The notes under the pieces: model-generated
What the model was told of the DNA's origin: nothing
Databases searched by the model: none
What the model saw: only the letters and a program-made list of their open reading frames with translations
Program-made: the position numbers and the translations under genes
Assembly (NCBI GenBank): GCA_040326155.1
Contig: JBEQLE010000039.1
Location: 1-39,700, forward strand
Source of the DNA: Leptospirales bacterium
GTDB lineage: Bacteria; Spirochaetota; Leptospiria; Turneriellales; JAOUFE01
Length of the DNA: 39,700 bases
Direction: 5' to 3'
In this document: positions 1 through 39,700 of the stretch, in pieces
Layout of the letters: each line of letters starts with the position of its first letter
How positions within the stretch are numbered: the first letter of the stretch is position 1

Positions 1-1451
1 TGCGAACCGCCTCGGTTACCGCCTCGGTTACCACCTGAAAATCTTGAAAAACGTTCTCGACCTGAACCCGAACCAGATCGACCACCACCACCCCTGCCTT
101 CTCGACCAGAGCCAGAACTTCTGCCCGGATCGTTTAAGTCGGGAGCTTTCTCATAATAGGAAAACAGTTGTTGAAATTCCATGGCAAGCAGACGTTTTAC
201 AATATCTTTCTCGGACATGTCTCCGAGCTTTTCAAATAAACTATTCACGAGTGGATCGACTTTTTCGTCATCGATTTTTACATCTTCAATTCGCTTAACG
301 ATATTGGTGAGTTGATTTTCAAAAACGGCGGAAGCGGGGGGAATTTGCAGCCTTTCGAATTTCTGGCCGATCATTTTTTCAATGCGTTTAATTTTGAACT
401 CTTCACGCAAACTGATAATGGCAATGGAAGTTCCTTTTTTTCCGGCTCTTCCTGTTCGACCACTTCTATGAGTATAAATTTCAAGCTCTTCGGGCATGCT
501 GTAATTGACTGTGTGGGTGACATCTTCCACATCAAGACCACGAGCGGCGACATCGGTTGCCACCAAAACCTGAAGACTACGCACACGAAACTTTTTCATA
601 ACCGACTCGCGCTGGGCATGAGAAAGATCTCCATGAAGCGGTTCTACGTTATAACCGTCCTTCATTAAAGACTCGGCAGTATCTTTTGTATCTTGCCGGG
701 TGCGGCAAAAAATGATTCCATATAAATTTGGTTCAGAATCTAGAATTCGTTTTAGAGCCAGGTATTTATCTCGGGCTTGAACAGCGTAATATACGTGAGT
801 TATATTTTCAGAAGCCTGATTTTTTTTACCGACTGTAACTTCGTAGGGGTCTTCCATGTAGTCCATGGCGATGGTTGCTACGCCTTTGGGCATGGTCGCT
901 GAAAAAAGAAGCGTATCTTTCTCGGCGGGAGTTTCTGATAATATGGCATTCAGGTCTTCTTTAAAGCCCATGTTTAACATTTCATCGGCTTCATCGAGGA
1001 CAACCCTGTTGATGTTGGTTAAAACTATTCTTTTTCTACGTATAATATCAAGCATTCGTCCGGGAGTAGCTACAACGATGTGAGCACCTTTGGAGAGGGC
1101 TCTAAGCTGAGCATCAATGGGGGCTCCACCATACACACCCACGATAGAGACACCTGTTTTATATTTGGCAAATTTCTTAAACTCGGTTGTTATTTGCAGG
1201 CAAAGCTCACGAGTCGGGCATAAAACAAGGCTCTGGGGAGTTTTATTGGAAGGGTCGACGTCGTCGATAATGGGCAACCCAAAAGCCGCCGTTTTACCGG
1301 TTCCTGTCTGTGCCAGACCAATTAAGTCTCTGCGATTTTTTATTAAAAAAGGGACAGCCTTTTCTTGAACAGGGGTAGGTTTTTCAAAACCAGCCTCGGT
1401 GACTCCTTTTAGAAGTTCAGGACTCAAACCCATTTTATCAAATGTAACCAT
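1..1451 (-). CDS. deaD: DEAD-box RNA helicase (DeaD/CsdA-like), 3' end runs off the window
   Basis: Hand translation from ATG at 1451: MVTFDKMGLSPELLKG..PTPVQ..AQTGTGKT, LHGDLS..QRE, ATDVAARGLD, HRSGRTGRAG, then an R/G/S-rich tail (GGNRGGNRGG). Absent from the ORF track because no stop lies in the window. Confidence 0.93.
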   Translation of the reverse strand, partial: MVTFDKMGLSPELLKGVTEAGFEKPTPVQEKAVPFLIKNRRDLIGLAQTGTGKTAAFGLPIIDDVDPSNKTPQSLVLCPTRELCLQITTEFKKFAKYKTGVSIVGVYGGAPIDAQLRALSKGAHIVVATPGRMLDIIRRKRIVLTNINRVVLDEADEMLNMGFKEDLNAILSETPAEKDTLLFSATMPKGVATIAMDYMEDPYEVTVGKKNQASENITHVYYAVQARDKYLALKRILDSEPNLYGIIFCRTRQDTKDTAESLMKDGYNVEPLHGDLSHAQRESVMKKFRVRSLQVLVATDVAARGLDVEDVTHTVNYSMPEELEIYTHRSGRTGRAGKKGTSIAIISLREEFKIKRIEKMIGQKFERLQIPPASAVFENQLTNIVKRIEDVKIDDEKVDPLVNSLFEKLGDMSEKDIVKRLLAMEFQQLFSYYEKAPDLNDPGRSSGSGREGRGGGGRSGSGSGRERFSRFSGGNRGGNRGGS

Positions 1452-1729
1452 AATATAATTCCGCCTTTAAGCAACTTAGAAAGTTAAACCCGTCATTGTT
1501 AATAGTACACTGTTCCAGGTTTTGATTCAGTTATTTTCGTGAGATTAAGATAACCGGATAATAGATCGATTTTTACTGTACTTCTTCGATTCGTCTAATC
1601 GCTTATGTCTGATTCGAAAATCAAGTCAGTTTGTCAAGTTCTAACCATAATTTCCAATATCATATGGAGCAAATTCCCAACCGCCAATAATTGATTGACA
1701 ATACTTACAACAATTTTATTCCATAAATT

Positions 1730-3031
1730 ATGAGTGAAGATGCAGAGAAAAAACCCTTATCGGTTTTAGATATTACCGCCCAGATCGAAAGACGCCTGAG
1801 CGAGGGTTCGGGGCTGCAAAACATTACCGTAATCGGTGAACTCATCGACTATAAACTTCACCCCGCTTCAGGCCACGCCTATTTCAGCCTCACCGACAAA
1901 GACGGAGGCGGCCCCCTGAAAAAAAAGGCGGTCTTAAAATGTACATTTTTTCGCGGCCAGAACCGCTTGCTCAATTTTACCCCGAAAGCGGGAATGGAAG
2001 TCGCCGCCATGGGGGGCGTCTCGGTCTATTACCAAGGAGGCCAATACAACTTCAATGTGCGTAAACTGATCGAAGTGGGCAAAGGGAACCTCTGGGTAAA
2101 AATTCAGGAGCTGAAAAAACAGCTTGTCGAAGAGGGTGTTATAGACCCCGAGCAAAGAAAACCCCTGCCCACCCTGCCCCGTAAAGTCGGTCTTGTCACG
2201 GGTATGGGAACAGCGGCTTTTCGCGATATTATAAAACAGATTAACGACAGATATCCGGCCGTCGACATCGTCATTGCTCCGGCCATGGTCCAGGGCAACG
2301 AAGCTCCGGGCTCTATTGCCGCAGCTCTAACAGAAATCGGTAAAACGAAGTGGGGTGTAGACGTTATTTTACTGGCACGCGGAGGAGGAAGCCCCGAAGA
2401 CCTGATGGCCTTTAACGACGAAAAAGTAGCACGGGCTATTTACGCCTGCCCCGTTCCGGTTGTTTCGGCCATTGGTCACCAGATTGACCACCCTATAAGC
2501 GATGATGTCGCCGACGTAGCCGCAGCCACCCCGACCGACGGCGCCAAACTAATTTTGCCTGTAATAGACGAAAAAATGGACCAGCTCGATATGCTCAAGC
2601 GCCACCTCAACAACTTGATGGCTTCTCGTTTCACGATTATAAACGAACGGCTAAAACGTTTCAGTGAAAAACCGTTTTTTCAAAACCCATACGTATTAAT
2701 AGAGGAGTTCGCGCTTCGTCTCGACGAAAAAGAGACCAGAATGACCCAGGCCATCGACCAGAGACTACGCAACATACGTGAACGATTTTTGGCACTAAAA
2801 GACGTCTCGCTCATTCAAGAAAAAAACATTCTCGCACACCGGGCCCACCTCGACCAGATCAACGAAAGAGTCATCGCCTTCTCGCCACTTGCCACACTCA
2901 AACGCGGCTACAGCATGGTCTACCAAGACGGCAAAATCGTCCGCTCCGCAGACAAAGTAAAAATGGACAAACAGATCGAAGTTAAAATGCACGGCGGAAC
3001 CGTAACAGCCTCACCGCAGAAACTTGAATAA
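1730..3031 (+). CDS. xseA: Exodeoxyribonuclease VII large subunit
   Basis: N-terminal OB fold (SGHAYFSLTD), ARGGGSPEDLMAFNDE, VVSAIGHQID, AATPT, C-terminal SPLATLKRGYS. Confidence 0.96.
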   Translation: MSEDAEKKPLSVLDITAQIERRLSEGSGLQNITVIGELIDYKLHPASGHAYFSLTDKDGGGPLKKKAVLKCTFFRGQNRLLNFTPKAGMEVAAMGGVSVYYQGGQYNFNVRKLIEVGKGNLWVKIQELKKQLVEEGVIDPEQRKPLPTLPRKVGLVTGMGTAAFRDIIKQINDRYPAVDIVIAPAMVQGNEAPGSIAAALTEIGKTKWGVDVILLARGGGSPEDLMAFNDEKVARAIYACPVPVVSAIGHQIDHPISDDVADVAAATPTDGAKLILPVIDEKMDQLDMLKRHLNNLMASRFTIINERLKRFSEKPFFQNPYVLIEEFALRLDEKETRMTQAIDQRLRNIRERFLALKDVSLIQEKNILAHRAHLDQINERVIAFSPLATLKRGYSMVYQDGKIVRSADKVKMDKQIEVKMHGGTVTASPQKLE

Positions 3032-3040
3032 GCCAGACCC

Positions 3041-3460
3041 CTACGGTGGGGAATTTTCCATCACCCGTTTTGTAAAATCGATAAAATCTTCCAGATGATT
3101 TTCAATAATATCCTGCATAATTTTAATTTCCAGTTCCTGGTATTGATGCACCAAAATATTCCTGAAGCCGACCATTTTAATCAGCTTCCCAGATAAATCT
3201 TGCGGGATAATTTTAGCATCAGCAAGCATTACAAAACCATCTTTACTCTCTTTTGGTATACCCAGTTTTTGAATTCTAACAACATGGTTCGCCAGGTCAA
3301 TGCATTGCTCTGCCGCGCGTTGGATATTAATGGCAATGGCGTCTTGTTTTAAATGGTCTTGTTCAAACGAAAGTCCGGTTTCTTGTTTATAATAAATATT
3401 GATTTGGCGAACGCACCTTTCGATGCTCTCTTTTTTATTCAGTATTATATCGTCGATCAT
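3041..3460 (-). CDS. hepT: HepT/DUF86 HEPN ribonuclease toxin (type VII TA)
   Basis: RX4HXY motif (FRNILVHQY); 4-bp overlap with the upstream MNT gene. Confidence 0.9.
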   Translation of the reverse strand: MIDDIILNKKESIERCVRQINIYYKQETGLSFEQDHLKQDAIAINIQRAAEQCIDLANHVVRIQKLGIPKESKDGFVMLADAKIIPQDLSGKLIKMVGFRNILVHQYQELEIKIMQDIIENHLEDFIDFTKRVMENSPP

Positions 3461-3879
3461 AGGTTTAGCACCTGTTTTGTTTCGACTATTTGAGAAAGAA
3501 TAGCAGAGCGTTCTTGCTGTAATTTCTGATAAAACGAAAGTGTAAGCATCTCAAAAACATCCACTCCATTTTTATCGGACGAATCGATTAAGCGGCCATG
3601 CTCCATAACCTGAAGTTGAAATACAGTATTCATTTGACGAATATTAACAAGATCAACCGGACGATGTAAAAAATCGCTTAAACCAAGAGAACATTCGCTC
3701 ATGGCAAGACTACCGACACTTTTCGCCGTATCATGAGGCAACAAAACAGCAATATCAGCATCGCTCTCGGGCCGTTCAAACTCCGTCCCCAAAGACCCAA
3801 AAATATAGACCCCCTGAACATCAGAATAATAGCGATGAATGAGTCTGCAAATACCCTCTGTTGTTTCCCCCGAAATCAT
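3457..3879 (-). CDS. mntA: MntA-like minimal nucleotidyltransferase antitoxin
   Basis: GSX10DXD motif (FGSLGTEFERPESDAD) and VDLV; directly upstream of the HEPN gene. Confidence 0.9.
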   Translation of the reverse strand: MISGETTEGICRLIHRYYSDVQGVYIFGSLGTEFERPESDADIAVLLPHDTAKSVGSLAMSECSLGLSDFLHRPVDLVNIRQMNTVFQLQVMEHGRLIDSSDKNGVDVFEMLTLSFYQKLQQERSAILSQIVETKQVLNL

Positions 3880-3979
3880 ATAGTCTTTAATGATTCAATC
3901 CACCACTTTGTCAAGAAGTTCCAGTGTTGAATGTCACAACATAGGCAACGCTTTGCGATTTTATCTGATCCTGGAACCA

Positions 3980-4273
3980 TTATTTCAATTTGTTTCTAAG
4001 CCAGGCAGGGTTTTTTCGACAATCAAGAACAGCATAAATATGAATAATGTTATTTTCAAGTTTATAATATGCTGCAAATGGAAACCTTTTTGACAACATG
4101 CGGTAATATTTATTGAAATAAATTGGATGTACACCGGCATTTATAATAAGAGAGTCGATATCTGAATAGAGGGAATCTAAAAAATAATTACCAACCCCTT
4201 CGGCTTGTTTTTCGTAAAAGCAATATCCATCAACTAAATCTTGACTCGCTGAGGGGAGGATATTTATTTTCAT
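3980..4273 (-). CDS. RelE/ParE family toxin
   Basis: MKINILPSASQDL..FYEKQAEGVG..RFPFAAYY..IYAVLDCRKNP, typical of ParE-like toxins; overlaps the antitoxin stop. Confidence 0.88.
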   Translation of the reverse strand: MKINILPSASQDLVDGYCFYEKQAEGVGNYFLDSLYSDIDSLIINAGVHPIYFNKYYRMLSKRFPFAAYYKLENNIIHIYAVLDCRKNPAWLRNKLK

Positions 4274-4488
4274 GAGATTTCATTTCGAATATTCTTTTTG
4301 GCTAAATCCCAATCTACAAATTTTTCTTTACCTGATTTAACATTTTCTTCGCGCTGTTCTAAGACCTTTTCATGCCACGGCGGAGAGAGTGTGCTATCAG
4401 CTGTTTTGCATAAATCTTCCCATATAGATTCCATAGTCTGAATTTTTTCTTCGATGCTCATATCGTCTAATTGTATAGTATTCGCCAT
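4270..4488 (-). CDS. Addiction-module antitoxin (TIGR02574-like)
   Basis: MSIEEKIQTMESIWEDL..SPPWH..L..R..FVDW pattern; 72 aa, upstream of the ParE-like toxin. Confidence 0.88.
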   Translation of the reverse strand: MANTIQLDDMSIEEKIQTMESIWEDLCKTADSTLSPPWHEKVLEQREENVKSGKEKFVDWDLAKKNIRNEIS

Positions 4489-4888
4489 TATTTTTTAATC
4501 CCTTTTATCCAAATGGAAGTTTTCATATGAAACTACAGATAATATATTGAATGTGTCAATCAGAATCCAATAAAAGCGTAGCTTCGTTTGCAATGAAATA
4601 GGTTGTATAATCAGCTATTCCCCAGTATTAATGAAAATTGCCCGAGCCATTTCTGTTATTTTCCAAGAGATGAAAAATATCCATAAATTTGTAAGAATTA
4701 CCAAAGTTAACTTTTAAACAGGAGCATGAAACAGCTTCCGTAAAAATTGATTTTACGTGAGTACATTCGACTGTCTTGCGATATACAATATAATGCACTT
4801 TGTTTAAATATGTTATAAAAAACCAGCCGTTTACGATAGACCAATTATTTCCAATAACACTTTTTGACGGCAAAACACTTTTACTTTA

Positions 4889-5114
4889 AAGGGGGCAAAA
4901 CGATATTCCTCCGTAAGTAAATATCGGGCCCCCTCGCGTTATACTCCGAAGCAAGCTGTCAAAAACCACGTTTTTTGACAGCATAAACTTTAAGCGAAAA
5001 TTGAACGAAGCGACACCAAAAAACCGCAGGATTTTTTGGTGACCTAAAGAACCCCCCGATTTCATCTATTGTGGCTGAGAGATGGAAAATTCCACCGTTA
5101 GCACGATTTTCGCT
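4889..5114. repeat. Multi-hairpin intergenic element; shares two modules with 21193-21268
   Basis: Stems AGGGGGC/GCCCCCT, GCTGTCAAAAA/TTTTTGACAGC, AGCGAAAAT/ATTTTCGCT, CACCAAAAAA/TTTTTTGGTG. Confidence 0.65.
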
Positions 5115-5235
5115 GGTGGGTAAAAACCGACTAGCGGACACGAATACAAAAAAAGTGCTTGAAGGTTGAATATTTGTTCATTTAACGTTATGCGAAAACT
5201 TCTTGACAGAATACTCAGTTTAGTTTTTATACTGA

Positions 5236-5622
5236 ATGAAATATAAAATTCTTATACCAATTATTTGCCTGATGAGCTTATCCTGTGGTGAGGGCGTAGG
5301 CAGTGGTGATTATTACTTTACAAATTCATCATCGATTCCTCTTTATTTTCATATTCTTGATCAAGATGAAACATATCTTTTGTTGTCCGGAGAAAGTCAG
5401 TTGCTTGCAGAAGATGTGTCGGGCGGTATTGGGGTGGCCGGGCTTCCGAGTGACTATATACAATCATTGTATATTTATAATGATATACATTTGTTGAATC
5501 AGGTTTACGCACAGGACCCTATCGATGACGACCGATGGCAACGTGAAACACCCTCTGGGTATGATTATTGGGAATATGCAATATTCACATTTGAAATCAC
5601 AGATGCTATGCTTGTGCCTTGA
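5236..5622 (+). CDS. Putative lipoprotein, acidic, unknown function
   Basis: MKYKILIPIICLMSLSC signal peptide with lipobox-like Cys; 128-aa ORF. Confidence 0.7.
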   Translation: MKYKILIPIICLMSLSCGEGVGSGDYYFTNSSSIPLYFHILDQDETYLLLSGESQLLAEDVSGGIGVAGLPSDYIQSLYIYNDIHLLNQVYAQDPIDDDRWQRETPSGYDYWEYAIFTFEITDAMLVP

Positions 5623-5688
5623 CGATAAATGGTTTACTGCTTTTGCTACTTAATACGAAATATACTTGTTCGAAATGCGGCTTTATGT

Positions 5689-5817
5689 TCAAGCAGTGAT
5701 ATAGACAGAGCCTATATATGTTACATTCATACCTTTCGTATAAACCATAATTTTTTCACAAAATTCAATCATGTCATCGATATAAAAACGCCACTCACGC
5801 TTTGCATCGTCAGACAT
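5689..5817 (-). pseudogene. Truncated DUF86/HepT toxin (N-terminus only)
   Basis: MSDDAKREWRFYIDDMIEFCEKIMVYTKGM matches the usual DUF86 N-terminus and overlaps the MNT stop. The frame ends after 42 aa with no RX4H motif. Confidence 0.75.
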
Positions 5818-6109
5818 GAATAGCCTCTTTTTCAATAAAAGGTCGCAACTCTGGACGCAGGGCTTTGTCAGTTACCAGGTCAACTTTACATTCAAATAGA
5901 TCTTCGAGATAAAATTGCAGGCCAAAATAGCTTTTTGAAGTCGCTTTTCCTTTAAAGGAAACAAGAATATCCAGATCACTTTCACCACTGGCTTCACCTC
6001 TGGCCACCGAACCGAAAAGCATAAGATCTTTTACATCAAATTCTTTGCATACCTTATCTTTATGCTCAACAAGCATGGCTATAATTTTGTCTTTATCTGT
6101 AATATCCAT
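5810..6109 (-). CDS. Minimal nucleotidyltransferase (MNT) antitoxin
   Basis: FGSVARGEASGESDLDILV (GSX10DXD), KVDLVT..ALRPELRPFIEKEA. Confidence 0.9.
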   Translation of the reverse strand: MDITDKDKIIAMLVEHKDKVCKEFDVKDLMLFGSVARGEASGESDLDILVSFKGKATSKSYFGLQFYLEDLFECKVDLVTDKALRPELRPFIEKEAIHV

Positions 6110-6174
6110 AAATGACTCTTCGATGCTTATAAAACAACCTCGCCTAACGTGATGTCAAACGAGGTTATACACCA

Positions 6175-6423
6175 TCACTTGCTACATTGGGAATCAACAT
6201 TGCATTTTTTGCCGGTATTTGTGCATACTTTTTGCCCATAATCACCTTGCTTGCATTTGCCAAATATTGGTGTAGTAATACCACCCGTACATATACCACT
6301 GGTACATTTTTTACCTACACCACACTGAACATCCATTGTACATTTATCACCAGCATTACCCGCATAAGCTAAACCAGCCGTCAGGAGAGTAATTATAAAA
6401 AAACCTGTAATTTTTCTTTTCAT
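6175..6423 (-). CDS. Small secreted cysteine-rich protein (8 Cys)
   Basis: Signal peptide ending AYA; C-x5-C-x5-C-x4-C module plus a second 4-Cys module. Confidence 0.75.
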   Translation of the reverse strand: MKRKITGFFIITLLTAGLAYAGNAGDKCTMDVQCGVGKKCTSGICTGGITTPIFGKCKQGDYGQKVCTNTGKKCNVDSQCSK

Positions 6424-6586
6424 GTCAAACTTCCATTAATTCCTTATTCAAAAATAATAATGAATACAAAAGAAAACAAATGTATAAGAAGTCAATGTAA
6501 TTATTTTGATCGAAATCGAATCTTCTAATTCATATTCTGTGTAAATCTCAGAGCAATAAAATCTGGAACGTTTTTATGAGGCTCGA

Positions 6587-6806
6587 CAAGGGCCAGGACT
6601 GCCTTGAATTTACATGTCGCGCTTGCGCGATATAACGTAACGCCGAGGCCGACCGGAGGGAGGACACTCGTTTTCTTTGCGCTTGGCGCAAATTTGTCGT
6701 AAAACTTTATACAGCGAAACTTTCAACTATCCGGCGACCATCGCGGAGAAAAAATTTTTACGAGATGACTTCGTGGGCAGGCCAGGCCCTCCCGCCTTTA
6801 GCGGGA
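6587..6806. other. GC-rich multi-hairpin non-coding element (repeat/MITE or structured RNA)
   Basis: Stems CAAGG/CCTTG, TCGCGC/GCGCGA, TTGCGC/GCGCAA, TCGTAAAA/TTTTACGA, TCCCGC/GCGGGA in AT-rich surroundings. Confidence 0.5.
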
Positions 6807-6893
6807 TCTTTCTAGTCCAGGTTTTTGAGTTCGAACCATTGCCAATGGCTGACTTATTTTTGTGTCGGAAGTTTATTAAGATGCTTTGAAGTG

Positions 6894-6927
6894 ATTCCCG
6901 TATGCTAATGTGAATGCATACGGGAAT
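6894..6927 (-). terminator. Hairpin downstream of hcp
   Basis: 12-bp perfect stem ATTCCCGTATGC/GCATACGGGAAT about 20 nt past the hcp stop; U-tract is weak. Confidence 0.5.
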
Positions 6928-6946
6928 ACTATACTCACCCGATCGC

Positions 6947-8278
6947 TTAAGCGATAAGAAGTTTTTTTAGGTCGCCTTCTACATCTGCCGTAAGGTTCAG
7001 ATTGAAAGTTTCTACTAAAAAATTGAGTATGTCACTATTGACAAACTGTGGTGGTTTTGGACCAATATAGATGTCTTGTATTCCAAGGCTGAATAAAGCC
7101 AATAGAATTAGAACAGCTTTTTGTTCCATCCAGCTTAATACAATCGCTATGGGCAGATCGTTTACTGGAGTTTTCAATGCGTCTGATATAGCCAGGGCAA
7201 TATGAACTGCACCGTTTGAATCATTACACTGTCCAAGATCTAAATATCTTGGAATTTCAGTTCCAGGTACGGTTCCAAAATCAATGTCATTGAAACGAAA
7301 TTTACCACAGCTAGAGGTGATGATGACCACATCTTGCGGAAGTTTTTCTGCCATCTCTCTGAAATATTCACCTTGATTTCCTGGAGCGTCACATCCTGCG
7401 ATAACGAAAAATTGTTTGATTTTTCCTGCACCAACGGCCTCAAGAATCTGGGGAGCCAAAGTTAGAATTGTTTTGTAATGGTGACCAGTGACAAGAGTGT
7501 CTTCTGAGTCAAAACCTGTAACTTCTGGTAGTTTCTGGGCTTGCTCGATGAGTGGTCCAAAATCGTCACCCTCAATATTTTGAATTCCTTCGGCACCTAC
7601 GATTTTATAACCCCATAGACGATCTGTGTATCCAGTGTCTTTTGTAGGGGGAACAATGCAATTTGTGTTGACCACAATCGCACCGGGCCATTTTTCAAAT
7701 AATTTCGTTTGGTCAAACCACGACTTGCCTATATTTCCTTTTAATTGTGGGTAGGCTTTAAAGTCTGGGTAAGCATGCGCTGGCAACATCTCAGAGTGGG
7801 TGTAGATGTTGATATCTAGACCTTTTGTGGCTTCTAATAAAAGTTTAAGCATATGTAAATTATGCCCACTTACTAAAATTGCTTTTCCTTCAGCTTTATT
7901 TTGAGAAACTTGTACAGGGGTAGGAATGCCAAATTTTCCAGTATGCGCTTCAGAAAGAATGTTCATTCCTTGAACACCAGCACTACCGATTTTCATTAAC
8001 TGAGCAATATGATCATCAAAGTTGAAATTTACATTGGTTAATGTAAAGTACAAAGTTTCAGAAATTACATTGTCTACTTCTGTTGTGTTTGCCCCAAGTT
8101 CCACTGCATGTTCTCGATATGCAGAAAGCCCTTGTAGCCCCATGACCATCATATCTTGAAGTCTAGCCTGCGTGTCAGTTTTACCACAAGTTCCTTTGTC
8201 ACGTCCTTGAGATCCACATCCACCAGGGACGCTCATTTCACATTGATAGCAAAACATGTTTAAGTTTTGTTCTTCCAT
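6947..8278 (-). CDS. hcp: Hybrid cluster protein (hydroxylamine/NO reductase), short form
   Basis: MFCYQC..C..CGK, TLTNVNF, ILVSGH, YTHSEMLPAH, GCD, LDLGQCND, SWMEQKAV; SD AGGAG. Confidence 0.95.
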   Translation of the reverse strand: MEEQNLNMFCYQCEMSVPGGCGSQGRDKGTCGKTDTQARLQDMMVMGLQGLSAYREHAVELGANTTEVDNVISETLYFTLTNVNFNFDDHIAQLMKIGSAGVQGMNILSEAHTGKFGIPTPVQVSQNKAEGKAILVSGHNLHMLKLLLEATKGLDINIYTHSEMLPAHAYPDFKAYPQLKGNIGKSWFDQTKLFEKWPGAIVVNTNCIVPPTKDTGYTDRLWGYKIVGAEGIQNIEGDDFGPLIEQAQKLPEVTGFDSEDTLVTGHHYKTILTLAPQILEAVGAGKIKQFFVIAGCDAPGNQGEYFREMAEKLPQDVVIITSSCGKFRFNDIDFGTVPGTEIPRYLDLGQCNDSNGAVHIALAISDALKTPVNDLPIAIVLSWMEQKAVLILLALFSLGIQDIYIGPKPPQFVNSDILNFLVETFNLNLTADVEGDLKKLLIA

Positions 8279-8396
8279 TAGTTCTCCTTGTTGGTTAGTT
8301 AGCGTTTACTTACCTTTTCTTTTTCGAATGTACAGTCAATCAAAAAACATGGATTGAATTTCCAGGGACACCTTTGCTGACACTTACCAATCCCTC

Positions 8397-9218
8397 TCAC
8401 ACATATTGCATGGCTTTTTGCAATGCCGATGTGTAATAACCGCCGCCAAACAGATTTGCGTGGACCAATAGGGGGTAAACATGGTATAACGATTTTAGTT
8501 TTTCGTAACCTTCGTCTATTGGTTTTACCTCTTTATAGCCACGGTAAAACGATTCGGGAAAACCGCCAAAAAGTTCGGTAAAAGCCAGCTCTACCCGGTA
8601 ATCGCCGTAATACACGGCTGGGTCAATAAACAGAGGGCCGCTTTCACAATACATTAAATTCCCGGACCAGAGGTCTCCATGCAATAAAGAACTTTTAGCG
8701 TCTGCGGTTAGTTCAGGAATTTTCTCTAACAAGGCGTTCCAGATGAGTTCGTCGGTTTTTGAAACGAGCGACCGTTTTCGGTACAAATCGAGCATAAATG
8801 TTATGCGATGATCTCGATAGAATTCACCCCACTGCTTATGGAGTCCATTTTTTTGCACTAAAGATCCGATAAAATTATCGGTTTGCAGACCAAATTCGTT
8901 GGCTTCTTGCGAGTGTAAATTTGCCAGCATCCTACCCGCATTTTCAGGTAGTGCTCTTGCAGGCTGGTAATATTTTAGTAAAATAGATTTCTGAGAATAG
9001 GTAATGACTTCGGGAACCGGAAGGTTACTCTTTCGTAAAAGAGATAAACCCTCTACTTCTTTTTCGAAAAAATCGGGTGGAGCGGTTTCGTTGCTTTTTA
9101 CGGCAAACTCCCCCTTCTCGCAAACCCACTTTTCGACACGATTAATGTCTCCGCCGAACAGTGGCGACCGGCTGAAGACTTCACCGGTATAAAAATTAAA
9201 GTCTGGACTTGGTTTCAC
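8397..9218 (-). CDS. Fructosamine kinase family protein
   Basis: GGDIN, FGLQTDNFIG, LLHGDLWSGN, IDPAVYYGD, YPLLVHANLFG. Confidence 0.92.
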   Translation of the reverse strand: MKPSPDFNFYTGEVFSRSPLFGGDINRVEKWVCEKGEFAVKSNETAPPDFFEKEVEGLSLLRKSNLPVPEVITYSQKSILLKYYQPARALPENAGRMLANLHSQEANEFGLQTDNFIGSLVQKNGLHKQWGEFYRDHRITFMLDLYRKRSLVSKTDELIWNALLEKIPELTADAKSSLLHGDLWSGNLMYCESGPLFIDPAVYYGDYRVELAFTELFGGFPESFYRGYKEVKPIDEGYEKLKSLYHVYPLLVHANLFGGGYYTSALQKAMQYV

Positions 9219-9423
9219 CCTTATGACCGGTTGAATTTTCTTTTTTATTATGATTTATATTAAGATCGCTACCACTAGACCTGGGGTGGGCTCCATTGAT
9301 AACATCTTGTATCTTGCGAAATGAATCGCTAAGACACTCACGACAGTACCCTTTCTGATAGATTTTTTCAACCATCTTATGGCACTTCTGACAAATGTGA
9401 AAATAGTGCTGCTTATCCATCAA
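9196..9423 (-). CDS. Small hypothetical protein with CxxC..CxxC zinc-binding motif
   Basis: CQKC and CREC; overlaps the kinase start, consistent with an operon. Confidence 0.6.
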   Translation of the reverse strand: MMDKQHYFHICQKCHKMVEKIYQKGYCRECLSDSFRKIQDVINGAHPRSSGSDLNINHNKKENSTGHKGETKSRL

Positions 9424-9463
9424 TTCGTAAATCCATCACACAAAACTCCTGCCTTATTAAGTT

Positions 9464-9617
9464 GCTAGTGCCGTGTCTTTTTAATTTGTTTCGCTAGCCG
9501 TCGGCTAGCCAACGGCTACCGCTTCACAAATTCAAGTGGGGACGCCACTTGAATTTGTGGCTGGATAGATGTTACATTAAAATAAGCTAATGCAACATCT
9601 ATCCAGCCACAGCACAG
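9464..9617. repeat. Palindromic MITE/REP-like element; related to 13891-13954
   Basis: Three stacked hairpins (9493-9509; 15-bp perfect stem 9525-9559; 24-bp stem 9556-9611) with imperfect terminal IR AGTGCCGTG/CACAGCAC. Confidence 0.7.
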
Positions 9618-9785
9618 TGTTAAAGCAAACGACAGCTTGTCAAAATAAAACGAAACGAAGGGTAAAAAAGTTTAAGGGTTATCCACACTGGTGGAGAGTT
9701 AGGCGAAATATAAAAATTTAAAATGAATTATGTCCCAATGGAAATAAAGTGCTTGCGTTCTACTACATTCTATTTACTTCTCATC

Positions 9786-10055
9786 ATGCCCGACAATGAC
9801 TATGAGAGCTGGTTACGCACTTCTCCGTTGGAATATAAAAAAGAGCTGTTAAAAACCTTTGTGGAACAAACAGTAGACTACGCTGAACAACATATCAAGC
9901 AAAGACAAGAGGAACTCTCCCTTGTTTCACAAGAAGACAAAGATGAAATTGCAAAACGGCAGGAACGACTGGCCAAATGGAACTCTTACATCGAGTTTCA
10001 AGACCATACGTTAGAGGAACTTAGTGGAGAGAAGCTGAATCGGTTCATTCCATAA
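9786..10055 (+). CDS. Hypothetical helical protein
   Basis: ORF 9723-10055; the charged helical sequence begins at MPDNDYESW, so ATG 9786 is preferred. Confidence 0.6.
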   Translation: MPDNDYESWLRTSPLEYKKELLKTFVEQTVDYAEQHIKQRQEELSLVSQEDKDEIAKRQERLAKWNSYIEFQDHTLEELSGEKLNRFIP

Positions 10056-10057
10056 TA

Positions 10058-10429
10058 TTATTTAAAATAAAATTTATTCATTTTACAATCAAACTGCAAC
10101 AAAGTCGCTTTTTTGCGAATTTCCTGATCAGATAACGGATTTTCTGCGTCTTTATAAACATAATCGTCTGTTTCTGGATACGATATCGCGTAAATCTTCG
10201 AAACACAAATATCAAATTCACTATATGCCAGTCCTAATATAGATATAATCTGAGTATGTCTTAAAACCCGGGTGGTAACCCCAATATAGACTTCGATAGA
10301 AGTCGTATCGCAACATTCGTTTGTAATAACGATATCCCAAAACTTGTCCGGGTATGTATAGACATGAATGGATACTAATGAATAAAATGTATCGAAATTG
10401 CTTAATAATGTAACATCAAACCCTGCTTC
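10058..10429 (-). pseudogene. 5'-truncated ORF remnant (123 open codons, no start)
   Basis: EAGFDVTLL...FDCKMNKFYFK* is open for 123 codons and breaks at the edge of the 193-bp duplicated segment. Confidence 0.6.
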
Positions 10430-10430
10430 A

Positions 10431-10623
10431 GGTTTTTCTCGTTTATCGCTCTTTTATAGTCCCCCTGTTTATGGCCGCCATTTTTTATATTTTATTTCGA
10501 AAATTATATTATTTCATATTAGACAAGCCAAAATTATCCCCGTGCCTTGCAGCGTCTATTACCGTTTTTACAATTCTCATTTTAATGGTTATACCCTTTG
10601 CGATTGTTGGTATAAACCTGACC
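10431..10623 (+). repeat. 193-bp direct-repeat copy of 14319-14511 (internal part of the AI-2E gene)
   Basis: Manual alignment: 180/193 identical, no indels. Confidence 0.95.
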
Positions 10624-10662
10624 GTATATTATAGATGACTCCAGTTTTCTTTAAAGTGGTGG

Positions 10663-10702
10663 AGCCGTACCGGAGCCAGACTTCTGTCGCCCCGGTACGG
10701 CT
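10663..10702 (-). terminator. Hairpin downstream of the CVNH gene
   Basis: 11-bp perfect stem AGCCGTACCGG/CCGGTACGGCT 12 nt after the stop. Confidence 0.55.
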
Positions 10703-10714
10703 AATTTTAACAAA

Positions 10715-11110
10715 TTATTTTTGTGCTAATTTTCCATTGTTATTTCCAATGCCATTTAATCGCAATGAAGCGGCAGCAAAAGTACCCTTTGCTGTCCTGC
10801 ATGATGCTACCAGGTTAACAGTTGATGTATTAACCACTACGATTTGTATATTCCCACAACTCTTCTGAAAACTACTGGCGCCACTACCCTGCACTAATTT
10901 TCCGTTCACATTGCTAATGCCCTGCAAAATCAAAGTTGACGGTTGCGCTGTTCCGTTTGCCTTCAAACATACAGCTTTCAAGGTTGGATCTTGCCCCTTA
11001 TACTCAAAGCCAATATTTGAACAAGTGTTCTGAAAACTTGAAGCTGCAAAAATTGTTCCTGTGACAAATACCAATGTCCCAACTACCGTTAAAATTAAAC
11101 TTTTTTTCAT
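10715..11110 (-). CDS. Secreted cyanovirin-N homology (CVNH) lectin
   Basis: Signal peptide plus two ~50-aa repeats: SSFQNTC..LKAVC..GISNVNGKL and SSFQKSC..LVASC..GIGNNNGKL. Confidence 0.88.
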   Translation of the reverse strand: MKKSLILTVVGTLVFVTGTIFAASSFQNTCSNIGFEYKGQDPTLKAVCLKANGTAQPSTLILQGISNVNGKLVQGSGASSFQKSCGNIQIVVVNTSTVNLVASCRTAKGTFAAASLRLNGIGNNNGKLAQK

Positions 11111-11343
11111 TTATTTCTCCTTAGTTTTTTCTTGAACCCGTTAAATCTGATTTTTCATCCGATTCAACAAGATCATCATGTGCCATAGTATTACATAAAA
11201 TTATATAGTCAAATACTTAATTTTATATCTTTTTTAGATTATATTTCTGGCATTAAATCCATCATTGAGATATGTCGCTTTCTCAGTAAAAAATATTATA
11301 TTCATTTTCAGTCAAATTTACTTACTCAACCGATGAATACTTC

Positions 11344-11372
11344 TTGCCAACAGACACACTCTTCCTTATACT
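11344..11372 (+). promoter_or_regulatory. Sigma70-like promoter for the kef operon
   Basis: TTGCCA-17 bp-TATACT, 12 nt before the ATG. Confidence 0.6.
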
Positions 11373-11384
11373 AAACCCTTCGTT

Positions 11385-11984
11385 ATGCAAAAAGTTCTTA
11401 TTATTTTTGCGCATCCGGCGCTACAAGGTTCTCGAATTAATCGTTCGATGATTGAGGGTATTGAGCGGCTCAAAGGAATAACATTTCATGATCTGTATGA
11501 ACTATACCCCAGATCTGATATTGATATTAAACATGAACAAAAATTGCTTTTAGAACACCAGTTTATTATTTTTCAGCATCCATTTTATTGGTACAGTATG
11601 CCTCCTTTATTGAAGGAATGGATTGACCTTGTGCTCGAACATGGTTGGGCTTATGGTTCTACAGGTAAATCTTTAGCTGGTAAAAAAGCAATGAGTATTA
11701 TAACGACCGGGGGCAAACAAGTTTCCTACCAAAATGACGGGTTCAACAGATATACAATGACCCAACTTCTTGCCCCAATGGACCAGACGGCATTTTTATG
11801 TAAAATGGAATATTTTCCTCCTTATGTTATCCATGGTACGCATCAATTGAGTGATGAAGAAGTACAAATAGAAGCAGAAAAATATAAAACATTTATTCAG
11901 AATGTTCGCGACCAGACATTTAACTTTACAACCGCCGCTAAAGTTAACCCTGAAAATATGAATCAAAATTCCAGGAAGAAATAA
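11385..11984 (+). CDS. kefG: KefG/KefF-type flavodoxin-like ancillary oxidoreductase
   Basis: IFAHP..SRIN, DLYELYP, FQHPFYWYSMPPLLKEWID.V..HGWAYG; adjacent to the Kef transporter. Confidence 0.88.
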   Translation: MQKVLIIFAHPALQGSRINRSMIEGIERLKGITFHDLYELYPRSDIDIKHEQKLLLEHQFIIFQHPFYWYSMPPLLKEWIDLVLEHGWAYGSTGKSLAGKKAMSIITTGGKQVSYQNDGFNRYTMTQLLAPMDQTAFLCKMEYFPPYVIHGTHQLSDEEVQIEAEKYKTFIQNVRDQTFNFTTAAKVNPENMNQNSRKK

Positions 11985-11994
11985 AGAAAGAGCA

Positions 11995-13872
11995 ATGTCA
12001 GATTTTTATTTTCAAGCAATTGTATACTTAATAGCCGCTGTAATCTCAGTACCTTTGGCCAAAAAACTTGGTCTTGGTTCGGTTCTTGGATATCTACTCG
12101 CAGGAGCAGCCATCGGCCCTTTTGCATTTGGTTTTATAGGAAGCGAAGGCGAAGACATTATGCACTTTGCAGAATTTGGCGTGGCCATCATGCTTTTTCT
12201 GGTCGGTCTTGAACTCGATTTAAGTCGTCTCTGGAAAATGCGCAACTCGATTTTAGGGTTTGGGGGAACACAAGTAATTGCTACAGCGGCCCTGATTACC
12301 CTTATTGCATCTGTAGTTGGAGTCGATTTAAAAAGTTCTATCGCCATAGGTTTCACATTCTCGTTATCATCAACAGCCATTGCACTGCAAATTTTAAATG
12401 AAAAAGGGTATATGACAAATGACGCCGGGGTAAAATCTTTTTCTGTTTTACTGTTTCAAGATATAGCCGTAATCCCGATGCTCGCTTTATTTCCTCTCCT
12501 GGCTACCATCGGAGTTGCATCAAACCATTCCTCAAGCGCCTCCTGGATTGCCGGGTATCCGATCTGGGTTCAGACGATGGCGCTTTTTGCCTCGTTTGGA
12601 ATTATGGTTACAGCCGGCAGGTTTCTACTTAGACCAATTTTACGCATCGTTGCTAAAACAGAGATTCGTGAACTATTTACCGCAGCAGCCTTACTTCTTG
12701 TTATTGCATCTGCTGTGTTTATGACAAAAATGGGACTAAGCCCGGCTTTAGGAACTTTCATGGCTGGAATTCTTCTTGCCGGAAGTGAATACAGACATGA
12801 ACTCGAAAGCGATATAGAACCCTTTAAAGGTCTATTGCTGGGACTGTTTTTTATCGCGGTTGGCGCATCTTTAAATTTTCAGCTCATAGGCGAAAACCCC
12901 GGTACGGTTGCATCCATTGTATTTGCATTGATATTTGTTAAATTTATAGTTATGTTTAGCCTTGGTCGTATTTTTAAAATGAGCTATGACAATAATATAA
13001 TATTTTCATCCGTATTAGCACAAGGAGGAGAATTTGCTTTTGTATTATTCTCGTTTTCAGTTCAAAACGGAATTCTTGATCAGGCAACGGTTGCGCCGCT
13101 TATTGCTTCGGTTGCAATTTCGATGGCTTTTACTCCCATCATTATGCTTTTCAACGAAAGAGTCATTCTTCCATACATAGGAGTACCAGAAACACAAAAA
13201 AGAGAAGCTGATAAAATAGAAGAAAAAGGGTCTGTTATTATTGCAGGTTTCGGAAGTTTTGGAAATATCATCGGACGATTTTTACGGGCCAATGGGGTTT
13301 TACCCACTGTACTGGATAATGACCCGGATAGAGTCGATCTTTTACGTAAGCTCGGACTGAAAGTCTATTATGGCGACGCTACCCGGCTTGACTTGTTAAA
13401 AAAAGCGGGAGCTGCAAAAGCGCGTATTATTATTCTAGCAATGGATGACCCTGAAAAAAATATTGAAATTGCAGGACACATTAAAAAGCATTTTCCGAAA
13501 CTTACTATTTTAAGCCGGGCACTACACAGGCCTGACGCTTATAAACTGCTTGAGTTGGGGGTAAAACATGTGTATCGTCACACTCTTGACACATCTTTAC
13601 GAGTCGGAGTTGACGCTTTAACACTTTTGGGCAATCGCGGATTTCAAGCACACCGGGCTGCGCAATCGTTTCGAAATCGAGATGAATCAGCGCTTCGAGA
13701 CCTGTCAAAATTAAAACACGATAGTAAAGATTATTTAAACCAGGCACGACAAGTTATTCGCGACCTCGAAAAAGTAATGCTGAAAGAAGCCGAAACAAAA
13801 GATCTGTTCAAAGACATTGGCTGGGACTCTGAAAGTCTTAGAGTAGATGTTCTAAAAAATTATCCAAAATGA
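11995..13872 (+). CDS. kefB: KefB/KefC CPA2 potassium efflux antiporter
   Basis: LGSVLGYL, AEFG, LSSTAI, LLFQD, HELESDIEPFKGLLLGLFF, C-terminal KTN domain (IIAGFGSFG, YYGDATR). Confidence 0.93.
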   Translation: MSDFYFQAIVYLIAAVISVPLAKKLGLGSVLGYLLAGAAIGPFAFGFIGSEGEDIMHFAEFGVAIMLFLVGLELDLSRLWKMRNSILGFGGTQVIATAALITLIASVVGVDLKSSIAIGFTFSLSSTAIALQILNEKGYMTNDAGVKSFSVLLFQDIAVIPMLALFPLLATIGVASNHSSSASWIAGYPIWVQTMALFASFGIMVTAGRFLLRPILRIVAKTEIRELFTAAALLLVIASAVFMTKMGLSPALGTFMAGILLAGSEYRHELESDIEPFKGLLLGLFFIAVGASLNFQLIGENPGTVASIVFALIFVKFIVMFSLGRIFKMSYDNNIIFSSVLAQGGEFAFVLFSFSVQNGILDQATVAPLIASVAISMAFTPIIMLFNERVILPYIGVPETQKREADKIEEKGSVIIAGFGSFGNIIGRFLRANGVLPTVLDNDPDRVDLLRKLGLKVYYGDATRLDLLKKAGAAKARIIILAMDDPEKNIEIAGHIKKHFPKLTILSRALHRPDAYKLLELGVKHVYRHTLDTSLRVGVDALTLLGNRGFQAHRAAQSFRNRDESALRDLSKLKHDSKDYLNQARQVIRDLEKVMLKEAETKDLFKDIGWDSESLRVDVLKNYPK

Positions 13873-13890
13873 ATTTCAACGATATTTTAA

Positions 13891-13954
13891 GCTAGTGCTG
13901 TGACTGGATAGATTTTACATTAGTTTATCTTAATGTAATCTGTCCAAACACAGC
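13891..13954. repeat. Degenerate inverted copy of the 9556-9616 hairpin
   Basis: GTGCTGTGACTGGATAGATTTTACATTAGTTTATCTTAATGTAATCTGTCC aligns to the reverse complement of 9556-9616. Confidence 0.7.
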
Positions 13955-13958
13955 TTAA

Positions 13959-14010
13959 GTCTATGACCGGTCATAGACCAACCGGTCATAGACCAACTGG
14001 TCATAGACTC
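13959..14010. repeat. 20-bp perfect palindrome with three tandem 15-bp units
   Basis: GTCTATGACCGGTCATAGAC (13959-13978); unit ACCGGTCATAGACCA at 13966, 13981 and, degenerate, 13996. Confidence 0.9.
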
Positions 14011-14184
14011 TGAGTGCAAAAGGCACTTCGAGTGGCGTGTCTAGCAAGAAGTATTATATAAAATGGTCTATTTTTTTACATTTGCCCTGGAATTCGCATA
14101 TTTCTGTAAAATAATCCATATAAAGGAAGAATGAAATATTTATTGATTTGACATTATATAAAATAATATCATTATGTCACATTC

Positions 14185-15324
14185 ATGATCAAGAAATTGA
14201 CAGATAAAATGAGCAAGAAGTCGAGTAAAGAGACAGAAGATGACTCTTTTGACCTTCTCGATTTTAGCAAAGTTATGCCCTGGATTACAACTGCAGTTTT
14301 TCTGGCATTCTTTGTTCTGGTTTTTCTCGTTTATCGCTCTTTTATTGTCCCCCTGTTTATGGCCGCCATTTTCTATATTCTATTTCGAAAATTATATTAT
14401 TTCATCTTGGACAATTCAAAATTTTCCCCGAGCCTTGCAGCGTCCATTACCGTTTTTACAATTCTCATTTTAATAGTTATGCCCTTTGCTATTGTTGGTA
14501 TAAACCTGACCTTAGAAATAAAATTTGTAATTGATTTTTTTCAAAAGCAGTTTACCACAGCGGCGCTAACAACACTTTATTCGGAACATACCTGGATTGG
14601 CGAGCTCACACGCATGAGTCTCGAAGAGTTTTCACAGCTACCTTCAAAAATTTCCCCGACTATACAAGATTTGGCCCCGAAAATTTTCAGCGCAGAAGTG
14701 CTGAGCCAGGGCCGTTTAATTGTGACAGACATATTTCGTATTTTGTTTAACTTTTTACTTTCTTTTGTCATTCTGTTTTTCTTGTTTCGTAACAGTGAAC
14801 ATATTAAAGAGTCTCTTTTTCGTAACCTGCCCTTTCCTGACGAGATTAAAAGCCAGATGGGGCAACGCATGATCGCAGTTTTCGACGCCGTTGTAAAAGG
14901 AAACCTGCTAATCGCCGTTGGCCAGGGAACATCCGTTGGAATTTATTTCTGGATATTCGGTCTTGCCACCCCTATTTTATACGGAATAGTTGGAGTTTTT
15001 CTCGGCCTGATACCGATTATCGGAACTACCGTCCTCTGGATTCCGGGAGCTTTGTATTTATATTTTCAAGGATTTACTATAAAAGCGCTTATTTTTGCTG
15101 TACTTTCAATGTCTACCTATTTGTTTCTTGAGAATATAGCGAAACCTCTACTGCTTGACAAAGAGCTGAATTTGCACCCGATGATACTCTTTTTTGCTTT
15201 TTTAGGCGGTCTTGCCGAATTTGGAATTAAAGGTTTAATTATCGGACCATTCGCTGTAACTATATTTCTTTCCATCTGGCAGATTATTAAAGTTTGGAAC
15301 TTGCGAAATGAATCGGTACAATAG
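14185..15324 (+). CDS. AI-2E family (PerM/YdiK-like) transporter
   Basis: Multi-TM protein; IPIIGTTVLWIP, ENIAKP, LHPMILFFAFLGGLAEFGIKGLIIGP. Confidence 0.9.
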   Translation: MIKKLTDKMSKKSSKETEDDSFDLLDFSKVMPWITTAVFLAFFVLVFLVYRSFIVPLFMAAIFYILFRKLYYFILDNSKFSPSLAASITVFTILILIVMPFAIVGINLTLEIKFVIDFFQKQFTTAALTTLYSEHTWIGELTRMSLEEFSQLPSKISPTIQDLAPKIFSAEVLSQGRLIVTDIFRILFNFLLSFVILFFLFRNSEHIKESLFRNLPFPDEIKSQMGQRMIAVFDAVVKGNLLIAVGQGTSVGIYFWIFGLATPILYGIVGVFLGLIPIIGTTVLWIPGALYLYFQGFTIKALIFAVLSMSTYLFLENIAKPLLLDKELNLHPMILFFAFLGGLAEFGIKGLIIGPFAVTIFLSIWQIIKVWNLRNESVQ

Positions 15325-16033
15325 ATTAATGTTACTTACGGGAGGCGCTTTCATTATAATTGCGTCGGCCTGGTTAATTTACAACACTTACTCCGGTATA
15401 GATCGTCCCTGGACGATTAAAATTGAAGGCAACAGAATGATGCCCGAAAAGGAGTTTGCCAGTTTAATATCGAATTATATTAACAACCGCAAAGGTAATG
15501 TCTCAGCGCAGGGAATTAAGAACCTGTTACTGCTAAACCCCCGAATAAAAAATTGCTCCGTTCATATTTCCCGAAATGTAATTGAAATTTCTCTCAAAGA
15601 GCAAGAAACAGGCTACCTGGAGCAAATATCTCCACATATTACAGAGCATACATTAAACGGTAAAACGCTACAAGAAAAAATTGAAAAGCTAGGTCATTTA
15701 AATCCAGATCAACCAATTTTATATTTGACCGCATCAAATGATATTGAGATAAAGACTTTAAAAAGTGACATAATACAGCTCTGGGACAAAACCAAGTATG
15801 CATACTCATTTATATGGACCAGAATCAGTGAAATAGAAATCGGACGGGATGAGACCGGTCACCCGCAAGTGTTTATATTTACAGTGAAACCCCCTGCTAG
15901 AATCCGGTTAGAGGGAAAGTTTGACGAAGAGAGTTTTCGGCGGCTATGGGCAATATTATATTATCTCGAACATTTACAACCTAAAAAGATGGTAAATGTG
16001 CAAATTTATAATGACCATGCGGTTATACTTTAG
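15308..16033 (+). CDS. ftsQ: FtsQ/DivIB-like cell division protein
   Basis: Single N-terminal TM, POTRA-like IKIEGN..L..NPRIK, directly upstream of ftsA. Confidence 0.65.
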   Translation: MNRYNRLMLLTGGAFIIIASAWLIYNTYSGIDRPWTIKIEGNRMMPEKEFASLISNYINNRKGNVSAQGIKNLLLLNPRIKNCSVHISRNVIEISLKEQETGYLEQISPHITEHTLNGKTLQEKIEKLGHLNPDQPILYLTASNDIEIKTLKSDIIQLWDKTKYAYSFIWTRISEIEIGRDETGHPQVFIFTVKPPARIRLEGKFDEESFRRLWAILYYLEHLQPKKMVNVQIYNDHAVIL

Positions 16034-16038
16034 TTAAT

Positions 16039-17262
16039 ATGGAAAACGAAGGCAATATCATTACATCTTTAGACATTGGCTCATCGAAAACGGTGGCGCT
16101 CATTGGTCGAGATCATTACGAGTCGGAAATCGAAATTATCGGAGCCGGCATAGCTCCATCACGCGGTATTAAATCGGGTGGGGTAACAAACATCGAACAA
16201 ACCGTAAAAAGTATAAAAGAGGCCATGGAAGAGGCCGAAATTATGTCGGGCATTGAAGTCTCCAATGTTATTATCAACGTAACAGGAAAACACATTCACG
16301 GCGATAACTCCATCGGTGTCATAGCCATTACCAATAAAGACCGTATTATAACATCCAATGATATTTACCGGGTAATTGAGGCTGCGCAATCTATACGCAT
16401 TCCTTCAGACCAGGAAATTTTACACGTTCTTTCACGTGCTTTTAAAGTCGACGACCAGGGTGGTATAAAAGACCCCACAGGCATGGTCGGGGTTCGTCTT
16501 GAAGCCGATGTCCACATTATTACGGGCAGTTCGACTCACATGCAAAATACCGAAAAAGCAATTCATGAATCGGGACTGCGCATTACAGATCGAGTTTTAA
16601 GTTCGCTTGCAGGCAGTTACTCGATTCTAAGTGAGAGTGAAAAAGAACTCGGTGTTGCCGTAGTTGATATTGGCGCCGGTGTCATGGATATTATTATCTA
16701 TGTTGATGGTGGAATTTCATACTCTACGGCGCTTTGCATCGGTTCTCACCACATGACGCAAGATATCAGCATTGGTTTAAAAACGCCAATCGAATCGGCT
16801 GAACTTTTAAAGAAAAGATATGGCTCAGTAGTTTCCGAGGCAATTGACCCCGAAGAGGTAATTGAAGTACCTTCGGTCGGCGATCGTCCGCCTCGTGTTA
16901 CTTCACGCAAAGAGCTTTCAGAAATAATGGAAGCCAGAATGCGAGAACTTTTAGAACTTATAGACCATGAAATAGTTCGCTCAGGAACCAAAAACACTCT
17001 TGCGGGAGGCATCATCTTCACCGGTGGAGGAGCTCTCGTAGAAGGTTTGGTTCAACTAGCTGAAGAGGTAGTCAACCTCGGAGCCTCTATCGGCGTTCCA
17101 AAAGGTTTTACCGGGGTCGTTGAAAAAATTTCATCGCCGGTATTTGCCACTGCTACAGGACTAATTCAATATGCTGCAAAGTACGGAGAAACACAGACAG
17201 ACAAAAAACACTCCGGGGGACTTTTTGACAGGATGAAAAACTGGATACAAGAAAACCTGTAA
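16039..17262 (+). CDS. ftsA: Cell division protein FtsA
   Basis: LDIGSSK, GVRLEADVHII, VVDIGAG, FTGGGA, amphipathic C-terminus. Confidence 0.97.
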   Translation: MENEGNIITSLDIGSSKTVALIGRDHYESEIEIIGAGIAPSRGIKSGGVTNIEQTVKSIKEAMEEAEIMSGIEVSNVIINVTGKHIHGDNSIGVIAITNKDRIITSNDIYRVIEAAQSIRIPSDQEILHVLSRAFKVDDQGGIKDPTGMVGVRLEADVHIITGSSTHMQNTEKAIHESGLRITDRVLSSLAGSYSILSESEKELGVAVVDIGAGVMDIIIYVDGGISYSTALCIGSHHMTQDISIGLKTPIESAELLKKRYGSVVSEAIDPEEVIEVPSVGDRPPRVTSRKELSEIMEARMRELLELIDHEIVRSGTKNTLAGGIIFTGGGALVEGLVQLAEEVVNLGASIGVPKGFTGVVEKISSPVFATATGLIQYAAKYGETQTDKKHSGGLFDRMKNWIQENL

Positions 17263-17279
17263 CGGGTTAGGAGGAAGAG

Positions 17280-18446
17280 ATGCTAGCATTTGAAGAAACA
17301 GAAAGATCGCCTGCTATTATAAAAGTGGTCGGAGTCGGTGGCGCAGGAATGAACGCCGTCGAAAGAATGGTCAGCCTGAATTTAAAAGGCGTAGAACTAA
17401 TATGCATGAATACGGATGAACAGGTTTTACACAAAAGTTCGGCGGATATAAAAGTTCATCTTGGCAATAAAATTACCAAGGGAATGGGCGCCGGAGCAAA
17501 CCCTGAAATCGGGGCGCAAGCCGCTGTAGAAGACAAAGATAAAATTGCCAATGTATTAAAAGGGGCCGACATGGTTTTTATAACCGCCGGCATGGGCGGT
17601 GGAACCGGAACCGGGGCCTCCCCCATTGTAGCTGAAATTGCAAAAGAGATAAACGCGCTTACTGTAGGCGTTGTATCACTTCCTTTTAAGGCAGAAGGGA
17701 TGCATAAAATGCAGACTGCGCGAAAAGGGCAAAATGACCTGCGTGATAAAGTAGACACTTTAATTACCATACCCAACGACGCCATATTTAAGATTATCGA
17801 TAAAACCACACCGATCAACCTTGCTTTTAAGGCAATAGACGATGTATTGGCCAAATCTGTCATTGGAATTAGCGATATAATAAATTCGACCGGTCATGTA
17901 AATGTTGACTTCGCCGATGTTCGAACGGTTATGAGCCAAAATGGTGACGCTGTAATTGGCGTTGGTGAAGGCACCGGAGAAAATCGGGTTCCCGATGCAT
18001 TACAACATGCTATCCATCACCCTCTTTTAGAAGGTAGATCAATTGAAGGGGCCAAAGCTGTTCTTATAAATGTTGTAGGCGGAAGCGATTTAAGCTTGTA
18101 CGAGTTTAACGAAATTCAAGAAACTATCCACGAAGTTGTTTCCAATGACGCCCAGATCATTGTGGGCTTTACAGAAGACACAACCAGAGAAGATAGAATC
18201 AGTATTACGGTAATTGCCACCGGTTTTCAAAAAATAGTTAAAAAAACAGAAGAAACAGTGCAAAAAAAACCCGAAAACCCCTATTATACAAATAGGGCGG
18301 AGCGTTTGCACGAACAAGCGCCGGTAGAAAAGAAGACAGGCACCGACGATACAAGCTATGGTCAACAACAGGGGTTGAATTTTCCCAGTATTGAGACCGA
18401 CTTAGAAAACCTGAACATACCGGCATACTTAAGAAAAAATAGATAA
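17280..18446 (+). CDS. ftsZ: Cell division protein FtsZ
   Basis: GVGGAG.NA, AGMGGGTGTG, NVDFADV, C-terminal IPAYLR; SD AGGAGG. Confidence 0.98.
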   Translation: MLAFEETERSPAIIKVVGVGGAGMNAVERMVSLNLKGVELICMNTDEQVLHKSSADIKVHLGNKITKGMGAGANPEIGAQAAVEDKDKIANVLKGADMVFITAGMGGGTGTGASPIVAEIAKEINALTVGVVSLPFKAEGMHKMQTARKGQNDLRDKVDTLITIPNDAIFKIIDKTTPINLAFKAIDDVLAKSVIGISDIINSTGHVNVDFADVRTVMSQNGDAVIGVGEGTGENRVPDALQHAIHHPLLEGRSIEGAKAVLINVVGGSDLSLYEFNEIQETIHEVVSNDAQIIVGFTEDTTREDRISITVIATGFQKIVKKTEETVQKKPENPYYTNRAERLHEQAPVEKKTGTDDTSYGQQQGLNFPSIETDLENLNIPAYLRKNR

Positions 18447-18479
18447 AACGCATTTTAATTAAAATCCGCCCGCTAAAAA

Positions 18480-20399
18480 ATGATTGCGGGATTCTTTTGT
18501 ACAACATATTGTCTGGTTATTCTACTTTTGCAAGGGGAAGATCCGTTTCCCGGTTTTACCTTTGTTTTGCCGATTTTGTTTGCCTCGGGATGGTGGTACG
18601 CCTTTCGAGTTTTCCAGTTTCAAAAAACCTTTATTCTAATAAATATTTTCACGGGGGCTACGGCGGGTATTATTTACGCCCTTTATATTTTTACCACGTA
18701 TTACGCCCCCCTCGAAACCGGAATAAAATACCAAGGCAGCATTATTCAAACCTCTGCAAAATCATTTGTAGTCGAGGGTAGTATAAAAAATAAAATATTT
18801 CGAGCCCGTTTACGACACAAGGTAGAACCAGGTCAAAAATTATTCAAAGGGCAAAAACTTATATTCACATGTAACACGTGGGCAAATTTCAAAAGCGCAT
18901 CCACGTTTCAAAACCTCGAGTCTTTGCAGGGTGTCTACGGGTTTTGTAGCGACTCCCAGGTGAAATTTCTGCCTGTTCCAGAAACCACATTTCATAGATG
19001 GCGTGTTAACATTCGTACTTTTATTCAAACGCGTCTGGCCAACCTGGACGAATATACCTATGCCCCCGGTTTTATTCTGGCCGACACCAGCGGACTTCAC
19101 CCGCGAGAACTCTACTTGTTGCGTAGAATGGGTGTTGCCCATCTTTTTTCGGCTTCGGGTCTACACCTGGGTCTACTGTTTGGTTTCTTTCTGTTTTTGT
19201 TTCGCTACAAACCAGTCGCAAGCGCTGGAATACTCATCGGCTTTTTAGCCTGCGCCGGGTATGTCGCCCTGCTCGACTTTCGACTCTCTTTGTTGCGGGC
19301 ATTTTTGTTTTTATCTTTGTATTTACTGACAAAAATTCTCGACCGAAAAGTACACTCCATTACCCTGCTTTTTCTTACGGGCGCGGCACTTGAAATAATG
19401 GTTCCTTTGTCGAGTTTCTCTCCTTCTTTTATATTATCCTTTTCTGTAACTTTTTCGATACTCTATTTTTACCCGAAACTGAAAAAAATAATTATGCTGA
19501 AAAATGAGTATTTAAGAGACCACACCAGTGTAAGTCTTTCGGCAACCATTGCATCGGCGTTTGCGGGAAGCTGGCTGTTCTCTTATTTTAACGTGCTGTC
19601 AGTTTTATACAATTTATATCTGGTTCCTTTTGCTGCAGTATACCTTATATCAGTAAAACTCTACATCATTTTTCCTGAACTAAAATTCTTAATTGATGCG
19701 GGCGATTCGATTATTCGCTGGAGCGTTAAATTTCATTCCTGGATGTGGGAATCGAATTTTCCTCAAATAAATTCTGAGACGGTTTATATCTGGCTTGCCA
19801 TTGTTCTGGTGTTCCTTACCATTGCCGTAATTTTATTCATAAAGAATGAAACCTGGAAGGTCTACCGACGCTTTACACTGGTTGGTTTATTTCTGTTCTC
19901 GTCATTTTTTCTTTCGGTAAACTGGAGATCCTATCCTCAACAGGCTATATACCCATTTGTAACCGGGGTCATAGTCTACGATCATAAAAACATTTATATC
20001 GGGGGCAAACCAGCCACATTCTCCATTGAAAAAATCGACAGAACACTTGGTAATTTTTCCTATCCGTACAATAGTATCTACAGTGAAAAACCGTTTGCAA
20101 AAGTCCTTTCAGAAAGTTTGTTACTGCCCGGCGAACAACCGGAATTCTTAAAGATGCCTCAAAAAGCCGGCGTATTTATGTACGAAAATTATTGTGTGGT
20201 TTTTTTATCGAACGCCTCGCCCGAGTACTGGAGCAGACATACTTTTAAAAGTTGCAACCATCTACGCATCGTTGTCTCCAAAAAATTCAACGACACAAAT
20301 GAAAACCGCACCGAGTGGACTGACTTTTTTTCCATGTTCGGCGAGTTTGAAAGTGTGAAATACATCGGGTATTTTCGATGGTACATTGAAGAAGGTTAA
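18480..20399 (+). CDS. comEC: ComEC/Rec2 competence family membrane protein
   Basis: GVAHLFSASGLHLG, SLLRA, SFILSF; no HxHxDH beta-lactamase motif in the C-terminus. Confidence 0.85.
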   Translation: MIAGFFCTTYCLVILLLQGEDPFPGFTFVLPILFASGWWYAFRVFQFQKTFILINIFTGATAGIIYALYIFTTYYAPLETGIKYQGSIIQTSAKSFVVEGSIKNKIFRARLRHKVEPGQKLFKGQKLIFTCNTWANFKSASTFQNLESLQGVYGFCSDSQVKFLPVPETTFHRWRVNIRTFIQTRLANLDEYTYAPGFILADTSGLHPRELYLLRRMGVAHLFSASGLHLGLLFGFFLFLFRYKPVASAGILIGFLACAGYVALLDFRLSLLRAFLFLSLYLLTKILDRKVHSITLLFLTGAALEIMVPLSSFSPSFILSFSVTFSILYFYPKLKKIIMLKNEYLRDHTSVSLSATIASAFAGSWLFSYFNVLSVLYNLYLVPFAAVYLISVKLYIIFPELKFLIDAGDSIIRWSVKFHSWMWESNFPQINSETVYIWLAIVLVFLTIAVILFIKNETWKVYRRFTLVGLFLFSSFFLSVNWRSYPQQAIYPFVTGVIVYDHKNIYIGGKPATFSIEKIDRTLGNFSYPYNSIYSEKPFAKVLSESLLLPGEQPEFLKMPQKAGVFMYENYCVVFLSNASPEYWSRHTFKSCNHLRIVVSKKFNDTNENRTEWTDFFSMFGEFESVKYIGYFRWYIEEG

Positions 20400-20547
20400 A
20401 AAAATAAAATTATGACAGACGAACCCGCCAAAGACTTCGAAGCGTAAAGGGACAACCTGTCGCCAAAAAAAGATAAAGTTTGCCAAGTAAATGAATTAAT
20501 GATTGCCGTGTAGTCATTAATATGTTAAATTATTACAAGGAGAGATC

Positions 20548-20838
20548 ATGATACGATCATTTAAAGACACCTTTACTGAAGACCTGTTTCATGGAATAGA
20601 TACTGCAAAAACCAGAAAGGTTCCGAGAAATATAAAGAGTGTTGCCGTAAGGAAAATGGACCAACTAGACGCCGCCATAGATATAAGCGATATGAAAGCT
20701 CCACCGGGAAATCGACTAGAAAAGCTAAAAGGAGATTTTAAGGAGTATTACAGTATTCGCATAAATGACCAATACCGGATAATATTTCAATGGAACAACA
20801 GCCAGGCGTCTAATGTATCAGTGACAGATTACCATTAA
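20548..20838 (+). CDS. higB: HigB toxin
   Basis: MIRSFKD..PPGNRLEKLKGD..YSIRINDQYRIIF..DYH. Confidence 0.93.
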   Translation: MIRSFKDTFTEDLFHGIDTAKTRKVPRNIKSVAVRKMDQLDAAIDISDMKAPPGNRLEKLKGDFKEYYSIRINDQYRIIFQWNNSQASNVSVTDYH

Positions 20839-20849
20839 GGAGGCATAAA

Positions 20850-21137
20850 ATGATACCAAAAAACAGAATACCAACCCACCCTGGAGAGATCTTGCTAAAA
20901 GACTTTTTAGAACCAATGAAAATTACACAAGTAAAACTGGCAAAGCACTTGAAAGTGTCGGTACAAAGAATAAATGAAATTGTTCGCGGAAAAAGAGGAA
21001 TTACCCCGGAAACAGCCTGGCTGTTTTCTAAAGCCTTTAATAATTCACCCGAATTCTGGATCAACCTACAGACAAACTACGATTTAGTAAACAGCAAACC
21101 AAACATTACTATAAAACCTCTGTTTGCGACAGGTTGA
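20850..21137 (+). CDS. higA: HigA antitoxin (HTH)
   Basis: PTHPGEIL..FLEP..RINEIVRGKRGITPETA..EFWINLQ..YDL. Confidence 0.95.
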   Translation: MIPKNRIPTHPGEILLKDFLEPMKITQVKLAKHLKVSVQRINEIVRGKRGITPETAWLFSKAFNNSPEFWINLQTNYDLVNSKPNITIKPLFATG

Positions 21138-21192
21138 ACAAAATGAAATCGGGGGGTAGCAGAGGCTCTTTTGGTTTTGCCAAAAAGCCGAT

Positions 21193-21268
21193 GCGAGGGG
21201 GCCGTGCTATTTACACAAAAAAACCGGAGGATTTTTTGTGTGCAACAAGATAGTCGCTTTGCCCCCTT
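21193..21268. repeat. Nested-hairpin element related to 4889-5041; may also terminate the convergent genes
   Basis: GCGAGGGGGCC..TATTTAC..TCG.TTTGCCCCCTT matches the reverse complement of 4889-4937; inner CAAAAAAACCGGAGGATTTTTTG matches 5017-5038. Confidence 0.7.
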
Positions 21269-21283
21269 CCAAAACAACAAACT

Positions 21284-21490
21284 TTATTTTACGTCGTCTT
21301 TATCTTCGTCTTCATCGCCACCGCAAAATTCCCGAATGGGAACTATGGCTTTGACCTCGACCGAGGAAGAAAGTTTTTCGTTCGTGTCCATTAAAGTAAC
21401 AGAATCAAGTGTACTGGCCTGAGCGTTTAATGTACCGAAAAAGAGAAAAGAAACCAAAAAAACAAAAGTTGCAAAAAGTATATTTTTCAT
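21284..21490 (-). CDS. Small exported hypothetical protein with acidic tail
   Basis: Signal peptide ending NAQA; SD GAGG upstream. Confidence 0.6.
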   Translation of the reverse strand: MKNILFATFVFLVSFLFFGTLNAQASTLDSVTLMDTNEKLSSSVEVKAIVPIREFCGGDEDEDKDDVK

Positions 21491-21566
21491 GTTTACCTCT
21501 TTGGAATATCGTTGTGCATTATTCCATTAGATTAATGTAATTCCGTAATACAAAAACGTCCAGAAA

Positions 21567-22721
21567 TTATTCATCGCGGTTGTCTGTATCTTTCCACCAA
21601 TGCTCCGTCGGCAGCGTCGAACTAAACGCGAAGGGAGCGCCGGCAATCGGGGTAGCGACTAAAACTTTTTTACCGGCAGCCTCTTTAACCAGGCGCTCAA
21701 TGGGTTCTGTCCAACTGTGCAAAGAAAGATTAAAAGTACCCCAATGAATTGGTAGCATAAGTTTTCCACGAAGGTCCATATGGGCGCGTATTGCTTGTTC
21801 GGGGTTCATGTGCAGATCGGGCCAGAAGCGACTATACTGGGCCATCTCTAAAATCGTCACATCGAAGGGGCCGTACTCTTTACCGATTTCGGCCAAACTC
21901 GCAGAGTAACCGGAGTCACCGCTGAAGAACACCTTCCGTTTTTTCGACCCCACCTTGCCTTCTATAACCCACGAAGCCCAGAGTGTTTTATCGCGATCAA
22001 AAAAACCACGACCGGAAAAATGTTGGGAGGGCGTAGCTCTAATTTTTAGTGCAGGTGAAATCTTCGCATCTTCATACCAATCCAGTTCGACAATTTTTGC
22101 AGGGTCTACGCCCCACTTTTCAAGGTAGGCCGCAACGCCGAGCGGGACTGCAAACTTCTTGACCTTTTTATGAATGGCCTTTATCGTTTTATAGTCTAAG
22201 TGGTCATAGTGATTATGAGAAATAATAACAAGATCGACTTCAGGCATATCGTTGCTCTCTAGTGGTAACATCGAATGAAACCGTTTTAAAGTAAATGGAG
22301 ATACAGGGCCGGGATTAAGATTAAACACAGGGTCGGTCAACACAATCAACTCACCAAATTCAATGAGTACAGACGAGTGGCCAAGCCATGTGAGCTTTAC
22401 ATCATTTTTGCTACTGTTTCCAATAGAAGCAGGGTCAAGTTTAACAACCGGTAGAGACTCGCTTGGAGTGCGAAGTTGTTTTCCGAACACGTACTCTTTG
22501 AACATCTCGATAAAAGACCCTTCCAACATCATTGCAGTCGGGACCTTATTTTGAAATTTACTGTTTTTATAGTTTGGCGATTGCATAATCCGTTGCATCC
22601 GGTTTCCTTTTAATGTAATCGAGTTTTGCGATAACCAGACGGAGCCTATAATCACTAAATAAAGCAGTAGAATTGCAACAACTATATAAAAAATCCTTTT
22701 TTTCATAACCATCTCATGCAA
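21567..22721 (-). CDS. MBL-fold metallo-hydrolase (RomA/NAPE-PLD-like)
   Basis: TWLGHSS, LTDPVF, ISHNHYDHLD, FFSGDSGY, PIHWGTF; the true start may be a few codons downstream. Confidence 0.92.
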   Translation of the reverse strand: MHEMVMKKRIFYIVVAILLLYLVIIGSVWLSQNSITLKGNRMQRIMQSPNYKNSKFQNKVPTAMMLEGSFIEMFKEYVFGKQLRTPSESLPVVKLDPASIGNSSKNDVKLTWLGHSSVLIEFGELIVLTDPVFNLNPGPVSPFTLKRFHSMLPLESNDMPEVDLVIISHNHYDHLDYKTIKAIHKKVKKFAVPLGVAAYLEKWGVDPAKIVELDWYEDAKISPALKIRATPSQHFSGRGFFDRDKTLWASWVIEGKVGSKKRKVFFSGDSGYSASLAEIGKEYGPFDVTILEMAQYSRFWPDLHMNPEQAIRAHMDLRGKLMLPIHWGTFNLSLHSWTEPIERLVKEAAGKKVLVATPIAGAPFAFSSTLPTEHWWKDTDNRDE

Positions 22722-22761
22722 TTAAGAATTACTAATTACGAATTATCAATTATCAATATTG
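22720..22761. repeat. Tandem heptamers AATTANN
   Basis: AATTAAG AATTACT AATTACG AATTATC AATTATC AATATTG. Confidence 0.7.
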
Positions 22762-22804
22762 CAAGGTCATTTAGTTCATTGAATATTATTTACCAGAAAT
22801 TCGT

Positions 22805-23058
22805 TTATGTATCAGGTCGGACAACAATTTTGTACTTCACTTAGTGCCAGTTATTCTTTGGTAAACATCCGCCCAAGGGGAACCTAATTCTGGATTCTGA
22901 TGAAAAGCCTCAAGTCTTTCATCAATGATTTTTTTCTCTTGTTCAGATAATTCAACATTTTCGGTTTTGTCTGATATCGTATCCCAAATATCTTATACCA
23001 ATTGAATTCTTTCTGGTATTGATAACTCAAGAGTATCTGTGGCTGTAATTCTTTTCAT
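22805..23058 (-). pseudogene. Inactivated addiction-module antitoxin plus 11-codon stump of a ParE-like toxin
   Basis: MKRITATDTLELSIPERIQLV*DIWDTI..ERL..GSPWADV..* with internal TAA at 22993-22995; overlapping GTG gives MKYKIVVRPDT*. Confidence 0.85.
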
Positions 23059-23171
23059 TATAAATTCTTAATATAACTATGCATATGTTTATTCAACATG
23101 TCAATAATTTATCGATATGAATGAAATTATGGACTGGGAATTTAGGGATATATCAAGCTTTTTTCGGAGTC

Positions 23172-23307
23172 ACGTTTCGCTTTTATCTGACGTTTTGGGG
23201 CTACTTGAGTCAGCCATGCGAGCACCAAACGAACCTCAAGTTTCGTGCGAGTCCGAGCGGACTAGTCGGAAAGTGATAAAGTTTGGTTGAGCTATTTGCG
23301 AAACCCG
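23172..23307 (-). repeat. 3' part of an attC-like repeat split by the IS110 element
   Basis: Reverse complement aligns with 25892-26025 (GGT.TCGCAAATA.CTC.ACCA and TTGGTGCTCGCA.GGCTGACT..AGCCCCAAAACGTCAGATAAAA). Confidence 0.85.
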
Positions 23308-23319
23308 TCTATGATGACG

Positions 23320-24435
23320 TCAAGCAGCTTTCAATTTTTCCACCAGTAGTTCCTGCCTTTTTAAGAATGATATGTATCGTTTCATTTTAAATTGGTGGTT
23401 TTTCTCGTCTACAAAATAATGATACTGTTTTTTCTTTAGCATCTGATAAATTTCTGTAAATACCTTTCGGCAGATAGCCATACGTAGTTTTCCCTTTCCT
23501 TTTGTGCCATCTTTCTTTGCGGACCAGGCTTTTAGTTTGGGGTTACTGGTTTTAAAGTGGGTTAATGCCTGGGTTAAAAAAGTCACCGCTAGTTTCCTGG
23601 ATTGCTTATTTGTCGATAAAATTCTTGTTGTCTCGTTAGAGCTATCAACTCCCGGTGCGCTTCTTAAATACGAACAAAGTTTTTTTGAATTCGGGAACCT
23701 GGAAATATCTCCTATGTCTGCGATCACGGCAAGGGCCGTGAATACACTGATTCCACGCATACTCGTTAGGATATCAACTTCTTCAATAAAGTTCGCCCCG
23801 AGTTTTTGAATCGCATCCTTACTCGCTTTAATTTGCTCCGACAAACTCAGGTAGGCTGCCAATAAAATATCTACTTGCAAATTAGCAGACTCAGAAAGTT
23901 TGATTCCTTTCAACCTCTTGATGCAAGGTTTGCTTAAACTGAGAGTTGCACTGAGTGTTTTGAGGTTTTGCCTGTAGAGAGAGCGGATGCGGTTTTTAAG
24001 GGAACCGCTTTGCTTTTTCAGAACTTTGTAAGTGGTAAAGAGTGAGCGCAAATCTCGTACGTTTTGGTCGGGAATGTAAACAGGATCGAAAAGGCTTTCA
24101 CCAGAAGTCACTTGCATTTTTAATATCACTGCAAGCTTTTCTGCATCGACTTTATCAGTTTTCTTTTTCACCATACTTATGAGTTTTAATTTATACGGAT
24201 TAGCCACGTATATTTCACAAACGTATGGTCGCACAATATCGCAAAAAGAAAACGTATTGGTAGATGCCTCAACCATCACATACGTGTTTTTGTCCAGGCA
24301 TTCAGCAAACTTCAAAACATCTTGCGGGTTATTCAGTGAAAATTTTTCTCTGTATTTTATTCCATCCGGACTTATCTTGCAAATGTTAAAAGCGTTGCTG
24401 TGTAAATCTACTCCAATGAATTGTAAATTTTCCAT
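23320..24435 (-). CDS. IS110 family transposase/recombinase
   Basis: DEDD RuvC-like N-terminus (IGVDLH, VEAS, KTDKVDA) and Transposase_20 domain (LTSMRGIS..IGDISRF..APGVDSS); SD AAGGAG. Confidence 0.95.
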   Translation of the reverse strand: MENLQFIGVDLHSNAFNICKISPDGIKYREKFSLNNPQDVLKFAECLDKNTYVMVEASTNTFSFCDIVRPYVCEIYVANPYKLKLISMVKKKTDKVDAEKLAVILKMQVTSGESLFDPVYIPDQNVRDLRSLFTTYKVLKKQSGSLKNRIRSLYRQNLKTLSATLSLSKPCIKRLKGIKLSESANLQVDILLAAYLSLSEQIKASKDAIQKLGANFIEEVDILTSMRGISVFTALAVIADIGDISRFPNSKKLCSYLRSAPGVDSSNETTRILSTNKQSRKLAVTFLTQALTHFKTSNPKLKAWSAKKDGTKGKGKLRMAICRKVFTEIYQMLKKKQYHYFVDEKNHQFKMKRYISFLKRQELLVEKLKAA

Positions 24436-24475
24436 TTTGATTCTCCTTTACGGGAACAGGTTAATGAGTCTATTT

Positions 24476-24625
24476 ACCAAACGTCTATTCGGGGAATCAG
24501 GTGCAGGTTATAAAACTTGCACCTCCCCATTATTCCAATTCGGTTAATGGCCGCCAATCGAAGGCACGGGCTCACGAGGTCCCAGGGTTTCGCACGGCCA
24601 TTACATGGATATTACCCATACAAAA
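24476..24625 (-). ncRNA. Predicted IS110 bridge RNA (5' hairpin, target-binding loop, donor-binding loop)
   Basis: 9-bp stem 24545-24553/24595-24603 encloses guides matching both target flanks; a second stem-loop (24476-24544) carries a 7-nt match to the donor junction. Ends are approximate. Confidence 0.8.
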
Positions 24626-24696
24626 TTAACCATTCACCGTTTTATAATATTCTCTTTTAAAAATACAAAGGAATACTACTATGGTCATCATAGAAT

Positions 24697-24744
24697 CGAA
24701 GGCCCGTCCAGGGCGCGAGTAGATAAAATTTATTAGCTGAAATT
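24697..24744 (-). repeat. 5' part of the split attC-like repeat
   Basis: Reverse complement AATTTCAGCTAATAAATTTTATCTACTCGCGCCCTGGACGGGCCTTC aligns with AACTTCAGCTAACAAATTTTATCTGTTCGCGCCCTGTTCGGGCACTC at 25845. Confidence 0.85.
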
Positions 24745-24788
24745 GATAGGTTTTAATTCCTTCTATCGTATATAGATTTTTGTTTAAA

Positions 24789-25760
24789 CTATTCTTCCAA
24801 ATCCTCCGAGTCAATATGTTCGAAAAAGTATTTTCCTTCTATTGACTTATGACAAATTATCTGATTGTCTATCTGGAATGTTATATTGAGAGTATTATAT
24901 CTTTCGAATATTTCCAATGCACGTTCAGCCAATTCCAAAGAATCCTTTTGTAGTCGAATTTGTGTATCACCTTCTAATGCTTCTCTCTCAGCTTTGATTT
25001 TAGCCCTTTTTTCCTTTAAAAGCTCAGTTTCTTCAATCTTATGCTTTGTTTCTTCCTGCTTATATTCGTTTTCTAATTTTTTCGCTTTCCAATTAAGAGG
25101 GAAATAGATTATACTTTCTAACAGTTTCACGATTCCTTCTGCACTCAATGAAATAAATTGATCAAGAGAACCTTTACCAGTATCTACTAGATCTATTTTT
25201 TCTACCTTTGTTATGGCTTTCACTAATCGAAAAAATTCTACAGAAAACTCTAATGCCTTTAAATAATCATCTTTTTCATAACTAATTTTAATACCTAAAA
25301 TTTGGTTTGTTCGAGCATAACCATAAATTGGTTTTTGAATTATATTATGTGTTAAGGAATCGACAGAATTAATTAACTTCCCTCTAAAATCTAATCCCCC
25401 ATTTTCATTATAGTTTACGTAGTGAACCCAAGGAAATTCTCGAAAAGTATTTTCATCATCCTTTTCAATAGCGATAATTGCCTTATTTTGTCCAATGCCT
25501 AGACCCGCTTCAAAAGCTATACTAGGGATATTATTATTTAATACTATAATAATTAAATTACAATCCCTAATACTTCTTATTATTTGATCACTGATTATAT
25601 CTCCGAATTTCTCTTTTTCTATTTCTCCAGTTATAATTACTCCATTATCAACTAAAATAGGTTTTACTATATTATCAACGAACTCTATGTCTTCGCGGGA
25701 ATAGGTTATGTGACACTTTAACGTGAACTTTATTTGAAACTTCTCTAATGTTGCGATCAT
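24789..25760 (-). CDS. TIR-like/nucleoside 2-deoxyribosyltransferase-like domain fused to a coiled-coil C-terminus; candidate defence protein
   Basis: CHITYSRED..ISDQIIRSIRDCNLIIIVL..PSIAFEAGLGIGQNKAIIAI; C-terminus rich in E/K heptads; very AT-rich gene. Confidence 0.7.
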   Translation of the reverse strand: MIATLEKFQIKFTLKCHITYSREDIEFVDNIVKPILVDNGVIITGEIEKEKFGDIISDQIIRSIRDCNLIIIVLNNNIPSIAFEAGLGIGQNKAIIAIEKDDENTFREFPWVHYVNYNENGGLDFRGKLINSVDSLTHNIIQKPIYGYARTNQILGIKISYEKDDYLKALEFSVEFFRLVKAITKVEKIDLVDTGKGSLDQFISLSAEGIVKLLESIIYFPLNWKAKKLENEYKQEETKHKIEETELLKEKRAKIKAEREALEGDTQIRLQKDSLELAERALEIFERYNTLNITFQIDNQIICHKSIEGKYFFEHIDSEDLEE

Positions 25761-25847
25761 GGTTTATTTATGCACGTAATGGACACCTTGTCAATATTTT
25801 ATTATTAGAATCATCACTATTGTTTCGGTTGATTATTCTGTATCAAC

Positions 25848-26037
25848 TTCAGCTAACAAATTTTATCTGTTCGCGCCCTGTTCGGGCACTCAGGTCTCGC
25901 AAATAACTCGACCACATTTTGGGGCTTCCTCCGTTTAACCGCCCTGATACCACAAATTATGGAGGTTAATTGGTGCTCGCAGGGCTGACTACGAAAGCCC
26001 CAAAACGTCAGATAAAATTGAAGCGTTGTGTACTGAA
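25848..26037 (+). repeat. Intact attC-like long palindromic repeat (~190 bp)
   Basis: GCTAAC..AATTTTATCTG (25859-69) pairs with CAGATAAAATT (26009-19)..GTTGTGT; inner TTTTGGGGCTT/AAGCCCCAAAA; outer TTCAG/CTGAA. Confidence 0.75.
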
Positions 26038-26189
26038 AACACTACCAACCTCAAACATAAATTTGGCATGGACGCCAAATTTATTATAAACAATTATTAA
26101 GTAGTAAGACATCATCTTTTACACATTTGAATCAGGTGTCTACCCATTATGTTACTTGGTGGTACTGCTACATTCTCATGCTCCTTGCA

Positions 26190-29165
26190 TTATCGATCAA
26201 TACGAACACGCAGTCGCCTTGCTCGCTCTCGAAATGCAGTCTCACCTCCTTCCAAGATGTCACATACAGCTTTTCGAATTGATGCGTTTTCTAGTCCACC
26301 GGCCCGGTAACTGATCGGGGGAAGACCACCTACATGATGCGGCCCAGCTTCAGCAATAATAATCTGATCAGCATCTGTGTTAATAACTAAATTAGCATTA
26401 TGAGTAACCATAATTACTTGACGCTTAGCTTTTGCAGCAATAAATAATGGCACAAGTTCTTCATTTACAGAATTAGGGTCTAAATTTTCTTCTGGCTGAT
26501 CTATAATCAATGGTCGATCGTCAGACTCATCCAAAGCAAGGTATAGTAGTAAAAGAACGATACCACGTGTTCCTGGAGAAAGTTTTCGAATATCAATTCC
26601 ATCGTATAGTATTTCATATTGAACCAATATATGATCAGTACCATATAACCAATGCGCAAATTGTTTCAACCACATTCTGTAATCAGCTTGTTGCGATGGG
26701 GAATAAGGAGCATGTTTGAACAAATCTTTCTGGTAAATGGCGATGAACTTGCTAATGGTATCTTGAATTTCTGACGCGGAACCTGTCTCCCATATTTGTT
26801 TAAGCATCTTTTCAGCAACCTCAGTCAAAGTTCCACGACCGTTGAATGGACCAGCCTTTCGGAGATCAAGAAGGTTTAACTCAGCAAAATTACCCCATTC
26901 ATTAACATCAACTATTCGGCGAACGTTAAAGCTGAGCTTACTTAATGTACCAGAGGTTGCTGAGAGTCGTTTCATTAACGGGTCATAAAGTTCAGCAAGA
27001 GTCGCCTGTTCTTTGATGATCGCCTCAAATATCCGTCTGTAGACATCTTCACGCTCGGACTGCAACGCCTTCCTACGATCGTTGGCACCCAATGCATCAG
27101 CTAGTTTCTCTTTAAAATTATTTAAGGCTGAATTCTCTTGTTCTATTCGTTTGGTCAGTGCACTGTATTGATCGCGAACCAACTTGTCCGCGCTGAACAA
27201 CGCTTCTAACCTCGTCATTTCAGCGATAATGATTGATAAATTTAACGTATTGAGATCAACATCATCAGATATTAATGGAGTGTTCGGATCCGCCGCTTGA
27301 ATCGGTGGGCCGTTAAGCTTTGCAACATTCTTATTAGCCCAATCAACATAACCACTGAGGCTTTTATCTACATCACCTTTATAGATAAGCAGGAATTCGG
27401 CCCATTGATCAGCGTCAAGGCCACTCTGGTTGTGTCGTTCTTGCGCTTGGCGAAGCAACTCAGGGCACTTTGTTGCACGTGTGCTAGCCACCTCATCCTG
27501 CAATGTAATGAAAGAACGATGTTGGTTCATAAAATTGCCGATTTTACTTCTTAGAGATTGGGCAGCCTCTGTAAGTTGCTCGTGCCGTTGAACCTGTGCT
27601 TGTGTACCCTTTACAGCAAGTTTTGCAAGGTCCGCACTATAGTCTCGGATCAATTTTTCTTTCTGTTCAACTTGCTTAGAAAGTGTTGCAATTGATCTCT
27701 CTTTCTCGAATTCAATAGCAATACGGTCAGAAATATCAGAGAGTGCACTTTCTTCACGTTCACGAGCCTGCTTAAATCGCAGAGTGCGCTGTTCTCGGAA
27801 TTCAGAGAAATTTATGGCACCCTCACGCTCATCCATCTGATGTGCTTCAAGGATGACTCTTTCGATTTCTTCAATGAGACCATCTGAAATACCATTTGAC
27901 GAGCAAAGCTCTTCAACAAATTGCTGGGATAGATATCTGGCACGGGGAAATGAAAGATGACTGTTCTCATCTTGACCAGCGAGTGATCGTTTTGACTCAT
28001 CACCGCCACACCAAGAGAGTGTGATAAATGCATTGCCAACAACAGGCCTCGCGCGGGCCAAAAAGGATGGACTGTTCCCTTCATTTGTGGTCCAAGTCGA
28101 ATTTGAAATGGAGTCACAACCCGCGGCAACCATATCTGCGAGAGCTGTTTTTCCAGATCCCCTGGCACCTATGATTGCAATTAAGCCAGGATTGAAAGGG
28201 ATTTCAGGAGTTTTGGCCCAACTTGCATTCGCTATTGATATGTGCGAAATAACTTGAGATTGCGTTGCGGAGAGAGGTGGTTCCGAACCTACGAATGCCC
28301 GTCCTTCTGGGTCGATACATGCTTGCCGCAAAGCATCAAATTCCAAACCACCCTTGATCCAACAAAATCGGTTCTCGATGGGCTTTCCGACTGTATTTAG
28401 TTCGTGCGCATCACTACCGTGAAGACAGGGCTTGGGGCCATTATAGCGTTCGCGCAATGAATCGATTTCAACGCTACGCTGCCCAAGCCAGAATTCCCTT
28501 TGGGCTGGGCTGCTCGCAAAAATGATGTGAGCAAACTTCTCAATTTCTTGACGTATAGTAGCGTCAGCTGCCTGGCGTACACCTGAAGTACCATCGCCTT
28601 CTGCTCCGGCAACTGCAATGAGGATGTTATTTTTCGCCCATTGACTATCCTGATATACATCACGCAACTGCTTAAAGTTGACTTTGAATTGGGTGGACCC
28701 ATGCTGTAGAGCGGTGCGGTTGTTAGTAATTTTGGAGTCTGCTTGCTTCCCAAGTCTTATTAGTTCTTTTCGCGTACAATCAAAACAATCGCCATATGCT
28801 TGAAATTGTAATCGCCCCAAAATTCTTTGAAGTTCATCTACGTGTTCGGGATCTTCGGGGCTAACCAACAGGTGGATATTAACGAAGCCAGTTTTTGCCG
28901 CTACATCTAATCGAAGTTCGACATTAGGGAATACTAACTGAACGTCAGGAAGGCGGCCGTCATCCATATGTTTCAGTACCTTTTCGTATGTGTCAGTAAT
29001 GTAATATTCAGTAACAGCAACAGCCTCGATTTTTGGAACAGCACCTTCAATAGCGGTGAAGTATTTATCCCAAGGATCATCACCATCAAACTGATTGTTG
29101 AGTGTTGTGCCGGGAGCATGAACATGGGGCTCCCAGCGTTTCCATTGTGAACCTCGGTTTAGCAT
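26190..29165 (-). CDS. PHP-domain + SMC/ABC-type ATPase (TrlF/Ppl-like)
   Basis: RGSQWKRWEPHVHAP, NVELR, HGSDAH (PHP); GARGSGKT, coiled coil, LSPGTRG, PLIIDQPEENLD, VTHN. Start at MLNRG is chosen for SD AAGGAG (ORF track start 29192). Confidence 0.88.
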   Translation of the reverse strand: MLNRGSQWKRWEPHVHAPGTTLNNQFDGDDPWDKYFTAIEGAVPKIEAVAVTEYYITDTYEKVLKHMDDGRLPDVQLVFPNVELRLDVAAKTGFVNIHLLVSPEDPEHVDELQRILGRLQFQAYGDCFDCTRKELIRLGKQADSKITNNRTALQHGSTQFKVNFKQLRDVYQDSQWAKNNILIAVAGAEGDGTSGVRQAADATIRQEIEKFAHIIFASSPAQREFWLGQRSVEIDSLRERYNGPKPCLHGSDAHELNTVGKPIENRFCWIKGGLEFDALRQACIDPEGRAFVGSEPPLSATQSQVISHISIANASWAKTPEIPFNPGLIAIIGARGSGKTALADMVAAGCDSISNSTWTTNEGNSPSFLARARPVVGNAFITLSWCGGDESKRSLAGQDENSHLSFPRARYLSQQFVEELCSSNGISDGLIEEIERVILEAHQMDEREGAINFSEFREQRTLRFKQAREREESALSDISDRIAIEFEKERSIATLSKQVEQKEKLIRDYSADLAKLAVKGTQAQVQRHEQLTEAAQSLRSKIGNFMNQHRSFITLQDEVASTRATKCPELLRQAQERHNQSGLDADQWAEFLLIYKGDVDKSLSGYVDWANKNVAKLNGPPIQAADPNTPLISDDVDLNTLNLSIIIAEMTRLEALFSADKLVRDQYSALTKRIEQENSALNNFKEKLADALGANDRRKALQSEREDVYRRIFEAIIKEQATLAELYDPLMKRLSATSGTLSKLSFNVRRIVDVNEWGNFAELNLLDLRKAGPFNGRGTLTEVAEKMLKQIWETGSASEIQDTISKFIAIYQKDLFKHAPYSPSQQADYRMWLKQFAHWLYGTDHILVQYEILYDGIDIRKLSPGTRGIVLLLLYLALDESDDRPLIIDQPEENLDPNSVNEELVPLFIAAKAKRQVIMVTHNANLVINTDADQIIIAEAGPHHVGGLPPISYRAGGLENASIRKAVCDILEGGETAFRERARRLRVRIDR

Positions 29166-29268
29166 TCTTTCTCCTTTGTCTAATGATGTCATTTCGTTTC
29201 AAATTCAATATAAAACATATTAATATTTAGTATCTGAAATATTCTGGAATAATCAATAATGTACAGTA

Positions 29269-29296
29269 ATTTTAAATTATTTAAGCGCATTGTCAA
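29269..29296 (-). promoter_or_regulatory. Sigma70-like promoter for the PHP-ATPase gene
   Basis: TTGACA-16 bp-TAAAAT on the minus strand. Confidence 0.55.
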
Positions 29297-29360
29297 CATC
29301 TATCTTTTTTCTTGCGAGCCCAGGACGGGCGAGCCTTTCGAATCTCTGCGTTTATTGCAT

Positions 29361-29377
29361 TAACAAATTTTATCTGT
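29361..29377 (+). repeat. Truncated start of the attC-like repeat
   Basis: TAACAAATTTTATCTGT is identical to 25854-25870; a related GCCCAGGACGGGC hairpin lies at 29318-29330. Confidence 0.6.
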
Positions 29378-29404
29378 ATTGTGACATTGGACCTGATGGT
29401 CCAT

Positions 29405-30922
29405 TCATAATTCTGTTTCATTTCTAATCAAAAGTATATTTCTCGTTCCCAGTATTAACAAAAACTTGTTCTCAGGAGACCATACCGGAGGATGAACTCC
29501 CATACCTTTGTAGGAGGTGCCAAAGTGCCAATAAGGCAAATCTAAAATTTTAGTCTGGGTACCCGCTTTCACATCTGCAATAAATAACTCAGGTGGCTTC
29601 ATGTTGCCGGGTTCTGTATTCATCGCAGTGAAATATGCAATCTTGTTCTGATCTGAGCTTACTTTAAAATACCTCCCTTTAACAAGTGTTGTAGGTTTTA
29701 TTTCCCCTGTTCGCAAAGTAAGTTCTAGAACATCGGTTCCACTTGGAAACGCAAGTAGAGCAGTTTTATTATTTAGCTGTTGAAAATCAGCAGGAAAGAC
29801 CCAGTTCTCTCTTTTCTTTTTCCACACGATTTTCTTTTTTACTACATCAAAAAGAATCATCCATGAATCACCCGATTTCATTGTAATTCCTGCCAGGAAT
29901 TTTTTTCCATCTTCAAGCCAACCTATGGGAGACTGGTTTTCTTCGAAATAATCGGGAAAATATTTTTCCATATTAAAATGTTCTCCGAAAGTCAATACTG
30001 CATCATTTTTTATATCATAAATTTCCATTGAATTTGTTGACTCATCTCCATATTGAAACACAATATAATTCTTTTTGGGTGACAGCTGGCCTTGCCAGGA
30101 AGAAAACATTGGCGCCCCTTTCTTTTCGACTCCGGTTTTTAAGTCATATCTGAGAATGGGATACACAGTGCCCTCCCATGAATGTGCTTGAAGATACACA
30201 GCCAGATTTTCTGATACAATAACGAAACTTCCATGACGAAAGTTGTTTGTTGAAAAAGTTTTGTTCATTATATTACGCGATTTACGGCTCTTCGTATTAA
30301 GTAAAAATGTGGCTTTATCCGTAGAATAAAGTAGTTCGCCTGACGGTAAAAATCCGAGTATATTTCCGAACCACATATTTTCATGTGTAATTGGTTTTTC
30401 CAGCGAATTCAGTTTAACTATGGCAAAGTGATTTATGCTTTGTATAGCCAGGGTTTTCCCTGTTGGGGAAAACAGTGCAAACACCGAAGTCCATGGCGCA
30501 TTACTCACGGCGCTCTCCGGGTATGCATTAATAATAAATGCTTTTGAACTGATGCTTTTAAGTGTATAGGGTACAGGTAAATCGACAAGGTAGGCAGAAA
30601 ATACCCAGCCTTTATCTTTTTTATTATTTAGTTTTGCTACACGATACCAGTAACCAGTTTTTTCTTGGATGGTAATCTGTTCCTTCGTTTCTTCCAGCAC
30701 TACTACTTTTTCACCTTGCATTATCTTACTATTTGCAGGCGAATGGAGTGAAGCGTTTCGGCGTAAATTTAAATATCCATCTGTAATATTACAGATCATT
30801 ACTTTGTTATGCACTTTATGACTTTGTGCATAAATTAATCTGGTACAATTTTGCACTAGAACAGTCAGGACTAAAACTAGAATAATATTCTTTCGCATAT
30901 TTAACAATAATATTAAATTCAT
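29405..30922 (-). CDS. Exported SH3b-domain protein with TolB-like beta-propeller
   Basis: LNLRR..GEKV.V..GYWYRV..GWVFSAYL (SH3b); FSPTGK, LSPKKNYI, VSSDQNKIAY, WSPENK repeats. Confidence 0.8.
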   Translation of the reverse strand: MNLILLLNMRKNIILVLVLTVLVQNCTRLIYAQSHKVHNKVMICNITDGYLNLRRNASLHSPANSKIMQGEKVVVLEETKEQITIQEKTGYWYRVAKLNNKKDKGWVFSAYLVDLPVPYTLKSISSKAFIINAYPESAVSNAPWTSVFALFSPTGKTLAIQSINHFAIVKLNSLEKPITHENMWFGNILGFLPSGELLYSTDKATFLLNTKSRKSRNIMNKTFSTNNFRHGSFVIVSENLAVYLQAHSWEGTVYPILRYDLKTGVEKKGAPMFSSWQGQLSPKKNYIVFQYGDESTNSMEIYDIKNDAVLTFGEHFNMEKYFPDYFEENQSPIGWLEDGKKFLAGITMKSGDSWMILFDVVKKKIVWKKKRENWVFPADFQQLNNKTALLAFPSGTDVLELTLRTGEIKPTTLVKGRYFKVSSDQNKIAYFTAMNTEPGNMKPPELFIADVKAGTQTKILDLPYWHFGTSYKGMGVHPPVWSPENKFLLILGTRNILLIRNETEL

Positions 30923-31131
30923 AATGGCGATGCGTCAATAACTTTTATCGACTCAGACGTAACCGCATGGGCCAGTTTCCTTGTTTTTACTGGCATTTTA
31001 TAAAGCCATATTGTTGAAATATCGATAGACTTATTTTTGACACAATTAGAATAGATATAAATCATTATCCGACCCTGGTGAAAAGTCGACCTTACTGCTA
31101 GAACGGACTCGGGCGATTCAACACGAATCTA

Positions 31132-32385
31132 CTACCTGGGTAAGGCAAACAAATACTTTACGATATCGTTTGAGGAACTACTGTTATAGATTGCCAGCAC
31201 TCCGTCAAAGGCTGCCCAGTCTACGTTGTCATTGGGAATTACAAAATGCAGGGAGGTGCCGGTGGTTGGCCACTTGACTCCATCGAGGTCGGTAAGGGTT
31301 GTTTTGTCATAAATATTTTCTGTAGTAATACTGCCAGCAGTGACGGCCAGTTCAGTCAATGAATTACCACTTGAGGCGAAAACGACTCGATACGTTGACG
31401 TCCCATTATTCCATTTTATGGCTGGTTCAGACTCACGCTCCATGGCCGAGTCGACAGCTTGTTGCAAAGTGACACTGTTCGTAGCGGGGTCGATTAAAAA
31501 GACTTGTGTTTTACTGTTTTTCTTTACAAAAACAATAAATCGATTTATAGAAGTTAACCATTTACAGTTATAGTAATATTGACTGATGTTATCTAGTAAG
31601 TGAATTTTCGGGCTCAATGCGATTGTGCCACTATCGGTTAAAATATTTGCAAAGAAAGAGTACCCGTCTCCATAAACTAAAATGGCCCGGTTGTTATCAT
31701 CCGATGCAAGAACCGGCCACCAGTGATCTAAATTTACACCTGTGACAGGTAACGTTTGTAATAAGACGCCATTGACGTCAATGTACTTTACCATCACTCT
31801 GGCATACTTTGCCGGAGCAGCCTCGTCCGCATAGGCCAAAAGGAACCCCCCTGCTAAGGTTGTTACGCTGGCTGAATGTTGTGAACCGCTCGCATTGGTT
31901 ATGTTCCAGTTGTTTTTAAGTATCGTTCCATTTGAGTTATATAAAATACCATGCACATCTATGCTGCTTCCGCTTCCATCTTCCCACCCTGAAAACAAAA
32001 CAGTCCCGGAGCGAGTTGTACTTACGGGTTCTTGCGCCTCGTCTTGCCCATTGCCTACGAAGCGATAGGCCGCTACAACTTCAACAAATGATTTATCCTG
32101 GTTTATGGAAATAATGGTTCTATAAATATCGTGTTCCCAACCATTCTTGTAAGCGCTCGACCATGTTAATTGGTATTGTTGATTTCCTGAATCTAGAATT
32201 TGTGCGCTGTGATTAAATTCACGATCATCTTGCGTAGAAGAGCTTCCCTTCGAGGAATTGTCGTTTTGACAACTCATCGTTATAAAAATAATAAAAAATA
32301 AATAACCACTCTTTGTCGAAATATATTTGCACATATTTTTTAACATACCACCGAATATATACTTTTTTGGAATAAATTTCAACAT
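31132..32385 (-). CDS. Putative lipoprotein, beta-rich, unknown function
   Basis: FFIIFITMSC lipobox-like segment then an S/T linker; start codon uncertain. Confidence 0.7.
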   Translation of the reverse strand: MLKFIPKKYIFGGMLKNMCKYISTKSGYLFFIIFITMSCQNDNSSKGSSSTQDDREFNHSAQILDSGNQQYQLTWSSAYKNGWEHDIYRTIISINQDKSFVEVVAAYRFVGNGQDEAQEPVSTTRSGTVLFSGWEDGSGSSIDVHGILYNSNGTILKNNWNITNASGSQHSASVTTLAGGFLLAYADEAAPAKYARVMVKYIDVNGVLLQTLPVTGVNLDHWWPVLASDDNNRAILVYGDGYSFFANILTDSGTIALSPKIHLLDNISQYYYNCKWLTSINRFIVFVKKNSKTQVFLIDPATNSVTLQQAVDSAMERESEPAIKWNNGTSTYRVVFASSGNSLTELAVTAGSITTENIYDKTTLTDLDGVKWPTTGTSLHFVIPNDNVDWAAFDGVLAIYNSSSSNDIVKYLFALPR

Positions 32386-32487
32386 TAGTTAAGACGATCT
32401 TCTTCTCATTTCCATATTTTGCCCCCTTCTTGCTGTTTTGATTATTTTTTTTACTGGTCATTTTGTGTCAAAATTCCACTATTTTGC

Positions 32488-33129
32488 ATGAGATTTAAAC
32501 TTTCCAAAAGCAGAGTATTCGTTGGTTTTATTTTATCATGCGCATTTTTTACAACGATTGCGGCAGTTGAAAAGAAAACTCCCGATTATTCGAATTATCC
32601 CAAAGACACTAAGGACGTTAAAAACCCGGTAGACACGAAAGATCCTGTGGTGAAAAATCCAGATGTTAGAAAAGTCGCCGAAAAGGTTATCATTCGCAGC
32701 ATTGTTACGTTAGGCTCTCGCGATGTTCTCGAAGGTTCTATTATATTGCCCAAAGAGTTTACTTTTCAACATTATAAAAATGGTCTTACCTATACAAAAA
32801 AAGTTCAAGCGAAAGAGCTGAAATCGGTTAAAATAAGCGCTTATGAGCTACGAAAAAAAGTGGCGACAAATAACGGAACTTTTTATGAGTTTGAACCCTC
32901 TGAAATATTGGTCACTCTGCATGATAAAACTGTTTTTCATCTAGACACGATATTTCCGTTTTTGCGAAGTTTTCAGTTTAAAAGTCAATATGGGGTAACT
33001 AGATTATATACTTATTTTGGAGACACGTTTACAAATTCCGGCTGGACTCATGTGAAGAGTAAAGATCTTGATTACCATTTGAAAATTGGACACCCGGCTG
33101 CGGTGCAAACAATTACATTTATGAAGTAG
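32488..33129 (+). CDS. Exported hypothetical protein
   Basis: ORF 32419-33129; ATG 32488 gives a signal peptide (MRFKLSKSRVFVGFIL..IAA). Confidence 0.65.
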   Translation: MRFKLSKSRVFVGFILSCAFFTTIAAVEKKTPDYSNYPKDTKDVKNPVDTKDPVVKNPDVRKVAEKVIIRSIVTLGSRDVLEGSIILPKEFTFQHYKNGLTYTKKVQAKELKSVKISAYELRKKVATNNGTFYEFEPSEILVTLHDKTVFHLDTIFPFLRSFQFKSQYGVTRLYTYFGDTFTNSGWTHVKSKDLDYHLKIGHPAAVQTITFMK

Positions 33130-33193
33130 GATATTTACGAGATACCGATTACAAAAAATAAAACCATTTAAATTATTTCCCATGATGCTTATA

Positions 33194-33232
33194 CTTCGCA
33201 GAGTTCACACTTTTGCGTAAGACCCTGCGAAG
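33194..33232. terminator. Hairpin between convergent genes
   Basis: CTTCGCAG/CTGCGAAG stem between stops at 33129 and 33242. Confidence 0.4.
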
Positions 33233-33241
33233 CAATAATGA

Positions 33242-34291
33242 TTATTTCCAGACTTTATCTTCCAGAAAAATCGCGCTAATATTTTCTTTCGGTGTTACGT
33301 CAAAACTGTAATTTAATGCTTTAACTTTAGCCGCATGCCGAACTCCCTGGCACTCGAAAACTTCGTTTGGATCGCGTATTTCGATGGGAATTTGTTTTCC
33401 CGTTTTAACATTTTCATCCACAGTGGAACGCGGTGCTATTACAAAAAATGGCACTTTGAACTCTTTTGCTAAAATAGAAAGACCGAAGGTTCCAATTTTG
33501 TTGGCTGCGTCACCGTTGGCTGCAATCCTGTCTGAACCGACAATTACGAAATCGATCTGTTTGTCGCGCATAAGCACAGCTGCCATGGAATCTACAACAA
33601 GTGTTGCCGGTATTCTCTCTTTTTCAAGTTCGTATGAAGTTAAACGAGCGCCTTGCAAGTAGGGTCTGGTTTCATTCGAATAAACCATTTCTACTTTATT
33701 GCGAGAATGTAAAACCCGTATAAGACCGACTGCTGTGCCAATTCCACCGGTCGCAAGAGCGCCTGCGTTACAGTGAGTCATAATTCGGTACTTATCTTTT
33801 TTAATTTTTTTCTCTATGTAGTCGGCGCCAATTACGGACATTTTCCAACAACGTTGTGCATCGTCTTCATGAACTTCCGTTGCCGCATTATACATGGCCA
33901 ATAAAAAAGGTAGATAGTTTTTATTTGATCCGATTTTCGAATCACTTAATAGTTCTATGGCTTTTTCATACATGAGTTGACTTGCCCACATAAGGTTAAT
34001 TGCCGTTGGGCGAGACTTGTCGAGCGTATTTTTTATTTTTTGCAAGCTCTTTTCGGTAATTTTTTTACCGGCCTTAATCTGGGCGTGAACTCCAAGGTAA
34101 AAACCATAGGCGGCGGCTACTCCGATGGCCGGGGCTCCGCGAACATGCATTTTCTGAATTGATTCAGCCGTATCTTTTTCATTTTCACATCGCACCCATT
34201 CGGTTGCAGTGGGTAATAAAATCTGATTTAATACCTGAAGGTGGTCTCTCTTCATTTTTAAAGGGACTGTTTTTGGGTGGGGTTTAATCAT
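33242..34291 (-). CDS. mtnA: S-methyl-5-thioribose-1-phosphate isomerase
   Basis: VRGAPAIG, SRPTAINL, MTHCNAGALAT, ETRPYLQGARLT, GDAANKIGT, FDVTP. Confidence 0.96.
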   Translation of the reverse strand: MIKPHPKTVPLKMKRDHLQVLNQILLPTATEWVRCENEKDTAESIQKMHVRGAPAIGVAAAYGFYLGVHAQIKAGKKITEKSLQKIKNTLDKSRPTAINLMWASQLMYEKAIELLSDSKIGSNKNYLPFLLAMYNAATEVHEDDAQRCWKMSVIGADYIEKKIKKDKYRIMTHCNAGALATGGIGTAVGLIRVLHSRNKVEMVYSNETRPYLQGARLTSYELEKERIPATLVVDSMAAVLMRDKQIDFVIVGSDRIAANGDAANKIGTFGLSILAKEFKVPFFVIAPRSTVDENVKTGKQIPIEIRDPNEVFECQGVRHAAKVKALNYSFDVTPKENISAIFLEDKVWK

Positions 34292-34352
34292 TATATTTTC
34301 CTTTTTTGGCTTCTTTTTCGTTATTCTGGTTTTAGGTTGTCTTTATTTTCTT

Positions 34353-35894
34353 TTATTTTTTTCTTAACAAGGGGAATAAAATTACATCGCGAATAGACGG
34401 GGCGTTAGTAAAAAGCATTACCAGTCGATCAATTCCGATACCAAGCCCACCGGTAGGCGGTAAGCCAACTTTAAGTACATCGATAAAATCTTCATCAAAA
34501 GCGATAGTCTCTTCTTGACCGGCATCTTTCATTTTTCCCTGTTCTTCAAAACGGGCGAGTTGGTCGTAAGGGTCGTTCAACTCTGTAAACGCATTTCCCA
34601 TTTCGCGACCGCATATATATGGCTCGAACCGTTCTACCAGATGATCATTTCCTGGTATATTTTTGGCAAGCGGCGACATGGCTTTTGGAAAATTTGTTAT
34701 TAGAATGGGCTGAATTAATTCAGGCTCGGCTTTCTCAGAAAAAACCTCGTCAACAACTTCCCAGAAGGTGTGTAATTTATCAACTTTTAGTCCGATGGAA
34801 CCAGCCATCTCTTTGGCTTTTTCAACAGACGGTTCTGATTCTAATAAAAAAGGGTTAAAATCGAGACCGCTTTTTTCTTTAATAATGTCAAGATATGGTT
34901 TTCTTTCCCAGGGGGTTGTTAAGTCAATTGTATGTTGTCCGTATTGTAACTTGTTGGAACCAATAATCGTCTCCGCCAGATGAGAAAACAGAGACTCGGT
35001 GTGTTCCATCATATCGGAATAATCGGCGTAGGCCTGGTACACTTCGAGCATGGTAAATTCCGGGTTATGTTTAATGCTTATTCCCTCGTTTCTGAAGTTC
35101 CTGTTTAATTCAAAAACGCGATCGAAGCCTCCGGCTACTAATCTTTTTAAATACAATTCCGGAGCTATGCGTAGAAAAAGCGGCATGCCCAGAGTATTAT
35201 GAAAGGTCTCAAAAGGACGAGCTGCGGCTCCCGATGCCACAGATTGCATCATAGGAGTCTCAACTTCCATAAAATCTTTATCTATAAAGTATTTACGAAT
35301 TTCACTTATTATACGAGAGCGAAGAATAAACGTCTCTTTGACTTCCGGGTTTACCAGCAAATCGAGATAGCGTCGTCGATACCGGGCCTCTACATCAGAA
35401 AATTCATCAAACCGTTTTCCATCTTTTTCTTTTACCACAGGTATCGGAAAAAGATTTTTAGCCAACATGGTGACCTCTTTCGCTCGAATAGATTCTTCAC
35501 CGGTTTTTGTCCGAAAAGGTTGTCCTTTAATTCCAATTATATCGCCAATATCAATTTTTTCAAATACAAAATGGTCGTTTTCTGATAACAGTTTATTGTT
35601 GGAGTATACCTGAATTTTTCCTGAATGGTCCTTTAGAGAAAGAAAACCGGCCTTACCCATCGCTCGTTTTCCAAATACCCTTCCGGCAATGGAAACTTCA
35701 CCTTCTTTAATTTCTTCTTCATTAAAAAATGTTTTTATAATTTCTTTAACAGAAGAATCAGGTTTATACCTGTTTGGATATACATCAATTCCGCGCTCAA
35801 CCAGGGCGTGGTACTTTTCTTCTCTTTGAACAAAAGCCTCCGATTTTTTATCTAGCTCGGAATTTTCTATTTCTTCAGGGGAATCATCAGACAT
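34353..35894 (-). CDS. lysS: Lysine--tRNA ligase (class II)
   Basis: RYRRRYLDL, GAAARPF, LRIAPELYLKRL, FRNEG, HNPEFTMLE, GLGIGIDRL; start at MSDDS preferred over the 35996 extension. Confidence 0.97.
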   Translation of the reverse strand: MSDDSPEEIENSELDKKSEAFVQREEKYHALVERGIDVYPNRYKPDSSVKEIIKTFFNEEEIKEGEVSIAGRVFGKRAMGKAGFLSLKDHSGKIQVYSNNKLLSENDHFVFEKIDIGDIIGIKGQPFRTKTGEESIRAKEVTMLAKNLFPIPVVKEKDGKRFDEFSDVEARYRRRYLDLLVNPEVKETFILRSRIISEIRKYFIDKDFMEVETPMMQSVASGAAARPFETFHNTLGMPLFLRIAPELYLKRLVAGGFDRVFELNRNFRNEGISIKHNPEFTMLEVYQAYADYSDMMEHTESLFSHLAETIIGSNKLQYGQHTIDLTTPWERKPYLDIIKEKSGLDFNPFLLESEPSVEKAKEMAGSIGLKVDKLHTFWEVVDEVFSEKAEPELIQPILITNFPKAMSPLAKNIPGNDHLVERFEPYICGREMGNAFTELNDPYDQLARFEEQGKMKDAGQEETIAFDEDFIDVLKVGLPPTGGLGIGIDRLVMLFTNAPSIRDVILFPLLRKK

Positions 35895-35983
35895 AAGCTT
35901 AAAAAGCTTTTTGCGATGTAGTGTAAAGAAAATTGTTGGTACAGGAATAGCTTTATAAGGGAAGCAGAAATAGGCGTTATCTG

Positions 35984-37243
35984 CTATCTGTCCCATGAAA
36001 TACGGAATTTCTGCGGTATTGGCGTATTTCCATAATCAACGGCTCCATCCGGTTTAACTCGTTTTTTCAAGAGTATTTGTCGCACCATTTCAGGAACCAT
36101 TTCCATTCCAATTGCATTTCCCATGCATTTATGGTACCCATAACCCAAATGTAAGCTATCACCATAGGGACGATTTTGTTTAAACGTATAAGGGTCTTTA
36201 AACTTTGAAGCATCAAACATTGCTGAGGAAATTAACGGAAATACCGTTTGTCCTTTCTTTAGCGTTATTGCTCTTTTAGTCCCTTTCGCAATAGTGTGAT
36301 TTCCGCTTGAAGATCGAAACATGTATTTAAAAGACGCATTAAACCGCAGAGCCTCCCAGACCATCATGTCGAATTTTTCCGTTTTTTCAGACTTTGCCAG
36401 CTCTACCGCTTTTTTCAACATTTCAGGACGATTAAATAGTTCATCGAGAGCCTGAATAACAGCTTGCGCCGTCGTTTCTACGGACCCGATTAAAAGTCCG
36501 CCAATATTCAATACTTGTCGGGGCAAAGTGAACTTATCTTTTTGGGGATATTTTGCCGCCAGAATTTTTGACGCTACATCTTTGCCTGGAAATCCAATTT
36601 TAATAAAAAACAGCTTACGCAAGGCCAGCATAATCAGGTACAGGGCCATCCAGACTCCGCAACTTTTGCGCGAATAAATAATTTTCTTTGCGTCTGTTCT
36701 GCGATGAAAAGGTTGATTATGAAAAGTGTCAAATTGATTCCAATAGGACCAGCGTATTAATCTCTCCGCTTTAATCCGGTTTAGACCAAAAATTTCTTGA
36801 ACCATAAGGGTGGGAACCATACGACTATAACCGTATGCTATTTCCATTTTCCCCTTCTTTCCTTCGAGAATTTCAGCGCCGGCTTTCCCGATAAACTCGC
36901 GTACTTTGGATAAATTCAGTTTATCCAGAAAGGACGACATCATTATACCCTTCTCCGTATCGTGTTGAAAAGTATCGTCCTGAGTCATTAAATATGTTCC
37001 CATTTTAGGTTTATAAAATTTAACTGTAAAATCTTTTGGTCGACTTAAAGCCTCAATCGTATCATCATATCGAGCCAGCAATACCCCTTCTGGAGTTTCT
37101 AAAATTGGTCGCTTCTCGCGCAGTTCTTTAAAAAATTCGAAAGGCGAATTTGCAAGCCAGTCCAATACCAGACTCCATTTCTGACTCTCGGGAGCTCTAT
37201 CATATCTGTCCAAAAAACTCTGGGGTTCATTATTATTTTTCAT
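35984..37243 (-). CDS. Cytochrome P450
   Basis: I-helix GSVETT, EALR (ExxR), heme loop HLGYGYHKCMG. Confidence 0.93.
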   Translation of the reverse strand: MKNNNEPQSFLDRYDRAPESQKWSLVLDWLANSPFEFFKELREKRPILETPEGVLLARYDDTIEALSRPKDFTVKFYKPKMGTYLMTQDDTFQHDTEKGIMMSSFLDKLNLSKVREFIGKAGAEILEGKKGKMEIAYGYSRMVPTLMVQEIFGLNRIKAERLIRWSYWNQFDTFHNQPFHRRTDAKKIIYSRKSCGVWMALYLIMLALRKLFFIKIGFPGKDVASKILAAKYPQKDKFTLPRQVLNIGGLLIGSVETTAQAVIQALDELFNRPEMLKKAVELAKSEKTEKFDMMVWEALRFNASFKYMFRSSSGNHTIAKGTKRAITLKKGQTVFPLISSAMFDASKFKDPYTFKQNRPYGDSLHLGYGYHKCMGNAIGMEMVPEMVRQILLKKRVKPDGAVDYGNTPIPQKFRISWDR

Positions 37244-37269
37244 AATTATATTTCTCGCTCAAATGCCTA

Positions 37270-39420
37270 TTATAATGTTTTAAGATACTCGACCAACTGC
37301 CAGCGCTCTTCGTCCGTTAGTTCATCCATTTTGTAACTATGTCCTGTGTTATAGTTTCCAGGTAGCGAAGTATCGAATGTAAAACCCACATCGTCATACC
37401 CTTTTGTTATAAAACCTACTTTAACAGGATCAAATTCTCGACTACCCACTAGGAATTTGTCAGGCCGATATAAATTTTCTGCTGTTGGATGAAATACTCC
37501 ATCTTTATCTGTAAGGTCTTTTTTTGAGGGAAGTAATAAATCGTAAAGCGTCGGAACCGAACCATTGTGAAGGTAAGGCGCCGTTGCCCATATGCCATTG
37601 AGTGGCCGCGATTTATAAGCCGCCAAAGCATTAAATGGCCCAACTGTTGTACTCGGCGTATATGTTCCTGCCCGAAGCGATGGTTTAATTTTATTCCTGA
37701 AAAATGTAGCCGCAACATTATAGACAAAACCGTACCAACGTCTGATAAAGTTCCTGTCGTAGTCGGGGGTAAGAAGTACATTTTTTGTAACGCCTAAGAA
37801 AAGCAAGGCAACCGGAGCTTGTTCCGGAGTGACCATATTGCCAATAAAAGCTGAGATATACTTATTTTTTAAAATACCGGAAGCGCCTGTTCGTGTTAAA
37901 GCGTTCATCGCCATCGTTGTATCCGTTCCAGATTGTTTTAAATTTATAAAGCTTGCCACAACTTTGCGGTATGGGTCTGTTCTATTGATACTGTGATGAC
38001 AAGAAGCGCAATATTCCTTAAACAGCTCTTCTCCTTTTTCCGCTTTTTTGTGGTCTATTTTTGTAAGTTTATCTTCAGGCCACAATGGTGAGTATAAATC
38101 ATTCAAGTGGTTTTCAAGCCTTTCCAGATTATGCGCATCCACTGAAGACCGAAAAGAAACTTTTGTCTCTTTTGCCCCCAATAGAATCGAGTTCAGAGTA
38201 TATTTTCTTTTTGCCTGCCAATCCAGTGTACCAAATACGCCGATTACCTCACCGGTATTTCGAGCCAACGGTCCGACTCCGGCGTTAGCGGCGATACCAT
38301 TCCACTGGAGATAATCGTGATTGGGAACATCCCACATGTATGGATAACTAACAGGCGCATTGGGACTGTTAAAAATTTCTTTGCTTACCTGAAGTAGTTC
38401 TTCATTTGAAAGTAAAGGTCTAATTCTATCGAGGATATGATCAAATTCATCGTTCGTTAATATATCATCTTTTATACCTTTCAAAACCGTTTTTAATTTA
38501 TCTTTCGGTAAAACAGACGCTAAAACTTTTTCAATGGCGTCTCTATTTAGCACGTGTTGGAGAGTTCTATTGAAAATACGTCCAAAAGCATCAAGACGCG
38601 CATAACCATATTTAAGGTCATATTCTTTATTGCCTTTTTTATATTCGCTTTTATTTATAGTCGCATAAACCTGTAAGCGAGATGCATACTTTTTTAAGTC
38701 TTCTAAAACTTCTTCTTCACTGGTATAATTTCGTCCACCGGTAAGCCATTCCCAGAATCCGTTTCGATCAAGCACCGCTTTTACAAATCGTTTCTGTTTG
38801 GCTTCATCCGAATTGGTTTGTAACAATGCGCTGTTTGCATCATCAATAAACGTTTCCATATCGGACATTGCCGGAGCGCCGTCAACTCTCATGGCCACTC
38901 CCTTATAATTGACTTGAGCCGTATGACAGGCAGCGCAGGTAAACCCGACATATTCATCACCGTTGTATTTATCTTTGACAAAGCCTACAGGCAGACCGTC
39001 GGGATTGCTGAAAGTTGGTTTTAAAACAATGTAACGGTAGCTGTCCATATTCTCATTAGATCGAATTAGTTCTTGCGAATCTTTTTTTTCTAAAACCATA
39101 AAAAAGTCATATGGCATTAAATCTGACCCCTGGGTTGTTGTGTAAAACCACATACTATCGGACGGCGACCACCCCTGCCAGTCACGAACCTCTTCGGGCG
39201 AATCAGCGTTCGGGTATAGAGTTTTGTAATCATCCTTAAACTTGGAATGTTCTAATACAATAGCTCCCCGATCTGGGTCACTATCCCACGATTGGAAAGT
39301 TTTAAAAATAGCCAGATAAATTCCGTTAATTATAAAGAGAATAATTAATACACGTATTATTTTTTTAAGATTACTTTTCCATGTCGAATATTCATTCCAT
39401 TTCATTTCTTCGCCCCTCAA
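37270..39420 (-). CDS. Membrane-anchored di-heme cytochrome c, RoxA-like/peroxidase-like
   Basis: N-terminal TM; CAACH and CASCH; YKSRPLNGIWATAPYLHNGSVPTLYDLL; GNYNTGH..LVEYLKTL. Confidence 0.88.
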   Translation of the reverse strand: MRGEEMKWNEYSTWKSNLKKIIRVLIILFIINGIYLAIFKTFQSWDSDPDRGAIVLEHSKFKDDYKTLYPNADSPEEVRDWQGWSPSDSMWFYTTTQGSDLMPYDFFMVLEKKDSQELIRSNENMDSYRYIVLKPTFSNPDGLPVGFVKDKYNGDEYVGFTCAACHTAQVNYKGVAMRVDGAPAMSDMETFIDDANSALLQTNSDEAKQKRFVKAVLDRNGFWEWLTGGRNYTSEEEVLEDLKKYASRLQVYATINKSEYKKGNKEYDLKYGYARLDAFGRIFNRTLQHVLNRDAIEKVLASVLPKDKLKTVLKGIKDDILTNDEFDHILDRIRPLLSNEELLQVSKEIFNSPNAPVSYPYMWDVPNHDYLQWNGIAANAGVGPLARNTGEVIGVFGTLDWQAKRKYTLNSILLGAKETKVSFRSSVDAHNLERLENHLNDLYSPLWPEDKLTKIDHKKAEKGEELFKEYCASCHHSINRTDPYRKVVASFINLKQSGTDTTMAMNALTRTGASGILKNKYISAFIGNMVTPEQAPVALLFLGVTKNVLLTPDYDRNFIRRWYGFVYNVAATFFRNKIKPSLRAGTYTPSTTVGPFNALAAYKSRPLNGIWATAPYLHNGSVPTLYDLLLPSKKDLTDKDGVFHPTAENLYRPDKFLVGSREFDPVKVGFITKGYDDVGFTFDTSLPGNYNTGHSYKMDELTDEERWQLVEYLKTL

Positions 39421-39700
39421 ACACTGTAATTTACAATATATCTTTACACATTAATTTTTCAAGTGCCAAATTATATTTCTAAATGCATATAGTTAAAATA
39501 ATTGGACCTGTCAACACAATAATTAATTTTTTTATTTATATTGCGTAATTTAGAAAAGACTTATGAATGTTTGTTTCGATAATGTTCTGAGACGGTTTAA
39601 TTTCAAATAAAGAATTATTCGAATTACTTGATTTGGGTGTCGGCTTCTATATTACTTTCCATTTCCGTATTGGTTTCGGTTTTTGTTTTGGTTTTGCCAT

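Follow-up and report, generated by a model that had tools for sequence, protein, structure and literature searches.

The bridge-RNA mechanism has been known since 2024, and recombinases guided by bridge or seek RNAs are under development as programmable DNA-insertion tools, to which the element described here adds a well-documented natural CG-core system. The described systems closest to this element are IS621 with the IS110-group bridge RNA (Durrant et al. 2024, PMC11208160; Hiraizumi et al. 2024, PMC11208158) and the IS1111 seekRNA elements ISEc11, ISKpn4, ISPa11 and ISPst6 (Siddiquee et al. 2024, PMC11187229). In the portion of the latter report drawn on here, the subterminal inverted repeats of the IS1111 group are given as 7–17 bp, usually 11–13 bp, in length and an upstream non-coding region is ascribed to only 'a few' members.

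We have analysed a window of 39,700 nt, the whole stretch of DNA under study, in which the segment 23308–24698 is, with a probability of about 0.9, an intact IS110-family insertion sequence that is RNA-guided and probably functional to this day, with an insertion site that matches its own guides. The element is of the bridge/seek-RNA kind already known and lies within a clade without an ISfinder name. IS1533 and ISLin1, the spirochaete IS110-family names in the portion of Durrant's table drawn on here, carry different motifs and fall outside this clade.

Element boundaries, recombinase and guide RNA

The element consists of a left end (LE) of 261 nt (24436–24696), a recombinase gene and a right end (RE) of 12 nt, and it interrupts a copy of a ~155-nt repeat, giving the following features.

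23191..23305, plus strand: 5′ part of the disrupted ~155-nt repeat copy, from alignment with intact copies
23306..23307, unstranded: core CG at the junction beside RE (recombinase 3′ side), read from the sequence
23308..24696, minus strand: element body, IS110 family, 1391 nt with one CG copy
23308..23318, unstranded: subterminal inverted repeat, RE arm, TCTATGATGAC on the plus strand, read from the sequence
23318..23323, minus strand: -35-like hexamer TTGACG in RE, half of a predicted junction promoter in the circular form only, from consensus geometry
23320..24435, minus strand: recombinase gene, 371 aa, with a DEDD RuvC-like domain and a Tnp domain, from the open frame, Pfam and profile alignment
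24684..24694, unstranded: subterminal inverted repeat, LE arm, containing the -10-like TATGAT, read from the sequence
24697..24698, unstranded: core CG at the junction beside LE (bridge-RNA side), read from the sequence
24699..24745, plus strand: 3′ part of the disrupted repeat copy, from alignment with intact copies

As the earlier note had proposed, excising 23308–24698 restores the target around a CG core, CG being present at both junctions (23306–23307 and 24697–24698). The same site is found unoccupied elsewhere in the genome. The flanks read TGCGAAACCC (23297–23306) and AAGGCCC (24699–24705), and the restored site equals the unoccupied repeat copies, indicating that the insertion was site-specific, centred on a 2-nt core, and duplicated nothing beyond it. 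An nhmmer match at 23191–23307 corresponds to positions 1–117 of the repeat profile; the last 9 nt of the repeat's 5′ part (23297–23305) are the target arm for the 5′ target guide, and AAGGC (24699–24703) is the arm paired by the 3′ target guide. At the RE of most relatives, CATAGA is followed by the same CG. The inverted match between RE and LE is perfect over at most 11 bp in this element, and over 4 to 14 bp across the clade.

The recombinase matches DEDD_Tnp_IS110 (PF01548, 2.5e-12) and Transposase_20 (PF02371, 1.8e-12), and scores 174.4 bits against a cut-off of 140 with NF033542 ('IS110 family RNA-guided transposase'). A profile of 25 homologues detected the IS621 transposase 8wt6_A at an E value of 5.6e-7, with D10, E56, D94, D97 and S266, which are invariant or nearly so among the homologues, aligning with D11, E60, D102, D105 and S241 of IS621, respectively. 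The protein had been described as a compact 371-aa recombinase; the length is correct but not notably compact, as the IS621 protein has 326 aa. In a tblastn search against plasmids, none of the 613 records obtained reached 60% identity (best 31.4%), and their sole annotation was 'IS110 family transposase', which did not separate the IS110 from the IS1111 branch for the recombinase.

The 263-nt leader that precedes the recombinase gene forms two internal-loop modules, and in the folding check suggested beforehand its energy is −82.6 kcal/mol compared with −61.7 ± 4.8 for 200 shuffles (z −4.35, 0/200 as good).

24545..24603, minus strand: target-binding module, with an outer 9-bp stem, guides and an inner UGGG/CCCG hairpin, from sequence, fold and covariation
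24476..24544, minus strand: donor-binding module, with an outer stem (24544–24538 / 24482–24476) and an inner hairpin, from fold and covariation
24468..24611, minus strand: covariance-model match to the bridge RNA core, 94.5 bits

The target-loop stem, 24545–24553 / 24595–24603, is a perfect 9-bp complement (TAATGGCCG / CGGCCATTA). Within it, the 5′ target guide UGCGAAACCC (24594–24585 of the minus-strand RNA) is identical to the flank 23297–23306 at 10/10 nt, and the 3′ target guide GCCUUCG (24565–24559) is the complement of CGAAGGC at 24697–24703 at 7/7 nt. Immediately 3′ of this guide lies the putative handshake AUU (24558–24556), a 3/3 match to the first bases of the element's left end. 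The donor module carries a 5′ guide at 24537–24529 and a 3′ guide, GAAUAGACG, at 24490–24482. Its AUAGACG (24488–24482) is, base for base, the complement of CGTCTAT at 23306–23312, while UGGAAU (24537–24532) differs from TAGAAT (24691–24696) at one position that can still pair as G-T. The earlier note had read the stem, the identity to one flank, the complementarity to the other, the AUAGACG pairing and the 5/6 donor match in the same way, and each reading was borne out. Its broader proposal, an upstream two-loop RNA matched to the target and to the element's own ends, is also supported, whereas the IS621 layout assigned to that RNA does not hold for guide polarity, which is reversed. Rfam gave no match over the whole window at gathering thresholds and only three matches, far below threshold, over the leader in E-value mode; this absence neither helps nor hurts the bridge-RNA reading.

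TTGACG in RE and TATGAT in LE (24692–24687, minus strand), 16 nt apart across the RE-LE junction, form a predicted sigma-70-like promoter of consensus level, and -35 and -10 elements at 16–18 nt spacing are present in 19/21 distinct RE/LE end pairs of relatives. In the integrated copy, a search upstream of the leader for a promoter of the junction type found none.

The assembly contains one full copy of the element, despite 2 perfect and 15 one-mismatch target sites that are unoccupied, and this suggests that activity may be low or that arrival was recent. Neither a circle junction nor, at this exact locus, a polymorphic empty site was observed. The locus could have the anatomy of a bridge-RNA insertion sequence and yet be a fossil, a copy that is no longer mobile. 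The single full copy and the unoccupied perfect targets are consistent with this, as is a survey of 60 relatives' genomes in which matches occurred in two only, as fragments of 109–166 aligned residues. Loss of mobility nevertheless appears unlikely, although it retains some weight: the 371-aa frame is open with all five catalytic positions kept, the fit between the guides and the present flanks is perfect, the two subterminal repeats are free of mismatches and the junction promoter is intact. In addition, a second, 91% diverged copy end exists on contig C67 at the same repeat site, and repeated IS copies collapse in draft assemblies. An intact, probably functional element remains the preferred reading.

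A second element of ~50% identity (contigs C119/C114) in the same genome has guides unlike those described above, and they match the flanks of that element, which are also different (8/9 and 6 nt). Its target is the end of another miniature repeat.

The target repeat

The element has inserted into a conserved site of a repeat of ~155 nt, which folds strongly, is dispersed, occurring on 43/171 contigs, and belongs to a modular family with an optional insert of ~60 nt. For the 16 guided bases, the genome contains 2 exact and 15 one-mismatch unoccupied copies, 14 of these 17 within one repeat family; when up to two mismatches are allowed, 21 of 25 sites are in the repeat. The restored 18-nt target, sought in the window at up to 3 mismatches, gave 0 matches. 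The window does contain a further copy of the repeat.

25854..26007, minus strand: second, intact repeat copy in inverted orientation, its equivalent site diverged and unoccupied, from profile and alignment

The strongly folding repeat invites comparison with integrons, in that the element might belong to the IS1111-attC group and the repeat might be the integron attC site of a cassette array. Copies of the repeat end in YAAC ... GTTA and fold as a long imperfect hairpin, same-orientation copies lie 1–4 kb apart on several small contigs, the guide order is IS1111-like and accompanied by 11-bp subterminal repeats, and attC-targeting IS1111-family elements are known (references 2 and 23 of PMC11187229, as cited there). 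A search for an integron integrase with TIGR02249 in the 94.7%-complete assembly gave 8 partial matches, none at cut-off. The recombinase beside the array on contig C106 is XerD (356 bits against a cut-off of 329.6), and the proteins on C12 and C141 fall below all cut-offs. Repeat copies, including those in the window, occur in both orientations between mixed-orientation genes, and the guide RNA lies upstream of the recombinase gene, whereas it is downstream in IS1111-attC elements. We consider membership of the attC-targeting group to be improbable, and with no integrase at cut-off and copies in mixed orientation the 'attC-like' character that had been claimed for the target is not established. 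The reading retained is that of a guided insertion into a conserved site of a multicopy repeat.

Covariation among relatives

Relatives were drawn from public genomes and metagenomes. RNAalifold alone gave target-loop stems only, and the donor-loop stems were defined by hand and then tested. In 21 relatives, the 21 hand-defined pairs are paired in 91.4% of cases, compared with 22–49% when slid, and compensatory changes were observed at 11 of the hand-defined stem pairs, with 0/500 shuffles as high. A covariance model constructed from the 21 relatives gave 45 matches in 100 sources, 43 of them on the recombinase strand and upstream of the gene, and the matches include non-seed relatives down to ~33% protein identity.

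The check proposed in the earlier note, a covariance model from homologous elements with guides compared to insertion sites, showed guides that co-vary with their own flanks. For 25 distinct 5′ target guides, 170/243 nt match the RE-side flank of the same element (permuted 88.5 ± 7.2), 22 distinct 3′ target guides score 136 (permuted 82.5 ± 5.7) and, for 22 donor 5′ guides, pairing with the LE start of the same element holds at 87/110 positions (permuted 62.5 ± 3.6), with 0/20,000 permutations reaching the observed value in each test, figures that overstate independence because the relatives share kinship; the automated procedure picked a wrong RE in L013 and L022 and none in L020 and L021, which lowered, and did not raise, the observed score. 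The target-loop core equals the donor-loop core in 26/30 distinct RNAs (21 CG, 5 TG). Three of the four disagreements are register shifts of 1 nt and in one the cores differ (L024, CA compared with CG). Natural sites of multicopy relatives match the guide imperfectly, at 5–6/9 nt for three OY764868 sites in which the RE flank was correctly picked, and in L059 the RE-side guide match is essentially nil (4/10). Combined, the comparative covariation supports a predicted two-loop bridge RNA matched to the target and to the element's own ends.

That the leader is a mere structured 5′ UTR, for example one exerting translational control of the recombinase, with flank matches arising from copied or duplicated target sequence, is hardly credible, even though no terminator separates the structure from the ribosome-binding site immediately downstream of it and the non-coding ends of IS110 elements were once considered expression regulators (PMC11208160), since the flank-matching segments are in internal loops and not at termini, the loop segments of more than 20 distinct elements change with their own flanks while stems stay paired via compensatory changes, and one guide is identical to the flank strand and the other complementary, as in experimentally proven systems.

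Proposed life cycle and relation to known systems

The anatomy, guide-flank matches, covariation, catalytic residues and conserved junction-promoter geometry are observed, and on them a life cycle can be outlined in which we infer transcription, RNA-protein binding, circle formation and present-day activity by analogy with described elements. The element would excise in circular form, as in IS621 and ISEc11, joining RE to LE at the CG core, and this junction would rebuild the promoter from which the LE leader and the recombinase gene are transcribed. The transcribed leader would fold into its two internal-loop modules. The 5′ side of the target loop, UGCGAAACCC, would pair with one strand of the arm destined to flank RE, the 3′ side, GCCUUCG, would pair with the opposite strand of the arm destined to flank LE, and AUU would pair with the incoming LE end after strand exchange, constituting the handshake. 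The donor loop would read both element ends in the same manner. Strand exchange by recombinase tetramers at the CG core would follow, the circle being inserted without duplication at the conserved 16–18-nt site of the multicopy ~155-nt repeat. From the perspective of the host, this multicopy structured repeat would act as a landing pad with many harmless sites on offer.

The element leaves the known mechanism unchanged. It has a defined guide code, comprising about 9–10 + 5 target positions, the core and 3 handshake bases, and a new programmable recombinase is a reasonable hypothesis from the sequence. As read here, the layout is a mosaic, with the RNA upstream as in IS621 and guide polarity and long subterminal repeats as in IS1111, and it bears on the divergence of IS110 and IS1111 and on any linkage between RNA position and guide polarity. 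We raise tentatively, as a possibility with the odds against it, that the clade, mostly Spirochaetota, represents a third, undescribed architectural type of bridge-RNA element, combining an IS621-like left-end two-loop RNA with IS1111-like polarity and repeats. If this is true, the cargo (RNA gene and recombinase gene) would be inverted relative to the crossover site in comparison with IS621, guide polarity and RNA position would be separable, and the clade might be a transitional form in the relocation of the bridge RNA from one end to the other that has been proposed to separate IS110 from IS1111.

Compared with IS621, as presented in the portions of PMC11208160 and PMC11208158 drawn on here, the element shares a DEDD + Ser recombinase, a short RE and a long LE that encodes the RNA ahead of the recombinase gene, two simple internal loops (target loop first, donor loop second) that each read the 2-nt core as well as both arms, handshake bases following the 3′ target guide, a promoter, predicted here, that forms where RE and LE meet, and a multicopy repeat as target. 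With respect to IS621 the guide order is reversed in this element and in every relative examined: sense-strand sequence of the left target arm and RE end is found in IS621 on the 5′ sides of the loops (AUCGGGCCU, ACAGUAUCA), and here on the 3′ sides. The core is CG here and CT in IS621, the subterminal repeats are 11 bp compared with 2–3 bp in the IS110 group (IS621 type), and the protein has 371 aa compared with 326 aa, with similarity detected by profile only (E 5.6e-7). Unlike IS621, the inner stems here are a conserved UGGG/CCCG pair.

Insertion at one conserved position of a multicopy intergenic palindromic repeat is a property that the available descriptions give to IS621, ISPpu9 and ISPpu10, but the repeat family differs here and is much longer (~155 nt, modular, ~60-nt optional insert). 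The IS1111-attC group (Tetu and Holmes 2008; Post and Hall 2009), as far as its description was drawn on, likewise comprises elements of the IS110/IS1111 family with a structured, recombination-site-like repeat as target; it differs in the position of the RNA, and in the present genome an integron integrase was not found and the repeat is only putatively attC.

With the IS1111 seekRNA elements, in the portion of PMC11187229 drawn on here, the element shares the order of the guides in the RNA, the complement of the top strand preceding that of the bottom strand, as well as subterminal inverted repeats of similar length (11 bp here, 11–13 bp in ISEc11, ISKpn4, ISPa11 and ISPst6). Those four elements also resemble it in their specific targets, the lack of target duplication and a circular intermediate that forms a junction promoter, the last being a predicted feature here. 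In IS1111 the RNA is encoded downstream of the recombinase gene in a long RE (PMC11187229), whereas here it is upstream and RE is 12 nt. Beyond the repeats, the ends extend by 7 and 3 bp in the four IS1111 elements and by 2 and 0 bp here (4 and 2 with the core counted), and the donor guides, which occupy a multi-loop in many IS1111 RNAs, lie here in a simple internal loop.

Element anatomy and recombinase

The IS110-family insertion at 23308-24698 (minus strand), with a CG core at both junctions, is on sequence evidence very probably (about 0.9) a real, intact bridge/seek-RNA insertion sequence. The base-level statements of the earlier note all hold when re-read in the window sequence, and subterminal repeats are now added to its description. 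The left end is the leader (bridge-RNA) side and the right end the recombinase 3' side.

Features of the element
23297-23307, plus strand: right-end-side flank and core, TGCGAAACC-CG
23308-18 and 24684-94: subterminal inverted repeats, 11 bp (added here)
24435..23320, minus strand: 371-aa recombinase frame, sole long frame within the element
24488-82, minus-strand RNA: AUAGACG, donor loop
minus-strand RNA: UGGAAU, donor loop
24545-53 with 24595-603, minus-strand RNA: perfect 9-bp stem
24565-59, minus-strand RNA: GCCUUCG, target loop 3' side
24594-85, minus-strand RNA: UGCGAAACCC, target loop 5' side
24697-24705: left-end-side core and flank, CG-AAGGCCC

The 371-aa protein carries the Pfam domains DEDD_Tnp_IS110 and Transposase_20 and exceeds the threshold of NCBIfam NF033542, 'IS110 family RNA-guided transposase' (174.4 bits; cut-off 140). 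Homologues at E <= 0.001 number 956 among 3,902 candidate proteins, the closest being 69% identical and the majority lying on contigs of 1.3-2 kb. A 25-homologue profile detects the IS621 transposase of known structure (8wt6_A, E 5.6e-7) and ISCro4 (9t56_A, E 8.7e-7), its alignment placing S266 opposite IS621 S241, and D10, E56, D94 and D97 opposite D11, E60, D102 and D105, which we take to be the DEDD catalytic positions. S241 is described in the text of PMC11208158 as the catalytic serine of IS621.

When the right end is joined to the left end, TTGACG of the former and TATGAT of the latter would lie 16 nt apart. Of 21 distinct end pairs, 19 form a -35/-10 pair spaced by 16-18 nt on joining, the other two being pattern mis-picks. 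Ahead of the leader, the integrated copy shows no promoter-like site. A promoter-like TTGAGC, 17 nt, TATGAT match spans the repeat/right-end junction (23287-23315, plus strand), directed antisense into the recombinase gene, and probably arises from the palindromic nature of the element ends.

One full copy is present in the assembly (4.26 Mb in 171 contigs, 94.7% complete). Contig C67 of the same genome opens (C67:1-32, locus L003) with the terminal 32 nt of a second copy's left end, 91% identical to the window's element. This stretch is followed by CG-AAAGCCCGCC, which is the same repeat-family site, and C67:401-554 holds an intact repeat copy. Distribution of the element is patchy: a match at E <= 1e-30 is observed in 3 of 61 related genomes, this one included, the other two being fragments.

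Bridge RNA structure and guide specificity

Folding of the 265-nt leader gives -82.6 kcal/mol (z -4.35), a stability equalled by 0 of 200 shuffles. Relatives comprised 24 loci from species genomes, mainly Spirochaetota MAGs, with others from Ignavibacteriaceae and Bacillota and two bearing an archaeal label, and 79 further loci from metagenomes. A 21-sequence alignment of leader cores supports four helices, two outer stems and two UGGG/CCCG inner stems, with 91.4% of 440 helix cells paired, compared with 22-49% when slid by 1-3 columns. Both-sided changes occur in 11 of 21 base pairs, and the observed covariation is reached by 0 of 500 shuffles, a figure inflated by relatedness. The earlier note had proposed a covariance model from homologous elements; the model built, R1, recovers upstream, same-strand RNAs including those of non-seed relatives. 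It gives 45 matches across 100 sources (289 kb), 43 of them upstream of the recombinase gene and on its strand, and two weak and antisense. Non-seed matches include L014, L027, L037, L038, L041, L043, L044, L046, L047/48, L059 and L064, with L057 weak. Loci below about 32% protein identity yielded no R1 match, L057 excepted, suggesting that other RNA types are presumably carried there.

The target guides played no part in setting the element ends: the left one starts 4 nt ahead of a conserved TATGAT, and the right one finishes with ...CATAGA plus core, downstream of a TTGAC; automated right-end picks were wrong in L013 and L022, and none was made in L020 and L021. The 5' target guide matches the right-end flank at 170 of 243 nt (25 distinct; permuted 88.5 +/- 7.2), the 3' target guide matches the left-end flank and core at 136 (22 distinct; 82.5 +/- 5.7) and the donor 5' guide matches its own left-end start at 87 of 110 positions (22 distinct; 62.5 +/- 3.6), each value being reached in 0 of 20,000 permutations. 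Guides co-vary with insertion sites, so that the refutation test set out in the earlier note comes out in support of its reading. In the window, the 3' target guide has three extra bases, AUU, that extend the match into the element's left-end start (GCCUUCGAUU = GCCTT-CG-ATT). Of 30 distinct RNAs, 26 have the same core in the target and donor loops; among the other four, three show a 1-nt register shift and L024 has differing cores. Guide matches are poor in L059 (4/10), L008 and L018 fit only with a 1-nt bulge, and the multicopy element of OY764868 matches its guide at only 5-6 of 9 nt at the three sites whose right-end flank is valid.

A second IS110-family element is split over two contig starts of this genome (C119:1-~440, minus, and C114:1-~297, plus; L111 and L112), with about 50% amino acid identity to the window's and its own bridge RNA (R1 87.7 bits). 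Its guides, CACAGACUC and UAAUAACG, differ from the window's and correspond to the flanks of this second element, CG-AGTCTGTAG and ...ACATAA-CG. On the right, that flank is the end of another miniature repeat, which has inverted termini GAGKCTGTAGAATAAGT and 18 hits in the genome and often adjoins the ...TTTGTT end of the 155-nt repeat.

The target repeat and neighbouring features

Both flanks are parts of one dispersed repeat, for which three nhmmer rounds gave 32, 71 and finally 91 hits, spread over 43 of the 171 contigs; the window holds the disrupted copy (23191-23307 and 24699-24745) and another at 25854-26007. Intact copies are about 155 nt, have YAAC...GTTA ends and form arrays on several small contigs, and a long form has an extra ~60-nt AT-rich insert directly 5' of the insertion site. 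The fold of a copy as single-stranded DNA has z scores of -5.6 and -5.9 for its two strands. Genomic sites matching the 16 guided bases number two with 0 mismatches (both in repeat copies), 15 with one (12 in copies) and eight with two (seven in copies), roughly two sites being expected by chance at <=2 mismatches by our own arithmetic.

The attC label of the earlier note is unproven. The family is called here a structured intergenic repeat because integron integrase model TIGR02249 gives eight partial matches in the assembly, none above cut-off, the recombinase beside the array on contig C106 is XerD, and copies face both ways, window included, amid genes of mixed orientation. Two other tyrosine recombinases, on contigs C12 and C141, fall below every model cut-off. 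The repeat may be a MITE, REP-like or attC-like. The C12 protein, a 352-aa tyrosine recombinase near a contig end (C12:8247-9305; L004:1237-2295, minus), scores about equally with the XerA, XerC and integron-integrase models, all below cut-offs; about 40 residues are missing from it at the position of the extra segment in the integron-integrase model, and an upstream GTTATCGGCA... stretch resembles sequence after some repeat copies.

Between two inverted repeat copies in the window lies a 323-aa ORF (24789-25760, minus) without a Pfam or NCBIfam match, adjoined by a 1000-aa protein (26190-29192, minus) with weak SMC_N and AAA_21 (AbiEii-type) matches; the two may form a small defence-like island. 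The window also holds a HigB-like toxin (PF05015) and HTH_3 antitoxin pair (20548-21137, plus) and a 200-nt direct repeat (10427-10626 and 14315-14514; 93% identity, 3.9 kb apart).

Comparison with IS621 and IS1111

The IS621-type layout proposed earlier stands for the two-loop plan, the pairing of the core, the location of the handshake bases 3' of the 3' target guide, the promoter formed at the junction and the repeat as target, but not for polarity, which is reversed. The loop 5' sides of IS621 (AUCGGGCCU, ACAGUAUCA) are the sense strand of the left target arm and right-end terminus, whereas in the present element the loop 3' sides carry those sense-strand sequences. IS621 polarity was taken from published sequences, whose Donor / Target row labels appear swapped, and from the text of PMC11208160 and PMC11208158. 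A 180-degree DNA rotation superimposes the two systems, and the chemistry need not differ; relative to the crossover, the RNA and recombinase genes lie in reverse orientation to those of IS621.

According to the text of Siddiquee et al. (PMC11187229), IS1111-family seekRNAs carry the top-strand complement first and the IS110 type the reverse, and the definition of IS1111 is subterminal repeats of 11-13 bp with the RNA downstream, 'a few' members having the non-coding region upstream. The Durrant table of 1,054 proteins (PMC11208160) holds two Spirochaetes entries with the clade's motifs and no ISfinder name; IS1533 and ISLin1, spirochaete names in that table, are unrelated. Literature searches found no paper with the present combination of features; figures and several supplements might describe such a case. 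The mechanism is already known and the architecture is a variant: guide polarity and subterminal repeats are IS1111-like, RNA position and simple loops are IS110-like, and the clade is thus a combination of both.

Follow-up and report, generated by a model that had tools for sequence, protein, structure and literature searches.

What are the long repeats that bracket candidate defence genes in this spirochaete genome, and which recombination system do they belong to? The locus lies in a contig of a Leptospirales bacterium, of which a stretch of 39,700 nucleotides, here called the window, was analysed. A first-pass annotation of the sequence had described attC-like repeats around these genes with no integrase in view. 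We consider it likely that the repeats are attC analogues of an integron-like cassette system native to this spirochaete order, and that the window holds a decaying satellite cluster of that system.

A cluster of attC-like sites

The three copies of one repeat family that the first-pass annotation had listed were all found, with coordinates essentially unchanged, and they do form a single family. The parts of the locus are, in order:

22812..23171, minus strand: remnant of a TA-type cassette, next after the R' end of copy 1, with a paralogue on contigs C101/C58
23172..23307, minus strand: R'-side part of copy 1 (nhmmer positions 50-186, E 2e-27)
23308..24696, minus strand: IS110-family element of 1389 bp that splits copy 1 (transposase gene 23320-24435)
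24697..24748, minus strand: R''/L''-side part of copy 1 (nhmmer positions 2-55; 47-nt arm)
24789..25760, minus strand: gene for a 323-aa protein between two R'' heads, with a weak TIR / nucleoside-deoxyribosyltransferase-like signal
25845..26028, plus strand (top strand plus): copy 2, an intact attC-like site (nhmmer positions 1-189, E 4e-52)
26190..29192, minus strand: gene for a Ppl-like ATPase of 1000 aa, a candidate anti-phage gene (PADLOC Ppl 119.7 bits, E 2.9e-35)
29290..29357, minus strand: leader/promoter module before the Ppl-like gene, with AATAAACGCAGAGATT, a small GC hairpin and then TTGACA
29361..29377, plus strand: stump consisting of an R''-L'' head only, an exact 17-mer copy of 25854-25870

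Copy 2, the first row of alignment A1, reads TAAC at 25854-25857 and GTT at 26025-26027. In copy 1 the top strand is the minus strand and the folding 'S' strand the plus strand; the two copies lie 1.1 kb apart in opposite orientation, in agreement with the earlier description. Their kinship is visible as inverted-repeat arms that copy 2 forms with 23172-23228 (57 nt, 84%), 23278-23305 (28 nt, 82%) and 24702-24748 (47 nt, 87%), the last of these being 87% complementary to 25841-25887. Direct reading of copy 1 also gives the degenerate ends claimed for it, AAT and GTG, with GTG at the R' end. Its start had been placed 44 bp after the stop of a TIR-like gene; the order holds, and the distance from the stop of the 24789-25760 gene measures about 40 nt. 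The stump lies 27 nt from the stop of the gene at 29405-30922.

The TA-type remnant retains no intact ORF in the window. It shares 97% identity with C101:42488-42656 and 93% with C58:2084-2307, where a fuller copy of the cassette is found; these contigs overlap by 31 nt and are the only pair joined in a contig-end overlap graph (k = 31). The homology between the window and C58 stops within about 2 nt of the predicted cut. A short site-like motif lies 25 nt beyond on C58, and we therefore do not count this end as clean evidence. Taken as a whole, the cluster in the window looks rearranged and decayed.

Genes carried between the sites

The sites sit inside a 12-kb accessory island together with the Ppl-like defence gene, which runs antisense to the top strand of copy 2. 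The best PADLOC stretch in its product covers residues 847-994, and Pfam assigns SMC_N, AAA_21 and AAA_23. The gene had been called a PHP-ATPase. The PADLOC and Pfam matches bear out the ATPase part of that name, whereas the N-terminal PHP domain was not confirmed, with no such domain found by Pfam at E 0.01 or better. A motif scan detected relatives of its leader module on contigs C12, C91, C99, C112 and C127, including an 18-nt exact match to a stretch upstream of the recombinase gene on C12 described below.

The 323-aa protein is less clearly assigned: it matches Pfam Nuc_deoxyrib_tr at E 4.9e-4, under the cut-off, is without a PADLOC match, and its structural model (pLDDT 0.58) has neighbours in the TIR_2, NDT and SIR2_2 clusters of the Atlas at a TM of 0.44 or less. 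Among the array ORFs, 21 of 38 have no Pfam match and others are OLD/GajA-like, PIN, SocA or HNH. The cassette content is integron-like.

A strand-biased fold supported by covariation

Folded as DNA, the minus strand of copy 2 reaches -41.1 kcal/mol (z -5.85) and the plus strand -32.9 kcal/mol (z -3.72), the minus strand being the better-folding S strand. The fold was measured on 19 of 25 full-length copies, with six deletion variants excluded. Paired cells amount to 91.0%, compared with 83.7% in shuffles and 30-44% in slid controls, compensatory changes on both sides occur in 30 of 54 pairs, and none of 500 shuffles reached any fold measure. Pairing holds in 88% of the cells of the R helix and in 91% of those of the L helices. 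There is a strand bias in the fold: the S strand shows 64 G.T cells against 28 A.C cells, a count that is biased because the structure was derived on that strand. One G.T pair is kept in 17 of the 19 copies and is also present in the sites of a relative, G012.

The outer stem of the bottom ('S') strand consists of an R box (..TAAC / GTTA..) and an 11-bp L box that contains a single bulged base, separated by a short spacer left unpaired; this stem closes a three-hairpin junction. The two sides of the spacer are unequal (5 nt vs 1 nt), and the bulged base is found on the S-strand 3' arm in 17 of 19 copies with varying identity (C, T, G). In the folded single strand R'' (..AAC) pairs with R' (GTT..) and the L'' box with L'. 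The attC-like character proposed at the outset is thus sustained by the AAC...GTT ends, the paired R/L boxes and the strand-specific fold, along with two lines of evidence treated below, the cassette-specific complementarity of R' and R'' and the arrays that adjoin an IntI-related recombinase in relatives.

Dispersed sites and a cassette signature

The genome-wide BLAST suggested by the first-pass annotation showed the family to extend far beyond chance, with 49 HSPs in blastn; iterated nhmmer gave 83 matches, which merge into 79 loci on 51 contigs. Only four of the 79 lie inside an ORF of at least 120 aa. Full copies span 156-289 nt and are of mosaic build, with optional inserts and internal duplications. 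Where adjacent sites are less than 6 kb apart, 18 of 20 pairs share their orientation and two do not. The upstream gene is sense relative to the site in 34 cases and antisense in 30, which amounts to random orientation in this genome. No direct repeat of k >= 3, as a target-site duplication would leave, was present at the ends of any of 19 copies.

The ends of the sites carry a further signal. When the R' tail of one site is compared with the R'' head of the following site, a mean of 5.10 of nine positions match (10 pairs). The two ends of the same site match at a mean of 2.92 of nine (24 pairs), and the mean over all pairs is 3.38; the excess of inter-site over own-site complementarity has a permutation p of 0.002. 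Inter-site segments thus begin with bases complementary to the following site's head and not to their own site, which is the signature of an integron cassette: in integrons the R' tail is part of the next cassette and pairs with the R'' of that cassette. For the window itself, the tail after copy 2 shows no complementarity to the stump's head (one of nine positions), so that the Ppl segment is not a clean cassette.

An IntI-related recombinase and its arrays in relatives

This genome has four tyrosine-recombinase genes, none of them in the window, as the remark on the missing integrase had implied. The search for an IntI-like enzyme that accompanied it succeeded on contig C12, where an intact gene (C12:8247-9305) encodes a recombinase of 352 aa with conserved catalytic residues, related to IntI though devoid of the I2 domain. 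The earlier picture of dispersed cassettes with their integrase elsewhere thus agrees with the many loci and one intact recombinase ortholog on this contig. Against TIGR02249 (cut-off 265) the C12 protein scores best of the four tyrosine recombinases with 182 bits, and all four lack positions ~186-237. Its alignment with VchIntIA (2a3v) falls into two pieces, 13 aa taking the place of 54 in IntI4. The I2/additional domain is absent, an extra N-terminal region of about 80 aa has no Pfam domain, and the C-terminus ends in ..SPL, as in IntI. A quick tree places the protein within the clade that holds canonical IntI, away from XerC/D. No array is visible beside the gene because the contig ends 256 nt upstream of it; the end of C12 shares 69 nt with the start of C1, and this yielded no array either.

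The relatives provide the missing context. One recombinase ortholog occurs in 20 of 34 genomes of the order, and in G012, G018, G028 and G013 an array of homologous sites, with an attI-like junction, lies directly upstream of the recombinase gene and divergent from it. The array of G012 has 19 sites of about 250 nt. In 17 of 19 inter-site segments the longest ORF points away from the recombinase, and 17 of 19 cassettes have a folding strand that runs antisense to their longest ORF; gene orientation is uniform there and random in the genome studied here. An attI-like junction (..GCCGACAAC|GTTTATTCC) is located ~170 nt before the recombinase gene of G012. Elsewhere, G021 has a recombinase without an array within 20 kb and carries arrays at other places of its genome, and site matches in relatives spread over ~170 kb on the upstream side of the recombinase.

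Sites and recombinase also tend to occur together. Family f6 has 11 genomes with both, two with the recombinase only, two with sites only (83% and 77% complete) and five with neither; as a BLAST query the site fails to reach across families, with 0 matches even in genome G000. A search with the recombinase alignment returned, among the matches listed, other phyla and none from the genomes of its own order. Related recombinases are found in candidate-phyla bacteria, DPANN archaea, Firmicutes and Bacteroidota, and one Firmicutes MAG has sites of 360-390 nt. Repeats at an Oceanirhabdus locus (L067) were considered as further sites and rejected, as they resemble duplicated coding DNA. In the literature on Leptospira- or Turneriella-type spirochaetes we found no description of such arrays.

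The recombinase-headed arrays of the relatives and the C12 ortholog lead us to read the window as a CALIN-like satellite cluster of a non-canonical integron. The likely catalyst would be the IntI-related tyrosine recombinase, here the one encoded on C12, acting in trans. By analogy with integrons, the folded strand would be cut at TAA|C (top strand G|TT), and with such a cut a cassette would begin with TT.. and finish at the G of the site that belongs to it. In this reading the window comprises two head-to-head arrays within the accessory island: one leading from the TIR/NDT-like gene over copy 1 to the TA remnant, the other from copy 2 to the stump, with the antisense Ppl-like gene and the promoter of that gene in between. 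The degenerate ends of copy 1 and its disruption by the IS110-family element suggest that the cluster is decaying. That recombination uses single strands, where the cut falls, that the C12 enzyme acts in trans and that the system is mobile today are what we infer.

Alternative readings of the repeats

The repeats might instead be REP/BIME- or MITE-like elements, selfish or host-domesticated, that spread themselves between genes; their resemblance to attC and the arrays of relatives would then be secondary. Dispersal as wide as that of the 79 loci, 58 of which sit on contigs of at least 12 kb, is also expected of those elements, and the mosaic build and the unbiased orientation of neighbouring genes in this genome would suit them, as would the insertion sequence, since IS110-family elements target REP sequences. 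REP/BIME units are palindromes of about 35 nt, arranged as mosaic clusters in genomes that encode a RAYT transposase, and the units here are far longer. A MITE should combine terminal inverted repeats of one element with target-site duplications. The duplications are absent, and the two ends of an element match each other less well than do the ends on either side of an inter-site segment. Together with the shared orientation of 18 of 20 adjacent pairs and the arrays of single-ORF segments that one conserved recombinase heads in four relatives, this makes a self-spreading repeat unlikely.

Another possibility keeps site-specific recombination and changes the enzyme: the sites could be folded dif mimics in IMEX or pdif style, used by XerC/XerD and not by the C12-type recombinase. 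A bona fide XerD gene (356 bits, cut-off 329.6) is found at a distance of 1.1 kb from an array of three sites on C106, and the R-box sequence ..CGCATAA.. may resemble the XerC arm of dif. XerD is near this one array only, however, and was set aside as its catalyst; the adjacency conserved in four relatives is with the C12-type gene and not with XerC or XerD, and in family f6 the sites co-occur with the C12-type gene, so we regard Xer substrates as very unlikely. Strong covariation, a stable fold and a position between genes could also be expected of a structured RNA (a 3' UTR stabiliser, a terminator or an ncRNA), in which case the covariation would reflect RNA folding. Rfam has no match in the window at the gathering threshold and only chance-level matches to copy 2 at E up to 10. 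Nearly all cassettes of G012 fold on the strand antisense to their longest ORF, in this genome the sites have no consistent orientation to flanking genes, and RNA folding leaves the complementarity of ends across segments unexplained; such an RNA is highly improbable. An integron-like cassette system accommodates these observations best.

An IS110-family element inside copy 1

The element that splits copy 1 encodes a transposase with PF01548 (DEDD_Tnp_IS110, 47.3 bits) and PF02371 (Transposase_20, 47.9 bits), both above their cut-offs, and has a 5' non-coding region at 24436-24696. Reading of the junctions places the insertion at ..GCGAAACC-CG-AAGGC.., with CG on both sides. The sequence TGCGAAACCC occurs in the window only at 23297-23306 (+) and 24585-24594 (-), and CGAAGGC at 24559-24565 equals 24697-24703. 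These 10-nt and 7-nt matches to the two target flanks fall in one internal loop of the predicted RNA fold, in keeping with the parasitism by an RNA-guided IS that the first-pass annotation had put forward. The element appears to carry bridge-RNA-like guides programmed against this very site.

Known elements that target structured repeats are the IS1111-attC group and IS621 with its bridge RNA; the loops of a bridge RNA pair with target and donor. The present element resembles them in its DEDD transposase, the lack of long terminal inverted repeats, the 2-nt CG core, insertion at one defined place in a recombination site and guide-like segments that match both flanks. The long non-coding region 5' of the transposase gene is of the IS110 and not the IS1111 type. 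In contrast to those groups, the element targets the GC-hairpin side of a non-canonical site, and it has no Rfam match.

Relation to known cassette systems

Sedentary chromosomal integrons such as the Vibrio superintegron are the closest comparison. They share a recombinase divergent from an array of mostly single-ORF cassettes, an attI-like junction, and sites that have AAC...GTT ends, R and L boxes and a bulged base and that vary in their central part. In both, the bottom (non-coding) strand folds, the start of a cassette is complementary to the R'' of its own site, sites are much alike within one genome, and many ORFans as well as TA and defence genes are carried. Canonical attC sites are simple hairpins of about 57-141 nt. 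The sites described here, 176-289 nt in this genome, are longer than any canonical attC, with three hairpins inside the outer stem, a spacer of 5 nt vs 1-3 nt and a bulged base whose identity is not fixed, and the recombinase differs by its N-terminal extension and the absence of the I2/additional domain. In canonical sites, extrahelical bases on the '' arm set the choice of strand. Two studies call the I2 helix essential for attC recombination (PMC7790495; PMC8138268).

The locus also resembles a CALIN, a cluster of attC sites with no integron integrase, having at least two sites within 4 kb in the 39.7-kb window, away from an integrase gene that lies elsewhere in the genome, and an IS nearby; the sites are not canonical attC, and the satellite loci are very many (79). 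For CALIN, Cury et al. (2016, PMC4889954) report a neighbouring IS in 38%. The preprint by Ross et al. (2019, bioRxiv 10.1101/471110) describes rAID-1 in Bacteroidales, arrays of immunity genes with an XerD-family recombinase at the head and integron-like repetitive intergenic sequences. The layout is comparable to the spirochaete arrays, whereas the phylum differs and the recombinase is co-directional with the genes and 5' of them; the accessible description contains neither a long branched fold nor dispersal.

Implications for integron evolution

Integrons are defined, and detected by software, through the I2 domain of IntI and short attC hairpins, and the system described here lacks both of these canonical features. 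One study ties the origin of single-strand recombination to the acquisition of I2 (PMC7790495). A full integron layout that lacks I2 and has sites of 180-390 nt is relevant to this origin. The evidence is evenly balanced on whether we are looking at a second integron lineage, comprising this order and the related recombinases of the other groups, that uses long branched single-strand sites without I2 and whose cassettes have, in this genome, colonised dozens of secondary chromosomal places and are themselves hunted by a programmable IS110 element. If this is true, the capture of cassettes as single strands is either older than the I2 domain or evolved on two occasions, and software that relies on I2 and short attC sites misses a large reservoir of cassettes, so that large cassette stores would stay unannotated. 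The window shows that the sites also form many satellite clusters in ordinary chromosomal islands, and that such clusters carry defence genes with their own promoters. It further offers an apparent natural example of a guided IS110-family element preying on another recombination system.

Island and window copies

In the related genome G002 (locus L134), the flanking genes g17280, ComEC, p236, MtnA and p547 are contiguous in that order, with a homologue of window positions 32419-33129 directly after ComEC. Positions 20400-32418 of the window are therefore a 12-kb insertion, an accessory island with the following content:

20548-21137: HigB/HigA pair, at the left island edge
within the island: metallo-beta-lactamase-fold gene
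22812-23171: decayed TA-type cassette, a paralogue of sequences on contigs C101 and C58 (93-97% identity)
23320-24435, minus strand: IS110-family transposase gene, inside 23308-24696
between copies 1 and 2: 323-aa gene with weak TIR/NDT-like signals
between copy 2 and the leader module: Ppl-like gene, 1000 aa (PADLOC Ppl model, 119.7 bits)
remaining parts: copy 1 with the IS, copy 2, leader module, stump and two further genes

The coordinates and caveats that the first-pass annotation gave for the three attC-like repeats proved right within a few bases, both by a repeat finder and on direct reading of the DNA. The repeat finder detects three pieces of copy 1 as inverted repeats of copy 2, at 23172-23228 (57 nt, 84%), 23278-23305 (28 nt, 82%) and 24702-24748 (47 nt, 87%), and finds the 17-mer at 25854-25870 of copy 2 as an exact copy at 29361-29377, the stump. 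Read directly, copy 2 ends in TAAC (25854-25857) and GTT (26025-26027); the ends of copy 1 are degenerate (AAT and GTG), and the copy is broken by 23308-24696, with CG at either side. On the top strand of the sites, copy 1 runs leftward from the TIR/NDT-like gene through the site to the TA remnant, and copy 2 rightward from the site through the antisense Ppl gene to the stump, so that the R'' heads face each other. This layout bears out two earlier claims, namely that copies 1 and 2 are opposite in orientation and that the Ppl gene, then called a PHP-ATPase gene, lies antisense between copy 2 and the stump.

A dispersed site family with a conserved fold

The window is contig C104 of an assembly of 4.26 Mb in 171 contigs with 39.6% G+C. 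The genome-wide BLAST of the repeat proposed in the first-pass annotation returned 49 HSPs (blastn, copy 2 as query), and three rounds of nhmmer (46, 86 and 83 matches) extended the family to 79 merged loci on 51 contigs, four of which lie within an ORF of at least 120 aa. The 25 full-length copies measure 156-289 nt; the variation comes from two optional inserts, one of them about 70 nt long, and from some deletions. Adjacent sites less than 6 kb apart share their orientation in 18 of 20 pairs, one of the 18 being the IS-split copy 1. Orientation differs in the remaining two, window copies 1 and 2 and a pair on C106. Small arrays, with 2-5 sites at intervals of 1.5-3.8 kb, occur on C16, C106, C14, C140, C7, C41, C161 and C32.

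For copy 2 as single-stranded DNA, the predicted fold of the minus strand has -41.1 kcal/mol (z -5.85), compared with -32.9 kcal/mol (z -3.72) for the plus strand. A consensus structure was built from RNAalifold helices with the outer stem added, on an alignment of 19 of the 25 full copies in the orientation of the better-folding S strand, leaving out six deletion variants. The outer stem consists of the R box TAAC/GTTA, an unpaired GTTTC facing one T, and an L box of 11 bp (AATTTTATCTG / CAGAT-n-AAAATT) with one bulged base in 17 of the 19 copies; it encloses a long hairpin, a helix bearing the optional insert, and a GC hairpin. Across the 19 copies 91.0% of cells pair in this structure against a shuffled mean of 83.7%, changes on both sides occur in 30 of 54 pairs, and none of five fold measures was reached in any of 500 shuffles. 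When partners are slid by 1-3 columns, pairing falls to 30-44%. G.T cells exceed A.C cells by 64 to 28, or by 47 to 28 without one conserved pair, a count biased toward the S strand because the structure was derived on it. That conserved pair, a G.T and the third in the long hairpin, occurs in 17 of the 19 copies and again in the sites of the related genome G012 (ACGTCGATGG ... CCATCGATGT).

Sites are also mosaic (columns 83-134 and 196-262 of the site alignment A1; e.g. L013:1594-1914), and the segment at nhmmer positions 54-105 is repeated at some loci. The insert of about 70 nt is located within helix 8, the second one (25-55 nt) in the loop of the long hairpin.

A probable cassette unit

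We define the head of a site as the nine bases outside AAC on the R'' side of the top strand and the tail as the nine bases outside GTT on the R' side; heads could be placed at 64 and tails at 33 of the 79 loci. When the tail of site n-1 is set against the head of site n across one inter-site segment, a mean of 5.10 of nine positions are complementary (10 pairs), compared with 2.92 of nine for the two ends of the same site (24 pairs, a few of those heads being mislocated) and 3.38 of nine for every tail-head combination. Shuffling the heads among the ten pairs reached the observed sum in 0.19% of 20,000 trials. Such pairs include GTCAAATGAAAT and ACTTCATTTAAC (C7) and GTTAGCCGAAAT and ACTTCGGCTAAC (C16). 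In integron cassettes the bases that follow G|TT are part of the next cassette and, once it is circular, pair with its own site, which matches the pattern here; judged from sequence, the cross-segment complementarity is the classical integron footprint. Within the window, the tail that follows copy 2 does not match the stump's head (1 of 9 complementary). This mismatch and the degenerate ends of copy 1 mark the window cluster as rearranged and decaying, not a working array.

Among ORFs from eight arrays elsewhere in the genome (longest-ORF rule), 21 of 38 have no Pfam match; those with a match include two OLD/GajA-like ATPases, PIN_12, SocA/Panacea, HNH, TetR with a hydrolase, and an eCIS-core protein. 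Adjoining the stump (29290-29357), a module of AATAAACGCAGAGATT, a small covarying GC hairpin and TTGACA precedes the Ppl-like gene and provides a candidate leader for a gene described earlier as having its own promoter. The module recurs at C12:9450-9540, C91:2212, C99:5890, C112:7307 and C127:38167. Several gene segments begin with it, and on C12 it stands immediately before the recombinase gene, where ..AAGTGTTATCGGCAATAAACGCAGAGATT.. about 150 nt upstream is followed by the promoter-like hexamer TTGACG. It is probably a portable cassette leader or promoter.

A candidate recombinase outside the window

No integrase had been seen near the sites, and indeed none of the four tyrosine-recombinase genes of the genome lies in the 39.7-kb window. 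The C106 gene is XerD (356 bits, cut-off 329.6), and those on C83 and C141 score best as XerC/XerD. The fourth is the candidate:

C12, 8247-9305, minus strand: recombinase gene, 352 aa

Its protein scores 182 bits as an integron integrase, below the cut-off of 265, and nearly equally as XerA (206 bits) and XerC (184). Pfam assigns it a SAM-like and a catalytic domain, with no match in residues 1-79. Against VchIntIA (2a3v) it aligns in two pieces, residues 84-266 with chain 11-190 and 280-352 with chain 245-317, so that 13 residues stand in place of the 54 of IntI4; by this alignment the gap corresponds to the IntI-specific domain (I2). The C-terminus ..VKSPL aligns to ..VLSPL of IntI4, and the catalytic residues are invariant among 11 orthologs.

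A quick tree of 57 rows (50 of 91 loci that passed motif filtering, four manually added orthologs and three Xer proteins of the genome itself) splits XerC/D (8 rows, support 98) from a 49-row clade (support 98) of canonical I2-bearing IntI (13 rows, support 100) and I2-less proteins with the SPL tail; the order's own 11 recombinases form one group (support 96). An 'integron-like' tyrosine-recombinase subgroup whose insertion is 'not fully conserved' is mentioned in PMC8138268.

Arrays in relatives and other phyla

Orthologs of the C12 gene, one per genome, are present in 20 of 34 genomes of the order (E <=1e-40). The contig ends 256 nt from the gene in C12, and within about 0.6 kb upstream of the ortholog in five genomes (G000, which is the present one, G002, G003, G020 and G029), as repeats would cause. 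G012 carries 19 same-orientation sites of about 250 nt, spaced by 690-1250 nt, within 18 kb upstream of the recombinase. The junction ..ATGGCCGACAAC|GTTTATTCC.. lies about 170 nt ahead of the start codon; it retains a conserved 12-mer through AAC and departs from the site consensus beyond it, resembling an attI-cassette junction. Layout and end architecture are the same in G018, G028 and G013, the last from a different family within the order. G019 shows a few repeats, and G021 none within 20 kb.

BLAST with one G012 site gave matches confined to one family (f6), with none even in G000, its cross-family reach being nil. In that family, 11 genomes have both sites and recombinase, two the recombinase only, two sites only (83% and 77% complete) and five neither, these genomes being kin and not independent. 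Matches in G018 extend over about 170 kb (C1, 3,472,187-3,642,579) upstream of the recombinase gene (3,455,169-3,456,026), with 23 of 212 first-look candidates scored; G021 has two large groups far from its gene (C3:97020-152979 and 3737976-3804594).

Beyond the order, a Firmicutes MAG (L054, PGZN01000027.1, 229-4733) holds five sites of 360-390 nt with ends GCCTAAC...GTTAGGC, at intervals of about 1.0-1.1 kb and upstream of a 290-aa recombinase lacking I2; Cury et al. (PMC4889954) describe Firmicutes as without complete integrons. Among the matches listed, the I2-less recombinase gene in many MAGs of other phyla has a contig end within a few hundred bases on its upstream side (e.g. L051-L053, L075, L076 and L082), as does C12; repeat arrays breaking assemblies would fit.

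Alternative readings

A repeat of the REP/MITE type would account for the wide dispersal of the sites and for the random gene orientation in G000, where the upstream gene is sense at 34 sites and antisense at 30. This reading is nevertheless counter-indicated by the end-complementarity test and by the absence of target-site duplications (direct repeats of at least 3 nt at 0 of 19 copies), and the arrays in relatives speak against it as well. That the site is instead a structured RNA is contradicted by strand relations in G012, where the longest ORF of an inter-site segment points away from the recombinase gene in 17 cases of 19, so that the folding strand is the non-coding one; Rfam has no family matching the window or copy 2.

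XerC/D could also be the catalyst, a proposal resting on one adjacency: the XerD gene at C106:4906-5805 sits 1.1 kb from a three-site array (C106:6926-10864; L009, L014). This is the sole case in the G000 assembly of an array beside any recombinase gene, and we take it to be coincidence.

The IS110-family element

The decamer TGCGAAACCC occurs twice in the window (0.1 expected by chance), once as the left flank of the insertion (23297-23306, plus strand) and once in the IS 5' non-coding region (24585-24594, minus strand). In the same region (24436-24696), CGAAGGC at 24559-24565 equals the core with the right flank (24697-24703). The predicted RNA fold of this region (-79.9 kcal/mol, z -3.76) places the 10-nt and 7-nt target-like segments on opposite sides of a single internal loop that a 9-bp stem closes, as in the arrangement of IS110 bridge RNAs; in this model, 24559-24594 resembles a target-binding loop. 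All three IS110-family transposase genes of the genome lie less than 600 nt from a site, the other two at C161:704-1162 and C100:34646-35080.

Relation to known systems

Integrons are defined by Cury et al. (PMC4889954) through IntI with its C-terminal specific domain and attC sites, and CALIN and their association with IS are described there. Single-strand recombination has been linked to I2 acquisition (eLife 2020, PMC7790495). For spirochaetes, a 2013 Treponema paper (PMC3607928) names Treponema as the sole clade with integrons, and a 2021 study (PMC8352920, supplement file 4) gives its Spirochaetes attC model a consensus length of 98. Bacteroidales rAID-1 clusters combine an XerD-family recombinase with integron-like intergenic repeats (Ross et al., 10.1101/471110). 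Our literature search returned no account of such arrays in Leptospira- or Turneriella-type spirochaetes; what the window contributes are the satellite-cluster, defence-gene and guided-IS aspects of the system.
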